Shown here piece by piece: positions 1 through 64,000 of a stretch of 64,000 bases of DNA. Origin of the DNA: Candidatus Marinacidobacterales bacterium (GTDB taxonomy: Bacteria > Acidobacteriota > Vicinamibacteria > Marinacidobacterales > SMYC01); NCBI GenBank assembly GCA_965224085.1, contig CBDCYI010000005.1, positions 1,568,001 to 1,632,000 on the forward strand, in the 5' to 3' direction. The notes beneath the pieces were generated by a model. That model was not told the DNA's origin, ran no database searches, and saw only the letters and a list, made by a program, of their open reading frames with translations. Position 1 is the stretch's first letter, and every line of letters starts with the position of its first letter. The position numbers and the translations under genes were made by a program.

Positions 1-700
1 CCGTGAAGACGATGTTGGGAAACGGTGGACCGTAGGCGTTGTCGATGATGAGAGGGATCTCGTTTTTCGCCGCGAGCGCGCTCAAGCGCAGAAGCTCATT
101 TTCGGTGAGCACGTTCGAGGTCGGGTTCGTGGGCCGCGAAACACAGAGCGCGGCGATGTCCTCGCTCACGCGCACGGCGTCGAAATCGACGTGATACTTG
201 AACAAATCGTCTTCCAGAAGCTCGATCTCTGGCCTTTGTGAAACAAACAAATCCCGGGCAATGCCCGTATCCGCATAACCGATATATTCGGGTGTGAGCG
301 GCAGGAGGATTTTCCGGTGGCGGCCGTCGTCGGACATACCGCCGAGCAAATTGAACAAAAAGAAAAACGACGTTTGGCTCCCCGTCGTCAGCGCAACGTT
401 CTCTGGGCCAACCTCCCAACCGTAATGTTTCCTCAGAAGCGCGGCCATCGCTTCGATGAAGGGGCGATTTCCCGCCGGCGCGTCGTAGCTGCTAAGCAGC
501 TTTTCTATCTCGTCCGAAACGGACAGCATGCTTTGCAATCGCTCCGTGAAGATTGCCTCGACTTCCGGAATACGCCCGGGGTTGCCGCCGCCGAGCATCA
601 GGATATCGTCGCCCGCGGCAAGCGCATCGCCGAGGTCGTTCATCAACTGCAGGATGCCGGATTCCTCGGTGAACTTGCCGCCGAGCCTCGAGAGCTTCAT
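1..700 (-). CDS. avtA: Valine--pyruvate aminotransferase (PLP class I), runs off window start
   Basis: Not in the ORF track. Manual translation from ATG at 700: MKLSRLGGKFTEESGILQLMNDLG...MLGGGNPGRIP...PEYIGYAD...FKYHVDF...CVSRPTNPTSNV...IIDNAYG, matching AvtA motifs. Confidence 0.9.
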   Translation of the reverse strand, partial: MKLSRLGGKFTEESGILQLMNDLGDALAAGDDILMLGGGNPGRIPEVEAIFTERLQSMLSVSDEIEKLLSSYDAPAGNRPFIEAMAALLRKHYGWEVGPENVALTTGSQTSFFFLFNLLGGMSDDGRHRKILLPLTPEYIGYADTGIARDLFVSQRPEIELLEDDLFKYHVDFDAVRVSEDIAALCVSRPTNPTSNVLTENELLRLSALAAKNEIPLIIDNAYGPPFPNIVFT

Positions 701-727
701 CACTTCGCCGATCGACGGTCGGGCTGC

Positions 728-970
728 CTAGGCTTTCTTCAGACGCGCCACGGCGGCAAGAAGCACCACGGCGCCTACGGTCGCCGTTACGAGCGAGCCG
801 ATCGTGCCGCTCGCGGACAAACCCAGGAGGCCGAACAGTAACCCGCCGAGGACCGCTCCGATCACGCCGACGATGATGTTCCCCACGAGGCCGAAGCCCT
901 TGCCCTTCATGATCTGACCGGCGAGCCAGCCAGCAATCAATCCGATAGCCAAGAAACTGATGAGTCCCAC
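728..970 (-). CDS. GlsB/YeaQ/YmgE (transglycosylase-associated) small membrane protein
   Basis: 80 aa, hydrophobic, IGLIAGWLAG...NIIVGVIGAVLGG pattern; GGAGG RBS upstream. Confidence 0.85.
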   Translation of the reverse strand: MGLISFLAIGLIAGWLAGQIMKGKGFGLVGNIIVGVIGAVLGGLLFGLLGLSASGTIGSLVTATVGAVVLLAAVARLKKA

Positions 971-1005
971 GTGACACCTCCGGGGTGTACTAATATCAGA
1001 CTGTC

Positions 1006-3339
1006 ATGGTCTGGGTGAAGCGTTTTGCCGCGCTCGGCGCTATCGTCGTCCTGCTCGGAGGTTTTTTGGCGTGCCACGCACTACGTTCTAGCCTTGCGCA
1101 GCTCGACGGCGAGGCGATCTTGCCTGGCCTCTCGGAGGCTGCCACCGTCGAGCGGGACGCGCTCGGTGTCGCGACGATCAAAGGCGAGAGCCGCGCGGAC
1201 GTCGCACGAGCCCTGGGCTTCGTTCATGCCCAAGAACGCTTTTTCCAGATGGACCTCTTGAGACGTCAGGCGGCCGGTGAGCTCGCGGCGCTTTTTGGTG
1301 AAGCTGCGCTGCCGCTCGATCGACGCCGCCGTCTCCATCGGATGCGCATGCGCGCGCAGAAGTGCGTTTCGCTATCGCACGCGGACGACCATGGGATCTT
1401 GACCGCTTATACGGACGGTGTGAACGCAGGACTCGCCGCGCTCGAGGCGCCGCCGTTCGAATATTTATTGCTGCGACAAACGCCCGAGCTGTGGCGTTTC
1501 GAGGACTCCGTCCTCGTGGTCGCGGCGATGTTTTTCGTTTTGAACGACGCCGGGGGCAGTCACGAAGCGGCTCAAGGCTTGATCCACGACGTCCTTCCAC
1601 TGCAGCTCGCGGAGTTTCTCTCTCCCCTCGGGACGGATTGGGATGCGCCCGTCGTCGGAGATGCCATCCCTACGCCACCCATCCCGTCTCCGAATTCCGC
1701 GGGCTCCTCGGCGCCCACAACTGTTCGGCACGCGCGCGGTGGGTGCGCTCAATGCGGGGAGCTTTGGCGCAGCGATGTCGGGAGCAACAACTGGGTCCTC
1801 GCCGGGACACGCACGGCCAGCGGCCGCGGTCTTCTAGCGAGCGATATGCACCTCGCGCATTCCGTACCGAATATCTGGTTCCGTGCGATGTTGAGCTGGG
1901 ACGGCCATCGCGTTGTCGGCGTCACGCTTCCGGGAACACCGTTCATGGTGGCAGGCAGCAATACGCACATTGCTTGGGGATTCACGAACAGCAACGGCGA
2001 TTGGAGCGATCTCGTAGAGATCGAGGTCGATCCCGAGGATCCCACACGCTACCGAACCCCGGACGGATGGAAGTCGTTCGCGATCCACGAGGAGCGTATC
2101 GAAGTGAGCGGCGCCGAGGCGGAGGAGGTGCTCGAGATTCGCGAAACCGTCTGGGGACCGGTCGTGGATGAAGATCATCGCGGACGCCTGCGCGCCATTC
2201 GCTGGATTGCTCATGAAGCGGATGCGGTCACTATGGGCGTGGGCGCCCTCGAGACGGCCACGACACTCGACGACGCACTCACCATCGCACAGCAAAGCGG
2301 GCTGCCCCCCCAAAACTTTGTCGGCACCGATACGTCGGGAGCGATTGCCTGGACGATCGCCGGCCGCATCCCGGCACGCTTCGGCTTCGATGGACGACGA
2401 CCTTCGTCCTGGGCCGACGGCACACGTGGGTGGGACGGATGGCTCGCGCCGGAAGACTACCCCGTGATCCGCGACCCCGAATCGGGAGTGATTTGGACGG
2501 CCAATGCCCGCGTGATCGATGGGGAGATGCTCGCGAAGATTGGCGACGGCGGTTATGCATTCGGTGCCCGCGCCCGTCAAATTCGCGACGCTTTGGCCGC
2601 CATCGACGACGCCAGCGAGCAGGACATGCTCAACGTTCAGCTGGATGACCGCGCGCTCTTCATGGACGTTTGGCGGAAATATTTCGTTGCGTGGGTTCCG
2701 GCATACATGCGCGAGGCCATCGAGAACGGCTGGACCGGCCATGCGTCCGTCGATGCGTCGGGCTATCGCATCGTGCGAGAGCTGAGGCTCGCGATCTTCG
2801 AGGAGGTCTTCTCGACGCTCACCGCGGAAGCGAGCGAGGCGGACGAGCGTTTCAGCGTCTGGTCGCTACGGCAGTGGGACGGCCCGCTCTTTAAATTGGT
2901 CTCGAAAAAACCCAGCCACCTTGTGCCCCGCGAATACGCGAGCTGGGACGCATGGATGATGGACATCGTGGAGCGCACGGTCGCCTCGTGGGAAGAGCCT
3001 CTCGCCTCGCGGCGCTGGGGCGAAATCAACCAGACCGCCGTGAAACACCCGCTAAGCCGCACCGTTCCGTTCTTATCACGCTGGCTCGACATGCCGTCTC
3101 GCCCGATTCCCGGTGACAGCAACGTACCGCGCGCGCAAGGGGCGACCCACGGTGTCTCCGAGCGGCTCGTCGTCTCGCCGGGCCAAGAGGAGAAGGGCTT
3201 GTTCCACATGCCCGGCGGCCAGAGCGGGCATCCCCTGTCACCGTTTTATGGCGCGGGCCACGAGGACTGGGAGCAAGGCCGCCCGACACTGCTACTTCCC
3301 GGAGCAGCTTTGTATTCGTTGACGCTGAAGGCCAGTTAA
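1006..3339 (+). CDS. Penicillin acylase family (Ntn-hydrolase) protein
   Basis: N-terminal anchor, GFVHAQERFFQMDLLRR, GSNNW nucleophile, DMHL, PGGQSGHPLSPFY. Confidence 0.92.
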   Translation: MVWVKRFAALGAIVVLLGGFLACHALRSSLAQLDGEAILPGLSEAATVERDALGVATIKGESRADVARALGFVHAQERFFQMDLLRRQAAGELAALFGEAALPLDRRRRLHRMRMRAQKCVSLSHADDHGILTAYTDGVNAGLAALEAPPFEYLLLRQTPELWRFEDSVLVVAAMFFVLNDAGGSHEAAQGLIHDVLPLQLAEFLSPLGTDWDAPVVGDAIPTPPIPSPNSAGSSAPTTVRHARGGCAQCGELWRSDVGSNNWVLAGTRTASGRGLLASDMHLAHSVPNIWFRAMLSWDGHRVVGVTLPGTPFMVAGSNTHIAWGFTNSNGDWSDLVEIEVDPEDPTRYRTPDGWKSFAIHEERIEVSGAEAEEVLEIRETVWGPVVDEDHRGRLRAIRWIAHEADAVTMGVGALETATTLDDALTIAQQSGLPPQNFVGTDTSGAIAWTIAGRIPARFGFDGRRPSSWADGTRGWDGWLAPEDYPVIRDPESGVIWTANARVIDGEMLAKIGDGGYAFGARARQIRDALAAIDDASEQDMLNVQLDDRALFMDVWRKYFVAWVPAYMREAIENGWTGHASVDASGYRIVRELRLAIFEEVFSTLTAEASEADERFSVWSLRQWDGPLFKLVSKKPSHLVPREYASWDAWMMDIVERTVASWEEPLASRRWGEINQTAVKHPLSRTVPFLSRWLDMPSRPIPGDSNVPRAQGATHGVSERLVVSPGQEEKGLFHMPGGQSGHPLSPFYGAGHEDWEQGRPTLLLPGAALYSLTLKAS

Positions 3340-3344
3340 AGCAG

Positions 3345-4316
3345 TTAAGCCGTGCCGAGTTTCTTGCGGCCCTGGTGGTGGCGGCGCTTGAGTTCGCCAT
3401 TCCAAGGCGCTATCGCGAGCGTCACGTCGCCTTGGCATTGTGCCTGGCACGCGAGCCGGATTCTCGGTTGCTCGTCGTCCGGATCGTTGATGGTGTCGTA
3501 GCCGAAGTAGCGCAGGCGCTCACGCTCGAAATCCGAGATCGCCGAGAGGTTCTCGCGACCTTCGAGAATGCCAATCCAACAATAACCGCACGAGCCCACA
3601 CGGCATTCGACGGGCACGGGGCCATCGATACGGCGATAGTCCAGCGTGCGGTAGTCGCCTTGCGCTCGAGCGCCCGCCATCGCGATATCCTCGCCATTGA
3701 TGGCGCGAAAGCTCCCGTTGCGGGCGCGGTCGTTCCAGCGAACTTCGAACTTTCGATTGACACCCTTCAAGAAAGAGAGAACGCCGTCCAAGCTTTCTCT
3801 CTTGCGTTTCCTGACGATGCGGTCCGGGTTCTCTATGAGGAGCTCACCTTCGGCTGGCGAGTCCGCCATCTTCTCGAAGACTTCGTACCCAACTTGTCGG
3901 AAGACCATGAGGCCCACGGCGCTGATACCGAGCACGAGGCTCTTGGCCACTTTCTCAGTCTCCGATACGCGCAACGCCACGCCGCGGATCGTCTTCGCGA
4001 GAGTGTCGCGGGCGCTCTCGGTCAAGATGGCGTGTTTCACGGCGACCCAATGACGCGCCCCATAGAGAAACGCCACCGAAGCGTCCATTTGTTTTTCGAG
4101 CTTCCACTCGCCTTCGAGGTCCATCATGCGGGCCATCTCGTCGGGGCCTTCGGTCGCGCGAAGAGCCTCCGACAGCTCTAGCGGCCAGAAAGAAAACCAA
4201 ACGTGGCTCGCCTCTCGATCCACGGGATGAACGTCTTCGCGAAGCGCGTCCAGCGCTTCGAGCCAAGCCTTTTGCGGCTTATGCTCCAGGAATCCGAGTA
4301 ATTCATTCTTTTCCAT
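3345..4316 (-). CDS. Protein with an unrecognised N-terminal domain and a C-terminal 2Fe-2S ferredoxin domain
   Basis: CRVGSCGYC...RLACQ plant-type 2Fe-2S motif; start taken at MEKNELL (uncertain). Confidence 0.8.
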   Translation of the reverse strand: MEKNELLGFLEHKPQKAWLEALDALREDVHPVDREASHVWFSFWPLELSEALRATEGPDEMARMMDLEGEWKLEKQMDASVAFLYGARHWVAVKHAILTESARDTLAKTIRGVALRVSETEKVAKSLVLGISAVGLMVFRQVGYEVFEKMADSPAEGELLIENPDRIVRKRKRESLDGVLSFLKGVNRKFEVRWNDRARNGSFRAINGEDIAMAGARAQGDYRTLDYRRIDGPVPVECRVGSCGYCWIGILEGRENLSAISDFERERLRYFGYDTINDPDDEQPRIRLACQAQCQGDVTLAIAPWNGELKRRHHQGRKKLGTA

Positions 4317-4398
4317 GACCGTCATGATGTTCCTCTCGGAGAAACATCCTAGCACGAGCTTTTGCCGCACAGAAGGCGCTCGTGCTACCGTACACGAC

Positions 4399-5010
4399 AT
4401 GGCCTTTCAAAGTTTTCTCAAGATTCTCGCCCACCCGGTATTAACGGGCCTGAACTTCCACATGCCGATGGTCGTGGACTTGTCCCATCCGCTGGTCATG
4501 CTCAAGGGTGACAACGGCTCCGGAAAGTCGACGCTACTGCACTCGCTCCACTACGCAATGAAGGGTGAGCAAGTAGACGGCTACATCTACCGGACGGACG
4601 GTGTTACCGTCGATCCCGAAAAGGTTTATCTCTTCGACGCCGAGCAGCACAATCCACGAAACCAGCTCCACCTGTTCGAGGACCAACCGGAAATGAAAGA
4701 GTTCCTCCAGATGGCGAGTCACGGCCAAGTGATGCTCTCCATGTTCAAAGACAGTTTTCCCAAGCTTCCCGACGGAACGAACCTGCTCCTCGACGAGCCG
4801 GAAATGGCGCTCAGCCAGTCCAATCAGAGGCGAATCTTGAAGATGCTGATGGAGCTCGTGGACAAGAAGGGCTTCCGCATCGTTACCGCGACCCATTCCC
4901 CGGTGCTCCTCGAGGCTAAAGAAACGTACGTAATAGACTTAGACCAGCACGTCAACAAGAACGTCATTCCGGAGGACATGGGCGTCGAGGGCCAGAGCAC
5001 TCTCCATTAG
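4399..5010 (+). CDS. Stand-alone ABC/AAA-type ATPase
   Basis: Walker A GDNGSGKS, SHGQ signature variant, Walker B LLLDEPE, H-loop ATHS. Confidence 0.85.
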   Translation: MAFQSFLKILAHPVLTGLNFHMPMVVDLSHPLVMLKGDNGSGKSTLLHSLHYAMKGEQVDGYIYRTDGVTVDPEKVYLFDAEQHNPRNQLHLFEDQPEMKEFLQMASHGQVMLSMFKDSFPKLPDGTNLLLDEPEMALSQSNQRRILKMLMELVDKKGFRIVTATHSPVLLEAKETYVIDLDQHVNKNVIPEDMGVEGQSTLH

Positions 5011-5177
5011 GAGCCAAGTAAGGCAAGAAAAGGGGTCCATTCAAGGCTTGGAACAGCCCAACCAGCCCAAAATTTGGCTAATTCCTTGATAAGTGTTGGC
5101 TTACGCTAGAATCGCGCTCTATTCTCCAATCTGGAATCCGCCCTGGATTCTGTGTACTCATCGACTTGGAGAGCACA

Positions 5178-7232
<2,055 letters not shown>

Positions 7233-7237
7233 TCAGG

Positions 7238-7276
7238 AAAAAAGGCTCGTCCGCTGTCGCGGGCGGGTCTTTTTTT
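7238..7276. terminator. Bidirectional intrinsic terminator
   Basis: AAAAAAGGCTCGTCCGC-TGTC-GCGGGCGGGTCTTTTTTT between convergent genes. Confidence 0.85.
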
Positions 7277-7367
7277 ATTACTGCTGTCGATCTTCCCCAA
7301 CCTCATTCAACACGGCAGTAAGGCAGTAAGGAACGTCCGCAGCTTCCGGGCTAGCTCATCCGTTAGG

Positions 7368-8249
7368 TTAGGCGGATGAGCTTGTCATTAAGCGTTGTTG
7401 CCACGGCTGGATCTCTTGGCGTTGTCTTCCTAGGCCTTCGATTCCCGATTCGACGACGTCGCCGGGACGCAGGTAGCGCGCAGGTTTGCGGGCCATACCG
7501 ACGCCCGACGGTGTGCCAGTGCTGATTACGTCGCCTGGTAGGAGGGTCATGAAGTGGCTCACGTAGCTCACGATTCTCGGGATGCCGAAGATCATGTTAG
7601 CGGTAGAGCTTTTCTGCATGGTTTTGCCGTTGACGGCGAGCCATAGCTTCAGGTCGTGGGCGTTCGGGATTTCATCGGGTGTCACAAAGTAGGGACCCAT
7701 CGGGGCGAAGCCGTCGGCGCTCTTTCCTTTGCTCCATTGTCCGCCGCGCTCTAGTTGATAAGAGCGTTCCGAAAAGTCGTTCATCACCAGATAACCCGCC
7801 ACATAGTCCATCGCGCGGCCTTCGGCCACCAGACTCGTCCGCTTGCCCATCACGACGCCAAGCTCGATCTCCCAGTCGACTTTGCTCGCGTTGCGCGGCA
7901 TCATAAGATCGTCGTAGGGACCCGCGGTTGCCGAAGAAGCCTTCATGAAGATCACCGGCTCGTCGGGAAGGGGCATCCCCGTCTCCCGAGCATGATCGCG
8001 GTAATTGAGCCCGATGCAAACGATCTTGCTAGGTCGAGCGATCGGCGGCCCCAAACGCGCGGGAGCACGAAGCTTGGGCTGAGTGGACGCGAAGGTCGCG
8101 GCCCAGCGACGCAAGCGTCTCATACCGTCATCGGCGAAAAACTTCTCGTCATAGTCTTCACCGAAAATCGAAGCATCGATCAAAGCTCCACCCGGAAGAA
8201 TCATTCCCGCACGCTCTTGTCCGACTTCACCAAAACGAATGAGTTTCAT
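7368..8249 (-). CDS. Fumarylacetoacetate hydrolase family protein
   Basis: KIVCIGLNYRDHA, VDWEIEL, NDFSER, TLLPGDVISTGTP. Confidence 0.92.
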   Translation of the reverse strand: MKLIRFGEVGQERAGMILPGGALIDASIFGEDYDEKFFADDGMRRLRRWAATFASTQPKLRAPARLGPPIARPSKIVCIGLNYRDHARETGMPLPDEPVIFMKASSATAGPYDDLMMPRNASKVDWEIELGVVMGKRTSLVAEGRAMDYVAGYLVMNDFSERSYQLERGGQWSKGKSADGFAPMGPYFVTPDEIPNAHDLKLWLAVNGKTMQKSSTANMIFGIPRIVSYVSHFMTLLPGDVISTGTPSGVGMARKPARYLRPGDVVESGIEGLGRQRQEIQPWQQRLMTSSSA

Positions 8250-8401
8250 GAGAGCGATGATACTCCCAAGGAAGAGCGTGCGATAACGTCGAACGACCCG
8301 ATCGTCGCCCGGCTCAATCCGGCACTTGACGAGACATGCAAGAATGTGCTGTGTCTACGACCTCTCCGGTTGGGATTTACTCGAGCGCTTCCTGCAGTTC
8401 T

Positions 8402-9829
8402 CTATTTCACGGGCGCGCGACCGGCGAGCCATTCGACGGCTCGCTCGCCGCAAACGACGCCTCGCGCCGCGGCTTTTTGAAACGCCGTCCCGTGGAGCGC
8501 GTTACCCGCGAGAAAGAGACCTGGAACGTGCGCGAGTACCTCGTCGACAAGCTTCACCCGGGCCCCATGCCCGAGCTCGTATTGCGGAATCGCTTGGCGC
8601 CAAAGGCGTGCTCGCAAAAAACGCGGCGCGGCGGAGAGGGCGAACAGACGTCGCATCTCACCTTCCGCGATGGCTACCACAGCGTCCTTTTCGAGGGCCG
8701 CGATCTCCGGATCGAATGTGCCGCCGAGAAGCACTCGAACGAGCAGCCCATCCTCCGCATTGCGCCCGGGGAACAAGTGACCGTCCCACGTGACGCCCAA
8801 GGAGCGGAAGCCAGCGCCTCTCGGGATGAGCGCTCCAAAGCCGCGAGGGATATGTTTCCTCGCTTCCGCACCATAGCCGAGCGCCACGACGTAAACGGGC
8901 GGATAGCTGAGCTCCGCGAGCACGCGCGACACGTCGGGAACCGCGTTCGCGAGCATTGAAGCCGCGCTAAAGCCTTCGCTCGCGACGATCACAGAATCGG
9001 CAGGCATGGACGATCCACTCTCGACCACCACATGGAAACCCTCCTTGTGTCGCTTTATCGTCTCGACGCCGCACGCGGTCCGTGTCTCGAAGCTCCCACG
9101 CTCTGACAAGCGGCGCGGCAGCGTTTCGAGTCCGTCACGAAACGAGCATAAGGTCGACCGTAGAGGCGGGAGCGTCCCACGTCGTCGAGCACGAGAGCGT
9201 GCGATCTGTGCCCTGATGAGCGAGCCGTTATCGCGCTCGAGCTCAGCCATGATGGGAAAGGCCGATGTAAGCGAAAGCCTCTTCGCGTCGCCGGCGAAAA
9301 CACCGAGCACCATGGGATGGATCAAACGATCAGCGACCTCCGTGCCGAGGCGGCGCGCCGCGAAATCCCAAACGCTTTCGTCGACGCCGTCAAGCTTCGC
9401 ACGCACGAAGGGCTCGCAAGCGGCGCGGAGAAGAGCTCTCGGGCTCAAGAGCCCGGAGGCCAAAAATCGGACGGGGTGCGAGGCCACTTCTTTCACGCGG
9501 CCATCGAGAAACACAAAGCGATGCGAGCCGGCGTCGCTCGCCGGAACGAGCTCCTCTTCGAGACCCGCGGCGCGGACAAGCTCGTCCACGATCGGCTCGT
9601 TGTTGAGATATCCCAGAGGTCCGGTCTCGAACAACCATCCGTCTTCTCGGACCGTCGAAGCCTTGCCACCGAGAACGGTTTCTTTCTCAAGGAGGAGCGT
9701 TTCGACGTCGAGCCCCCGCTTCACTGCTTCTTCAGCCGCCGTCCACGCCGCGGCCGTCCCGGAAATGCCGCCCCCGACGACGACGAGGCGCGTTCTAGAC
9801 GGTCCGGCTGAAGACGGGCTTTCCACCAT
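8402..9829 (-). CDS. hemY: Protoporphyrinogen oxidase (HemY-type FAD enzyme)
   Basis: VVGGGISG dinucleotide fold, FETGP, GVFAGD, AIPQYELGH; clustered with hemN and hemH. Confidence 0.88.
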   Translation of the reverse strand: MVESPSSAGPSRTRLVVVGGGISGTAAAWTAAEEAVKRGLDVETLLLEKETVLGGKASTVREDGWLFETGPLGYLNNEPIVDELVRAAGLEEELVPASDAGSHRFVFLDGRVKEVASHPVRFLASGLLSPRALLRAACEPFVRAKLDGVDESVWDFAARRLGTEVADRLIHPMVLGVFAGDAKRLSLTSAFPIMAELERDNGSLIRAQIARSRARRRGTLPPLRSTLCSFRDGLETLPRRLSERGSFETRTACGVETIKRHKEGFHVVVESGSSMPADSVIVASEGFSAASMLANAVPDVSRVLAELSYPPVYVVALGYGAEARKHIPRGFGALIPRGAGFRSLGVTWDGHLFPGRNAEDGLLVRVLLGGTFDPEIAALEKDAVVAIAEGEMRRLFALSAAPRFLRARLWRQAIPQYELGHGARVKLVDEVLAHVPGLFLAGNALHGTAFQKAAARGVVCGERAVEWLAGRAPVK

Positions 9830-11201
9830 GCTGATGCTTCTCTCGCATGTATAGGTCGAAGCACATGGCAAGGTTGCGCACGAAGAGCTCGCCCGTCTCA
9901 GTCGCCCGTACTACGCCCGGCTCGACTTCGACGAGCCCCTCATCCTGATAAACGTGCAAAAGCTCCAGGTCGGGCGCGAAATAGCTCGCAAAATCGATTG
10001 ACCACAAGGCTTCGACGGCGGGGATGTCGACGGCGAAATTGCACATCAAACGATGGATGACGTCGCAGCGGATCTCGTCATCGCGGCTACGCACGAACCC
10101 ACGTGCGACCGGCAAGCGGCCCTCTAGAACGAGCTTCCCATAACGGCTGAGCTTTTTTTCGTTTTGGATGAGCGCGCCGCGGACATCCCCAATGGCGGAA
10201 ACGCCAAAGCCCAAAACGTCGTCTCCAGGAATCACAGCATAACCTTGAAAATTCCGGCGAAGACGACCTTCGGCTTTTGCGATTGCGAGTTCGTCATCCG
10301 GCTTGGCGAAATGATCCATCCCGATCGTCTCGTATCCGGCGCCGAGAAGCTTCTCGCGCACGATCGCGAAGAGCTCGACTTTGACCTCGCGCGACGGGAG
10401 CTCCGTCTCATCGAGCTTTTTCTGGTGGCCTTGCATCCACGGGACGTAAGCGAAGGAGTAGCACGCGACCCGGTCGGGAGCTATCTGAAGCACCCGATCG
10501 ACGGTCGCCTCGAAAGTCTCGGGCGTCTGGAGAGGGAGACCATAAATGAGGTCCGTGTTTATTCCACGATAACCGCGGCGCCGCCCATGCTCCACGAGGG
10601 CCTGTGTCTTCTCAGCCGTCTGAATGCGATGCACGCGCTGCTGGACTTCGGGCGTGAAGTCCTGGACGCCCATCGACATCCGGTTGAAGCCGAGCTCGGC
10701 GAGCGCGTCGAGATGCTCGAAGCGGGTGACGCGCGGGTCGACCTCGACAGCAATCTCGGCGCCTTCGATAGGCTCGTAGTCGGAGAGGATGGCTTTCACG
10801 AGTGTTTTCAGCTCTTCGGGGCTGTAGTAAGTGGGCGTCCCTCCTCCGAGATGAAGCTGGGCAAACTTCCGCCGTTTCGGCATGCGCTTGGCGACGAGCT
10901 CGATCTCGCGGCGCATCAGATCGAGATAGGGCGCGGCGCGCTCGTGATGCGGGCTGATGATGACGTGACAGCCGCAAAACAAACACTGCTCGTCACAAAA
11001 CGGAAGATGCCCATAAAGCGACAAAGGCGCGTCCTGGCCGAGAGCATCGGCCTCGGCCAAGCGTTGTTCGTAGACATCTTGGCCCACTTCATCCGAGAAC
11101 TCTACGGCAGTGGGGTAGCTCGTATAGCGAGGCCCCGGCCGGTCGTATTTCGCGACGAGCTCTTGGACGGTGTCCCGGTCGAGAGGTCGATGGTTTGTCA
11201 T
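9795..11201 (-). CDS. hemN: Oxygen-independent coproporphyrinogen III oxidase
   Basis: GPRYTSYPTA, HLPFCDEQCLFCGC, GGGTPT, IGMDHFA, RNFQGY, C-terminal FSRTV. Confidence 0.95.
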   Translation of the reverse strand: MTNHRPLDRDTVQELVAKYDRPGPRYTSYPTAVEFSDEVGQDVYEQRLAEADALGQDAPLSLYGHLPFCDEQCLFCGCHVIISPHHERAAPYLDLMRREIELVAKRMPKRRKFAQLHLGGGTPTYYSPEELKTLVKAILSDYEPIEGAEIAVEVDPRVTRFEHLDALAELGFNRMSMGVQDFTPEVQQRVHRIQTAEKTQALVEHGRRRGYRGINTDLIYGLPLQTPETFEATVDRVLQIAPDRVACYSFAYVPWMQGHQKKLDETELPSREVKVELFAIVREKLLGAGYETIGMDHFAKPDDELAIAKAEGRLRRNFQGYAVIPGDDVLGFGVSAIGDVRGALIQNEKKLSRYGKLVLEGRLPVARGFVRSRDDEIRCDVIHRLMCNFAVDIPAVEALWSIDFASYFAPDLELLHVYQDEGLVEVEPGVVRATETGELFVRNLAMCFDLYMREKHQHGGKPVFSRTV

Positions 11202-11202
11202 G

Positions 11203-12114
11203 TCAGTCTCCAACGAGCTCGGCAAGAGCATCGACGAAAGCGGGATGGTTCTCGACGCAAGGGACGAGCACGAAACACTCGCCACCTGCTTGCTCGAAAA
11301 CCTGCTTTCCTCGAATACCAATCTCCTCTAATGTCTCGAGTCCATCGGTGACGAACCCAGGCGTCATCACGGCAAGACTTTTTGCACCACTACGCGGCAG
11401 CTCTCGAAGCACGGCCGCAGTGTTCGGACCGACCCATGGCTCGGGTCCAAAACGTGACTGATAGCTGAGCGTCGCTCGCGCGCCGTCCCAGCCGAGGCGC
11501 GATAATAGAGCTCGATGCGTCGTCTCACAGTCACGGCGATAGCGCCTCCCTTCCTTCCGATCATAGCGCACAGGGATGCCGTGAAACGACACCACGAGGT
11601 GATCGGGAGCGCTCGCAGACGCCACGCGGAGGAAACCGTCCGCCAACGCTTCGATATAGCCGGGATCATCCGGGGCGATCTGCCGGATCGGGTCCATAAC
11701 ACCTGCGTCGCGGACGAGCCCTTCGATGGTTCCGGTGGTCGCCCCTGTTCTCTGCGGGAAGAGCGGAACGATACGAAGCTCGCCGGAGAATGCGAGCGCC
11801 TCACGAAGCGAAGGACTTCCGTAGCGGTACACGAAACGTACCTCGCTTTCGAGCTTCTCCGCGAGCCCGTCACAGATTCGCTTGGTGCCGCTGTCGAGGG
11901 GCGAGCCCTCGTTAGTCCAGATCGCCCGATATTGCTCGGCCACGCGCGCGGGACGCGTGCGCAATATCTGGGTGAGAATCGGCCGCCAGAGCCACCGTGG
12001 ATAGTCGACCACCATCGGATCCGAGAGGAACTCCTCGAGAAAAGCGCGCACAGCTTCCTCGGTCGGCGCCGCCGTCGTGCCCAAATTCACGAGAAGAACG
12101 CGATCCACGCTCAC
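11203..12114 (-). CDS. hemH: Ferrochelatase
   Basis: VLLVNLGT, SFHGIP, YQSRFGPEPW, GFVTDGLETLEEI. Confidence 0.93.
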   Translation of the reverse strand: MSVDRVLLVNLGTTAAPTEEAVRAFLEEFLSDPMVVDYPRWLWRPILTQILRTRPARVAEQYRAIWTNEGSPLDSGTKRICDGLAEKLESEVRFVYRYGSPSLREALAFSGELRIVPLFPQRTGATTGTIEGLVRDAGVMDPIRQIAPDDPGYIEALADGFLRVASASAPDHLVVSFHGIPVRYDRKEGRRYRRDCETTHRALLSRLGWDGARATLSYQSRFGPEPWVGPNTAAVLRELPRSGAKSLAVMTPGFVTDGLETLEEIGIRGKQVFEQAGGECFVLVPCVENHPAFVDALAELVGD

Positions 12115-12126
12115 TCGATGCAGCTT

Positions 12127-13398
12127 TCAGGGAGCGACCACGTAAGGAATAGTTTGAGGACCGCGAGGCAGTACACATAAGGTTCCCTCTTCTCCCGCTT
12201 CCGCGAGCGCCGAACGCGCCGCGACGGCGACGTCGTCCATCGGTTCGAAATGCGCCGCACGCAGCGACTCCGGAGGCAGAAAGCCTGTCTTGATCCGAAC
12301 ACGGGCGCGCTTTTGGATCATCGACTGGACCTGGATTTGCCATTGGTCAGCCGCGGCGAAGTCCGGTTCATGCACCATCTGGAGAAGCTCCTCAGGCGAA
12401 GAGCGCCGGCGCAAAAGCTCGGCATAGGGACCGTGCTCCGGGAGACCATCGCGGCATTCGGAAGCGCAGAGAATAACGCCTCCCTCTTTGACGACTTTCG
12501 CGGCCGCCGACAGCCCCTTGATCGTCTGATAGAGATTCTGATCGAGAGGAAACCCCGAATTGGTCGTGACAACGACGTCGAAGGGGGCCTTCACTTCGCG
12601 CATCGCTTCACGCTTGGATGCAGTGCAGGCCTCGCGATGCTCGGCGAAGAGCTCCCCGGCAAAGGCAGCCGTAATTTGCTTGTCACCGTTCAGCGTCACA
12701 TCGAACGCGAAGTGGACGCCGGTCATCCGGGCGATGTCGCGCACATCGTCGTGGATGGGGTTGCCCTCGGTCACACCCCATGTCGCCTGGGGGTGGCCCA
12801 CGTGATGGGCATCGTGGAGCACCATTGTCGTCTCGAGCCCTGCGAGCCCGGGCGCAACCATTTTGGGTCCGCCGCTGAAGCCGGCAAAAAAATGAGGCTC
12901 GACGAAACCCGTCGTGATGCGGACATCCGCGTCGAGCCATTCGCGGTTGAGCCAAACGGGGACACCTCGAGAGCTCGCCCCAAAACGAGCGAGCATCGCG
13001 GCGTCACGTGCATCGTGGTTAACGATGCGGTATCGATCGATGACCTCGCCCCCGAGCATCGCGCGCAGCTCTTTTTCGGAGTTTCTGCGATGAGTCCCGG
13101 TCGCGATGAGGATCACCACGTCGTCGGGCCGCACCTCGGGTATCGCGTCGAAGAGCGCCCGCAGCATCAGCTCGCGGGGTTGGGGCCTCGTGCCATCGCA
13201 TACAGAAATCGCGACGCGGCGGCCGGGCCTAACGACCGTGTCGAGCGTCGCCGCACCAATGGGGTTTTCGAGAGCGCGCCGGAGCGTGGCGGCCGCGTCG
13301 GACACGCCGGGTGGGTAGTTCGGCTCGATGACCGTTATGCGCTCATCGGGCAGATCCACTTCGAGCCCGTCCGTTCCGTAATCGAGCACGACCTTCAT
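12127..13398 (-). CDS. larA: Nickel-pincer-dependent lactate racemase family protein
   Basis: DGTRP, ATGTHR, NHD, EPHFFAGFSGGPK, PLDQNLYQTIKG. Confidence 0.88.
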   Translation of the reverse strand: MKVVLDYGTDGLEVDLPDERITVIEPNYPPGVSDAAATLRRALENPIGAATLDTVVRPGRRVAISVCDGTRPQPRELMLRALFDAIPEVRPDDVVILIATGTHRRNSEKELRAMLGGEVIDRYRIVNHDARDAAMLARFGASSRGVPVWLNREWLDADVRITTGFVEPHFFAGFSGGPKMVAPGLAGLETTMVLHDAHHVGHPQATWGVTEGNPIHDDVRDIARMTGVHFAFDVTLNGDKQITAAFAGELFAEHREACTASKREAMREVKAPFDVVVTTNSGFPLDQNLYQTIKGLSAAAKVVKEGGVILCASECRDGLPEHGPYAELLRRRSSPEELLQMVHEPDFAAADQWQIQVQSMIQKRARVRIKTGFLPPESLRAAHFEPMDDVAVAARSALAEAGEEGTLCVLPRGPQTIPYVVAP

Positions 13399-13453
13399 TG
13401 GCTACGCCCGATCGTACCGGGATCGCGCCGAGCGATCAATCGCATAGAGGGCA

Positions 13454-14446
13454 CTAGAGCTCGACGATCGTGCCCAACCCTTTCTTTCTCGCTTCCACGA
13501 GCACACGGGCGGCGACCGAGACGTCTTGAACAGCGTTGCCGACCGATTTGAAGAGCGTGATTTGCTCGTCGCTTGTTCGCCCTTCTCGCGTCCCCTCGAC
13601 GATCTCGCCGAGCTCGGCATGGACGCTATCCTCCGAGAGGCGTCCTTCTTTTTTGGGGATGATGAGATCGCCCGACTCCGCCCAGACGGCCTCTCTCGAA
13701 TCGACGACGAGAAGCGCGCTCCCGACCGTCTCGGCTGGGAGCTCCTGCATTTGAGGCGTGAACGAGCCAATCGCGTTCACGTGGGCGCCGGGCTTCAAAT
13801 CGCTATGCGCGAAAACGGGCGTTTTCGATGTCGTGGCTGTACACACGATGTCGGCATCGCGCACCGCTTTGGCGGCAGAGTCCATCACTTCGATCTTCGC
13901 GGGGACGGGTGCTCCAAAGCGCGCCATCTCGTCGCGAAAGGACAGAGCGGAGGCCTCGAAGCGATCGTACACGAAAACGTCATCGATGGACCGCACCGCG
14001 CAGCAAGCTCGAAGCTGCGTTCTTCCCTGCGCCCCCGTCCCGAGCACGGCCACCGACGTCGCGTCCGTGCGTGCCAAAAGATCGGTGGCGGCTCCCGAAG
14101 CCGCGCCCGTGCGGAGCGCGGTGAGATAGGTCCCGTCGAGAATCGCCGTGGGAAGGCCGGTGTCGGCGTCCACGAGCGTGACCATTGCGTTGATGGTCGG
14201 AAGCCCCTGCTCGATATTGCCCGAGAAGACCGAGACCATCTTCATGCCGAGCTCATCCGTCTGCTCCAGATAGGCAGGCATGAAGAGAGTCACGCCGTCG
14301 TGAAGCGGGACTCCGAGCTGCGTTCGAATGGGGACGCGGGCGCGTCCTTTGGAGAGTTGCGCGAAGGCGGCTTTGACCGTTTCGATGGCCTGATCCATCG
14401 AAACGGCTTCGCGGACTTCGTCTTTGGAAATGACGTGAAGCTTCAT
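13454..14446 (-). CDS. Ornithine cyclodeaminase/mu-crystallin family protein
   Basis: LFMPAY, LTALRTGAASG, GTGAQG, HVNAIGS, FKSVGNAVQD. Confidence 0.9.
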   Translation of the reverse strand: MKLHVISKDEVREAVSMDQAIETVKAAFAQLSKGRARVPIRTQLGVPLHDGVTLFMPAYLEQTDELGMKMVSVFSGNIEQGLPTINAMVTLVDADTGLPTAILDGTYLTALRTGAASGAATDLLARTDATSVAVLGTGAQGRTQLRACCAVRSIDDVFVYDRFEASALSFRDEMARFGAPVPAKIEVMDSAAKAVRDADIVCTATTSKTPVFAHSDLKPGAHVNAIGSFTPQMQELPAETVGSALLVVDSREAVWAESGDLIIPKKEGRLSEDSVHAELGEIVEGTREGRTSDEQITLFKSVGNAVQDVSVAARVLVEARKKGLGTIVEL

Positions 14447-14504
14447 GCCGCAGCATCCTAAAGCGTTGGGCTCGCCCGAGCAAGTTGTGATAGAAAAGAC
14501 AGCC

Positions 14505-15404
14505 ATGATGAAACTAGAAGGTGTGTACACCGTTTTACCGACGCCTCTCGACGAGGACGGCCAATTCGATTCCGAGAGTCTCGGCCGTGCCATCGATCTC
14601 TTCATCGAGGACGGCGTCTCGGGGTTCACCGCGCTCGGCGTTACGAGCGAGGTGGCGCGCATCTCGGACCGGGAGCGTCAGACGATCCTCGAAGCCTCGA
14701 TGGAGCACGTGAAGGGACGCGTTCCGGTGATCGTCGGCGCTACCGGTCCCGGCCTCGATACGTGCCTCGATTTTTGCCGCGCCGCGCAAGAAGCTGGCGC
14801 CGCGGGCGTCATGGTTAGCCCGCCACGGATGGAGAAGCTCAACTCCGACTACATCCGCCGCCACTTCAGCGCCATCGCCGAAAAGTTCCACAGCGCAATC
14901 GTCATCCAGGACTTCCCGCCGATCTCCGGCTACCACATGGAGGCCTCGCTCCTCGTGGAAATTTGCCGCGAGATTCCATCGGCACGAACGATCAAGCTCG
15001 AAGACGCGCCGACACCTTACAAGACGGCGCGAATCCGCGAGCTAGAGGACGGGATCGGGATCGATATCAACATCTTCGGTGGTCTCGGGGGCAGCTACCT
15101 CATCGAAGAGCTCGTTGCTGGGGCCAATGGCGCGATGACTGGCTTCGCCTATCCGAAGCTTCTCGTGGAGATCGTCTCCAAGTGGAACGCGGGGAAGAAA
15201 GACGAAGCGGCCGATTTCTTCTACCGTCACTGCCCGTTGATGCGCTTCGAGTTCCAGCCCGGAATCGGTATGGCGATCCGCAAAGAGATGCTGAAGCGGC
15301 GCGGCGCCTTGCGCCATGCCGGCATCCGCGCACCGGGGGCGCTGCTCGACGATCCGACGCGCGAGGCGCTCGAGCGCGTCCTGAAGTGGCTCGGGATGGA
15401 GTGA
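14505..15404 (+). CDS. Dihydrodipicolinate synthase family (class I aldolase/deaminase)
   Basis: PTP, GVTSE, GRVPVIVG, Schiff-base IKLED, GAMTGF. Confidence 0.85.
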   Translation: MMKLEGVYTVLPTPLDEDGQFDSESLGRAIDLFIEDGVSGFTALGVTSEVARISDRERQTILEASMEHVKGRVPVIVGATGPGLDTCLDFCRAAQEAGAAGVMVSPPRMEKLNSDYIRRHFSAIAEKFHSAIVIQDFPPISGYHMEASLLVEICREIPSARTIKLEDAPTPYKTARIRELEDGIGIDINIFGGLGGSYLIEELVAGANGAMTGFAYPKLLVEIVSKWNAGKKDEAADFFYRHCPLMRFEFQPGIGMAIRKEMLKRRGALRHAGIRAPGALLDDPTREALERVLKWLGME

Positions 15405-15409
15405 CGATC

Positions 15410-16303
15410 ATGAGCTTTGTCGACAAATTGATAGCCGTCTCGCTTCCGATCGTCCCCAAGCCGATCGTGCGCGTCGTCGCGGGGCCCTATGTTGCGGGCG
15501 AGACTCTGGACGATCAGATCCGCGTCATCGAGCAGCTGAACGGCGAAGGCCTCATGGTCGCTTCGGGCATTCTCGGCGAGTTCGTGACGCGCCGCGAGGA
15601 GTCCGAGGAGGCGGTCCGCGATTACAAAAACGCCCTCGACGCAATCGACGCGCGGAAGCTCGATAGCAATATCCACGTCAAGCCGACCCATCTCGGCCTG
15701 AAGCTCGACAAGGATTTCTGCTATGACAACGTCTGCGCCATCCTCGAGCACGCGAAGAGCAAGGGTAATTTCGTACGCATGGACATGGAGGACTCCCCCA
15801 CCATCGACGACACGCTCGATCTCTATTTTCGCGTTCGGCAGGACTTCGATAATTTCGGCTGCGTCATCCAAGCACGCATGCGGCGAAGCCTCGAAGACGT
15901 GCGCCGTCTCGCAAAAGCGCGCGCTAATGTGCGCCTGTGCAAAGGCGTCTATCTCGAGCCTCGCCAGCTCGCTTATACCGACCGCCGTATCGTCCAGGAC
16001 AATTACGCCATGCTCCTCGAAGAGCTCCTGAGCGCGGGCTGCTATGTCGGCGTCGCGACCCACGACGAAGTCCTCATCTGGGAGGCCTATCGCATCATCG
16101 ACAAGCTCGGGCTCGAGCAGCACCAATACGAGTTTCAGATGCTCCACGGTGTCGAGCGAGAGCTGCGCCGCATCGTGCGCGACGCGGGACATCGGCTGCG
16201 GGTCGCGGTACCCTATGGCCCGAGCTGGTATCCCTATTCCATACGCCGGCTGCGGAAAAACCCGGCCATTGCCGGCTATGTGTTGAAAGCAATGTTCAAA
16301 TAA
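15410..16303 (+). CDS. Monofunctional proline dehydrogenase
   Basis: YVAGET, RMDMED, VRLCKGVY, VATHD, EFQMLHG, YSIRRLRKNP. Confidence 0.9.
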   Translation: MSFVDKLIAVSLPIVPKPIVRVVAGPYVAGETLDDQIRVIEQLNGEGLMVASGILGEFVTRREESEEAVRDYKNALDAIDARKLDSNIHVKPTHLGLKLDKDFCYDNVCAILEHAKSKGNFVRMDMEDSPTIDDTLDLYFRVRQDFDNFGCVIQARMRRSLEDVRRLAKARANVRLCKGVYLEPRQLAYTDRRIVQDNYAMLLEELLSAGCYVGVATHDEVLIWEAYRIIDKLGLEQHQYEFQMLHGVERELRRIVRDAGHRLRVAVPYGPSWYPYSIRRLRKNPAIAGYVLKAMFK

Positions 16304-16321
16304 CGCTCACGGAGGTAGTCC

Positions 16322-16575
16322 ATGGTGAAGCTCGAATCCCGTCACGGCGGTTTTCGCCGCGGAACGGACATCTTTAAGGCGCTCGCGCTCGGCGCCAACG
16401 CGATCGCCATTGGAAGGCTTATCTCTGGGGTCTCGGCGCGTTCGGCCAGCCGGGTGTCGAGACGGTCCTCGACATTCTCCGCGCCGGGCTCGAGATGGTC
16501 ATGCGCCAGGCCGGAACGACCTCCATCGACAAGATCACAAAAGACTACGTCGTGGATACGCGGCCATACGTCTAG
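16322..16575 (+). pseudogene. C-terminal remnant of an FMN-dependent alpha-hydroxy acid oxidase/dehydrogenase
   Basis: GGFRRGTDIFKALALGA..IGR, frameshift near 16418, then YLWGLGAFGQPGVETVLDILR...QAGTTSI; most of the gene is absent. Confidence 0.8.
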
Positions 16576-16597
16576 CGCTGGTCGTAAAAGGTGAAGC

Positions 16598-18088
16598 ATG
16601 AGCAGCACGTCAGCCTCGTCAGCCTCAATAGGCCCATCCGGTAAAGAGGAGTTCACATCACGTTGGGGCATCCTGATGACCGCCATCGGCATGGCCGTGG
16701 GGACGGGAAACATTTGGCGCTTCCCGCGCGTAGCGGCCGAGAACGGAGGCGCCGCTTTTCTGATCCCGTGGGTCATCTTTCTCTTCGCATGGGCGATCCC
16801 GCTCCTGCTCGCGGAATTCGCGCTCGGCAAGACCACGCGCCGCGGCCCAGCGGGCGCCGTGGGAAGCCTCGTCGGTAAACGCTATAACTGGCTCGGCGTG
16901 TTCGTCGGCCTCGTTACCTGCTTCATTACCTTCTATTACTCTGTGGTCACGGGGTGGTGCTTGAAATATTTCTTCGCTTCGTTCGGCACGGTGTTCTCCT
17001 CGGAGGTGACGACCGAGAGCTATTGGACGGCTTTTACGACCCACCCCATTCAACCCGTCGCTTTCCACGCCGCGGCACTCGTCATCGGCTGCCTCATTAT
17101 TTATAGAGGCGTCGTGAAGGGGATTGAGCGGACCAACCGCGTGCTCATCCCGCTCTTGTTTCTGCTGCTCATCATTGCCGCGATCCGTGCCATTACGCTG
17201 CCGGGTGCTACGACGGGACTGTCTTACCTCTTTTCGCCCAATTGGTCGGACCTCGGAAATTACCAAGTCTGGCTCGCGGCGCTCACCCAGGCGGCTTGGA
17301 GCACGGGCGCTGGCTGGGGTCTCGTTACGACCTATGGCGTCTATCTCCGAAAGAAAGACACTTTCACGCTCACCACCTTCACGACTGCTTTCGGCGACTG
17401 TTCTGCATCGTTGCTCGCCGGCATCGCCGTCATCTGCACGGTCTTTGCCATCCTCCCCGAAGCGCAGGCGCGGACCGCTCTCGGCGCCGGTAACGAAGGT
17501 CTGACATTCATCTGGATGCCCCAGCTTTTCGCAGATATGCCCGGTGGCAAACTGTTCCTCCCTATCTTCTTTCTTGCGCTGAGCTCGGCCGCGATCTCGT
17601 CGCTCATCGCGATGCTCGAGATGGCGTCCCGCATGATCATGGATTTGGGGCTAACCCGTTCGAAGGCCGTGCCCATCGTGGGCACACTCTCCTTCGTGCT
17701 CGGGCTTCCTTCGGCCTGGTATATGGGTTTCTTGAAAAATCAAGACTGGGTGTGGGGCATCGGCTTGATGGTGTCGGGTCTGTTTATCTCGCTCGCCGTC
17801 ATCAAATACGGAGCGGCGCGGTTTCGCGACGAGCTCATCAACACGAAGGAGGAAAAGCGCCCCATCGGCATGTGGTTCGTTTGGGTGATCTCGATCCTGG
17901 TACCGATCGAGTTTCTCGCCATGGTCACGTGGTGGTTCTACCAGTCCGCAACGCAATTCGATCCAGAAGGCTGGTGGAAGCTCCGGAGCGAGATAAGCGT
18001 CGGTACGGCGGTGATACAGATTGTGCTCCTCGTGGTCGTTCTCTTCCTGACCAACACATATTGGGTGAAGAGACTCGAGAAGGACTGA
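16598..18088 (+). CDS. Sodium-dependent transporter (NSS/SNF family)
   Basis: AVGTGNIWRFP, GGAAFLIP, multiple TM helices. Confidence 0.93.
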   Translation: MSSTSASSASIGPSGKEEFTSRWGILMTAIGMAVGTGNIWRFPRVAAENGGAAFLIPWVIFLFAWAIPLLLAEFALGKTTRRGPAGAVGSLVGKRYNWLGVFVGLVTCFITFYYSVVTGWCLKYFFASFGTVFSSEVTTESYWTAFTTHPIQPVAFHAAALVIGCLIIYRGVVKGIERTNRVLIPLLFLLLIIAAIRAITLPGATTGLSYLFSPNWSDLGNYQVWLAALTQAAWSTGAGWGLVTTYGVYLRKKDTFTLTTFTTAFGDCSASLLAGIAVICTVFAILPEAQARTALGAGNEGLTFIWMPQLFADMPGGKLFLPIFFLALSSAAISSLIAMLEMASRMIMDLGLTRSKAVPIVGTLSFVLGLPSAWYMGFLKNQDWVWGIGLMVSGLFISLAVIKYGAARFRDELINTKEEKRPIGMWFVWVISILVPIEFLAMVTWWFYQSATQFDPEGWWKLRSEISVGTAVIQIVLLVVVLFLTNTYWVKRLEKD

Positions 18089-19350
18089 TGCCGCTCGCCT
18101 TGACGGACAGGGATGAAGCGCTCCTCGGGGGCAAGCTCGGCCCTGCGCCCAAGATGGCGATGTCGATCCTGACGCGGATGGCGCGCGTCTACGGCGCCCT
18201 CGAGATGATGGACATCACCGCAGCCCATATCGACAGCACGATCTATGTCGGCGATGCCGGGCTCGAGTTCGCCGAGCGCCTCGCCGAAGCCGGCGGCAAG
18301 GTCGCCGTCCCGTCGACGCTCAACGTGAGCGGTCTCGACGAAGAGCATTGGCGCGAGTGGAACGTCCCCTCGGATTGGGCCGAGAAAGCCCGTCGCCACA
18401 TGGTCGCCTATCAAAAGATGGGCACGATCCCCACTTGGACGTGCGCCCCCTACCAGACGGAGCACGCCCCAAAGCTCGGACAACAAATTGCGTGGGGCGA
18501 GTCGAACGCCATCGTCTACGCGAACTCGGTTCTCGGCGCCCGCACGGCACGCTATCCCGACTTTGTCGACATTTGCGCTGCCATCACTGCGCGCGTCCCC
18601 GCGATGGGCCTGCATCTCGACGAGAACCGCGTGGGACAGATCGTCCTCGATCTCCAGGCGGTCCCCGAATCGATCGCGATGCGCGACGACTTCTACCCCG
18701 TTATCGGAACGCTCATGGGAAGCCGCGCCGAAGAGCGGGTTCCAGTGCTCGTGAACATCGCGGCACACCCAACAGGCGATCAGCTGAAAGCGCTCGGCGC
18801 CGCAGCCGCCTCGGCGGGCGGCGTCGGCCTCTATCACTGGGTCGGCGTGACCCCGGAAGCGCCTACGCTCGACAAAGCCCTCGCCCATCGAGCTCCAGAA
18901 GCACGGTTCGACATCTCGGTGGAAGAGCTTCGCGCCACCCATCGCGTGCTGACGACGACGAGCGCCACGAAGCTCGACCTCGTCGTTCTCGGGAGCCCTC
19001 ACTTCTCGCTCGAAGAGTTCCGCCAGCTAGCACCCCTTCTCGACGGCAAGACCCGAAGCGCACATTTAGAGTTTCTCGTGACGACGAGCCGCATCATGAG
19101 CGAGCTCGCCCGAGCGGCAGGCTGCCTCGAGCCGCTGGCACGGTTCGGTGGGAAGTTGACCGTGGATACATGCATCCTCGCGACGCCGATGCTTCCCCGA
19201 ACGGTCAAAACACTGATGACGAACTCCGGCAAATACGCGTTCTACTCGCCCGGCCTCCTCGACGTCGAAGTGGTCTATGGCAGCCTCGAAGACTGCGTCG
19301 ATTCCGCGGTCGCAGGGCGCGTCGTGCGCCATCCCTCGCCGTGGGATTGA
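18088..19350 (+). CDS. Aconitase X catalytic (large) subunit, DUF521-like
   Basis: AHID, TCAPY, AWGESNAIVYANSVLGART, GVTPEA, GSPHFS, DTC, TNSGKYA; start overlaps the transporter stop (TGATG). Confidence 0.88.
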   Translation: MPLALTDRDEALLGGKLGPAPKMAMSILTRMARVYGALEMMDITAAHIDSTIYVGDAGLEFAERLAEAGGKVAVPSTLNVSGLDEEHWREWNVPSDWAEKARRHMVAYQKMGTIPTWTCAPYQTEHAPKLGQQIAWGESNAIVYANSVLGARTARYPDFVDICAAITARVPAMGLHLDENRVGQIVLDLQAVPESIAMRDDFYPVIGTLMGSRAEERVPVLVNIAAHPTGDQLKALGAAAASAGGVGLYHWVGVTPEAPTLDKALAHRAPEARFDISVEELRATHRVLTTTSATKLDLVVLGSPHFSLEEFRQLAPLLDGKTRSAHLEFLVTTSRIMSELARAAGCLEPLARFGGKLTVDTCILATPMLPRTVKTLMTNSGKYAFYSPGLLDVEVVYGSLEDCVDSAVAGRVVRHPSPWD

Positions 19351-19789
19351 CCTTTCCTTCTGCGCGAGGCTATCGTCGCGATTCTCTGGGTCCGGACGGC
19401 GGACGTGAGAAGGACGACCAACGTGAAGAAGCCATCACTTGCGTTTGCGACGGCTTGGCACAAAACGGCCTGTCAGGAAAAACGTTCCGCGACTTCGGCA
19501 GTGTCTGCCAGTGAGCTAAGGACTCGCTGGGTGGCGACGGCGAGCGATTGAGGGGCGCTTGCCGTCAGTGGCCCAGGGGTAGCTGTGTTCGAGCGCGATG
19601 CGCCGCTGGGGGCGGATCCGGAGCGAGAGGTCTTGCGGGCTTTGGCCGGGCTCCTCCCAGCGGAGTTGAGTGCGTTAGTCAGAATGATGGCTGCCTCCGG
19701 CCTGTCCCCGCGCCAGAGCCACGCTACGGAGAGGAATCTCTGGCGCGTGCGGCGTGTTAGTGAAGTCGTCGGCTGGTATAACTACTAGC

Positions 19790-20644
19790 TTAGAAACGAA
19801 GCCAAGCGGCCACGGGGTAGTGGTCGGACGGGAACCGGCCGTCCCAGTCGTCGCGGAGAATCCCCGCGTCGACAACGTCGAAGCCGAGCGTCACAAGAAT
19901 GTAGTCGAGCTTCCGCCCGCCGGTTCTTCCGTCGAACGCGTTGAACGTGCCCGCGTCGTTGCGTGTCGGATGTATGATGCGGAACGTGTCCTGCATCGAC
20001 TTCAGATATTGGATCGGCGGAGAATTCTCTCCTGCATTCAGATCGCCGGTCAGGATGACGGGGTCGCGATGCTCGCGCCCGTTGATCCGCTCTTGCACGA
20101 GCTTTGCCCCTTCCAGGCGGGCCGCCGGGCTCATGTGATCGAAATGCGAGTTGAACTGGTAGAACTTTCGGCCGTTATCGGCTCGGAAGCGCGCCCACGT
20201 GCAGACCCGCGGGAACTTGCTCTCCCAACTAAGGCTTCCGGGCTCCTCCGGACGTTTGCTCAGCCAAAAGTAGCCGGAATCCAGAAGGGTAAGGCGAGCC
20301 TTGTCGTAGAGAATCCAGGACTCCTCGGCATGGCCGGTCGTTTGCCCGGCCGGAGGACCGATCGCTTCATACCCCGGAAAGGCTTCGAGAATGTCTTCAC
20401 GCTGGAAGTCGAGAAGCTCTTGCATTCCCACGGCATCGGGCCGGTAGCGGCGGAACACGTTCAGTGCCAGCTTTCGTCGATTTTCCCAATTGTTCTTCCG
20501 GTCAAGCGCCGCTCCGAACCGAATGTTGTACGAGAGGATCGTCAAGTCGGTGGGTTGGTCCTGAAGCGAACCTTTGCAGGACGGAACCAGCAGCGCGGCG
20601 ATGAAGAAGAGACGCGAGGTAGCATCACGCGCCTCTAGTGCCAT
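19790..20644 (-). CDS. Endonuclease/exonuclease/phosphatase family protein, probably exported
   Basis: SYNIR, GMQE, NSHFDH, TGDLN, LDYI, PSDHYPV. Confidence 0.88.
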   Translation of the reverse strand: MALEARDATSRLFFIAALLVPSCKGSLQDQPTDLTILSYNIRFGAALDRKNNWENRRKLALNVFRRYRPDAVGMQELLDFQREDILEAFPGYEAIGPPAGQTTGHAEESWILYDKARLTLLDSGYFWLSKRPEEPGSLSWESKFPRVCTWARFRADNGRKFYQFNSHFDHMSPAARLEGAKLVQERINGREHRDPVILTGDLNAGENSPPIQYLKSMQDTFRIIHPTRNDAGTFNAFDGRTGGRKLDYILVTLGFDVVDAGILRDDWDGRFPSDHYPVAAWLRF

Positions 20645-20727
20645 GCCGCGGGAGCATACCATACCCGAGCTCTCGATTAGGCTACGCTGGTAGGAGCGCC
20701 GTCCCGTCGAGGCGCGGTCGAGCACCG

Positions 20728-21547
20728 TCAGGTGGATTGGGGTATCGCGTAGCTCGCGACGACGACCGTCACGTTGTCTTTTCCGCCGTTCGTGAGTGCC
20801 GCCTCGACGAGCGATTGGCAAGCCGGCGTTGCCTCGCGGTGTGTCTTCAAGAGCTCGGTAATCGTTTCGTCGTCCACCATATCGTGAAGACCGTCACTGC
20901 AGAGAAGAATCTGATCGCCGTCGAACAGACGCATGCGATGGATCTCGGCCTCGCCTTTCGACTTCTCGCCTCCGAGAGCGTTCGTGAGGACGTGTCGCAG
21001 ACGGTGGGTCGCGACCGCCTCGGGCTTGATGATGCCAGCATCGGCGAGCATTTGTGCGTGGGTCTGGTCACGCGTCAGCCGACGCAAGACGCTGTCGCGA
21101 TGGAGATAGGCACGGGAGTCGCCGATGTGAACGACGAAGAGATCGTCTCCGACGCTGTAGGCGCCCGTCATCGTCGTCCCCATGCCTCGAAGCTCCGGTT
21201 TCAGCCGAGCTTCTTCTACGAGCTTGGTATTCACTTCACGATAGTAACGACCGGCGCGCTCCATGACTTTTTGAGCATGCTCTTCGTCGAGCCGCAAGAT
21301 CCAATCCGGCACGTGCAAGACGATATTGACGAGTGTTTTGATCGCTAGCCGGCTCGCGACTTCACCTCCGGCGTGGCCCCCCATGCCGTCCGCGACGATC
21401 GCCACGTAGCTCGTATCCTCGAATCGGTCAGGGAGCTCGCCTTTGGGCAGATTGGTCAGCATCGTGTCGATATGCCGGCCCGCGCGAGCGACAAGATAGT
21501 GGTCCTGATTCGCATCCCGCACCTTGCCTTTGTCCGAGAGCGCGCCT
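20728..21547 (-). CDS. PP2C-family Ser/Thr phosphatase; native 5' end appears lost, fused to upstream remnant
   Basis: SDKGKVRDANQD, VADGMGGHAGG, GMGTT, HIGDSRAY, LCSDGL, GGKDNVT; upstream in-frame sequence belongs to a different gene. Confidence 0.8.
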
Positions 21548-22335
21548 CTTGAATCTGACGCCGTATAGAGACGCCTCACGCCGCAGCGCGGTGTGGCCCT
21601 CAGGAACGTCGAGTGCCAAACGAAAACCCTCGCCGACATCACTCGTAAGTCCCTCATCAGTGAAAATCGCGTCGGAGCGACCTTCGAACGACGACGTCAC
21701 GGTTAACGGTCCACCGACATCCGTCGCGGACAGCTTCATCATCGCGCTCGGCTTCTGATAGAAAAACGCCACACTCGAGTACATCGCGTTGGCGCTGTTG
21801 CGGGTGCCGTGCTCGGTCGATACAGAGATCCCGTTCTGAAACGGGATGCCCTCCACAAAGAATCGGTAGACCGTCGTCGCCGCACTCCACTGGAAATCAA
21901 CTTGCGTGAGCGCGGTCGTTTTCGGCTCGCCGTGCATTGGAAGCGAATAAGGATTCATGAGCCACTCGTTGGACCAGCCACCGAGATATTCGTCCTCGTG
22001 ATAAAGTCGTCGACATCCATGTCGATGCGCGGCGACGCCTCGTCGTCGAAATGGAACTTGATGCGCCCCCATCTCAGAGGGCTCCGGCCGTTCATGCGGC
22101 TTGTGAACCAAAGATCGTAGAGCGTTCCCGGGCCCCTTCACATCGAAGATGACGTGCTCGCCGCTTTCGTCGACATAGGCGCCGAGTAGGTGCCGTCGAA
22201 GCCATCATCATTGCCTCCGGTGCGGTCATAGCTCGATACATAGTGCGCTTGAGTGTCGGAGCGGAGTCGCGGGTAATCCGCGAAGTTGGCGATGGAGAGA
22301 ACAGCGAGCAACAAGGCGGCCGGCATCGGCAGCAT
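21548..22335 (-). pseudogene. Fragmented DUF2961 (GH172-like) secreted protein
   Basis: Signal peptide plus SSYDRTGGNDDGF; then EHG...YSSVAFFYQ in another frame; multiple frameshifts and deletions. Confidence 0.7.
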
Positions 22336-22381
22336 CCTATCACTCTGGACAAGACCCCAGAAGGAGTGGAAAGATGCCTCC

Positions 22382-22819
22382 GTGACACTTCGGATTCAAG
22401 CGGAGGTCGTGATCGCAGGCGCAGCCGAAGGCGAGGCGCTCGTGAGCTCCGAGCCTTTGAGCTTTTGGGGCGGGTATGACGCGCAGACAGGCGAGATCGT
22501 CGATCGTCGACATCCGCTCTCAGGCCATATCGCGGCGGGAAAAGTGCTCGTTCTTCCCTTCACCAAGGGCTCGAGCACGACGACGGCGATCTTGCTCGAA
22601 GCGGTACGGACCGGAAACGCTCCCGCTGCCATGGTAAGCCGCGGGAAGGACATGTTCTTGTCGCTGGCCTCGATCGTGGCGGACGAGATGTACCAAAAAC
22701 CCATCCCGATTCTCGCAGCCTCGCCATCCGATTTCGATACTTTTCGATCGGGTCAGAACGTGGTCATCGAAGTGGACGGCACCATCACCATCGACGAAGA
22801 AGGAGCCAAGAAACCATGA
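22382..22819 (+). CDS. Aconitase X small (swivel) subunit, DUF126-like
   Basis: [18 protein letters not shown]...HPL.G...GKVLV.P..KGSS; GTG start inferred. Confidence 0.87.
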
Positions 22820-23331
22820 TGTATCTTTGTTTGAGCGTCGCCATCATGACACTCGCCAACGACGTCTATGACCGCGTCGAGCACGGCTACGCGGATAGCA
22901 ACGGTGTCAAAATCCACTATGCGAGCCTCGGCGACGGCCCGCTCGTCGTGATGGTCCATGGGTTCCCGGACTTTTGGTACACGCGCCGGGACCAGATGGA
23001 CGCTCTTTCGAGTCAATTCCAAGTCGTAGCGATCGATATGAGGGGCTACAACAAGAGCGACAAGCCCGAAGGCGTCGCGAGCTACGCGATGCCGCTTCTC
23101 GTCGGCGATGTCGCCGCCGTCATTCGCCACCTCGGCCAAGACAAAGCCGTCATCGTCGGCCACGATTGGGGAGGCATCGTGGCGTGGCAATTCGCCCTCA
23201 ACAATACTTGGGATTGGCTCGAGAAGGACTTGACGCTCGTAACGGTTCCGGGAGCGGGCCACTTCGTGCAACAAGACGCAAGCGAGCTCGTGACGAAGAC
23301 GATGAAGTGGTGGTTGGTCCGTGATAAATAG
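22816..23331 (+). pseudogene. Alpha/beta hydrolase (epoxide hydrolase-like) with large in-frame internal deletion
   Basis: HGFP and GHDWGG are followed almost directly by GAGHFVQQD; cap domain missing; only 171 aa. Confidence 0.75.
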
Positions 23332-23333
23332 AA

Positions 23334-23395
23334 GCTACCTGCTACCGGCCGCCCAGTTCAGCGACCAGTTTCAGTGAGAGGCGGTAGCAGGTAGC
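23334..23395. repeat. 14-bp perfect inverted repeat built of 7-nt units
   Basis: GCTACCTGCTACCG (23334-23347) and CGGTAGCAGGTAGC (23382-23395). Confidence 0.8.
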
Positions 23396-23485
23396 GGGTA
23401 GCCGCGGCGGGGCCAACGGACACAAGTCAGACCGCAACCTTCTTCCAGAGAGCGTCGGCCTGTGAGCTAGCGACCGCTGCAAGTC

Positions 23486-23775
23486 ATGAGCCGGCGCTTC
23501 GTATCGACCTACTTGTTCTCGGAGCGCGATCTCATCGTGACAGTGGGCCAGGACGGTCTCGTGGCCAACACCGCGAAATATGTAGGCGCGCAGCCGATCG
23601 TAGCGGTCAACCCGGACCCGGAGCGGTTCGATGGCGTGCTTCTGCCTTTTCGCGTCGACGAAGCGCGACGCGCCGTCGAGGCGGTCGTCGCCGGTGCCGC
23701 GCGCGCGCGTCACGTCACTCTAGGGAAGGCAGTGCTCAGCGACGGACAACAACTTCTCGCGTTCAACGACTTTAC
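23486..23775 (+). pseudogene. Internal fragment of an NAD-kinase-like protein
   Basis: VTVGQDGLVANTAKY...PIVAVNPDPERFDGVLLPF...LLAFND, truncated at both ends. Confidence 0.6.
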
Positions 23776-24021
23776 CTTTTTCTCGGACTCCTCCATCCGA
23801 GCCTCACGACTTCGGAAATAGGTCACGCCAGCCGCCCACACTTCCTGACTCGCAATCGGTGCTCTCGGCGCACTAATCGGCGAGGTTTCGCGGAAATCCT
23901 CGAGCGCGGTCTCGAGCCTAGTCCCGGTGAAGAGCGCGTCGATGGCCAGCCTGTCCGAGCGTAGCCAACGGCCGTCGTGCTCGACGACAACGGCATCATG
24001 GTCTCGATAGAGTTTGATCAT
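23776..24021 (-). pseudogene. N-terminal fragment of an FAH-family hydrolase
   Basis: PIASQEVWAAGVTYFRSREARMEES, then runs into the opposite-strand fragment. Confidence 0.7.
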
Positions 24022-24259
24022 GTTTCGTGACGTCCTGTCCTTTCTGTGGGAGCGCTACGGCCGCCAGCACTTCGAGAGCGGAGAACCGCTGCCTCCCGAC
24101 CTGATGCCGTATGTGGAGCACACCTATCGATGGGCGTCGGGTCAAATTACTCGAAAGCGTGGCGAGCCGGCGGTTTGAAGGTCGGGCCCTCTCCGTCTCT
24201 GTCGGCTTGAAACCGGTGTCAGCTTCCGATAGTTACTCCAGTTCTCAAGAGGAGAAACG

Positions 24260-24823
24260 ATGGACTGGAAGACTATGCTGGCGTACATCTCAGGATCGGT
24301 GGATGAGGAGCTGCTCCTACGCAACGAGTATCTTGCGGCCGAGAGTCGAATCCTTAGAAATCAAATCCAGAGTCGCTTCGCCTAAGCGACAGTGAACGGC
24401 GGACACTGGCCGAGATCGGAAGGCGGCTCGGTAAGCAAGCCCTCGATGAAATCGCGAGTATCGTGAAACCTGAGACAATCCTGGGTTGGCACCGGAAGCT
24501 CGTCGCGAGAAAGTTCGACGGCTCCAAGAGCTACCCGCAAGAAGTCCGAATCTGTTTCGTTCGCGGAGCGCTGGGTGCAACCAGCAAAGGCCGAGTGCCT
24601 GTCAAAGCTGATCCTCTTCGGGGATAGGTCGCTCCGCCTCGCTCTGAGGGAGTACGTTTCCCATTTTCACCAAGAGAGAAATCATCAAGGCAAGGGCAAT
24701 CTATGTTGTTCCCCGCCAGCGAGCATACCCGGAACGACGGCCCAGTTCGCTGTCGGGCGCGGCTCGGCGGATTGCTTCGTTTCTATCATCGGGATGCCGC
24801 ATGAGTTTTTTGACCCGACGGGG
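24260..24823 (+). mobile_element. Degraded integrase-core (rve/DDE) transposase remnant
   Basis: MDWKTMLAYISGSVDEELLLRNEYL..., VKPETILGWHRKLVARKFDGS, AERWV...ECLSKLILFG...HFHQERNHQG, with stops and frameshifts. Confidence 0.75.
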
Positions 24824-24853
24824 GCCGGCGACCCGTCGAGCTGTCGCCCTTTG

Positions 24854-25180
24854 TCAGTCGCAGCCGCTAGCAATGACCAAGGCGCGGCAAACTCTCGCCA
24901 TTTTTTCCGCCGTCACAGAACCCACGAAACGAACAAGCTCGTGTTGTGTGACGGTGAAAACGTTGCACAAATTCACGCACGACGTTTTTTTCAGTCCCTC
25001 GTCAACACCGACTTCAACTTCTGTTGGTGCGCCGCGCAGCGTCGACGTGACCGCCACCACGGTAACGGTGTGTAGAGAGCGAATGAGCGACTGGCGGCTC
25101 AGGATAAGAACGGGACGGCGTTTGTCTGGCTTGGGTCGATCCAGCAGCCAGAGCTCACCTCGGTTCAATCCTCGGGCCAT
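24854..25180 (-). CDS. Type II toxin, PemK/MazF family endoribonuclease
   Basis: RGELW...KRRPVLILS...VTVVAVTS...CVNLCN. Confidence 0.9.
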   Translation of the reverse strand: MARGLNRGELWLLDRPKPDKRRPVLILSRQSLIRSLHTVTVVAVTSTLRGAPTEVEVGVDEGLKKTSCVNLCNVFTVTQHELVRFVGSVTAEKMARVCRALVIASGCD

Positions 25181-25407
25181 GCCTGAGAGCCCACAAGGTT
25201 CGCAACCTCGTCGAGCATCTTGTCTGCGCAACCGTCATAGGCGCGGATGAGCTCGTCATCGATCTCGAGACGTCTCTTGGCCTTGAGATATAGCTGGATG
25301 GCCGAACGAATAAACGCCGACCGGCCGCGCTTCCGGACTTCCGGCTCTCGATCGATGCGCTTCAGAAGGTCTTGATCCATGGACACCTGTATCGCCTGCA
25401 TCGACAT
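25165..25407 (-). CDS. Ribbon-helix-helix (CopG-like) antitoxin
   Basis: IQVSMDQDLLKRID...RSAFIRSAI; upstream of and overlapping the toxin. Confidence 0.85.
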   Translation of the reverse strand: MSMQAIQVSMDQDLLKRIDREPEVRKRGRSAFIRSAIQLYLKAKRRLEIDDELIRAYDGCADKMLDEVANLVGSQAWPED

Positions 25408-25418
25408 AATGGTATTTT

Positions 25419-25436
25419 ACCACATAACTATGTGGT
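25419..25436. promoter_or_regulatory. Palindromic operator upstream of the TA operon
   Basis: ACCACATA-AC-TATGTGGT perfect inverted repeat about 12 bp upstream of the antitoxin start. Confidence 0.65.
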
Positions 25437-25798
25437 GAACTATGTTGTGTGTCCAACTCCGAATCTGTCGGTAATTAATAGCGGTTTGCAGGAATCGAGC
25501 GAAGCACGGCGTTACGCGAGGCACGATGCTTGTAGAGCGAGCATTCGTGCAAACCGTAATTGCTAAGCCGCCCAGCTAGCGGCAACTATGCATAAATTGG
25601 AGTGAGAAGACGGTCGGACAGGAAGTCGGAGTTGGACGTCAGGGAGTTGCGAATCGACAGAGATATGGCGGGGAAGATAGAAGAAGGGCCTACCCGGTGC
25701 GGTAACCACCACGGTAGCGTTATGAGTTCGCGACGAGACACACGAGTCCGTTTCAACGACCGGTCGGCGTTGTGAGAGGCGGAGCGAAAGCATCGTGA

Positions 25799-27046
25799 TC
25801 ATGACTCATCTGGAGGGGAGCGGATCTGGAGGTTGATCCGTCGAAGCTTCGTGGAGAGAGGGCATCGGAGCATGCGACCTTTCTTGCAGCGGGGACAGAT
25901 GGTGAGGTCGATGCCGGTGAGCTCCTTGAGCCGCTCGCGCCAGTCCTTGTCCTCGGTGGCACGCGAGCTGACTTGCACGTCGTCGGCGTCGGTCGTGGGT
26001 TTTGTTTTCTCATCGAGCAACTGGCGCGCGACTACGAGCTTGGTGGTCGCATTGGAGGAGGCCATTAAGCCGAAATGGCGAATCTTGACGAAACCTTTCG
26101 GCAGTACGTGCAGGAGGAAACGGCGGATAAATTCCTCTGGGGGGACGGTAACGGTATTACCATTCTTGGTGGCGAAGCAGACGCCGTAGTGGTCGATGCG
26201 AATGAGTCGGCGGTTGGAGATGCCGACCCGGTGGGTATATCGGCCGAGGTAGTTGAAAACCTGCTCTGGGCCACCGAAGGGTCGTTTGCTGTAAACGACC
26301 CAATCGATGCGGTAGAGCTTGTCTTTCAGCTCCCGGAAGCGAGGTGGGTTTCTGAGGTGGGAAGCGTTTGCGCTCAACTCAAGCTCATCTTGGTCGTAAG
26401 CGAGCCTAAGGGCATCGAGAAACTTGCTGCGAAAAAGCCGCGACATGGCCTTGACGGGAAACAGAAAGCGAGGGTTTGCGGCGTTCCACAGCTGCTGAGG
26501 GTGGTTGAGCCCGCCCCCGGAGACGATGCAATGCAGGTGTGGATGGAACAGGAGCTTCCGGGTCCAGGTGTGCAGTACGGCGGTGAAGGCAAGTTGAGCT
26601 TCGAGCCGGCTTTGGCCGAACTCCAATAGAGTTCGCGAGGCGGCGCGAAACAGGAGGTTGAACATGAACTTGGGATTGTCTCGGGCGAGAGGCTTGAGTT
26701 GCTGCGGGAGGGTGAAAACGACGTGGAAATAGTGAGTCGGAAGAATCCTCTGAGCTCGCTGCTCCATCCACTTCGCCTGGGCTAGGCTCTGACACTTGGG
26801 ACAGTGCCGATTGCGGCACGAGTTAAACGAAGGCGCCGCGTATCCGCAAGCGTTACACACGTCGAGATGGCCACCTAGCACCGCCGTGCGACAGTTCTCT
26901 ATAGCCCACATCACCTTGCGCTGCTCGGCTGTCAGCGCATGGGTTTGGCGAAAGCGTGGACCATGTTCGCGGAAGATTTCCGCGATCTCGAGCAGTGGCC
27001 GTGGTGGTGACTCGACGCGGGAAGGACACAGCCCATGGGGCTGCAT
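25799..27046 (-). CDS. IS91-family (Y2 HUH, rolling-circle) transposase
   Basis: Zn-binding CRT..LGG..C..C...SCRNRHCPKC, HVVFTLP, HTW...HPHLHC, YLGRYTHR, RRFLLHVLP.GF..IRHFG. Confidence 0.93.
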   Translation of the reverse strand: MQPHGLCPSRVESPPRPLLEIAEIFREHGPRFRQTHALTAEQRKVMWAIENCRTAVLGGHLDVCNACGYAAPSFNSCRNRHCPKCQSLAQAKWMEQRAQRILPTHYFHVVFTLPQQLKPLARDNPKFMFNLLFRAASRTLLEFGQSRLEAQLAFTAVLHTWTRKLLFHPHLHCIVSGGGLNHPQQLWNAANPRFLFPVKAMSRLFRSKFLDALRLAYDQDELELSANASHLRNPPRFRELKDKLYRIDWVVYSKRPFGGPEQVFNYLGRYTHRVGISNRRLIRIDHYGVCFATKNGNTVTVPPEEFIRRFLLHVLPKGFVKIRHFGLMASSNATTKLVVARQLLDEKTKPTTDADDVQVSSRATEDKDWRERLKELTGIDLTICPRCKKGRMLRCPLSTKLRRINLQIRSPPDES

Positions 27047-27052
27047 GATGAG

Positions 27053-27913
27053 CTAGCCGAGCTTTTTGCCCTTCTTCGTTCCCAGCAAATCGAGAGGGCT
27101 CTTGATGCGCCCCAAGTGCTTTGCTGTTACCTTTGTGTAACGGGCCGTGGTCTGGATGGAGGCATGACCGAGCAGTTGCTGCACGGTACGAATGTCTTCA
27201 CCCAGTTCGAGCATATGTGTGGCAAAACCGTGGCGCAGCGAATGAGGAGTGATACGTTTGGTGAGCCCCGCCTCAGCCACGGCCTTACGAAGAGCCCAGC
27301 GAACGCCATCGTCTGAGATGTGGGCACCAGGATTACGGCCGGGAAACAAGTACTCTCCGCGAGGGCGAGTGGTTTTCCAGTAGTAGCGCAGGAAGCTCAA
27401 CAAACGTTCGCTGAGCGTGACATAGCGGGCCTTGGAGTTCTTGGCGTGACGAATGTGCAAGAGCATGCGTTTGGAGTCGATGTCGGAGTGCTTCAGACAG
27501 CACACCTCGGAAACGCGCAGCCCGGCGCCGTAGGCGCTCATGAGAATCGCGCGGTGTTTGACGGAGTTAACGGAGTGAAGCAAACAATCGACCTCCTCGC
27601 CGCTCAAGATATCGGGTAACGTGCGAGGTTTCTTGGGCCAAGGAATCTTCGCCACCTCCTCCGGGCGGTTGAGTGTGGTTGCGTAGAGAAACTTGAGAGA
27701 GGCGACGTACATGTGGTGGCTGGCCGGAGAGGCCTTCTTCTCGTTAACGAGATGAATCAGATAATCGCGGGTCTTCGGCTCGCCCATCTCGGCGGGTGAG
27801 CGCATGTAATGTGCCGCGAAATGGCGCGCTCGCAGCAGATACTCCTCCTGCGTGGAGCGTGCGAACCCCTTCAGTTTCATGTCGGCAAGCATTTTTTCGC
27901 TAAGGCATCCCAT
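27053..27913 (-). CDS. Tyrosine recombinase/integrase with N-terminal SAM-like domain
   Basis: YGAGLRVSE, HSLRHGFATH, LLGHASIQTTARY (R-H-R-H-Y catalytic set). Confidence 0.93.
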   Translation of the reverse strand: MGCLSEKMLADMKLKGFARSTQEEYLLRARHFAAHYMRSPAEMGEPKTRDYLIHLVNEKKASPASHHMYVASLKFLYATTLNRPEEVAKIPWPKKPRTLPDILSGEEVDCLLHSVNSVKHRAILMSAYGAGLRVSEVCCLKHSDIDSKRMLLHIRHAKNSKARYVTLSERLLSFLRYYWKTTRPRGEYLFPGRNPGAHISDDGVRWALRKAVAEAGLTKRITPHSLRHGFATHMLELGEDIRTVQQLLGHASIQTTARYTKVTAKHLGRIKSPLDLLGTKKGKKLG

Positions 27914-28408
27914 GATTATTCCTCCAGTGATTTAGCAGACGACGACCATCGCCGCCCGCGGGGGACAGGGATGATGCCATGTGTGAGAGAGCGGTTCCGA
28001 GAAACGCAGGACTCGTTGTCCGGAGCGAAGATCGAACGAATGAAGACGACGGCGAAGCCGTCCTCCTTAATCCCTTCTGGCTCCCGTGGCCCGGAAAAAC
28101 AAGGGAAACGGGTTAGAGGCGAGTGAGTTCACCGCGGCTGGCTTGCCGTGCAAAACCCGGAGTCCGGAGCCCCTGCCGGAGGCACCCGTCCGCCCATCGC
28201 CCATAGTGACTCGCATCACGGCGCGTAGGTTGTGTCCAGGGCGGCGCAGCCGGCGCGCGAAGCGCGCGAAACCCTTGACACGACCTGCGCGCCGTGATTC
28301 CCTGGAAGGGCGATGGGCTGCGGCGAAAAAGGCGCAGGCAAAATGCCCCCAGTTTGGCTCACCAGTTCGGGAGAGCTTGCAGGTCCCGCCGCCGCGCGAG
28401 CGGCTTAG

Positions 28409-28948
28409 TGTCTCTTCCGGGGATGGTCGAAACCCCTCGCCTTTAGGCGAAGAGAAGATCGTGGTATTGTGGTCGCGTGCGTCACTACAGGCACGGAGCG
28501 CACACGAAAACGGACCTAAAAGCGCACATCGTTTGGATACCGAAATACCGTAAAAAGGTTTTGATCGGTCCAGTAGCGGTTCGTGTGCGCGATCTGATTC
28601 GTCAGATCGCGATGGAACATGAGCTGCACATAATCTCGGGTAAGGTTGCACGCGACCACGTCCACGTGTTCGTATCCTACCGACCACACCAGGACCTGAG
28701 TACGATCGTGCAGTGGCTAAAAGGAATAAGCTCCCGAGTACTCCTTCAGGAGTTTGCTCACCTGAGGAAGAAGTTTTGGGGCCGGCACTTCTGGGCCCGA
28801 GGATATCTGGCGGTGAGTTCAGGAAGCATAACGGACGAGATGGTAAAGGAGTACATAGACTCCCAGGATGGCGAGCCTCTTCACGACGACAGTCAATTTC
28901 CAATTGACAGCCCTTGAAGCCACCGCCTTCTAGGCGGTGGTTGTTCAC
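28409..28948 (+). mobile_element. IS200/IS605-family element, tnpA only (copy 1)
   Basis: Follows TTAG (28405-28408); subterminal hairpins CTCGCC-TTTA-GGCGA and CCACCGCC-TTCTA-GGCGGTGG; ends in TCAC. Confidence 0.82.
28477..28917 (+). CDS. tnpA: IS200-family Y1 HUH transposase
   Basis: HIVWIPKYR, DHVH, LKGISSR, FWARGY, EYI..Q. Confidence 0.95.
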   Translation: MRHYRHGAHTKTDLKAHIVWIPKYRKKVLIGPVAVRVRDLIRQIAMEHELHIISGKVARDHVHVFVSYRPHQDLSTIVQWLKGISSRVLLQEFAHLRKKFWGRHFWARGYLAVSSGSITDEMVKEYIDSQDGEPLHDDSQFPIDSP

Positions 28949-28979
28949 TTCAATTAAAGTTATAATTCACACGCCGCCT

Positions 28980-30200
28980 GTGAAAATTCTCACCATTACG
29001 TCGTCCTATCCAAAGTATGCGAAAGATACGACCGCGCCTTTCATCGCTTCGATCACGAAGGCCCTTGCCAGCCGCGGGCACGAGCTCACCGTGGTGCTTC
29101 CAGCGCATCGGGATCTCGCCCTCGAGCCCGTCCCGGGCGTGCGTTTTTGCCCCTATCGCTACGCGCCGATCGAAAGTCTCAATGTTTTCGGCTATGCGGA
29201 ATCGCTTCGCGCAGACATAGCACTTCGGAGCGCGACCTATCTCGCGGCGCCGCTCGCGCTGGTCTCCGGGACCCAAAAATTGCTTTCCGAGTCGCGCAGA
29301 GAGCGCTACGACGTTGTGCATGCGCATTGGGTCGTGCCGAACGGCGCGATGGCTTGGCCGGTGTCCAAAGCTCGTGGTCTTCCGCTCGTCGTGAGCCTGC
29401 ATGGCTCCGATGTTTTTATGTCCGAGAAAAAAGGCGCCTTCCGATCCGCGGCCAAGCTCGCCTTCTCGCAGGCGCGGGCGGCGACGGCATGTAGCGACGA
29501 TCTCGCGGTACGAAGCCTCGCGCTCGGAGCAACGGAAAAACCGCGTGTCGTTCCCTACGGTGTCGATACCCGGCTTTTCGGTAACGAGCCTTCGGAGCTC
29601 CGCCCGAGTCTCGGAATCGAGAAAGATGCGATCGTGATCCTCGCGGTGGGTAGGCTCGTCCACAAGAAAGGCTTTGAATATCTTGTCGACGCCGCCGGGG
29701 CGGTAGAGGAAGGGCCCCTTCGTCTCGTCATTGCCGGGAAAGGCCATCTCGGGCCGGCTCTCGAGGAGCGCGCCCGCCAAGCTGGCGTTTACGACCGCAC
29801 CCACTTCGTCGGGAACCTCGAGCGCGATGCGCTACCGGATTACTTTGCGATGGCGGATATCGTCGCCGTGCCCTCAGTTTGGGACGGCGCGGGAAACGTC
29901 GACGGGCTCCCGAACGTTCTCTTGGAAGCGATGGCTTCGGGGACGGCCATCGTTGCCAGCGACGTCGCCGGCATCCCGCAAGCCATTCGCGCGGGCGAAG
30001 ACGGCCTTCTTGTTCCTGAGAAAGACCCCGGGTTGCTCGCTGAGGCGCTTCGAAAGCTCGCGTCCTCGAGCGATCTTCGGAAAAAACTCGGCGCCTCCGC
30101 CCGCAAGCGGGCCGAGCAAGCCTTCAGTTGGGATCTCGTGGGAGAACGTTTTGAGTCCGTTCTTCGCTCCGTCTCGGAAGCTCGCCGCCGAGCGTCTTGA
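28980..30200 (+). CDS. Glycosyltransferase family 4
   Basis: VHAHW, LHGSD, GRLVHKKG, DGLPNVLLEAMASG. Confidence 0.9.
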   Translation: MKILTITSSYPKYAKDTTAPFIASITKALASRGHELTVVLPAHRDLALEPVPGVRFCPYRYAPIESLNVFGYAESLRADIALRSATYLAAPLALVSGTQKLLSESRRERYDVVHAHWVVPNGAMAWPVSKARGLPLVVSLHGSDVFMSEKKGAFRSAAKLAFSQARAATACSDDLAVRSLALGATEKPRVVPYGVDTRLFGNEPSELRPSLGIEKDAIVILAVGRLVHKKGFEYLVDAAGAVEEGPLRLVIAGKGHLGPALEERARQAGVYDRTHFVGNLERDALPDYFAMADIVAVPSVWDGAGNVDGLPNVLLEAMASGTAIVASDVAGIPQAIRAGEDGLLVPEKDPGLLAEALRKLASSSDLRKKLGASARKRAEQAFSWDLVGERFESVLRSVSEARRRAS

Positions 30201-31356
30201 ACACGGCGGCCCCCGCATCTACGACCCGCGAGAGCGGGTCGCGCTCGGGGCGCTCGACCTCGGCCTGCGCGCTCTGTCCAAGCTCGCGGGGCTTCGGCCC
30301 CGGCCAGAGCGATCCGCGACGGACGTCCGCGGCGCCCAGCGCATCCAGGCGCTCCGCCTCGACCGCATCGGCGACTTGCTGACGACGCTTCCCGCGTTGA
30401 AGGTGCTTCGCGACGCGGCGCCCGATGCCGAGCTCGAGCTCGCGGTCGGTAGCTGGAACGAGCCGATCGCGCGCCGGCTTCCTTTCATCGATACGGTACG
30501 CCTCGTCGACACCCCGTGGGCTGCGTGGGGCCGAGACGTTCGCTTCCGCGACGCGCGCCGTGCTCTTGCACCCAATCCCCCGCATCTCGCCATCGACTTT
30601 CAAGGTGACGTGCGGGTCCTGTTCCTCGTGGCCTTGTCGGGCGCGCCCCTGCGCGCTGGCTATGTGGACACCGGCGGGAGCTACCTTCTCAGCCATACGG
30701 CCCGTTGGGACGAGAAGAAGAGCTGGTACTGGCAGAACCTCGAGCTCGTGAGAACGCTCTTCCCCGGTGTAGAAACCGGGGAAGCGAGCTATCGCCCTTT
30801 TAACTTCGTCACGGCCGAGGACCGGAATGCGGCGCGAGAGCTCCTTCCCCAAGCGGCCACGCCTCGGGTCGGGATCCACCCGAGCGCCGGGCGCGCGCTC
30901 AAGCAGTGGGAAGACGAAAAATTCGCCGCACTCATCGATCTTCTATCTGAGCAGGCGAGCGTCGTGCTCACCGGCTCCTCCGGAGACCGGCTGCTCGTCG
31001 AGAGGATCGCCGCGCGCGCGCAAACCACGCCGAGAATCCTCGTGGGGACGGACCTCGCGACTTTCGCGGCCGTCGTGGAATCTTTCGACGTCTTTGTCAC
31101 AGGTGACACCGGGCCCATGCACTTATCGCACGCGGTGGGGACATCGAACGTGGCGATCTTCGGGCCTTCGGATCCGGTGCGTTACGGGCCCGAGGCATCG
31201 CTCGGTCTTAGCCGCGTCGTCCGCGAGCCCGTCTTTTGCTCGCCGTGCAACATGATCCGCAAGCCGCCTGCTGAATGCGCACGCGCCCCGGCGCCGGAAT
31301 GCATTGCCGGAATCAAAGTCGAGCAAGTGCTCGACGCGGTTCTACGAGAGTTTTAG
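30197..31356 (+). CDS. Glycosyltransferase family 9 (heptosyltransferase-like); start unclear, possible frameshift
   Basis: RLDRIGD, HPSAG...KQW, GDTGPMH, AIFGP, CSPC; no in-frame start codon close to the preceding stop. Confidence 0.8.
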
Positions 31357-32804
31357 AGTAAGAACCACTTTTTCACAAAGTCGATCTCTCCCGCCGAGAA
31401 GAACCCGAACAAATAAAGTCCGGCGGGGAAGACGAGCGTGGCTCCGATCTTGATGGGAAGCGCGGCCTGCCAATCGTAGGGCGCGAGCGTCGAAAGCACG
31501 TAGGCCAGCGCCGCGGCGGCCGCGATCCTCGAAAGCCGCGACCACTCGAAAGGAATCGTATAGTGCTTGTTCCCAAAATAGAACCCGAGAGCTGCCATGA
31601 GGCTGTAACCGGCGACCGTCGCCCAAGCGGCGCCGTCGATCCCGAAGCGTGGGATCCACAGGATGTTCAGGATGACGTTCAAAGTGGCGGCCGAAATAGT
31701 TATCGCGGGGTAGTAGTTCGCTTTCTTGCTGATCCCGATACCGATCGAGCTGAGGGCAAAGACCCCTTGCAACATGTAGGCGAGAACGATGATGGGGATG
31801 ACGGTGTGCGCGCTGTGGTATTCGGGTTCGGCCATGAGGAACAAAAGCTCCCGGCCAAAGACTGCGTTCAGAAGGCCGAAGCCGAAGAGCGCGGCGAAGG
31901 CGTAGGTCGCGATCCGCGCGAGCGTTCGGGCGGCATCTGGTTTTCCGACTTGCGCATAGACGAACGGGCTCCACGCAAGCTCAAAGGCAGCGAGGAAGAA
32001 CTTCACGCCCGTCCCCATCATGTAGCCGATGTGGTAAAGGCCCGTGGCCGCGAGCGCCGCAAAGATCTCGATGAGCTTCCGGTCCGAGAGGTTCAACACT
32101 TGATGGGCGATCCCGTGTGGCACTTTGGGAAGACCGAAAGCGGCCGCTTCCTTCAGAAGCGGCACCGAGAAACGCATCGTGAGGTTTCGGACGAGCGTCG
32201 GCGTGAGGGCTGTGACGAGCAGAAGCGAAGCGATCAGATCCGCCCACAGTACTCCCGAAACACCCCACCCGTTAACGATGAGCACAAGCTTGAGTCCGAT
32301 ATTGACGCCGCTTCGCAAAAGCATCATGACCGTATAAGCTTTGGGCCGCTCGGTGATGCGAAAGAGGTTCATGGGGACGAAAGCAAAGGTGTTGAGGAGG
32401 GTGTCGGCCGCAACAAGGATGATCCAGCCCCCTACTTGCGAAGACTCGACAACGTCGCCGAGAAGGAACCGCCCGAGGACGCTCGAGCCCACCACTGAGA
32501 GCGCGAACCCAAAGGCGCTCACCGCGATCGCGGTCGCAAAGAGCGTCGTCGCGAGCATCTTGCGGTCGCGATCGGTCTTCTGCTCGTAATAGATGCGGAA
32601 AAAGCCAGCATCGAGGCCGGAGCGGAACAAGATCTTCGTGAGCACGCTAAAGATGAGCAAGATGCTGAGCGCGCCGTAATCCACCGGCGCTAGGTAGGTC
32701 GTGAAAACTGGAAGAAGAAAGAAGTTGATGAGATAGGGGATCACGTCCGCCACGCCGTAAATAGCGGAGTGCGTGGCGAGTTTTCCGAGCTCCGTCCGGA
32801 TCAT
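31353..32804 (-). CDS. Oligosaccharide flippase (Wzx/MOP family)
   Basis: Many TM helices, FFLLPVFTTYL.P.DYG, LSDRK. Confidence 0.85.
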   Translation of the reverse strand: MIRTELGKLATHSAIYGVADVIPYLINFFLLPVFTTYLAPVDYGALSILLIFSVLTKILFRSGLDAGFFRIYYEQKTDRDRKMLATTLFATAIAVSAFGFALSVVGSSVLGRFLLGDVVESSQVGGWIILVAADTLLNTFAFVPMNLFRITERPKAYTVMMLLRSGVNIGLKLVLIVNGWGVSGVLWADLIASLLLVTALTPTLVRNLTMRFSVPLLKEAAAFGLPKVPHGIAHQVLNLSDRKLIEIFAALAATGLYHIGYMMGTGVKFFLAAFELAWSPFVYAQVGKPDAARTLARIATYAFAALFGFGLLNAVFGRELLFLMAEPEYHSAHTVIPIIVLAYMLQGVFALSSIGIGISKKANYYPAITISAATLNVILNILWIPRFGIDGAAWATVAGYSLMAALGFYFGNKHYTIPFEWSRLSRIAAAAALAYVLSTLAPYDWQAALPIKIGATLVFPAGLYLFGFFSAGEIDFVKKWFLL

Positions 32805-32833
32805 GCGGCCGGAGTCATCATATATGGTTCGAC

Positions 32834-34062
32834 CTACTCGTAGTGGAGCGCAATCAAAGGATCAACCCGGGCCGCGCGTCGCGCAGGAACGATGCTCGCG
32901 ACGAGGGCCAAGGCGAGCGATACGATCGCAACCGCACCATAGGTAGCGGCATCGGTCGTCGTGATGTTGAAAAGCAGCGCCTCCAAGAATCGCGAAGCGG
33001 TGAAGGCGGTCACGAGGCCTATCGCGAGTCCGCTAAGCGTCAGGAACAAGCCTTCCCGCACGACGAGACCCAATATGTCCCGCGTCTCCGCCCCGAGCGC
33101 CACGCGAATGCCGATCTCGCGCTGTCGCTGGCTGACGCTGTAAGCCATGAGCCCGTACAGGCCGATGGCGGCCAGGAGGATCGCGGTCGCGGCGAAGATG
33201 CTGAGTAGAAACGTGTTGAAGCGCGGCTCGGCCACCGAGTCCGAGATGACTGCGGAGAGCGGCATCACTTTGTAAATAGGAAGCGCCGGGTCGATGGCGT
33301 GGATCTCTTGCTGAGCGAGTGCGGTCAGCGCTTCGGGCTCTGCGCGACTTTTGAGCACGAGCGTCATGAACGGAAAAGGCGCTTGCTGGAACGAGCCGTA
33401 GACCTCGGCGCGCGGTTCCTGGTCGAGGCCGTTGTGGAGTACGTCGCTCACGATCCCCACGACCTCGAACCAATCTTCGCCGTCTTGGGTGAAGCGTTTT
33501 CCGATGGGATCTTCCGAAGGCCAGAACCGCTCGACGGCCGTTGTACTGACGACAGCTACCATGGGCGCGTATAGTTGCGGTCGTTCAACGTCAGCGTGTC
33601 GCCGAGCGCTCCCGATGCGCGCTCCCTGTACTCATAAGACAAGATGACGGTCTCCGCGTCGCTAGGATCGTCGGTAAAACCCCGTCCCAGATGTGGAAGC
33701 ACGTCCATCACATCAAAGAAATTAGGCGTGACTTCGACGCCGGCGAGCCGTTCGGGTAGGTCACCGCCTCCACGCGTCAGCAGAACGGGTGCGAAGGCGG
33801 CGAGTCCGTCGAAAGAAGCGTTCTGATCTTGCCAATCGATCAAGTTCGCGCCGGCAACATTGAGCTCAGCCCTGTCGGGCTCCGTTTCCCACACGACGAC
33901 GAGACGTTCCGCATCTCCGTAAGGGAGCGGACGCAGCAATACACTTTCGATGACACTGAAGATCGCAGTCGATGCACCGATGCCAAGTACCAACGTAACG
34001 GTCGCAGTCGCGAAGAAGCCAGGTTCTTTCGACAACGAGCGAAAAGTTGATCGAAAAATCAT
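32834..34062 (-). pseudogene. ADOP-type duplicated ABC permease (MacB/FtsX), internally deleted
   Basis: N-terminal LGIGASTAIFSV joined out of frame near 33560 to C-terminal GLYGLMAYSVSQRQREIGIRVALGA...ALHYE. Confidence 0.85.
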
Positions 34063-34289
34063 GTCGCTTCACCTCAAAGCTCTAACGTAACGCGCTCCGA
34101 CTGGGTTCCCGGACGGCATTTGCCCCCAGCGCTCTGTACTGGTACGCTTCAAGTGCCACCCTCCTCTTCTTACCCCTGAGGAAGTCCAAAAAGGAGCCGG
34201 GGTCTAACCCCGGCGGTGGCCCTCCCGGGGGTTTTCGCATAACCTCATTGTTACAATGAATTTAGCCGCCATGTCTCCTTTGTGGGACA

Positions 34290-34808
34290 CTAAACCGCGG
34301 CCATTTCCCGCGAAAGTGTCTCCCGAACCCTCGTAAGGAGCGCTTTCGTGAGGCCTACGCCGTCTCGCTCGCTGGCCTCGTTGCCTTCGTACTCAATGCC
34401 GATATAGCCGCTATAGCCGGCGTCCAGCACGATCCGCACCATGCGCTCGTAATCCGTCCGAATCTCGTTGCCCGAAGCGTCGAAATCGTGGGATTTAGCG
34501 CTCACGGCTTTAGCGTAGGGCATGAGCTCCTCTACGCCTTCGCCGTCGGCGCGCGATTTCATCTCGCTCAGATAGGTGCGATCCCGGGCTTTGTCCATGA
34601 AGAACACGTTGACGCATTCGATCGCGTCGATGCCGAAGTCGCGCTTAGCGACCCGCGCGAAATCGAGATGCTCCATCTGACCACCTCGGAGCGCACGATG
34701 GAACGACCACTCCGCCAGTGAGATATGGAAGAGACGCGTCTGAGCTCTCGTGAGAGCGAGGGCTGGCCCGAGGGCCGGAACGAGGAAGAGGAACTCACGA
34801 CGATGCAT
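34290..34808 (-). pseudogene. Tat-exported sugar phosphate isomerase/epimerase (TIM barrel), internally deleted
   Basis: MHRREFL, ISLAEWSFHR, then ADGEGV joined directly to EELMPYAKAVSAKS...GIEYEG. Confidence 0.75.
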
Positions 34809-34920
34809 GGTCCGGAGATTGTATAATCCTTGCCTTGAGCACCGATAGCGAGACACTGGTGCTCGTCGGCGATCCCAAGCTCGAGCCCGGCGAGATCCGA
34901 AAACTCCGCGAGCTCACGCT

Positions 34921-35631
34921 ATGCAAGTCCTAGGTGTTATCCCCGCCCGTGGCGGCTCGAAATCGGTTCCGCGCAAGAACCTTCAGCTCGTGGAGAGCCG
35001 CCCGCTCATCGCTTATGTCATCGACGCGGCGAAAAACGCGTCGCGCCTCGACCGCTTCGTCGTCTCCACCGAAGACGAGGAGATTGCCGAGGTGGCGCGT
35101 GAGCTGGGGGCCGAAGTTCCCTTTCGCCGGCCGGACGAGCTTGCGACCGACGACGTGTCCATCGTCCCCGTCGTGCGCCACGCCATGGAGATGATGGATA
35201 GGGCGGGCTTTCGCGCTGACGCCGTCTTGTCGCTCCAAGCGACCGCGCCTTTTCTCGAAGCGGAGGACATTGACCGCGCCATCGAGAAGCTCGCCTCCAG
35301 TGGCGCCGACTGCGTCGTATCGGTCGAGCGTCTCGAGCACAGCCACCCTTATTGGGTGAAACGTCTCGAGGGGGATCGCGTCCATCCTTTCAACGACGCG
35401 AGCGACGACTCTTATCTCCAGCGCCAGGATCTGCCGCCGGCTTTTATTCTCGATGGCGGCATGTTCGTCCGCCGCCGTGAGCTTTTAGAGAGCTGGAGCG
35501 GGAAGGATTTCGGCCTCGGCGAAGATGTGCGAGCGGTGGAGCTCGGCGGGCTCAAATCGCTCCACATCGACGATGCGTTGGAGCTCGACATAGTGCGTTT
35601 CTTCATGAAAGAGAAAGCAGGTGGACGTTGA
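34921..35631 (+). CDS. Acylneuraminate cytidylyltransferase (NeuA/PseF family)
   Basis: IPARGGSKSVPRKN, VSTED, RPDELATD, RQDLP. Confidence 0.9.
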   Translation: MQVLGVIPARGGSKSVPRKNLQLVESRPLIAYVIDAAKNASRLDRFVVSTEDEEIAEVARELGAEVPFRRPDELATDDVSIVPVVRHAMEMMDRAGFRADAVLSLQATAPFLEAEDIDRAIEKLASSGADCVVSVERLEHSHPYWVKRLEGDRVHPFNDASDDSYLQRQDLPPAFILDGGMFVRRRELLESWSGKDFGLGEDVRAVELGGLKSLHIDDALELDIVRFFMKEKAGGR

Positions 35632-36650
35632 TTATAGGGAAGATAAGCGCGCGTCGCATTGGGGACGGTGCTCCGGCGTTTATTCTCGGTGAAGTCGCGT
35701 CCGCGCACCAAGGCGAGGCCGACCACGCGATAGCGCTCGCAAAAAGCGCCCAGGCGGCCGGCGCTGAAGCCGTGAAATTCCAACTCTTCCGCGCCGGAGC
35801 TCTCGTCGCACCGAACGATCCGAACCGTGCGACTTTCGATCAAATCGAACTCTCCATCGCCGAGTGGGAGCGGGTGCTGGGCGAAGCGAAGACGCTTGCG
35901 GTCCCGGTCTTCGCTGACATCTTCGACCGCACAAGTCTCGATCTCGGAGAAAAGATGGACGTCGCCGCTTACAAGATCCACTCGACCGACATGGAGAACC
36001 CCGCATTCATCCACGCCGTGGCGGCAACGGGAAAACCCATACTCCTGTCGACAGGAGGCTCGGGTCTTGGCGTCGTGGAGGCGTCGATCGACGTGGTGCG
36101 GTCCGAAGGCAACGAAAACCTGATGCTCCTCCACGGCGTCCAGAACTTCCCGACTAAAACCGCGGACTCCCAGCTCCGCTACATCGAGACGCTGAAACGC
36201 CTGTTCGGCCTTCCCGTAGGGTTCTTGGATCACGTCGACGGAGGCTCGGAGATGGCGGCGATGCTCCCGGCGCTCGCGGTTGCCTTTGGAGCCGATCTAG
36301 TGGAGAAGCACATGACGCTCGATAGCGCGGCCAAAGGCTTCGACTACCAATCGGCGCTCGAAGAAGACAGCTTTCGAAAAATGGTCGCGCTCATCCGTGA
36401 GGCCGAGACCGCCTTCGGAGAGCCCGGCCTCGTTGAAAGCGAAGGTGCGGCGCGCTATCACGGCATGATGCGGCGCGCGACTCTGAGCGCGGTCGCCCTG
36501 ACGCAAGGCGTGCCCATTGCCGACGAGCAGCTCGTATTTCTGCGGAACGACAAAGGCCTCTCGCCCGGCGCCGCCGAGCGCATCGTGGGCCGGAAGCCGC
36601 GCCGGGACATCGTGGCCTTCGAGCCGCTCACGGAGGACCTATTTGAGTAA
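35628..36650 (+). CDS. NeuB-family nonulosonic acid synthase, paralog 1
   Basis: EVASAHQG, AVKFQ, KIHS, LSTG, GFLDH, VEKHMTLD, C-terminal SAF domain. Confidence 0.85.
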   Translation: MIIGKISARRIGDGAPAFILGEVASAHQGEADHAIALAKSAQAAGAEAVKFQLFRAGALVAPNDPNRATFDQIELSIAEWERVLGEAKTLAVPVFADIFDRTSLDLGEKMDVAAYKIHSTDMENPAFIHAVAATGKPILLSTGGSGLGVVEASIDVVRSEGNENLMLLHGVQNFPTKTADSQLRYIETLKRLFGLPVGFLDHVDGGSEMAAMLPALAVAFGADLVEKHMTLDSAAKGFDYQSALEEDSFRKMVALIREAETAFGEPGLVESEGAARYHGMMRRATLSAVALTQGVPIADEQLVFLRNDKGLSPGAAERIVGRKPRRDIVAFEPLTEDLFE

Positions 36651-37437
36651 CAAGAGACAAAGCGCACTCTGGGAGGACGGTCGCGTGCTCATCGCCGTTT
36701 CCGCTCGCATGCGCTCCGAGCGCTGTCCGGGAAAGGCGATGGCGACTCTCGCAGGAAAGCCGCTTCTCATCCATCTTCTGGAGCGGCTAGCTTCGCTAAG
36801 CGGCAAGCGGGCGATCGTGGTCGCCACCTCGGTGTCGAGCGAGAACGACGTGCTCGTCGAAGCAGCCGAAACGCACGGCATCAGGACCTTCCGGGGCGTC
36901 GAGGACGATGTTCTCGGCCGTTTGCTCGCGCTTTGTGGAGAGCTGGGCGCCGAGCACCTCGTCCGTGTCACGGGTGACAACCCCTTGACCGACTTGCCGC
37001 TCATCGAAACACTTGTTGCGCTCCACTTGAAAGAGGACAGTGACTACACCTATGTCCCCGGCGGCGCGCTCCTCATGGGCATCCTGACGGAAGTGATTTC
37101 CCGCAGCGCGCTCGAGACGAGCCACCGCGACGGTGAGGATCGCCACCGCTCGGAGCTCGTCACGCTCTATATCAAGGAGAACCCGGAACGGTTCCGCATC
37201 GCGCGCGCCGAGCTCCCCGAAGAGCTCTATCGCCCGCACTATCGGCTCACCGTGGACGAGCCCGACGACCTCGTGCTCATGGGGCGTATCTTCGATAAAC
37301 TGTATCGTTCGGACTCTGTGCTCTCGACGGCCGACGCTATCCGTCTGCTGGACGAGGAGCCGGCGCTCGCCGCGATCAACGCGCACATCGCGCACGCCGC
37401 GCACAACATACGCTCGGTGAAGTTGGATGATAAATGA
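36643..37437 (+). CDS. SpsF-like cytidylyltransferase-fold protein
   Basis: ARMRSERCPGK, FRGVEDDVLGR, RVTGDNPL, RLTVDEPDD. Confidence 0.85.
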   Translation: MSNKRQSALWEDGRVLIAVSARMRSERCPGKAMATLAGKPLLIHLLERLASLSGKRAIVVATSVSSENDVLVEAAETHGIRTFRGVEDDVLGRLLALCGELGAEHLVRVTGDNPLTDLPLIETLVALHLKEDSDYTYVPGGALLMGILTEVISRSALETSHRDGEDRHRSELVTLYIKENPERFRIARAELPEELYRPHYRLTVDEPDDLVLMGRIFDKLYRSDSVLSTADAIRLLDEEPALAAINAHIAHAAHNIRSVKLDDK

Positions 37438-38489
37438 AGACACAAGAGATTAATTTTGGAGGCAGGCTCGTAGGAGAAGGCCACCCAGCATTCGTCATTG
37501 CCGAGGCCGGCGTCAATCACAATGGCGACCTCGAGCTCGGAAAGACGCTCATTCGAGAAGCGAAAGCCGCCGGCGCCGATGCCATCAAATTCCAGAGCTA
37601 CAAAGCCGGGAAGATATCGACCCGCACGGCTCCACGCTATTGGGTCGAAGCCGACGACCCGGACGGAAGCCAATATGACAGCTTCAAGAAGCTCGATCGA
37701 TTCGGTCCCGAGGAGCACGCGGAGCTTTTCCGTTATGCCAAAGAGCTCGACCTCCTGTGCTTCTCCGCGCCTTTCGACGAGGAAGCGGTGGACATGCTCG
37801 ACGAGCTCGGGACACCCGGATTCAAAATTGCATCGGCGGACCTGACCGACCATCCGCTCATTGAAAAAGCGGCCCAAAAAGGCAAGCCCATGTTCCTCTC
37901 GACCGGGCTCGCAACGATCCCGGAGATCGGAGAAGCGCTGGGCGTCGTGCGCGCGCAAGGCAACGATCAGATCGTTCTTCTTCACTGCACGCTCCAATAT
38001 CCGTGCGATGCCGAGAACGCCAATCTGAGGATGATGCTCCACATGAAGGCGGCGTTTCCGGATGTTCCGGTCGGGCTTTCCGATCACACCCTCGGCATTG
38101 CCGTGCCCCAAGCAGCGGTCGCGCTCGGCGCGGTTGCGGTGGAAAAACACTACACCGTCGACAAGACGCTCCCGGTAAGCGCCGACCACTATCTTTCGGT
38201 CGACCCTTACGAGCTGAAGCAGATGATGGAAGCGATCCGCACCATCGAGCAGGCAATGGGCCGCTACGAGAAAGGCCCGGTGGAGGCCGAGGCCGAAGCC
38301 TACCGCTTCGCCCGCCGTAGCATCATCTCCGCGACCGACATCCCAGAAGGCTCGACCATCACGCGCGAGATGCTGACCTTCAAACGCCCTGGCACCGGTA
38401 TCTATCCAAAATTCGTCGATCTCGTCGTCGGCCGTACGGCCAAGACCGACATCGCCGAAGACACCGTGCTCGAATGGAAGTTGATTTGA
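37434..38489 (+). CDS. NeuB-family nonulosonic acid synthase, paralog 2
   Basis: IAEAGVNHNGD, IKFQ, KIASAD, LSTG, HC..QYP, GLSDHT, EKHYT, KRPGTG. Confidence 0.92.
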   Translation: MKTQEINFGGRLVGEGHPAFVIAEAGVNHNGDLELGKTLIREAKAAGADAIKFQSYKAGKISTRTAPRYWVEADDPDGSQYDSFKKLDRFGPEEHAELFRYAKELDLLCFSAPFDEEAVDMLDELGTPGFKIASADLTDHPLIEKAAQKGKPMFLSTGLATIPEIGEALGVVRAQGNDQIVLLHCTLQYPCDAENANLRMMLHMKAAFPDVPVGLSDHTLGIAVPQAAVALGAVAVEKHYTVDKTLPVSADHYLSVDPYELKQMMEAIRTIEQAMGRYEKGPVEAEAEAYRFARRSIISATDIPEGSTITREMLTFKRPGTGIYPKFVDLVVGRTAKTDIAEDTVLEWKLI

Positions 38490-38505
38490 GCCGGCCATAC
38501 CTGCC

Positions 38506-40215
38506 ATGAAAAACGGCCTCCGCGTCATCGCTGTCGTCCCTGCGCGCGGGGGCGATCCCGAAGTGCCCTATCTCAACATCAAGCGGCTCGGGGCACTCCC
38601 CCTCATCGCACATACGTTGCGCGAGGCCGAGGAGAGCAAATATATCGACCGCCTCATCGTCTCGACCGACGACGACCATGTGGCAAGAGTCGCGCGCGAA
38701 TACGACGCCGAAGTCGTGAAACGGCCGAAGAAGCTGGCGAAAGACCTTTCCGAGATCCGGACGGTCATCCGGCATGCGGTTGAGACCGTCGAAGCGGAGA
38801 GCGACACTCGGTTCGACATCGTCGTGACGCTCCAGGCGACGTCCCCGTTTCGGCGCGCGGAGCAGATCGACAGCGCCATCGAAGAGCTCATCCGAAAGGG
38901 CTTCGATGCCGTCATCTCACTCAACGAGGTGCGGGCACTCACTTGGCATCGCCCACGGGGAAAGCTCGAGCCGTTATTCGAGCGCGCGGGACGCCGCGAC
39001 GAGCTCGAGCCGCTTTATCACGAAGACGGGGCCATCCGGGCTTTGCGGCGCGACGTACTCGACTCGGAGCCTAGGCTCGGCGAGAACGTCGGGCACATCC
39101 TCATGGACAAAATGTCCGCGCTCACCGTCCATGACATCTATGACTTCTGGCTCGCGGAGAAGCTCGTCCACCTGCCGCGGGTCCTATTCCGCGTCGACGG
39201 CGGCGGCGAGATGGGGATGGGTCACGTGCTCCGGAGCCTAGCGGTGGCGGAGGCTTTGACCAAAATCGCCCCGCACGCCGATGTCTGCTTTCTCATGCGC
39301 GCCGACCCGCCCGAAGGCATCCAGCATATCGCCCGGATCGGCTATTCCGTGCGTGTAGCACCCGGCGACGAGTTGACGACCCTCGTCGACGTCATCCGGG
39401 ACTACTCGCCCAACATTATCGTCAATGATCGCCCCTTTCTGGAGAAAGACTACTTGGTAGCACTCGCCGGGCTGGGCGCGTCGACAGTAAACCTCGTGGA
39501 CTCGCTCGATGATATCGAGAACCCTTCCGAGCTGGCCTCGATCATCATCGCGACGATGCAGGAGGGCGAGGTCGAGCTCGACGATTACCACGCAGGTCCG
39601 GCTTTCGCGATCTTGCGCGACTCGTTTCAAAAGAAAGTCAGCGAGGCGACGGTGACCCCGAAACAAGGCAAGCGTGTCGTCGTGAGCTTCGGTGGGAGCG
39701 ACCCGCAGAACTTGACGATGAAGGCGCTCGAGGCCCTCGCCGACATCCCCGCGCTCGAAGTCACGGTCGTGCTCGGCCCTGCCTACGGTTATCGCGAGCA
39801 GCTCGATAAGCTCGTGCCAAGGCTTTCGTACCGTCCGAACGTCTTGAAAAACGTCGAGCACATGGCGGATATCCTGGTGGAAGCCGACCTCGTGCTGTGC
39901 TCCGGCGGGATGACCGTCTTCGAGATCGCCGCGCTCGGCCGTCCCGGCATGGTCCTTTGTCAGAACCGGCGCGAGCGGGAGCGCATGGACGGGTTCTCTC
40001 GCTATAAAACGATCGAGCATCTCGGCCTCGGCACCGATGTCAGTGTGGAAGAGATCGGCAGGAAAGCCAGAGCACTTCTGAAGGATCGAGACGCGCGCCA
40101 ACAAATGAGCGAAGCGGGCGCCCGCCTCGTCGACGCACGAGGTGCGACGCGGGTCTACGAAGTGATGAAGAAGGCGGGCAGTAAGGGCCCGGCAAACGGA
40201 GGTCGTTGGTTGTGA
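38506..40215 (+). CDS. Fusion of a cytidylyltransferase domain and a PseG/SpsG-like GT-B domain
   Basis: N-terminal PARGG...NIK, VSTDD, LQATSPFR; C-terminal FRVDGG..MGMGHV.R, SFGGSDP, SGGMTVFE. Confidence 0.85.
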   Translation: MKNGLRVIAVVPARGGDPEVPYLNIKRLGALPLIAHTLREAEESKYIDRLIVSTDDDHVARVAREYDAEVVKRPKKLAKDLSEIRTVIRHAVETVEAESDTRFDIVVTLQATSPFRRAEQIDSAIEELIRKGFDAVISLNEVRALTWHRPRGKLEPLFERAGRRDELEPLYHEDGAIRALRRDVLDSEPRLGENVGHILMDKMSALTVHDIYDFWLAEKLVHLPRVLFRVDGGGEMGMGHVLRSLAVAEALTKIAPHADVCFLMRADPPEGIQHIARIGYSVRVAPGDELTTLVDVIRDYSPNIIVNDRPFLEKDYLVALAGLGASTVNLVDSLDDIENPSELASIIIATMQEGEVELDDYHAGPAFAILRDSFQKKVSEATVTPKQGKRVVVSFGGSDPQNLTMKALEALADIPALEVTVVLGPAYGYREQLDKLVPRLSYRPNVLKNVEHMADILVEADLVLCSGGMTVFEIAALGRPGMVLCQNRRERERMDGFSRYKTIEHLGLGTDVSVEEIGRKARALLKDRDARQQMSEAGARLVDARGATRVYEVMKKAGSKGPANGGRWL

Positions 40216-41174
40216 AACTCCTCATCACGGGAGGCGCGGGTTTCATCGGCTCCCACCTCTCTGAAGCTCTTCTCGAACGCGGCGACGAGGTCTACGTGCT
40301 CGACGATCTTTCGACCGGCAGCATCGAGAACATCGACTATTTCAAATACCACGAGCGCCTTCACTACACCATCGACACCGTCATGAACGAGCCCGTCACC
40401 GCGGAGCACGTTGACCGAGTCGACGTCGTTGTCCATTTGGCAGCTGCCGTTGGCGTGCGCCTCATCGTCGAAAGCCCAGTGCACACCATCGAGACCAACG
40501 TCCACGGCACGGAGACCTTGCTGAAGCTTGCGAACAAGAAGAAGAAAAAAGTGCTCCTCGCCTCGACCTCGGAAGTCTATGGCAAGAGCACCGACATCCC
40601 GTTTCGAGAGGACTCGGATCTCGTCATGGGCGCGACCAACAAAGGGCGCTGGAGCTACGCGTGCTCGAAGGCTATCGATGAGTTTCTCGGCCTTGCTTAC
40701 TACAAAGAGAGGAAGCTCCCGGTCGTCGTGGTGCGTCTTTTCAATACGGTCGGGCCGCGGCAGACGGGCCGCTACGGGATGGTTATCCCGAACTTCGTGC
40801 GCCAAGCGCTTGCGGGCCAGCCGATCACGGTCTTCGGCGACGGATCTCAGAGCCGCTGTTTCACGGATGTTTCGGACGTCGTGGGCGGCCTGCTCGGCCT
40901 CATCGACCATCCCGACGTCGCGGGCGAGGTCTTCAACATCGGGTCGCAGCAAGAAGTGAGCATCCTGGAGCTCGCCGAGAAGGTGAAAGCGATGACGAAG
41001 AGCAAGTCAGAGATCGTCCTCGTGCCATACGAAAAAGCTTATGAGGAGGGCTTCGAAGACATGCCGCGGCGTGTTCCCGATACGGGCAAGATCGCAAAGC
41101 TCGTCGGTTACAAGCCGACGGTGAGCCTCGAGCAGATTCTCGAGCGCGTGATCGCCTATCTGTCTAATTCCTAG
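40212..41174 (+). CDS. NAD-dependent nucleotide-sugar epimerase/dehydratase
   Basis: GGAGFIGS, STSEVYG, YACSK, RLFNTVGPRQ. Confidence 0.92.
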   Translation: MKLLITGGAGFIGSHLSEALLERGDEVYVLDDLSTGSIENIDYFKYHERLHYTIDTVMNEPVTAEHVDRVDVVVHLAAAVGVRLIVESPVHTIETNVHGTETLLKLANKKKKKVLLASTSEVYGKSTDIPFREDSDLVMGATNKGRWSYACSKAIDEFLGLAYYKERKLPVVVVRLFNTVGPRQTGRYGMVIPNFVRQALAGQPITVFGDGSQSRCFTDVSDVVGGLLGLIDHPDVAGEVFNIGSQQEVSILELAEKVKAMTKSKSEIVLVPYEKAYEEGFEDMPRRVPDTGKIAKLVGYKPTVSLEQILERVIAYLSNS

Positions 41175-41189
41175 AGCTCGTTTCTATTG

Positions 41190-42845
41190 ATGCGAGACCC
41201 CTTTCTCCTCGTTGTTCTGGTGGTGGCCGCGGCACTGCGGCTCTACGGTCTCGACCACGGGCTTCCCTTCGTTTACAACCCGGACGAAGCGAACATCATG
41301 GCGCGGTCGCTAGCGGTCGCCCGCGGCCTCGACCCTGGCTACTATCTCTACCCGAGCTTCTTTTTCTATTTACTCTTCGGCGTCATGGGAGCGCTCTACG
41401 TGGCGGGCCGGGCGGTCGGCCGCTACGACAGTCTCAGCGCGTTTCAGGAGCGGTTCTTTACCGACCCGACAGACTTCTACCTCGCGGGGCGTCTCGTGGG
41501 CGTGGCCGCATCGCTCGCGACGGTCGTTCTCACGTACCACCTCGCGGCGAAACATTTCGGTCGCACCGCCGGCCGCGCGAGCGCGCTCTTCGTCGCGGTG
41601 GCCTACTTTCATGTTCGGGACGCGCATTACCTGAAGCACGATGTGCCGAGTGGCTTTCTTCTGATACTCGCGCTTTGCGCGATCGACCGCGCGATCGAAC
41701 GAAAAACGCTCGAGGCCTATGGCGTCGCCGGCGTAGCACTCGGCGTCGCGTTCGCGACGCACTACTACATGATTTTTCTCGCGCCGGCATTTGTCGCGTT
41801 TCAGTGGGCGAGCAGGCGGCTCGAGCAGTTCTCGCACGTCATCGCCGCGGGCGCGGTGTCGGCGGTGACGTTTTTTCTGCTATCGCCTTTCGTCGTTCTC
41901 CGTCTTCCCGTGGCGCTCGAGCACATGCGAGCGAACCGGCAGGTCGTCGTTGATCGTAGCCTCGACATGGGGGCGAGGATCTTCCCGAGCCTCGGGCTCT
42001 ATGTCGACTTCCTTCTTACGCAAGGGCTCGGCTATCTGCTCGTCGGCATAACCATCGCGGGCGTCCTCCTCGCCTGGCGGCGCGGCCTCACGGAGCTCGC
42101 GCTCTGGGGTGTTTTTCCAGCGCTTTTTTTCGCGTTCATTACTTATACGTTCTTCGCGGGGCGTTATCTCAACCCCATCTTGCCTTGCTTGGCCGTTTTC
42201 GCCGGCCTTACGATCGCGAGCCTCGAGAGGCGTTTCGGAAAAGCTGTCGCGGGACTCGTCGCCGGGCTCGCGTGCCTTCAGCCGCTCTATCAATCGATCC
42301 AGATCGACCGCTTGCTTGCCGGGGACGATACACGCACCCTGGCGCGTCACTGGATCGTCGAGAACGTTCCCTCAGGCGAAACGCTGGTGCTGCAGTCCTT
42401 CTCGGTGCCGATCCCGCAATCCGCGGCTAGCTTTCGGGGAAACCTCGAAGCCAATGACGGGCTCCGTGAGCTTGAGCGAGGAGGAAAATATGCCTCGCTC
42501 CTCGAAGTTGCTGAGCGAGAGACAACGTCCTACGGGCTCTATTTCTTCGGAAAAGGCGATGAGCTCAACCGGATCTATGTCGGCTATGACGAGCTCCTCG
42601 ATGGGCTCACACCCTTAAGAAAGCTCGGTGTTTCCAAGGTCGTCTTGCGGCATCCTCCCGCGGCGCCGCCGCCCAAGGTCACAGCCCTTTTCGAGCGAGT
42701 CGCGCGGGAAGCGGCGTTGCTCCACACCGTCTCCCCATTCGAGGATGCGCACGGGCCCCCTTACTTGGACAACGAAGACTGGCCACCACGAGCGTCGCTT
42801 TTGCGCAAAGGACCCAAGATCGAGATCTGGGCTCTCGAGCCGTAA
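41190..42845 (+). CDS. GT-C membrane glycosyltransferase (ArnT/PMT, GT39/GT83-like)
   Basis: First TM helix followed by YNPDE, many TM helices, soluble C-terminal domain. Confidence 0.8.
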   Translation: MRDPFLLVVLVVAAALRLYGLDHGLPFVYNPDEANIMARSLAVARGLDPGYYLYPSFFFYLLFGVMGALYVAGRAVGRYDSLSAFQERFFTDPTDFYLAGRLVGVAASLATVVLTYHLAAKHFGRTAGRASALFVAVAYFHVRDAHYLKHDVPSGFLLILALCAIDRAIERKTLEAYGVAGVALGVAFATHYYMIFLAPAFVAFQWASRRLEQFSHVIAAGAVSAVTFFLLSPFVVLRLPVALEHMRANRQVVVDRSLDMGARIFPSLGLYVDFLLTQGLGYLLVGITIAGVLLAWRRGLTELALWGVFPALFFAFITYTFFAGRYLNPILPCLAVFAGLTIASLERRFGKAVAGLVAGLACLQPLYQSIQIDRLLAGDDTRTLARHWIVENVPSGETLVLQSFSVPIPQSAASFRGNLEANDGLRELERGGKYASLLEVAERETTSYGLYFFGKGDELNRIYVGYDELLDGLTPLRKLGVSKVVLRHPPAAPPPKVTALFERVAREAALLHTVSPFEDAHGPPYLDNEDWPPRASLLRKGPKIEIWALEP

Positions 42846-42869
42846 GCGGGCAATGTCGGACACAAAGAA

Positions 42870-43982
42870 ATGACTGGCTCATGGATCGAGCTAGACCGGG
42901 AATGTTTGCTCAGCAATCTCGAAACTTTCCGAATCCGCCTCGGCACCCGCGCACTCATGGCGGTCGTGAAGGCCAATGCTTACGGACACGACGCCGCCTA
43001 GGTCGCGCCTGCGATTCGAGACCACGTCGACTGGTTCGCGGTCGATGCGCTCGCGGAGGCTTACGAGCTGCGCGCGCTCGAAAGACCCATCTTGATTCTC
43101 GGGCATACGGACGCGTCGGAAGCGGAGCACGTGGTCGAGCTCGGGTTTCGTCAGGCGCTCTTTCGCCGCGATGTCGCGGAGGCTTTGTCAAAGGCGGCGG
43201 GGAAGCTCGGCCGTCCGGCGCGCATTCATTTGAAGATCGAAACAGGTCTTCATCGACTTGGGGTCAGCCTCGATGAGCTCGAAGAGTGGGCGGCGTTCTT
43301 GTCGCGTCTCGAAGGCATCGAAGTGGAAGGCGCGTACACGCACTTCGCTGACGTGGAAGATCCGAGCTCGACGTTTTCTCGAGCTCAGCTTGCTCGCTTC
43401 GAAACCGCGATAGCGCTGTTGCGGCAGCACGGTCTCGAGCCGACCGCGTTGCATGCGTCTCCGACCGCAGGGATCCTGCTCCACGAGCAGGGAAGCCTGA
43501 CTCTTGGCCGCGTTGGCGTCGGCCTGTATGGTATCTGGCCATCGAAGGAGACCGGGCTCGCCGCCAAATCGGTCGAACTCTGCCCCGTGCTCTCGTGGAA
43601 GTGCCGGCTCGCACAAGTGAAGACCGTGCCGGCGGGCGCGACAGTTGGCTATGACCTTACCTTCCGAGCGACGTCGGACCGCCGGATCGGCATCCTTCCG
43701 GTAGGCTATTACGACGGCTATGATCGAGGGCTCTCGAATCGCGGCGCTGTGCTCGTGCGCGGCCGGCGTGCTCCGATAGCGGGCCGCGTCGCGATGAATA
43801 TGTGCATGGTGGATGTCACGGGCATCGAAGCCGTCGAAGGGGACGAGGTCGTGCTCATCGGCGAGCAAAACGGCGCCTCCATCACCGCGGACGAAGTCGC
43901 TGCTTGGGCTGACACGATCGCTTACGAGACCCTCGCCCGTATCCATCCATCGCTGCCGCGTCGATTCCATTCGCATCCTTAG
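42870..43982 (+). pseudogene. alr: Alanine racemase with an in-frame TAG at codon 44
   Basis: MTGSWIELD...AVVKANAYGHDAA*VAP...HLKIETG.HRLG...THFA...GYYDG...GRVAM; TAG at 42999-43001. Confidence 0.88.
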
Positions 43983-44408
43983 TGCTGTGTGTCGTCGTCC
44001 CGTAGATACGCTAAACAGCAGTCGGCGAAATGAAACATAAGCGTCGCTTCCTGTCATGCAGACGGTCCTGCCGATCGGCGTATTGTCGCGAAAGCAGCTT
44101 CGACGAACACACGTGTAAGGGTTCCTGGTGTTGGCTCGCTTGACCACTGCAGCCGCACAGTCAGTGTAAACCGTCGTTGACACTTTCCGCTGAAGCTGTT
44201 TTCCCTGGAAAACAGGGACTTATCCGCTCAGGCCACTCTCCCTCTCCGCGAGGACACTCACTGACAACCGCCCTTGACACGCTTCGGCATTTTTAGCGTG
44301 GGCCCCAGCCTGAAGTGCTGGGCTTCAAGTCGTTGTGCCTGGTGGTGTTGATGGATTTCCTCCACTCTTACGCAAGCTTGGCACGCCCTTCGCCTTTGAA
44401 CCGCTTTT

Positions 44409-44618
44409 GTGCAAGCGGCCACAACAACCCTCCCTGCTAAGCCAGAACCAGCGCTGTACCGTCCGAGAAAGCCGCAACTTTCCGACCTGTATCAACTTCT
44501 CGAGACCCACTACGATGGCGTCAAGACTCAGTGGGAGGATCGCTTCGAAAAAGCGTATGGGTATTGACGCGGATTCGTCGACAACGTGGTGCTACGCTAC
44601 CTTGACTGCGGGGTTCCA
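44409..44618 (+). mobile_element. N-terminal remnant of a second, ISCR-like IS91-family transposase
   Basis: Manual translation YRPRKPQLSDLYQLLETHY...WEDRFEKAYGY*RGFVDNVVLRYLDCG; TGA at 44565; truncated. Confidence 0.65.
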
Positions 44619-46360
44619 GTCGGAATCAATCTCGGTATTTCGTCGGATGATGGTCGCGAGAGTCTGCTGCTCCACGAGCGCGATGAGCTCAGGCGTGAGA
44701 TAAGTCTGGTACCAGAAGCGGTCCCCGGCTCGGAGTCGCACAAACTGGTCGCTGAGAACCCCGTGCCAAGTTGCCAAGTTTCTCCGACGGGCTCCGCCGC
44801 TGAGCGCGGGCTCCGACAACCCCCCGACCCAGGCATCGATGTCGTCAACGCTTTCGTAGGCTTCGCGGAGACGAGCTTGCACCTCACGGTCGGGATTGAT
44901 CTCGGCAAAGGTCTTTACCCGTTGAAGACCGAAGTCAGTGCGCACCTGGTTGTAGCTCGGGAGGCCATGATCGCGTCCCCGTTGGATGTTGAGTCGAATC
45001 CCCCCGTGCGCGGACCGCCGAAGAGAAAATTGCGCACTTCAGAAACGACCAACGTATCGACACGCTCCGCGCGCTTCTCGGCGAGGTCCGCGCAATACCG
45101 GCTCGATACCCGCGATTTGAATCTCCACGGGATTGAAGAAAGCGCCGGCGAGCGACAAGTGGCCTTCGGCGATCTCGTTCCCTTCCGAGTCGAGCCGAAG
45201 GAGCTGAGGGCAGCATGCTATGGCCAAAGCGATACGCTGCGGTAGCGAACACATTCGAGATCCCGGGGTGGACGCTCGGGTCGTAACCCCCATACGGCGG
45301 GAGGCCACGCGGCCCGAGTAGCACGGGAAGAAACTCACGATACGTGATCGCCTGCATTTCTGCGGCTACCATCATTCGCGCGCGTTCGTAGACCTCGTCG
45401 CCCCGGAGCGTCGGCTCTTCCTCGCGGATGCGGAGCGCCCACCAATTGTGCTCGCGTACGAATAACGTATGCATCGCGACGAGCCCTACTTGCTCGTCGG
45501 CGCGGAAATCTCCCGCGAGAAAAAAATCGGGTCGTTACCCGTGGGCGCATTCTCGAGTCGGCTGCGGTTGAAGGGAAGAAGATTCCCGGTGCTCGTCGTG
45601 AGGCGTCCACCGCCGTCGAGCGAACGAAGGGCTCTCGCGCGTTCCTCATCGGAACCGTCGACGTTCGAGGCGTCGGCGAACGCGGTGATCGTGTTGACCT
45701 GCTGACGTACCCCTGCCACCTTTCGATAGCTGGAACGTTCGAAGCTAATCGTGATGTTCCCCGAACCCTTGGGGTCGAAAAAACCATCGCCGACGGCACC
45801 GCGATTTCCATGGCTTCGCGTGGCTCCATCACAGCGATGAGATCGATGTCGTGGTCGACGAACTGTCCCCATTGCCACACGAAGCTCGACACGCCGTTCG
45901 AATTCGGGATGGAACCGTCCTGTTGGGCGCACAGGTTGCTGATTTCTCTCTCGCTCGGTCTTTCAGGCGCGGCAGGCACGCCGATACCGTCGCTGTAGTC
46001 GATGGCGCGGACGCGGAGGAGCGTCGTTCCGGCTCGTCCCCAGTCGGGATTCGCCCTATTGTTGCCGAGTCCGTCAATCGTTCGAACCGGCAGCGACCCG
46101 GACAATGTGTCCAATCTTCGGTCGCTACCAAGGACGTCGAGGTGCGACGACGTTGGCGCTTCCGTGCTCGGACGACTCGGCAAGACGCTCGAGTGATCGG
46201 ACTCATTCGGACGCGTCGATTGTTGCGGTCCCCCGGCAGCGGCGGCCATGAGCAAAACCGCGGCTCCCGCGGAGACATACAGAGAAACACGCGCAGCAAG
46301 CGCCTTGAAACAAGGCGGAATGGACGACGCACGAACCAGCCCCGGTGTGTTCTGAGACAT
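44619..46360 (-). pseudogene. Animal-type heme peroxidase (peroxidase-cyclooxygenase superfamily), frameshifted
   Basis: RTIDGLGNN, WGQFVDHD, QVNTITAF.DAS, HTLFVREHN, AAYRFGHS, IDAWVGGL.E, QFVRLRAGDRFWY spread over several frames. Confidence 0.85.
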
Positions 46361-46489
46361 CTTTACCTCCGTTTTAGGCTTTGCCTACATTCTTAGGGCG
46401 GCGATGTTCAGATGTTGTTCAGATGTGATGAGTTTGTGAACGATTGGGGCGACGATTAGCGCCAGAATTAGGGCGACGTACGAGAAGCG

Positions 46490-46680
46490 CGGGATTGCCG
46501 GTTCCCCAGTAGATGGGATTATCCCCGTCGTAGCAGTCCGTGAGCCAAGTGGCGACACCGCCCGTCTTCCAGCTTTCACCCGCCCAGGTCTCATGCCCCG
46601 GCGTTCCGGGGCCGGGAATCGTCCAGAGCCGCCACAACCGATCGCCACTCACGGCATCGTAGGCGTCGAGAAGCAATCTG
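46490..46680 (-). pseudogene. Internal fragment of a PQQ-dependent dehydrogenase
   Basis: DAYDAVSG..LWR.WTIPGPG.PGHETW...WKTGG..TW...IYWGTGNP. Confidence 0.7.
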
Positions 46681-46805
46681 TTTCTCTTGAGTAACGCCAT
46701 CACCCCGGTTTGGCCAGCGGCGGGTGTCTCGATGGCGCTTTGCTCTTCCAAGGCGACCGGGCATTCTGGGAAATCACTCTTGGCGCTGTCATCGACCCTT
46801 CACCG

Positions 46806-47680
46806 CGCAAAGCGAACGTGACAAGGGCTCGACCTTCACCATCGAGTTGCCGGCGAAAGTCGACCCCTTGGAAGCGGCCAAGTCCCCGGCGGAAGTGGAA
46901 ATCGAATCCCGCCAGGGAATCACGGACGGCACCCACCCCGTGCTGGTTATCGACGATAACGCAGAGGCACGGGATCTGCTCAAAAAGACCCTGGAGGCGG
47001 ATGGCTTCGCCGTGGTAACGGCGGCCGGCGGAAAGGAAGGTCTGGAGCTCGCGCGACGCTTCACGCCATCGCTCGTCACTCTAGACGTACTGATGCCGAA
47101 CATGGATGGTTGGGCGGTGTTGCAGGAGCTCAAGGGTGATTCCGCCCTCAAAGATATTCCCGTCACCATTGTCTCCGTCGTCGCGGAGAGGGGCATGGGC
47201 CAAGTGCTTGGCGCGGTGGAATATTTGCAAAAGCCGGTCGACCGCAAGCTGCTGTTGAGCATGGCGCACAAATATGCGGACCGGCGGAACGGAGGGCACG
47301 CACTGGTCGTGGAAGACGACGAGCACACCCGGTCTCTCATGCGCAACGTGCTCGGGGAATCCGGTTGGGGGGTGACCGAGGCGGAAAACGGCGCGGTTGC
47401 GCTGGAACGAGTGTCTGAGGGCAAACCGGACGTGATCCTGCTGGATTTGATGATGCCGGTGATGGACGGGTTCGACTTCGTGGTCAAACTTCACGAACGC
47501 GACGACTGCCGCTCCATCCCGATCATCGTGGTGACGGCGAAGGACTTGACGGAGGAGGAGCGCCGCACGCTCAACTGTGCTGTTGAGCGTGTCGTGCTGA
47601 AGGGCGCATACACCCAAGATGAGCTACTGCAACAGATTCGCGACCTGGCGGCTCGGTGTTGTGGTCGCAAAGAGACTTAG
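46806..47680 (+). pseudogene. C-terminal part of a hybrid histidine kinase (end of HATPase plus two receiver domains)
   Basis: S...KGSTFTIELP, then VLVIDD...LDVLMP...KP and LVVEDD...LDLMMP...TAK; 5' part missing. Confidence 0.75.
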
Positions 47681-48059
47681 CCATCGCCTTGGCCTGGGCG
47701 CAGTGGCCCGGCTACGCAGTGTGATGATGGCGAAGGTTGGGCAAAGATGGACATAAAGGAGGCCCGGGCCGCAACTGCCACGGAGTGATGACGATCGAAA
47801 CGGCCCGGCGCGCCAGTCTTGAGTTCGTTTGTGTTTTTGGACAGGACGGGCACTGGCTCTGGGCGTTCCCGAGCAGAACTCTCGTCCAGAGCATCCGTTC
47901 CGTCCAGCTGTGCGCGCCCGAACTCCTATGCGGCGGCGCCGTGGTAATAACGGAGCAAACCGCCCAATCGCTTACGACATCGCGCCTTCCCGTGGGGACT
48001 GCCGACGCATTCTTCCGCTTCGATCAACGTCAGAAAACTCTCATGGTCTGATCGCCTAG

Positions 48060-48223
48060 GACCGCTTACCTAAAGGTGATGGGCTACCGACACCTTCCAA
48101 AGCTGCGTGAAGCGCTCAAGCGTGAACTGAAGATCGAGACCGCGAAAAAGAATACGTCGAGGAAGAACGTTGCTTAAACGAACCGGGAGCCGTGGAACAT
48201 TTCAACTAAGAATGGGCTTGACT
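48060..48223 (+). mobile_element. 3' end remnant of a probable IS256-like transposase
   Basis: KVMGYRHLPKLREALKREL...* followed by an IS-end-like TTTCAACTAAGAATGGGCTTGACT. Confidence 0.4.
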
Positions 48224-48479
48224 CACTTTGGGGCATTCTCAACTACTACTGCCGTGCCGCGTAGATGGTCGCCGGCGACGGTAGCCCCTTGGTGGGCCCG
48301 CTCGGCGTAGCGTGAAAACAGCTTCAGGCACACGCCAAGTACGCGAAGCTCTATAAACGCAGTCGGCGAAATTCGAACCATATGTAACAAAAGGCAAGCG
48401 GCTATCACACTGTAGCCGCCACCATTCCTCGTTGCTGCTGGTTGAGAAAATGTCCAAAGACCATGTTCGACTTTACATC

Positions 48480-48745
48480 TTGTATATTCCGCCGACGCTG
48501 ACACAGTATCGCAGCTTTCAAAGGATCGAACAGATCATCGTTCGGGTCGGCACGACGATTGCTCAGCTTCAGCGTGCGGATCACCTCAACATACTTGACC
48601 CGGCGAACGCTTTCTAGGAGCTGCTCAATAAGCACCTTCCGTCTCGTAGAATTGTGGATTCCAGGAATAGAGCGCTTTTCCCTATCAAAGGAAAGCAAGT
48701 CAGCCTCAAGTCCCTGAGCAAGCTCACGATCCCAGGGAAGGCCAC
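48480..48745 (-). pseudogene. Fragment resembling the N-terminus of alpha-glutamyl/putrescinyl thymine pyrophosphorylase clade 3
   Basis: PGI...RRKVLIEQLLESVRRVKYV...RADP...FDPLKAAI; lower-GC DNA; recognised from memory only. Confidence 0.5.
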
Positions 48746-48931
48746 CCCCTGCTGTCCCATCTGGGCAAGCAAGCCGTCGACAGCTTTCGCAGTTTCGAAG
48801 AGGCACTCGTCACCGAAGACCAGGAGTACGACGCGCTCCCCGAGCAGCGTCGTTGGCAACCGGTACCGCGAGACTAGCGAGTTCCAAGGACTCGCGCAGT
48901 CAGACTTGTCTCATCTCATCGCCGCCGCGTC

Positions 48932-49183
48932 TTATTGCTTCGCTGTCTTCTTCGCCTTCTCTGCCGCTTTGGCTTCTCGCACCTTTGCCTTCTCCGCCGC
49001 TTTGGCCTTGGCTTCCCGCACCTTTAGCCACGCACGGACCTCCCGCAGACGGAATTGAGACGCCACGCCGCGCCCTCTAGTGTGGACCGGCATCCCAGAC
49101 CGCTCCCATTTTGTTACCATCTTTTTATCGACGCCCAAATGCTCGGCTAGTTCCGACCTCGTCAACACTCGCGCTTTGGCCAT
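48932..49183 (-). CDS. Small winged-HTH protein resembling the DNA-binding domain of phage terminase small subunit Nu1
   Basis: TRSELAEHLGV....VTKW...GMP...GRG....F....VRAW; Lys/Ala repeat tail; GGAGGAGG RBS. Confidence 0.6.
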   Translation of the reverse strand: MAKARVLTRSELAEHLGVDKKMVTKWERSGMPVHTRGRGVASQFRLREVRAWLKVREAKAKAAEKAKVREAKAAEKAKKTAKQ

Positions 49184-49352
49184 AGTCCTCCTCCAAATGG
49201 CACTGCCCCCTTCTGCATTGAAAGACGCTTCTTAGGATACTACGGTTTCCCCTTGAACGAAGGATTCCAATTCCTTTACTTCTACTTCATTTCCACTCCT
49301 TTTGAGGGTCATTAGACTGGACTTTATTGAGCAGAAGAGCGAACGTTCGGTG

Positions 49353-49784
49353 ATGCCGCAGGATACAGGGGTTGGCCGGAACGTCGTTCTGGACGGTTTG
49401 GACTTCGCCAGCTTGCGGCGGGTCTGGAAGCAAACCTTTGGGGCTACTCCTCCAAGCTCGCTCTCGCGCGTTTTCCTGCGCCGCGTTCTCTTGCACGAAC
49501 GCCAGTGCCGGACCCATGGCGGGCATTCGGCTACAACCCGGCGCGCTCTGGCCGCCATGGCGAACGAGACACCAAGCTCCGGCGCTCCCGCAGGGTCCGT
49601 TTCTGCCGGCACCCATCTCGTCCGCGAGTGGAATGGCCGTACCTACCAGGTCGAGGTAATCGACAACGGTTATCGGTTCGACGGCAAAACCTATCCGTCC
49701 CTCACGGCCATCACAAAGCGAATCACCAGCACCCACTGGTCAGGACCACGCTTTTTCGGTCTGACGCCCAAGCGCAAGGCCTAA
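49353..49784 (+). CDS. DUF2924 family protein
   Basis: GTHLVREWNG..Y.V.V...GY.FDG..Y.SLTAI...IT..HWSGPRFFGL; directly upstream of a serine recombinase. Confidence 0.85.
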   Translation: MPQDTGVGRNVVLDGLDFASLRRVWKQTFGATPPSSLSRVFLRRVLLHERQCRTHGGHSATTRRALAAMANETPSSGAPAGSVSAGTHLVREWNGRTYQVEVIDNGYRFDGKTYPSLTAITKRITSTHWSGPRFFGLTPKRKA

Positions 49785-49785
49785 C

Positions 49786-50405
49786 ATGAAGAAAATCCGC
49801 TGCGCCATCTATACGCGAAAGAGTGCGGAAGAGGGTCTCGAACAGGAGTTCAACTCCCTCGATGCGCAGCGAGAGGCCTGCGCCGCGTATGTCGCGAGCC
49901 AGAAAGCGGAGGGCTGGGTGCTGCTGCCAACCGTCTACGAGGACGCGGGGATCTCGGGAGGAACCCTGGAGCGCCCGGGCCTACAGCGCTTGCTCGCCGA
50001 CATCGATGCCGGTCTCGTCGAGCAGATCGTGGTCTACAAGGTCGACCGGCTGACCCGTTCCCTCTCCGACTTTGCGAAGCTCGTCGAGCGGCTCGAGGCG
50101 GCCGGCGCGGTTTTCGTCTCGGTGACTCAGTCCTTCAACACCGCGACCAGCATGGGACGACTGACGCTGCATATGCTGCTGTCCTTCGCACAATTCGAAC
50201 GCGAGGTCACGGCCGAGCGGATCCGCGATAAGGTCGCTGCCTCCAAGCGCAAGGGACTATGGATGGGCGGCCGCGTACCGCTCGGCTATGAGAAGGACGA
50301 GCGCACGCTGCGCATCAACGAGGCTGAGGCCGAAACGGTCCAGACGCTCTATGCGCTGTACCGGAAGCACGGAACGCTCCGGCAGGTGAAGGCCGAGGCG
50401 GAAGC
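49786..50405 (+). pseudogene. Large serine recombinase, 3'-truncated
   Basis: CAIYTRKS, SLDAQR, VYKVDRLTRS, FAQFERE, GLWMGG.VPLGY; ends abruptly in opposite-strand permease DNA. Confidence 0.85.
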
Positions 50406-52750
50406 GCGACGCGGAGGCCGATCTCGTGCGTCCTCCGGCTCACCGAATACGCCATGACGCCGTAGATCCCGACGGCGGACAGCATCAGCGCGATCGCACC
50501 GAAGATTCCCATGACCGTCGCAAGGTATTTGAGGCCAATGAGGCGCTCCGACACGAGGGTTCGCATGGTCCGGACGTTGAAGATCGGCTGGTCCGCATCC
50601 GCGCGAAGAACGTGGGAGCGTACGCCCGCGGTCACGTCCGCCGGCGGCCCTGACGTTCGTATGGCTAGAAACATCGCCAGTCTCGGGGCTTGCTCCATGG
50701 GCAAGTAAAACGTCGGGCGCGGCTCTTGGAGGAACCAATCGTGCAGCACATCGCCCGACACGCCGACGACGGTCCACCATCGTTGTTCCGTGCCGTAGCG
50801 GAAGCGTTGGCCGAGGGGATCTTCTCCCGGCCACGATCGCCTCGCGAACTTCTCGCTCACCACCGCCACGAGCGCGGAGTCGGCGCGGTCCTCGCTGCCG
50901 AACCCTCTTCCCTGCAAGATGGGGATGCGCATGGTCTCGAAAAGGCTGGCGGTCGCGACGCGGAAGTGTGCGGTCGGCCGCTCGGACACGTTCTCGACCG
51001 GCGCGCCTTCGATATCGATGCTGCGACTGGAGTTGGAGCCGCTCGACGGCAAGATGTTCACGGCGTCGGCAGACACGACTCCCGGAAGCGTACGCACGCC
51101 ACTCAGAACGGCGCGATAGAATTGGAGCTGCGCTTCGTCTTCTTCGTATTTACCTTCGGGAAGTGCTATCTCCATCGTCATCAAGCCGTCCACGTCATAT
51201 CCTCGATCGGCGTCCACCAAGCGCATCGTTCCTTGGATACTCAGGCCGGAGGCGACGAGGAGAGTCAGCGCGAGCGCGACTTCGAACACGATGAGCACGT
51301 TGCGCCCGCGCTGCCGGACGCGACCGTCCGAGTTTCCCCGGCCACCTTCGCGAAGCGCCGCGGTGAGGTCGGGCCGCGACGCTTGAATCGCGGGGATCAG
51401 GCCGAAGATGAGCGCCGTCGCGACGGCGACGATGGCGGTAAAGCCCAAGACGTGCCAGTCGAGGTCGATCTGATCCCAGCCGACGACGAATCTCTGGATA
51501 TGGCCCGGCAGGCTCGAGCGCATGAGCTCGACGCCCAATCCGGCGAGCGGGAGCGCGGCCAGGGCTCCGAGAAGCGACAGAAGCTTACCCGCCCGCGTCC
51601 GGCGCCGAGCGCGATGTGCAGTGACAGCTCTTTCTCACGGTCGGAGCCTCGCGCCAGTATCAAGTTCGCCACGTTCACGCAGGCGATGAGCAAGACGAAC
51701 ACGGATGTGGCTTGCCACATATACAAGAACGTGGGTGTCCCGATATCGATGACCGCGTCGCCGAGCTTCATCGTGTTGATCCGTCTGCCGCTATTGGTCT
51801 TTGGATATTCCTGCTCGAGGCGCCCTGCGATGAGATCGAGCTCAGCGCGCGCGTCTACCACACTCGAGTCCGGGGCAAGACGTCCAATGACCTCGAGATA
51901 ATGAATGTCGCGAATGGCTGCCGCCTCCGCGTCGAGCCAGAGAGGTGCCCAAATCTCCGTGCCGAAGGGATAGTTGAAGCCTTCTTCAGCCACGCCCACG
52001 ATGTCGTAATGCTCGCCGTTCAAGAGCATCGTCTGGCCCACGACGTCCGGGTCGTTGCCGAAACGTTGCGACCAGGCGGCATGGCTCAACACGGCGGTGC
52101 GGGCGCCGACATCTTCGGCGTCGAGCGCGAGCGTGCGTCCGAGTTGTGGCTTCACGCCGAGCGTCTCGAGAAAGCCGGGTGTCACCAGCGAGCCTTGAAG
52201 TCTCTCCGGGTGATCCCCTCCGGTCAGATTCACGTCCCACCACTCGAAGGCGACGAGCTTGTCGAGATGCTCGCTTTGCGCTTCCCAGTCGAGAAAATTC
52301 GCCGGAGCGACGCCGCCCCGTTGCCATTCGGTGTTGGGCGCCAGGTCGTAGAGCTTGACGAGGCGGTCGAGGTCTGGAATCGGGAAAGGGCGGAGGATGA
52401 GGGCGTCGACGAGGGAAAAAATAGCCGCGTTCGCTCCGATCCCGAGCGCGAGCGTCACGATGACGATGCCCGCGAGCGGCGTGTTTCAGGTCTCGCATGA
52501 ATGTGTTCATCGACGGATCTCCTTTTCGCCGGCGCGCTCGCTCCGGCTTTCTGTTCCAAAACGTACGCACGCCCACGCGCAGGGCCACCAAGCAGTACCA
52601 AATGGCGGCGGCTCGACCGCTGTGGCGGCGTACGTAGGCAGCGTGTTCTTCGCTCAGATCCCCAAGGATGGCCTCGCCGTGCGCGTCACTCGGCACGAGC
52701 CGCGTGAATACCGCTTCGGCGAGCCTCGGAGGCCTCAGGGGTTCTTTCAC
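50406..52750 (-). pseudogene. ADOP-type duplicated ABC permease with N-terminal prefix domain; frameshifted and truncated
   Basis: PPRLAE..ILGDLSEE; TLALGIGANAAIFS; LLIACVNVANL; [21 protein letters not shown] in three frames. Confidence 0.85.
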
Positions 52751-53067
52751 GTGATTTTCCCGATCACCGATTCGAGGCCCTGCCAGAGGCGCACCATCGC
52801 GTCTTTTTCGCTCTTCAAAGCACTCACGCCGAGGGTGGTCACTTTGTAGTAGCGCCGGGAGCGGCCGCCGCGCTTCGGGGTGGGGTCACCCATCCGAGAC
52901 GACAGAAAGCCCTTCGATTCGAGCCGCTCCAGCACCGTATACAAGGCCCCGCGCGCCACGTTTCGCCCAGCTCTCTCTTCGAGCTCTTGGCGAATGCTGA
53001 CCGCGTAGGCCCCGTTTTTGAGTCTGAGGGCGGCCAGAAGTACCATTTGTTCGAATCCACCAATCAT
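52747..53067 (-). CDS. PadR-family transcriptional regulator (acidobacterial type)
   Basis: FEQMVLLA, GALYTVLERLE.KG, RGGRSRRYYKVT..G; adjacent to the ADOP permease. Confidence 0.9.
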   Translation of the reverse strand: MIGGFEQMVLLAALRLKNGAYAVSIRQELEERAGRNVARGALYTVLERLESKGFLSSRMGDPTPKRGGRSRRYYKVTTLGVSALKSEKDAMVRLWQGLESVIGKIT

Positions 53068-53299
53068 AGGAGCCAACCCTACACCTATGACTACGTTGTA
53101 GGCAAAACAAAGGTTCAAGTTCTATTTGGAGGTCCGCCGTGTTCGCGACGAGCATGCATTGCGGTGCGGTATGATCTTCGTGCGATCTATAAAGCGCTCA
53201 AGGAGCGGGAACGCGGTGCGGATGTCGACCGACTCGTCCATGCCCCAAGGTGTCACGCCGTAGTTTCCGAGGAGTGTTTTTCTCGCGACCGACGCCCAA

Positions 53300-53515
53300 G
53301 GCCATAACGTGCGGGAAAGGGTGTGACGTTAAAGTCCGAGCCATCGGCCCACCGGATGCCGCGCTCGAGAAACGTCTTGAATGGATTCAGGCGCGCCGCG
53401 CGCTCGACGCCGAAATTGCCCGCATAGGTGTCGCCGATCCACCACATGAACGTGGCGGACGGCTCAGGGTAGGCTGCGTCGTATTGCTCTTGCGTCCGCG
53501 CCATCTCGTCGAGCG
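53300..53515 (-). pseudogene. Fragment of a metal-dependent amidohydrolase
   Basis: TFMWWIGD...FGVERA..LNPF....GI..A.GSD..VTP. Confidence 0.55.
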
Positions 53516-53517
53516 CG

Positions 53518-54066
53518 TCACCACCACTCTGTTCCCGGGGCACCTTTGAACGGACCGAGGACGTCGGAGGTGGCCCAGCCACCATAGAATCCACCAGGTT
53601 GCGCGTGTACTTGCTCGCCGCCCACGATGCAAGTGAGCCGCGCGGGATAAAACGAGAGAAAGCTTCGAATGGTCTCGAATCCAGCAAGAGGCTCGGGGTA
53701 GCTCCAGCCGACGTTCTCCAAGAACACAGCGTCACCGACGCGGACGGACCAATACTGTGTCTGACCCTTCCACTCGCACCACGAGCTCCCGAGGCCTTTC
53801 TCGACATAGCCCATCTGAATATCTCGCGGCGGGATGTAAAACGCGGGTGGGCTCGCGGTCTCCATCACGCGCACCGCACCGGTGCTCGACGCGATCACTA
53901 TGTCCCGAAAGAGCACGCGCACCTCGCGCTGATCCGCCTCTACCCGCGGTGGCCGTGGGTAGTCCCACACGGATTCCTCTCCGTCCTTCGGTGTCTCGGC
54001 GAACTCGGGACGCACTTGTCCACGGTAGTGCCATTTGTCGCGAGCGCGCTTTGTCGCGTCATCCAT
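53518..54066 (-). CDS. DUF427 domain protein
   Basis: ESVWDYPRPP, ET..PP.FYIP, CEWKG, WSYPEP, GGFYGGW. Confidence 0.88.
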   Translation of the reverse strand: MDDATKRARDKWHYRGQVRPEFAETPKDGEESVWDYPRPPRVEADQREVRVLFRDIVIASSTGAVRVMETASPPAFYIPPRDIQMGYVEKGLGSSWCEWKGQTQYWSVRVGDAVFLENVGWSYPEPLAGFETIRSFLSFYPARLTCIVGGEQVHAQPGGFYGGWATSDVLGPFKGAPGTEWW

Positions 54067-54141
54067 GAGCGCCCTCACAATACATCTTCATGGCGCTTCG
54101 AGGAAACTGTGAGATCATGCGCACCAATTTGGAGGTTCACA

Positions 54142-54872
54142 ATGCGCGTCGTTTGGACGATGGCCGCCGTGGCGTTCTTGACGACTTCGGCGACGGCACA
54201 AGAGACCGATGATGACTGGGATGTCACCCTCGCTCGCGGTGAGACTTATGAGATCGACTTCGAGACCGATGAAGGCACATTCATGTCGGTCGACGTGTCG
54301 CCGGACGGCACCTACCTTGTATTCGATCTGCTGGCGCACATCTACCGGTTGCCGGTCGAAGGTGGCGAGGCCGAGTGTCTGACCGCGGATAGCGGCGTCG
54401 CGCTCAACTTTCATCCACGGATTTCTCCCGACGGAACCACGATCGCGTTCGCTTCCGACCGAGGCGGGCAGAACAATCTCTGGGTGATGGACGCCGACGG
54501 TTCGAATCCCCGCCAAGTGTTCAAGGATCTGAACGTCCGCGTCTTCGAGCCTGCCTGGATGCCTGACAGTGATTACATTGTCGTGCGGCGACAAAACCTC
54601 GAAAGGCCGCGCACGAGCGGGATCTGGATGTATCACCGTGAGGGCGGAAGCGGCATCGAGCTCGTCGACAAGGACGTGCGCCGCGCCTCGTGGCCGTCGA
54701 TCTCGTCCGACGGCCGCGACCTCTACTACCAGTTCGCGCCCGGCCCGGAGCGGGACCTCATCCGTGGCGCGCTCCAGCTCAACCGGCTCGACCTCGAGAC
54801 AGGCGACGTTTTCGAGGTCAGTGCCGGCGTCGCGCAGCAGCAATATCAAGGCTCGAGCGGCGGCGCTATCGC
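54142..54872 (+). pseudogene. Secreted TolB/PD40 beta-propeller protein, 3'-truncated
   Basis: Signal peptide, DVSPDG, PRISPDG..IAF.SDR.G..NLW; runs into the opposite-strand acyl-CoA dehydrogenase. Confidence 0.75.
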
Positions 54873-55889
54873 AACTTGCCTTGGATCATCTCGAATTCGG
54901 AGATGGAGCGGCCGAACGCCTCCCGAACGCCGAGCGAATCCAAGAGACTCCTTCAAGAGCACTTTCGCTCCGCCCACGCAGCCGGCCGCGAGTCCGAGGC
55001 GGCCTTCGTTCAAGACCTCGACCGCGACTTTGAACCCACCGCCCACGTCGCCGAGCACGTTCTCGACGGGGACGCGCACCGCGTTCATAGTTACCGTCGT
55101 CGTCGAGGAAGCGCGGAGTCCCAGCTTGTCCTCCGCCGGGCCCGTCGAAGCGCCGGCCATGTCCCGGGTCACGAGGAAAGCCGTGATCTGATTTCTTTCC
55201 TTGCCCCCCACGGTGACCACTCCGGTTCGGGCGAAAACGGTGAAGACGTCCGCGAAGCCGCCATTCGTGATCCAGATCTTGGTGCCGTTGAGCACGTAGT
55301 GCTTCCCGTCCTCGGTGAGCTCGGCGGTCGTGCTCAGATTGTTGGCGTCGGAGCCAGCCCCGGACTCGGTCAGCGCGAAGGCGGCGAAGCGCTCGCCGGA
55401 CGCGAGCGACGGCAGAAACCGCGCTTTCTGTTCCCGCGTTCCGAACATGAGAAGCGCCTTGATGCCGATTGAGAGATGCGCACCGATCGTCGCAACGGTT
55501 GAAGGATCGACGCCCGCGACGCGCTCCATGATCTGGCAGTAGGACCACACCGTCAGCCCGAGCCCTCCATACTCCTCAGGAACGACGAGTCCGAAAAGAC
55601 CCAGCTCCGCCAGGCCGTCGAGCACCTCTCTCGGGTAGTGCGCTTCGCGATCGAACCGCTCCGCGTCGATGTGCTCCGCGGCAAAACGGGTGAAGCTGTC
55701 GGTGATCGTCTCGACGATCTCCGCATCTTGGGACGGGGTTCTCGGGTAGGGCAGGATCCGCTCGGAGTCGATAGCACCGACAAACGCGGATTTGATGAAG
55801 CTTCGCTCGGTAGGGCTTTCCTCGGATTTGGCCTCGGATTTGGCCTCGGACTCGGCGTCGGGCCGGTCGTTCTTGGTTGGGTTTGGCAT
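54873..55889 (-). pseudogene. Acyl-CoA dehydrogenase, 3'-frameshifted and truncated
   Basis: PEEYGG, FALTESGAGSD, NGTKIWITNG, KLGLRAS, LNEGR; C-terminal domain lost. Confidence 0.85.
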
Positions 55890-55954
55890 TGTCTGAAGAT
55901 AGGGCCGCCCCGAAGTCCTGGAGCGTCTTTAGAGCATCAAGGAGCCAAAACGCC

Positions 55955-56755
55955 CTAACGCGGCTTCAAGCTCGGCATCTCCCGCTTCTCATAGCCGGCC
56001 GGCACCTCGAAGAGGCGCGGGTCGAGCGCGCCGTGCGACACGGTCGAGACGACTTGCTCGGACGACACTTTGCCGCTGTCGTCGAGGTGGCGGACGCGCA
56101 CAGGCATGCCGTCGGGCATGTCGTCTTGGAACATTCCTGAATTGCCGAAGCGCTCGACCATGGACTGCATCGAGCTCTGCATCGCTTTCATGGTCGCGGT
56201 GTCGCTCGAGTCCATACCCATCGCTCCGCCAGAAGCGAGACAAACCTCACGAACTTTCTTGGCGCCTTCGAAAGCGTCGTACCAGCGGCAATCGATGCCG
56301 GCCGCAGAGCCGCTATCACCGCGGGCTTCGTAGCGGGTCGGTTCCTTTTCCTGCATTTGCGACATCGGCTGTCCCATCTTGCTCATCATGGCCTTCATTT
56401 GCTCGCGCTGGGCCTCCGGCATCTGCGCCATCCGCTCTTCGAGCTGCGCCATCATTTGCTTCTGCATCTCCGAGGCTTGACCCATCATCTCGCCCGCCGT
56501 TTCGGGGTCGAAAATCATGTAGGACTTCTGGTCGTTCTCGATCGCGTAGAACGTGTTTTCGCTCTGGTGGAACAAAACAACGGTGTCTCCCGCCCGCGAC
56601 GGCTCCATCCGAACTTTCCCTGTGGTGATCATGACGGCCTGCGACTCGGCGGGCTTGCCGGGTTCGGCGTGCTGGATTTCCAGTTTGGTGTCGGCGAGCG
56701 CCGCCACCGAGACGCCGAAGCACATAGCCGCGGCACGCATCACGTTCTTCAACAC
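55955..56755 (-). CDS. Secreted DUF4412-like protein
   Basis: Signal peptide, Met/Gln-rich helix, G..C..Y motif, C-terminal FEVPAGY. Confidence 0.7.
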   Translation of the reverse strand: MLKNVMRAAAMCFGVSVAALADTKLEIQHAEPGKPAESQAVMITTGKVRMEPSRAGDTVVLFHQSENTFYAIENDQKSYMIFDPETAGEMMGQASEMQKQMMAQLEERMAQMPEAQREQMKAMMSKMGQPMSQMQEKEPTRYEARGDSGSAAGIDCRWYDAFEGAKKVREVCLASGGAMGMDSSDTATMKAMQSSMQSMVERFGNSGMFQDDMPDGMPVRVRHLDDSGKVSSEQVVSTVSHGALDPRLFEVPAGYEKREMPSLKPR

Positions 56756-56898
56756 GGTAATGTCCCCTTTCGGAAATGCCCGAGGTTCAGTTGGTGCAGT
56801 GTCGTCTATTGTCTCTGTTTTTCTCCGAAACGCAAGCCCCGCGCTGGAACGGCGTCCGCGCGAGCGCGCAACGCCTGTTGGACATCACGGCCCCGACA

Positions 56899-56937
56899 GT
56901 TGACTAATTATGCATATTGATCTAATATTTATGCATG
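56899..56937 (+). promoter_or_regulatory. Tandem ARG boxes overlapping a sigma70 promoter
   Basis: GTTGACTAATTATGCATA, 3-bp spacer, ATCTAATATTTATGCATG; -35 TTGACT (56900), 17-bp spacer, -10 TAATAT (56923). Confidence 0.8.
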
Positions 56938-57010
56938 AAAGGGATGTCATGAGACACGTGGGCGCGGACGAGATTGCCTCTGTCGCCCAGAGCTGCGGGC
57001 TGGCGGGCCC

Positions 57011-58093
57011 ATGAGTCGAGGGATCGACACTATCTTGCTCGGTGGCTCCGGCTACGTCGCCGGAGAGCTCTTGCGTCTCATCCACGCGCATCCCGATCTC
57101 GAGCTCAAAGCCGCCATCTCGGGAAGTCAGGTGGACCAGACGCTCGAGAGCGTGTTCCCGCATCTTCACGCGAGCTTCGATGGTCATCGTTTTCAACCGG
57201 TAGAATCCATCCCGCGGCTCATCGAAGAAGCTAGTGGTCGGGTGGCCGTATTTTCCGCCGCCGCGCACGGAGCTTCGGCCGCGCTCGTGAACGACGTTTT
57301 TCAGGCGGCGAAGGACCCTGCCGCAGTACATGTCGTCGATATGTCTGCGGACTTCCGCTACGCGAGCGCCAAAGCCTATGAAGCTGTCTACGGTCACCCG
57401 CACGGCGCTCCCGACCTATTGTCGTTGTTCACCTGCGCGCTTCCCGAGCATCCCCCCGAGCATCCCCCCGAGCATCCTAACGACACGCCGCGTCATGTCG
57501 GGCATCCCGGCTGCTTCGCGACGGCGCTTCTTCTTGCGATCGTGCCGCTCTTGAAGCTCGGCGTGGTGGAGCCCGATCTCTACGCGGTGGGCATCACGGG
57601 AAGCACGGGCTCCGGAGGCTCGCCGAAATCGACGACGCACCATCCGTTTCGCCACAGCAACCTCTTTGCCTATAAACCGCTCGCGCACCGTCACGTTCCC
57701 GAAGTCACGGTGCTCTCCGAGCGCGCCTCGGGCATACGACCTGCGGTTCATTTCGTCCCGCATTCCGGGCCGTTCGCGCGCGGCATCCACGTTACCGTGC
57801 AAGGCACGCTGCGCACCGAGCTCACCGGGGCCGAGATCGCGGCCGAGCTCAACGCGTTCTATGCGGAGGCACCCTTCGTGCGCGTCGTCGACCGAACGCC
57901 GCGCGTGAAAGATATCGTCGGTAGCAATTACGCGCAGCTCGGCGTCGCCTCCGACGGCGAGACCGTCGCTGTGATGTCCGTCATTGACAATCTCACCAAA
58001 GGGGCCGCGGGCGGCGCGGTGCAGTGGATGAACCGACTTCTCGGACTTCCGGAAACGACCGGACTCACTATCACGGGCGCCGGCTGGGTCTAG
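57011..58093 (+). CDS. argC: N-acetyl-gamma-glutamyl-phosphate reductase
   Basis: GGSGYVAGEL, DMSADFR, PGCFAT, HRHVPE, DNLTKGAAG. Confidence 0.95.
   Translation: MSRGIDTILLGGSGYVAGELLRLIHAHPDLELKAAISGSQVDQTLESVFPHLHASFDGHRFQPVESIPRLIEEASGRVAVFSAAAHGASAALVNDVFQAAKDPAAVHVVDMSADFRYASAKAYEAVYGHPHGAPDLLSLFTCALPEHPPEHPPEHPNDTPRHVGHPGCFATALLLAIVPLLKLGVVEPDLYAVGITGSTGSGGSPKSTTHHPFRHSNLFAYKPLAHRHVPEVTVLSERASGIRPAVHFVPHSGPFARGIHVTVQGTLRTELTGAEIAAELNAFYAEAPFVRVVDRTPRVKDIVGSNYAQLGVASDGETVAVMSVIDNLTKGAAGGAVQWMNRLLGLPETTGLTITGAGWV
57443..57478 (+). repeat. In-frame 12-bp tandem repeat x3 (PEHP) inside argC
   Basis: CCCGAGCATCCC CCCGAGCATCCC CCCGAGCATCCT. Confidence 0.9.
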
Positions 58094-58095
58094 GC

Positions 58096-59241
58096 ATGCC
58101 CGCGGCTACGTCACCCCTATTCGACGTTTATGCGCAGCTGCCCTTAGAGCCGGTCTCCGCCGAGGGCGTGCACCTTCGCACCGCCGCGGGCCGAAAAATT
58201 CTCGACCTTTACGGAGGCCATGCCGTTGCGTGTCTCGGCTTCGGCCATCCTCGCGTCGTCGAGACGCTGGCGCGGCAAGCGAAAGAGCTGACGTTCCAGA
58301 CGAACGCCGTGCCGCTCGAAGTGCGTGAGCGCGCCGCGGCGCGTCTTTTGTCGTTTGCGCCCGAAGGCTTCGAGCGTGTCTTCTTCGTCAACAGTGGCGC
58401 CGAGGCGAACGAGAACGCGCTCCGTCTCGCGTTCATCGGCTCTAATCGCCAGAAAGTCGTTGCCGTCGAGCACGGGTTCCATGGGCGAAGCTCCGCGGCC
58501 GCGGCGGTGAGCTGGGGCGCACGCGAGAAGTGGTACGCCTTCCCGCAAGCGCCGTTCGCGGTGCGTTTCGTCCCGCGTAACGACGCCACGGCTCTAGCGC
58601 GCGCCATCGACGCCGACACGGCCGCCGTGATTGTCGAGCCTGTGCAGGGCATGGCCGGTGCTTTCGAATTCGAGCCTCGCTTTCTGACGGCGATGCGCGA
58701 GGCGTGCACCGCGACGGGAGCGCTTCTCATCTTCGACGAAGTACAGTGCGGCGTCGGCCGCACGGGTTTTGCCTTCGCCGCAGAGCGCTCTGACGTGCTC
58801 CCTGACATTCTGACGACCGCCAAGTCCCTCGCGGCAGGATTTCCAGTCGGCGCGGTGATAGCGACCGAGGCGGCAGCGAGTCGTGCTGGACGCGGCAGCT
58901 TGGGCACGACTTTCGGCGGCGGGCCGATGGCCTGTGCGCTCGTCGAGACGGTCATCGACACGATCGAGACCGAGAAGCTTCTCGACAACGTCCAGACGCT
59001 CTCGGAACGGATCCGCTCGACCTGCCGCGTTGGTCCGGTAAAGCGCATCCGTGGTGCGGGTTTTCTCCTGGGTCTCGAATGCGAACGGCCCGCCGCCGAA
59101 GTGCGCGACGCGCTTCTCGCTCGGGACATTCTCGTTGGCACGAGCACGGATCCTGCCGGAAACGTCGTGCGCTTGATGCCGCCTCTGACGCTCGAAGCCG
59201 AGCACGTCGCCGCTCTCGCGGGCGCTCTCGCGGAGCTCTAG
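58096..59241 (+). CDS. argD: Acetylornithine aminotransferase
   Basis: NSGAEANE, FHGR, EPVQG, DEVQCG.GRTG, AKSLAAG, TFGGGP. Confidence 0.92.
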   Translation: MPAATSPLFDVYAQLPLEPVSAEGVHLRTAAGRKILDLYGGHAVACLGFGHPRVVETLARQAKELTFQTNAVPLEVRERAAARLLSFAPEGFERVFFVNSGAEANENALRLAFIGSNRQKVVAVEHGFHGRSSAAAAVSWGAREKWYAFPQAPFAVRFVPRNDATALARAIDADTAAVIVEPVQGMAGAFEFEPRFLTAMREACTATGALLIFDEVQCGVGRTGFAFAAERSDVLPDILTTAKSLAAGFPVGAVIATEAAASRAGRGSLGTTFGGGPMACALVETVIDTIETEKLLDNVQTLSERIRSTCRVGPVKRIRGAGFLLGLECERPAAEVRDALLARDILVGTSTDPAGNVVRLMPPLTLEAEHVAALAGALAEL

Positions 59242-59245
59242 ATTG

Positions 59246-60259
59246 ATGGACGGCTTCAACGACCTCGGCGACTTCCCTGCCGTGGCCATCGATGAGCTTC
59301 TCGCCCTCGCGAAACGACTCGAAACCCACCCCGAGCCCCGCGCGCTCGAAGGCAAAGTCTTGGCGCTGTTGTTCCTGAGCCCGTCTCTTCGGACGCAGAC
59401 GTCGTTTCAAGCTGCGATGGCGCGCCTCGGCGGGAGCTCTTTCATCGTCTCACCCGACCGCGGTATCCACGGCTTGGAGATGCGATCGGGCGTCGTAATG
59501 GATGGCGACGCCGCCGAGCACATCCGTGACGCGCTCCCCGTGCTCGCCTCTTACGGTGATGCCTTCGGCATCCGCGCTTTCGCGAGCAAAGCATCGCTCG
59601 AGGCCGATATCGAAGATCGCGACTTCGAAATGTTTCGTAAGCTCTCAACGGTTCCCGTCATTAATATGGAGTCCGCCATCCGGCATCCGTGCCAGAGCCT
59701 CGCAGACTGGAAGACGATGGACGAGATCGGTGTGCCCCGTGCGGGCGGCAAGTTCGTGCTCAGCTGGGCCAACCATCCCAAAGCGCTCCCGCTCGCCGTA
59801 CCCGCGTCCACCGCGCACATGGCGGCGATGCGGGGTATGGACGTCACCGTGCTGCGGCCGGAAGGCTTCGCCCTCCCGGATGCCGTCATGGCTCGCGCGC
59901 GCACTGCCGCGAACGCGAGCGGCGGATCCGTGCGGGAGAGCGATGTCCCCCGCGAGGCGCTCTCGGGAGCCCACGTCGTCTACGCCAAAGCTTGGTCGTC
60001 AGCCTTGACCTACGTGGACGCGGAGGCGGAAGCGGAGCTCAAGAAAGATCTGAAAAGCTGGTGCGTCGATGAGCTCTGGTTCAACGGGGCCGAGGCCGAC
60101 TGCCGCTTCATGCACTGCCTTCCGGTCCGGCGCGGCGTCGTCGTCACCGAAAAAGTGCTCGAAGGGCCGCGCAGCGTCGTCATCCAACAGGCCGGCAATC
60201 GGATGCGCGTCCAGATGGCCGTGCTCCACGAAATCCTCGCCGGACAGGAGGCCACGTGA
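59246..60259 (+). CDS. argF: N-acetylornithine carbamoyltransferase (ArgF'-type)
   Basis: SLRT, EHIRD, MESAIRHPCQ, HPKALP, HCLPVRRG. Confidence 0.85.
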   Translation: MDGFNDLGDFPAVAIDELLALAKRLETHPEPRALEGKVLALLFLSPSLRTQTSFQAAMARLGGSSFIVSPDRGIHGLEMRSGVVMDGDAAEHIRDALPVLASYGDAFGIRAFASKASLEADIEDRDFEMFRKLSTVPVINMESAIRHPCQSLADWKTMDEIGVPRAGGKFVLSWANHPKALPLAVPASTAHMAAMRGMDVTVLRPEGFALPDAVMARARTAANASGGSVRESDVPREALSGAHVVYAKAWSSALTYVDAEAEAELKKDLKSWCVDELWFNGAEADCRFMHCLPVRRGVVVTEKVLEGPRSVVIQQAGNRMRVQMAVLHEILAGQEAT

Positions 60260-61218
60260 AGAATGTGAAATCTGCGACGGAGCGGGCCATCGTCGTCACG
60301 GCGCTCAAGCAAGCGACGCCCTATATCCGCATGTACAAAGGAAAGACCTTCGTCCTCAAAGCCGGCGGCGCGATCTTCGCGAGCCACGCGCCGACGCGGG
60401 CTTTCATCGAGCAAGTCGCGCTCTTGCACCAGCTCGGCGTGCGCCTCGTGTTTGTGCACGGAGGCGGCCCGCAATCGACCGAGCTCGGCAAAGCGCTCGG
60501 CCTCGACACCCAGATAGTGGACGGCCGCCGCGTCACTGACGAGCAGTCGCTCGAAGTGATGACGATGGTCTTGAACGGGCTCATCAATACGCGCGTTCTC
60601 GCAGCTTGCCGCGATCTGGACGTGCCCGCGGTCGGTGTCAGCGGCGTCGATGCCGGGCTCATCCGCGCGTCAAAGCGGCCTCCCGTGGTGATGAACGAAA
60701 GAGATGCGCCCGTCGACTTCGGTTTCGTCGGCGATATCCAAAACGTCGATGTCGACGTGCTCGAAAAGCAGATCGACCTCGGCTTTCTGCCTGTCGTGAG
60801 CCCGCTTTCCGCGGACAGCTCGGGAACGCTCCTCAACATCAACGCCGACACGGTGGCTGCGGCGATCGCAGTGGGCTTGAAGGCAGAGAAGCTCGTCCTT
60901 GCGACGGGGGCCCCCGGTATCCTCGAAGACGCCAAGGACCCCGACTCGCTCGTCTCCTATCTCGACCTCGCCGGCTTGAGGCGAATGCGCGACAACGGCA
61001 GTCTCTCGGAAGGCATGATGCCGAAAGCGAGCGCTATCGAGTCTGCGCTCGAAGGCGGTGTCAACCGCGTGCACATCATCTCATTCAACGAGCCCGACAG
61101 CTTGCTACTCGAAGTCTTCACGAACGAGGGCAGGGGCACGATGGTGGTCGATCGTACGGAAAGCCTCAAACCGGAAGAGCGCGTGACACTGAGTCGTTAT
61201 AGCGAGCGAACGCGCTGA
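60256..61218 (+). CDS. argB: Acetylglutamate kinase
   Basis: KAGG, VHGGGPQ, GRRVTD, NINADT, GMMPK. Confidence 0.93.
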   Translation: MKNVKSATERAIVVTALKQATPYIRMYKGKTFVLKAGGAIFASHAPTRAFIEQVALLHQLGVRLVFVHGGGPQSTELGKALGLDTQIVDGRRVTDEQSLEVMTMVLNGLINTRVLAACRDLDVPAVGVSGVDAGLIRASKRPPVVMNERDAPVDFGFVGDIQNVDVDVLEKQIDLGFLPVVSPLSADSSGTLLNINADTVAAAIAVGLKAEKLVLATGAPGILEDAKDPDSLVSYLDLAGLRRMRDNGSLSEGMMPKASAIESALEGGVNRVHIISFNEPDSLLLEVFTNEGRGTMVVDRTESLKPEERVTLSRYSERTR

Positions 61219-61288
61219 TAGAGCGCTCTACCGTTCGCGATTCGTGAACGGTGTTCTCAAGACGGGCTCTGGCTTTCGGACGGTTTGG

Positions 61289-62375
61289 TGCCTTGGTGCA
61301 CAACTCGCGATCTAGGTCCACAATTGTCCTGTACTCGCGGATACGAGGTTCCCCATGAGCATTTTCAAACGCACTCAGCGGAAGTATGTGAAGAAGGCCT
61401 ATCGCGTGAGGAATTGGCGTGAATATGAGGCGGGTCTACGCAACCGCGGGAGCCTGACCGTCTGGATCTCGCTCACCGCCGGCAAGCTTGTGAACTGGGA
61501 CGCGCCCCGGCCAAGGAGGAGGAAACCGGGCCGTCAACGCAAGTACTCGAACCACGCCATCGAGACGGCTGTCACCCTGGGCATGGTGTTTCATCTGTCG
61601 TCTAGGCAGAGCGAGGGATTGCTGCGATCGTTGTTCGCTCTGATGAAGCTAGACAATGATGTGCCCGATCACACCACGATCTCGAGGCGCAAGGCGAAGC
61701 TGGGTAAGGTCCCCTTCTACCAAGACAAGCAGAAGACGCCGTTGCACATCTTGATCGACAGCAGCGGTCTCGCTGTCCACGCCGGCCAGCTGCGCAGAGC
61801 ACCAAATAGCAGGGACTATCGCAAGCTCCATCTGTGTGTCGACGAGCAGAGTGGCGAAGTCGTCGCCGGCGAGCTGACGAGCAAAAGAGCCCGCGATTCA
61901 TCGCGGGTTGCATCGCTTGTCGGACAGAGCGACAGTCCCATCTCATCGGCCAGAGCTGACACCGCATACGACGCCAGCGGCGTCTATGAGGCAATCGAGA
62001 ATCACAGCGCTCATCGCTCGCCGAGGGTGCTGATACCGCCGCGCAAGGGCGCCCAGCTCGCATCGGGGCCGGCGAGCAGCCGACAGCGCAATCGCAACAT
62101 TGCAGCACAAGCTCGGCTCGGCAAACGAAAGTGGCACACAGAATCGGGCTACAGCAAACGGAGCAAAGTCGAGACAACGTTCCATCGCTACAAGGCTATC
62201 GTGGGCTCAGCGATGCGAGCGAGAGGGTTGGCGGCACAGAGAGTCGAGGCAAGGATCGGGTGCAAGATTCTCCACACCATGACGGCGCTCGGGATGCCTG
62301 ATAGCGAGATGATCGGATGATGGGAGCCGGGGCCAAGCGAGTTCTCGGCCTCTATCGGAGTTGTGCACCAAGGCA
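61289..62375 (+). mobile_element. IS5-family (IS903-group-like) insertion sequence
   Basis: Perfect terminal inverted repeats TGCCTTGGTGCACAACTC / GAGTTGTGCACCAAGGCA; no target-site duplication visible. Confidence 0.88.
61355..62320 (+). CDS. IS5-family DDE transposase
   Basis: NWREYEAGLRNRGSLT, PDHTTISRR, IDSSG, KLHL, ADTAYD, GYSKRSKVET. Confidence 0.93.
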   Translation: MSIFKRTQRKYVKKAYRVRNWREYEAGLRNRGSLTVWISLTAGKLVNWDAPRPRRRKPGRQRKYSNHAIETAVTLGMVFHLSSRQSEGLLRSLFALMKLDNDVPDHTTISRRKAKLGKVPFYQDKQKTPLHILIDSSGLAVHAGQLRRAPNSRDYRKLHLCVDEQSGEVVAGELTSKRARDSSRVASLVGQSDSPISSARADTAYDASGVYEAIENHSAHRSPRVLIPPRKGAQLASGPASSRQRNRNIAAQARLGKRKWHTESGYSKRSKVETTFHRYKAIVGSAMRARGLAAQRVEARIGCKILHTMTALGMPDSEMIG

Positions 62376-62697
62376 CCTCCTCGCCGCTCAAGATATCGGG
62401 TAACGTGCGAGGTTTCTTGGGCCAAGGAATCTTCGCCACCTCCTCCGGGCGGTTGAGTGTGGTTGCGTAGAGAAACTTGAGAGAGGCGACGTACATGTGG
62501 TGGCTGGCCGGAGAGGCCTTCTTCTCGTTAACGAGATGAATCAGATAATCGCGGGTCTCCGGCTCGCCCATCTCGGCGGGTGAGCGCATGTAATGTGCCG
62601 CGAAATGGCGCGCTCGCAGCAGATACTCCTCCTGCGTGGAGCGTGCGAACCCCTTCAGTTTCATGTCGGCAAGCATTTTTTCGCTAAGGCATCCCAT
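62375..62697 (-). pseudogene. Tyrosine recombinase, 5' third only, cut by IS5
   Basis: Matches 27053..27913 up to LSGEEV except one K/E change. Confidence 0.9.
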
Positions 62698-63247
62698 GAT
62701 TATTCCTCCAGTGATTTAGCAGACGACGACCATCGCCGCCCGCGGGGGACAGGGATGATGCCATGTGTGAGAGAGCGGTTCCGAGAAACGCAGGACTCGT
62801 TGTCCAGAGCGAAGATCGAACGAATGAAGACGACGGCGAAGCCGTCCTCCTTAATCCCTTCTGGCTCCCGTGGCCCGGAAAAACAAGGGAAACGGGTTAG
62901 AGGCGAGTGAGTTCACCGCGGCTGGCTTGCCGTGCAAAACCCGGAGTCCGGAGCCCCTGCCGGAGGCACCCGTCCGCCCATCGCCCATAGTGACTCGCAT
63001 CACGGCGCGTAGGTTGTGTCCAGGGCGGCGCAGCCGGCGCGCGAAGCGCGCGAAACCCTTGACAGAAGGGCGATGGGCTGCGGCGAAAAAGGCGCAGGCA
63101 AAATGCCCCCAGTTTGACACGACCTGCGCGCCGTGATTCCCTGGAAGGGCGATGGGCTGCGGCGAAAAAGGCGCAGGCAAAATGCCCCCAGTTTGGCTCA
63201 CCAGTTCGGGAGAGCTTGCAGGTCCCGCCGCCGCGCGAGCGGCTTAG

Positions 63248-63787
63248 TGTCTCTTCCGGGGATGGTCGAAACCCCTCGCCTTTAGGCGAAGAGAAGATCG
63301 TGGTATTGTGGTCGCGTGCGTCACTACAGGCACGGAGCGCACACGAAAACGGACCTAAAAGCGCACATCGTTTGGATACCGAAATATCGTAAAAAGGTTT
63401 TGATCGGTCCAGTAGCGGTTCGTGTGCGCGATCTGATTCGTCAGATCGCGATGGAACATGAGCTGCACATAATCTCGGGTAAGGTTGCACGCGACCACGT
63501 CCACGTGTTCGTATCCTACCGACCACACCAGGACCTGAGTACGATCGTGCAGTGGCTAAAAGGAATAAGCTCCCGAGTACTCCTTCAGGAGTTTGCTCAC
63601 CTGAGGAAGAAGTTTTGGGGCCGGCACTTCTGGGCCCGAGGATATCTGGCGGTGAGTTCAGGAAGCATAACGGACGAGATGGTAAAGGAGTACATAGACT
63701 CCCAGGATGGCGAGCCTCTTCACGACGACAGTCAATTTCCAATTGACAGCCCTTGAAGCCACCGCCTTCTAGGCGGTGGTTGTTCAC
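63248..63787 (+). mobile_element. IS200/IS605-family element, tnpA only (copy 2)
   Basis: Same ends and same TTAG|...TCAC|TTCAAT context as copy 1. Confidence 0.82.
63316..63756 (+). CDS. tnpA: IS200-family Y1 HUH transposase
   Basis: Protein identical to 28477..28917. Confidence 0.95.
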   Translation: MRHYRHGAHTKTDLKAHIVWIPKYRKKVLIGPVAVRVRDLIRQIAMEHELHIISGKVARDHVHVFVSYRPHQDLSTIVQWLKGISSRVLLQEFAHLRKKFWGRHFWARGYLAVSSGSITDEMVKEYIDSQDGEPLHDDSQFPIDSP

Positions 63788-63832
63788 TTCAATAGGCGTG
63801 GTTCTTTTTTTTAATAGACAAAGGCGCATTCT

Positions 63833-64000
63833 ATGTATCTACAGCATTACGGTTTTCGGGATAAGCCTTTCAAACTCACCCACGACCCCGCCTATTACTA
63901 CGGAGAAGCGCACCAAGTTGCGCTGAACGAGCTCTGTTACTCCATCGAGGAACGCCATGGTTTGGCGATCCTTCTCGGAGAGCCCGGCACTGGGAAGACG
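63833..64000 (+). CDS. ExeA/GspA-like AAA ATPase, runs off window end
   Basis: Manual translation MYLQHYGFRDKPFKLTHDP...H..AL..L.Y.I....GLAILLGEPGTGKT. Confidence 0.8.
   Translation, partial: MYLQHYGFRDKPFKLTHDPAYYYGEAHQVALNELCYSIEERHGLAILLGEPGTGKT

Follow-up and report, generated by a model that had tools for sequence, protein, structure and literature searches.

An insertion sequence that encodes both a Y2 transposase and a tyrosine recombinase raises the question of which enzyme places it in the genome, and on which ends it acts. Such an element is found in a stretch of 64,000 nucleotides (the window) from Candidatus Marinacidobacterales bacterium (contig CBDCYI010000005.1). The original prediction, made from the letters of the window, had proposed a two-enzyme pathway that works on two equivalent ends forming single-stranded hairpins. 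The pathway and its hairpins agree with the explanation favoured below, but the equivalence of the ends was not upheld.

Genes and limits of the mobile unit

The IS91 family is defined by a zinc-binding N-terminal domain combined with a Y2 HUH transposase. Both were found in the 415-residue product of the minus-strand gene at 25799..27046, by Pfam (Y2_Tnp 6.3e-55, Zn_Tnp_IS91 3.4e-31), by NCBIfam (NF033538, 407.8 bits at a cutoff of 125) and by the YLGRY and HPHLH motifs, which are kept as YLGRYTHR and HPHLHC across the families compared. A search of solved structures gave no match for this transposase. The neighboring gene at 27053..27913, also on the minus strand, encodes a tyrosine recombinase of the Xer/IntI kind (286 residues; Pfam Phage_integrase 9.3e-42). 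Its NCBIfam matches all lie below the cutoffs, with XerA at 199 bits and the integron integrase TIGR02249 at 191.7 bits (cutoff 265) in two stretches. The nearest solved structures are XerA (4a8e) and IntI4 (2a3v), the latter again matched in two stretches. Judged by the TIGR02249 score below the cutoff and by the split matches to TIGR02249 and 2a3v, the IntI-specific additional domain is absent from the recombinase. A passage of a preprint (10.1101/542381) groups the recombinases of IS91 elements with IntI and describes them as devoid of the IntI insertion.

The presence of both enzymes on one element, as had been predicted, is borne out by Pfam and NCBIfam. In 27 of 29 related loci, the transposase gene is directly preceded by the recombinase gene on the same strand. 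This gene pair is already known, and where it occurs on plasmids, PGAP labels it as 'IS91 family transposase | tyrosine recombinase/integron integrase'. The element is a multi-copy IS91-family insertion sequence, from the subgroup with an Xer/IntI-like recombinase gene directly upstream of the Y2 gene. At least 12 copies with 99-100% identity are present in the genome, and this high copy number argues for copy-and-paste spread, as in canonical IS91.

The mobile unit spans 25475..28953 (minus strand), as defined by the shared ends of the copies in its own genome and by an empty site in two genomes of the same genus (G401 and G403). All 13 gene-downstream ends found in the own genome (left in the window) reach 25473-25475, and the 12 gene-upstream ends (right in the window) have a common limit. 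The kinase gene that is split by the element is uninterrupted in G401 and G403, and the unit inserted at this site is exactly TTAATAGCGG...GCTTAGTTCAA. Insertion occurs in one orientation and without target-site duplication: the flanks of the empty site abut with 0 extra bases, so nothing is duplicated and TTGAAC travels with the element. The window copy measures 3,479 bp, of which 2,939 bp are its own sequence and 540 bp belong to a nested IS200; intact copies have 2,941 bp. The recombinase gene is part of the unit, with a toxin-antitoxin pair to one side and a glycosyltransferase gene to the other.

Other delimitations were considered and rejected. TTGAAC as an IS91-style target that remains in the flank is ruled out by the empty site. 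A unit shifted by 2 nt and defined by the Y2 enzyme (GAAC...TT) would suit the flanks that start with TT, but it is contradicted by the kinase site, and the tetranucleotides that it implies (CGGT, CCAT, ACCT etc.) are not IS91-like. The fragment C5:277130-277614, considered as a gene-less miniature derivative, is a truncated end.

Ends, joined ends and target sites

Read in gene orientation, the element starts with TTGAAC-TAA and a short palindrome, followed by the recombinase gene, the Y2 transposase gene, an oriIS-like motif, another short palindrome, TTAGTTCAAT, a hairpin of ~85 nt and CTATTAA. At the gene-upstream end, the palindrome GCCGC-N7-GCGGC with TTAG (28388..28408, minus strand) was compared with canonical terIS; the bottom strand reads palindrome-TTA-G... 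and is terIS-like. The terminal box R' (28949..28953, minus strand; TTCAA on the plus strand) was placed by copy alignments and the empty site. It is separated from the remaining end by the IS200; joined to the C of 28405-28408, it reads TTGAAC in gene orientation. The inverted-repeat search also returned a leader repeat at 28215..28298, upstream of the recombinase gene, with arms of 27 nt that are 89% complementary and 30 nt apart; it is present in the intact copy L004 as well.

At the gene-downstream end, the oriIS-like motif (25586..25602, minus strand) was recognized by comparison with relatives and canonical elements: it reads CCAATTTATGCATAG here, TTCAATCCCCATAG in relatives and TTCAATTTCCTATAC in canonical IS91-family elements. 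It follows the transposase gene and lies ~110-130 nt inward of the end. Next to it, a short palindrome GCCGC-N7-GCGGC can be read from the sequence (25567..25583, minus strand), which is less conserved among families than the palindrome of the gene-upstream end. It adjoins the inverse-core-like internal box R'' (25557..25566, minus strand), the complement of the gene-upstream end TAATTGAACTAA. R'' reads TTAG-CAATTA in the window copy versus TTAGTTCAATTA in nine other copies; the region of the difference is TTAGCAATTACGG in the window copy alone and TTAGTTCAATTACGG in the nine others. Assembled contigs of four sequencing runs have AA inserted behind 25562. This 2-nt deletion is private to the window copy, which may be crippled because of it and of the IS200 inside its end. 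Further outward, the terminal hairpin module with the L''/L' arms (25477..25561, minus strand) was identified by inverted-repeat search and by folding. The repeat arms (25477-25495 and 25543-25561) are 84% complementary, and the core arms, CGGTTTGCA at 25482-25490 and TGCAAACCG at 25548-25556, enclose a loop of ~50 nt. An equivalent hairpin of other sequence is present in at least 13 other families. The end is closed by the spacer CTATTAA (25475..25481, minus strand), as derived from junction alignments, junction fold and empty site. In the joined hairpin, the first four bases of this spacer (CTAT) make up the bulge on one side, and the crossover lies after its last A.

A box located ~85 nt inward of the gene-downstream end was shown to be complementary, in inverted orientation, to the gene-upstream end (TTGAAC-TAA-palindrome), and the two GTTSAAC boxes of the element are complementary to each other. 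The original prediction had taken this pair for symmetric termini of an element at 25559-28954: GCCGC-TAGCTGG-GCGGC-TTAG-CAAT on the minus strand (25583-25559), and on the plus strand GCCGC-CGCGCGA-GCGGC-TTAG (28388-28408), continued behind the IS200 (28409-28948) by TTCAAT (28949-28954). Both motifs are present as written. They are real inverted motifs, identical over GCGGCTTAGTTCAAT in consensus copies, and in an intact copy the longest inverted repeat of the element is built around them (31-nt arms that are 81% complementary and contain GTAATTGAACTAAGCCGC). In all seven multi-copy families with transposases 44-50% identical to that of the window, the hairpin-TTAG-TTCAA design recurs as an inverted pair and the end architecture as a whole is kept. 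As two equivalent termini, however, they are already refuted by the boundaries, and that version is now highly improbable. All 13 gene-downstream ends continue for 84 bp past the left motif, which the empty site confirms; since the latter defines the unit as 25475-28953, the left motif lies ~84 bp inside the element. All seven relative families likewise continue past it (by ~62-85 bp in the five that were measured). The right end is essentially where it had been placed (28953 versus 28954). The boundaries thus depart from the motifs on the left side by 84 bp, not on the right, and the motifs themselves are conserved in relatives. One motif is terminal, while the other is subterminal and followed by the conserved ~85-nt hairpin module of the mobile unit. 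Nor did the supposed lack of ori/ter-type ends find support: at the gene-upstream end, GAAC is combined with a palindrome as in canonical terIS, and an oriIS-like TTCAATCCCCATAG lies internally.

Search patterns for the gene-downstream and gene-upstream designs matched in 17 and 20 of 27 loci, respectively, and more than 121 exact matches of the gene-upstream-end motif were found in many phyla. No description of such ends, targets or mechanism was found in the literature searched.

When the two ends are joined in silico, both strands fold into one long hairpin in each of the seven families. The joined ends were shown to be an attC-like hairpin of the form R''-L''-loop-L'-bulge-R'. The attC geometry, in which R'' (RYYYAAC) pairs with R' (GTTRRRY) and L'' with L', exists in the joined form only; it was seen in the seven in-silico junctions and in the natural tandem junctions L115 and L173. 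These tandem arrays occur in two other genomes, and their joined site reads ...spacer-G|TTGAAC-TAA-palindrome; there are no tandem copies of the element in its own genome. Logan contigs of four runs (X19, X21, X22 and X24) contain no joints over the region, which counts for neither side. The natural L115 junction folds with -46.4 kcal/mol (z -7.6). Among 15 natural sequences, the closing stem is kept in 14, and 9 of the 15 surpass all 200 shuffles. The hairpin between box and end was shown to vary in sequence by family with its pairing preserved: 179 Watson-Crick pairs at 208 arm positions were counted among 13 families. All seven folds show a one-sided bulge between L' and R', 4-7 nt long.

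The bottom strand gives the better fold in six of the seven families (five with a shorter construct). The R''/R' pairing of several families contains one A.C mismatch on the top strand that corresponds to a G.T wobble on the bottom strand. In the hairpin stems, 13 G.T wobbles lie on the bottom strand versus 7 on the other, and in the outer stems 8 versus 1; this bias comes from low counts in families that are related to each other.

Copies insert at (G/A)|TT, behind a weak TAA-N5-6 box. Of 74 unique sites, 56 have G and 15 have A at position -1, and TAA is found at -13..-6 in 22 of 70 sites versus 5 of 70 control windows. The 24 targets that were reconstructed have T at +1 and +2 in 21 cases and A at -8 in 16 cases. 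The crossover, whose position was inferred from the junctions and agrees with the empty site, falls at G|TT as in integrons; therefore the unit is headed by TTGAAC and has the hairpin at its rear. The GTTC/CTTG pattern was not found beside the gene-downstream end in the 24 sites, 21 of which start their ori-side flank with TT (top strand; AA| if the bottom strand is read). The targets look like weak simple sites of the integron type (TAA-N5-6-G|TT), not like the tetranucleotide of IS91, and those in the own genome are ordinary genes and spacers. Hairpins or attC sites as general targets were rejected: the flanks fold at -50..-5 with -4.7 kcal/mol versus -4.26 kcal/mol for controls (Wilcoxon p 0.35, n 70). 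A bottom-strand cut at AA|C would suit a recombinase or a nickase alike.

Possible mechanism and related systems

The folding of the joined ends, which resembles that of an integron site, suggests that the recombinase and not the transposase places the element in the genome. The best explanation, and to our judgment a rather probable one, is a pathway in which single-stranded circles come from the HUH enzyme and the folded hairpin is inserted by the IntI/Xer-like recombinase. Like IS91 TnpA, the Y2 enzyme would produce circular copies of one strand, probably the bottom one; a circle or tandem copies could be the source of the single strands. The own recombinase would then recombine the folded junction into a double-stranded target, with one strand exchanged at AA|C of the bottom strand. 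Replication would finish the event, in the manner of integron cassettes and the CTX phage. One paper (PMC13181058) describes the bottom-strand single-stranded circle as the functional IS91 intermediate. Rolling-circle copying from a single integrated copy is left unexplained by the model, because a solitary copy has only one palindrome-GTTC site per strand. It also speaks against this reading that the recombinase stays below the NCBIfam cutoffs and is devoid of the IntI insertion, and that the hairpin has a one-sided bulge of 4-7 nt where attC has extrahelical bases that mark the recombining strand.

A less likely candidate is the ordinary IS91 rolling circle, in which the Y2 enzyme both makes and inserts the circle and the hairpins are oriIS/terIS palindromes. 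The recombinase would have an accessory role, in resolving multimers or tandem products or in aiding termination like Orf121 in IS91. This would fit the intact Y2 enzyme with its catalytic motifs conserved in the compared families, the terIS design of one end (TT-GAAC-TAA-palindrome versus (T)GAAC-CACG-palindrome in four enterobacterial elements) and the retained oriIS-like TTCAATCCCCATAG motif. Passages of PMC13181058 moreover report that IS91 TnpA alone inserts bottom-strand circles, that IS91 also has an upstream accessory gene and that oriIS of IS91 and IS801 comprises two palindromes. The boundaries and targets, however, speak against such a mechanism: the ori-side flank is ...AA| in 21 of 24 sites instead of GTTC/CTTG, with canonical elements abutting GAAC in three of four cases; the boundary lies 2 nt outside GAAC; the oriIS-like motif is ~110-130 nt from the end rather than at it; and a target box 6-10 nt across the crossover is not predicted by tetranucleotide recognition.

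Quite improbable is an integrative element that relies on the recombinase only, with double-stranded excision and integration by two strand exchanges and the Y2 enzyme as circle replicator or relic. The boundaries and the target do look recombinase-made, the tandem arrays resemble repeated site-specific integration, and a circle would hold the palindrome-GTTC nick site beside the oriIS-like motif. Yet a two-strand exchange is expected to leave a common overlap of 6-8 bp, which the junctions N6|TTGAAC (gene-upstream) and CTATTAA|TT (gene-downstream) do not have. The 12 or more copies at 99-100% identity need a copying step, and folded single strands are indicated by the bias of the wobble pairs towards one strand. 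The Y2 enzyme is no relic either, since it is conserved beside the recombinase gene in 27 of 29 loci.

Canonical IS91 elements (IS91, IS801, IS1294; four enterobacterial plasmid copies, L221-L224) share the Y2 HUH enzyme, the zinc N-terminus and the absence of a duplication with the window element. They also share a gene-upstream end with GAAC and a subterminal palindrome (TT-GAAC-TAA-GCCGC..GCGGC here versus (T)GAAC-CACG-GCAGCC..GGCTGC) and an oriIS-type motif TTCAAT-YYCC-ATA downstream of the transposase gene. In contrast, the window element has an extra recombinase gene, ~110-130 nt of extra gene-downstream sequence (complementary box and hairpin), a boundary 2 nt outside GAAC, and a (G/A)|TT target with a distal TAA box instead of GTTC/CTTG by oriIS; its transposase is only ~29% identical to the enterobacterial ones. 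ISfinder also lists IS91-family members with an upstream integrase gene, including ISAzo26 and ISShvi3. These have the same two-gene layout. ISShvi3 is mentioned in a passage of PMC9229058 as lying beside an attC site in an integron.

The likeness to integrons concerns the boxes, which fit GTTRRRY (GTTGAAC) and RYYYAAC (GTTCAAC or GTCCAAC), the inner stem with variable loop, the head-to-tail arrays, the better folding of the bottom strand and a recombinase of the IntI/Xer clade. Unlike in integrons, this recombinase is devoid of the IntI insertion and under the family cutoffs, the bulge is one-sided with 4-7 nt, the window holds no attI, cassette promoter or array beside the recombinase gene, and the unit encodes its own recombinase and HUH enzyme. 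Tentatively, such elements could be viewed as self-mobilising integron cassettes, in which two unrelated enzymes of single-stranded DNA share the work: the HUH enzyme only makes bottom-strand circles, and the IntI-like recombinase inserts the attC-like hairpin by exchange of one strand. They may then mark an evolutionary link between IS91 and integrons.

The CTX phage and other elements that Xer recombinases integrate in the form of folded single strands offer another parallel. Their HUH replication protein makes circles of single-stranded DNA, a hairpin of which is recombined by Xer-type recombinases via a single strand exchange, and tandem copies are the template for new circles; the phage relies on the XerCD of the host and the chromosomal dif site. 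The window element differs by its own recombinase, its many loose targets and the absence of phage genes.

Resistance genes travel with IS91-family elements and their ISCR relatives and are collected by integrons. The two systems act on single-stranded DNA, yet they have been treated as separate. Here, an HUH enzyme, an IntI-like recombinase and split attC-like ends are combined in an abundant and phylogenetically broad element. This would give a simple and testable model for how folded single strands arise and insert, why such elements appear in integron arrays, and how attC sites and integrases possibly originated. For annotation, exact end and target rules become available for a subgroup that is now labelled by its two genes alone.

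The nested IS200

The IS200-family element in the gene-upstream end (28409..28948, plus strand, 540 bp) was recognized by its Y1 transposase gene at 28477-28917 on the same strand (Pfam Y1_Tnp 3e-40). Among the three IS200 copies compared for joint movement of element and IS200, which are too alike to decide it, the one in the window has a single-site difference from its two counterparts. A requirement of IS200 for the hairpin was rejected, as most of the 33 flanks have no hairpin and TTAG alone is common. The genome contains 33 full IS200 copies, 32 of which have TTAG on the left flank, and the nested copy sits 3' of TTAG. It is nested in the element end because the TTAG of both end motifs is an IS200-type landing site.

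Boundaries of the mobile unit

Many copies and fragments of the element, 99–100% identical, are present in the genome. The original prediction had placed the element at 25559..28954, between two equivalent hairpin-TTAG..CAAT ends, and both motifs are present in the sequence exactly as quoted. The left one is not the terminus: all 13 gene-downstream ends in the genome reach 84–86 bp further out and start with ...↓(A/T/G)(A/T)TTAATAGCGG (arrows mark boundaries, crossovers or insertion points), which corresponds to window 25473–25475. Of the 12 gene-upstream ends, 11 terminate in ...GCGGCTTAGTTCAA and the remaining one in TTCGA. An empty site is available for the copy at C5:390789–393739 (C5 being a contig of this genome), which splits a Ser/Thr kinase gene. 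In two genomes of the same genus (G401 and G403) the orthologues are unbroken and the flanks directly abut with zero extra bases (empty ...GACCTCT↓CTTCCGTTATCC... versus occupied ...GACCTTT↓TTAATAGCGG...GCTTAGTTCAA↓CTTCCGTTATCC...); no target duplication is found there. From the copy ends and this empty site, it follows that the mobile unit is TTGAAC...CTATTAA in gene orientation (2,941 bp without the nested IS200; window 25475–28953), that it inserts without target duplication and that TTGAAC travels with the element.

The right motif is real, albeit split by a 540-bp IS200 (28409–28948); without the IS200, the plus-strand sequence is GCGGCTTAG↓TTCAAT. Of the 33 full IS200 copies in the genome, 32 have TTAG on the left flank and 30 have TT on the right, so that TTAG↓TT is the preferred IS200 site. 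The left motif carries a 2-base loss that is private to the window copy (TTAGCAATTACGG, versus TTAGTTCAATTACGG in nine other copies), while the extra AA behind 25562 is seen in contigs from four sequencing runs. This loss of TT (25557–25566) lies exactly at a TTAG↓TT insertion point of the IS200 type and could have been left by an imprecise excision or be a simple deletion. In an intact copy (locus L004), the longest inverted repeat detected has 31-nt arms containing GTAATTGAACTAAGCCGC, and its core is made up of the two motifs.

Three copies of the element have an IS200 inserted in the TTAG of the gene-upstream end, and one IS200 and one 591-bp relative are inserted after the internal TTAG. 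These five IS200-type insertions fall in about 26 of the genome's 8,794 TTAG sites. The 591-bp element has at least 10 copies, one of them at C4:1346154–1346742 (L010/L022 region; C4 is another contig of the genome), right after the internal TTAG of an element copy. It begins with bases similar to the left end of IS200 and is probably an IS200-family member, either a non-autonomous one or a second one. A head-to-tail IS200 pair lies at C5:1919326–1920405. The window also contains a second, truncated copy of the element (62375–63793) with the gene-upstream end, recombinase codons 1–108, a 52-bp internal duplication and an IS200 nested at the identical TTAG site.

Genome G311 (loci L065–L067) contains a 4.6-kb version of the element in which an IS21 (IstA/IstB genes) is nested, separating the recombinase gene from the gene-upstream end. 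This version is present at three different sites, from which it can be concluded that the composite moved as a unit and that the gene-upstream end does not need to be close to the genes in order to function.

A common end layout among relatives

Relatives of the transposase (38–54% identity) were found in 39 of the 401 genomes sampled from the phylum, a tally that counts the element's own genome and the unpublished G049. In 27 of the 29 loci inspected, the transposase gene is immediately preceded by the recombinase gene, on the same strand. The ends of the relatives were set by comparing copies with each other in six further genomes, and all seven families share one layout (gene orientation). 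On the gene-upstream side it reads flank↓(G)TTG(A/G)AC-(T/G)AA-short GC palindrome, followed by the recombinase and transposase genes. After the transposase gene comes a ATCCCCATAG-like motif, then 8–30 nt and a box complementary to the gene-upstream end (GTTCAAC or GTCCAAC), which ends 82–85 nt from the gene-downstream end in the five families in which an ungapped search detected it. The tail consists of a hairpin with a 9–20-bp stem and a 4–59-nt loop, a 4–7-nt spacer and ↓TT plus flank. In a pattern search over 27 loci, 17 showed the gene-downstream design and 20 the gene-upstream one. For the exact gene-upstream motif TTGAACTAAACCGC-N3-8-GCGGTA there are more than 121 matches, and those listed cover Proteobacteria, Bacteroidota, Acidobacteriota, Planctomycetota, Clostridia and others.

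The arms of the terminal hairpin vary in sequence and keep their complementarity, with 179 Watson-Crick pairs over 208 positions in 13 families. When natural sequences were folded as ssDNA, the closing stem was kept in 14 of 15, and nine of the 15 folded better than all 200 shuffles. Two deviating ends were noticed. In G279 (L052–L054) the gene-upstream end is TGAAC in two copies, but the third copy and a related tandem array have TTGAAC; the crossover may thus slip by 1 nt. In G139 (L068, ~2774–2840, gene orientation) a complete copy is preceded, 233 nt upstream, by a solo 67-nt gene-upstream end that an earlier insertion may have left behind.

For the IS91 family, a 2026 article (PMC13181058, excerpt) describes insertion at CTTG or GTTC targets beside oriIS, one or two palindromes in oriIS, and a terIS upstream of the genes with one palindrome beside the cleavage tetranucleotide (GTTC in IS801 and IS1294); the functional intermediate is a bottom-strand single-stranded circle. 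Four enterobacterial plasmid IS91-type copies, delimited by mutual comparison, start with ↓(T)GAAC-CACG-palindrome and end with ...TTTTTCAATTTCCTATACGT↓, followed by GAAC in three of the four. The present family instead starts with TT-GAAC-TAA-palindrome, and a motif similar to the canonical ori-type one, TTCAATCCCCATAG (TTTTTTCAATCCCCATAG in L074), lies ~110–130 nt inside the gene-downstream end. Judged from these sequences, the family looks like an IS91-type core that has acquired a recombinase gene and, at its end, a 'box plus hairpin' module. The tetranucleotide target typical of IS91 is no longer used by it.

Targets and joined ends

Insertion is orientation-specific at (G/A)↓TT. Gene-upstream flanks were compared across many genomes; of 74 unique ones, 56 have G and 15 have A at position −1, with A/T-rich sequence at −9 to −6. 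TAA occurs within −13..−6 in 22 of 70 sites versus five of 70 control windows. In the 24 sites (seven genomes) for which both flanks are available, T occupies +1 and +2 in 21 and −9 in 14, A occupies −8 in 16, and −1 holds G in 15 sites or A in seven; examples are GGTAAttgcaG↓TTAGG and GATAAtgtgG↓TTAGAGG. The target is a weak two-box site in which the cut falls at one edge of the spacer. The targets in the element's own genome are ordinary genes and spacers, and no insertion into attC sites is observed there; targets are not generally hairpins. No overlap sequence is common to the element's two junctions, a point in favour of a single strand exchange.

Joining the gene-downstream to the gene-upstream end in silico yields one long hairpin in all seven families, on either strand. 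It comprises an outer stem (palindrome arm, TAA and box), a one-sided bulge (4 nt in the window element), an inner stem and a loop. The joint of this element would read ...GCAAACCGCTATTAA↓TTGAACTAAGCC. Such junctions exist naturally in head-to-tail arrays of related elements: four copies at exactly 2,406-bp spacing in a Saprospiraceae chromosome (OZ245751.1, L172–L175) and at least three at 2,599-bp spacing in a Solibacteraceae contig (CAWEAQ010000002.1, L115–L116). Both arrays keep the intact joined hairpin site, ...inner stem-spacer-G↓TTGAAC-TAA-palindrome, and one of these junctions folds at −46.4 kcal/mol (z −7.6). From the folds and the arm alignment, the helix of the folded junction appears to offer an xAAC-N5-↓TT arrangement similar to that of the target.

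The core sites of integrons follow the consensus GTTRRRY, with RYYYAAC as inverse core. The boxes of the element fit both (GTTGAAC and GTTCAAC/GTCCAAC, respectively), as in attC. The crossover position is also like that of an integron cassette, with TTGAAC at the front of the unit and the hairpin at its back.

At the non-Watson-Crick positions of the inner stems, G.T is found 13 times on the bottom strand versus seven on the top, and the outer stems, counted in the five families with a reliable alignment, give eight versus one. The bottom strand gives the more stable fold in six of seven families (five of seven with a shorter construct). These counts only suggest that the bottom strand is the one that folds, the families being related and the numbers small. 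The favoured strand is also the one that IS91 transfers and that integrons recombine.

Two enzymes and a proposed route

The window copy encodes an IS91-family Y2 transposase (415 aa; 25799–27046, minus strand; Pfam Y2_Tnp and Zn_Tnp_IS91; NCBIfam NF033538 at 407.8 bits, cutoff 125) and, 6 nt away, a tyrosine recombinase (286 aa; 27053–27913, minus strand; Pfam Phage_integrase). The nested IS200 encodes a Y1 transposase (146 aa; 28477–28917, plus strand). The catalytic motifs of the Y2 transposase are intact (HPHLHC and YLGRYTHR); a structure search returned no relative of it among solved structures. For the recombinase, the top NCBIfam models are XerA and integron integrase, every score being under its cutoff, and the closest solved structures are XerA 4a8e (1.4e-40), IntI4 2a3v (2e-33, in two stretches) and XerD. 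ISfinder and TnPedia list IS91-family members with a recombinase gene; in the literature outside these two, no account was found of the ends, targets or mechanism of this subgroup. According to an excerpt of a preprint, the recombinases of IS91 elements form an 'integron-like' subgroup together with IntI, lacking the IntI insertion (10.1101/542381), and the two-stretch matches, to the NCBIfam integron integrase model as well as to IntI4 2a3v, agree with that missing insertion. ISShvi3 is described, in part of another article, as adjoining an attC site (PMC9229058).

In the proposed mechanism, the Y2 enzyme would make single-stranded circles, with palindrome-TTAGTTCAA as its putative cleavage site in the single strand, and the recombinase would insert the folded joint. 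Circle formation would then depend on Y2, and insertion would use the bottom strand only and the recombinase alone. Since each strand of a solitary copy has a single palindrome-GTTC site, an excised circle or tandem copies may be the starting point for copying, comparable to the CTX phage. In the assembled contigs surveyed, no circle was seen.

Upstream of the recombinase gene, the leader contains a 27-nt inverted repeat (28215–28298; 89% complementary, 30 nt between the arms), also seen in other copies, which may be a regulatory or strand-initiation site. Directly left of the element lie genes for a MazF/PemK-like toxin and a ribbon-helix-helix antitoxin (24854–25407), and directly right of it a group 1 glycosyltransferase gene.
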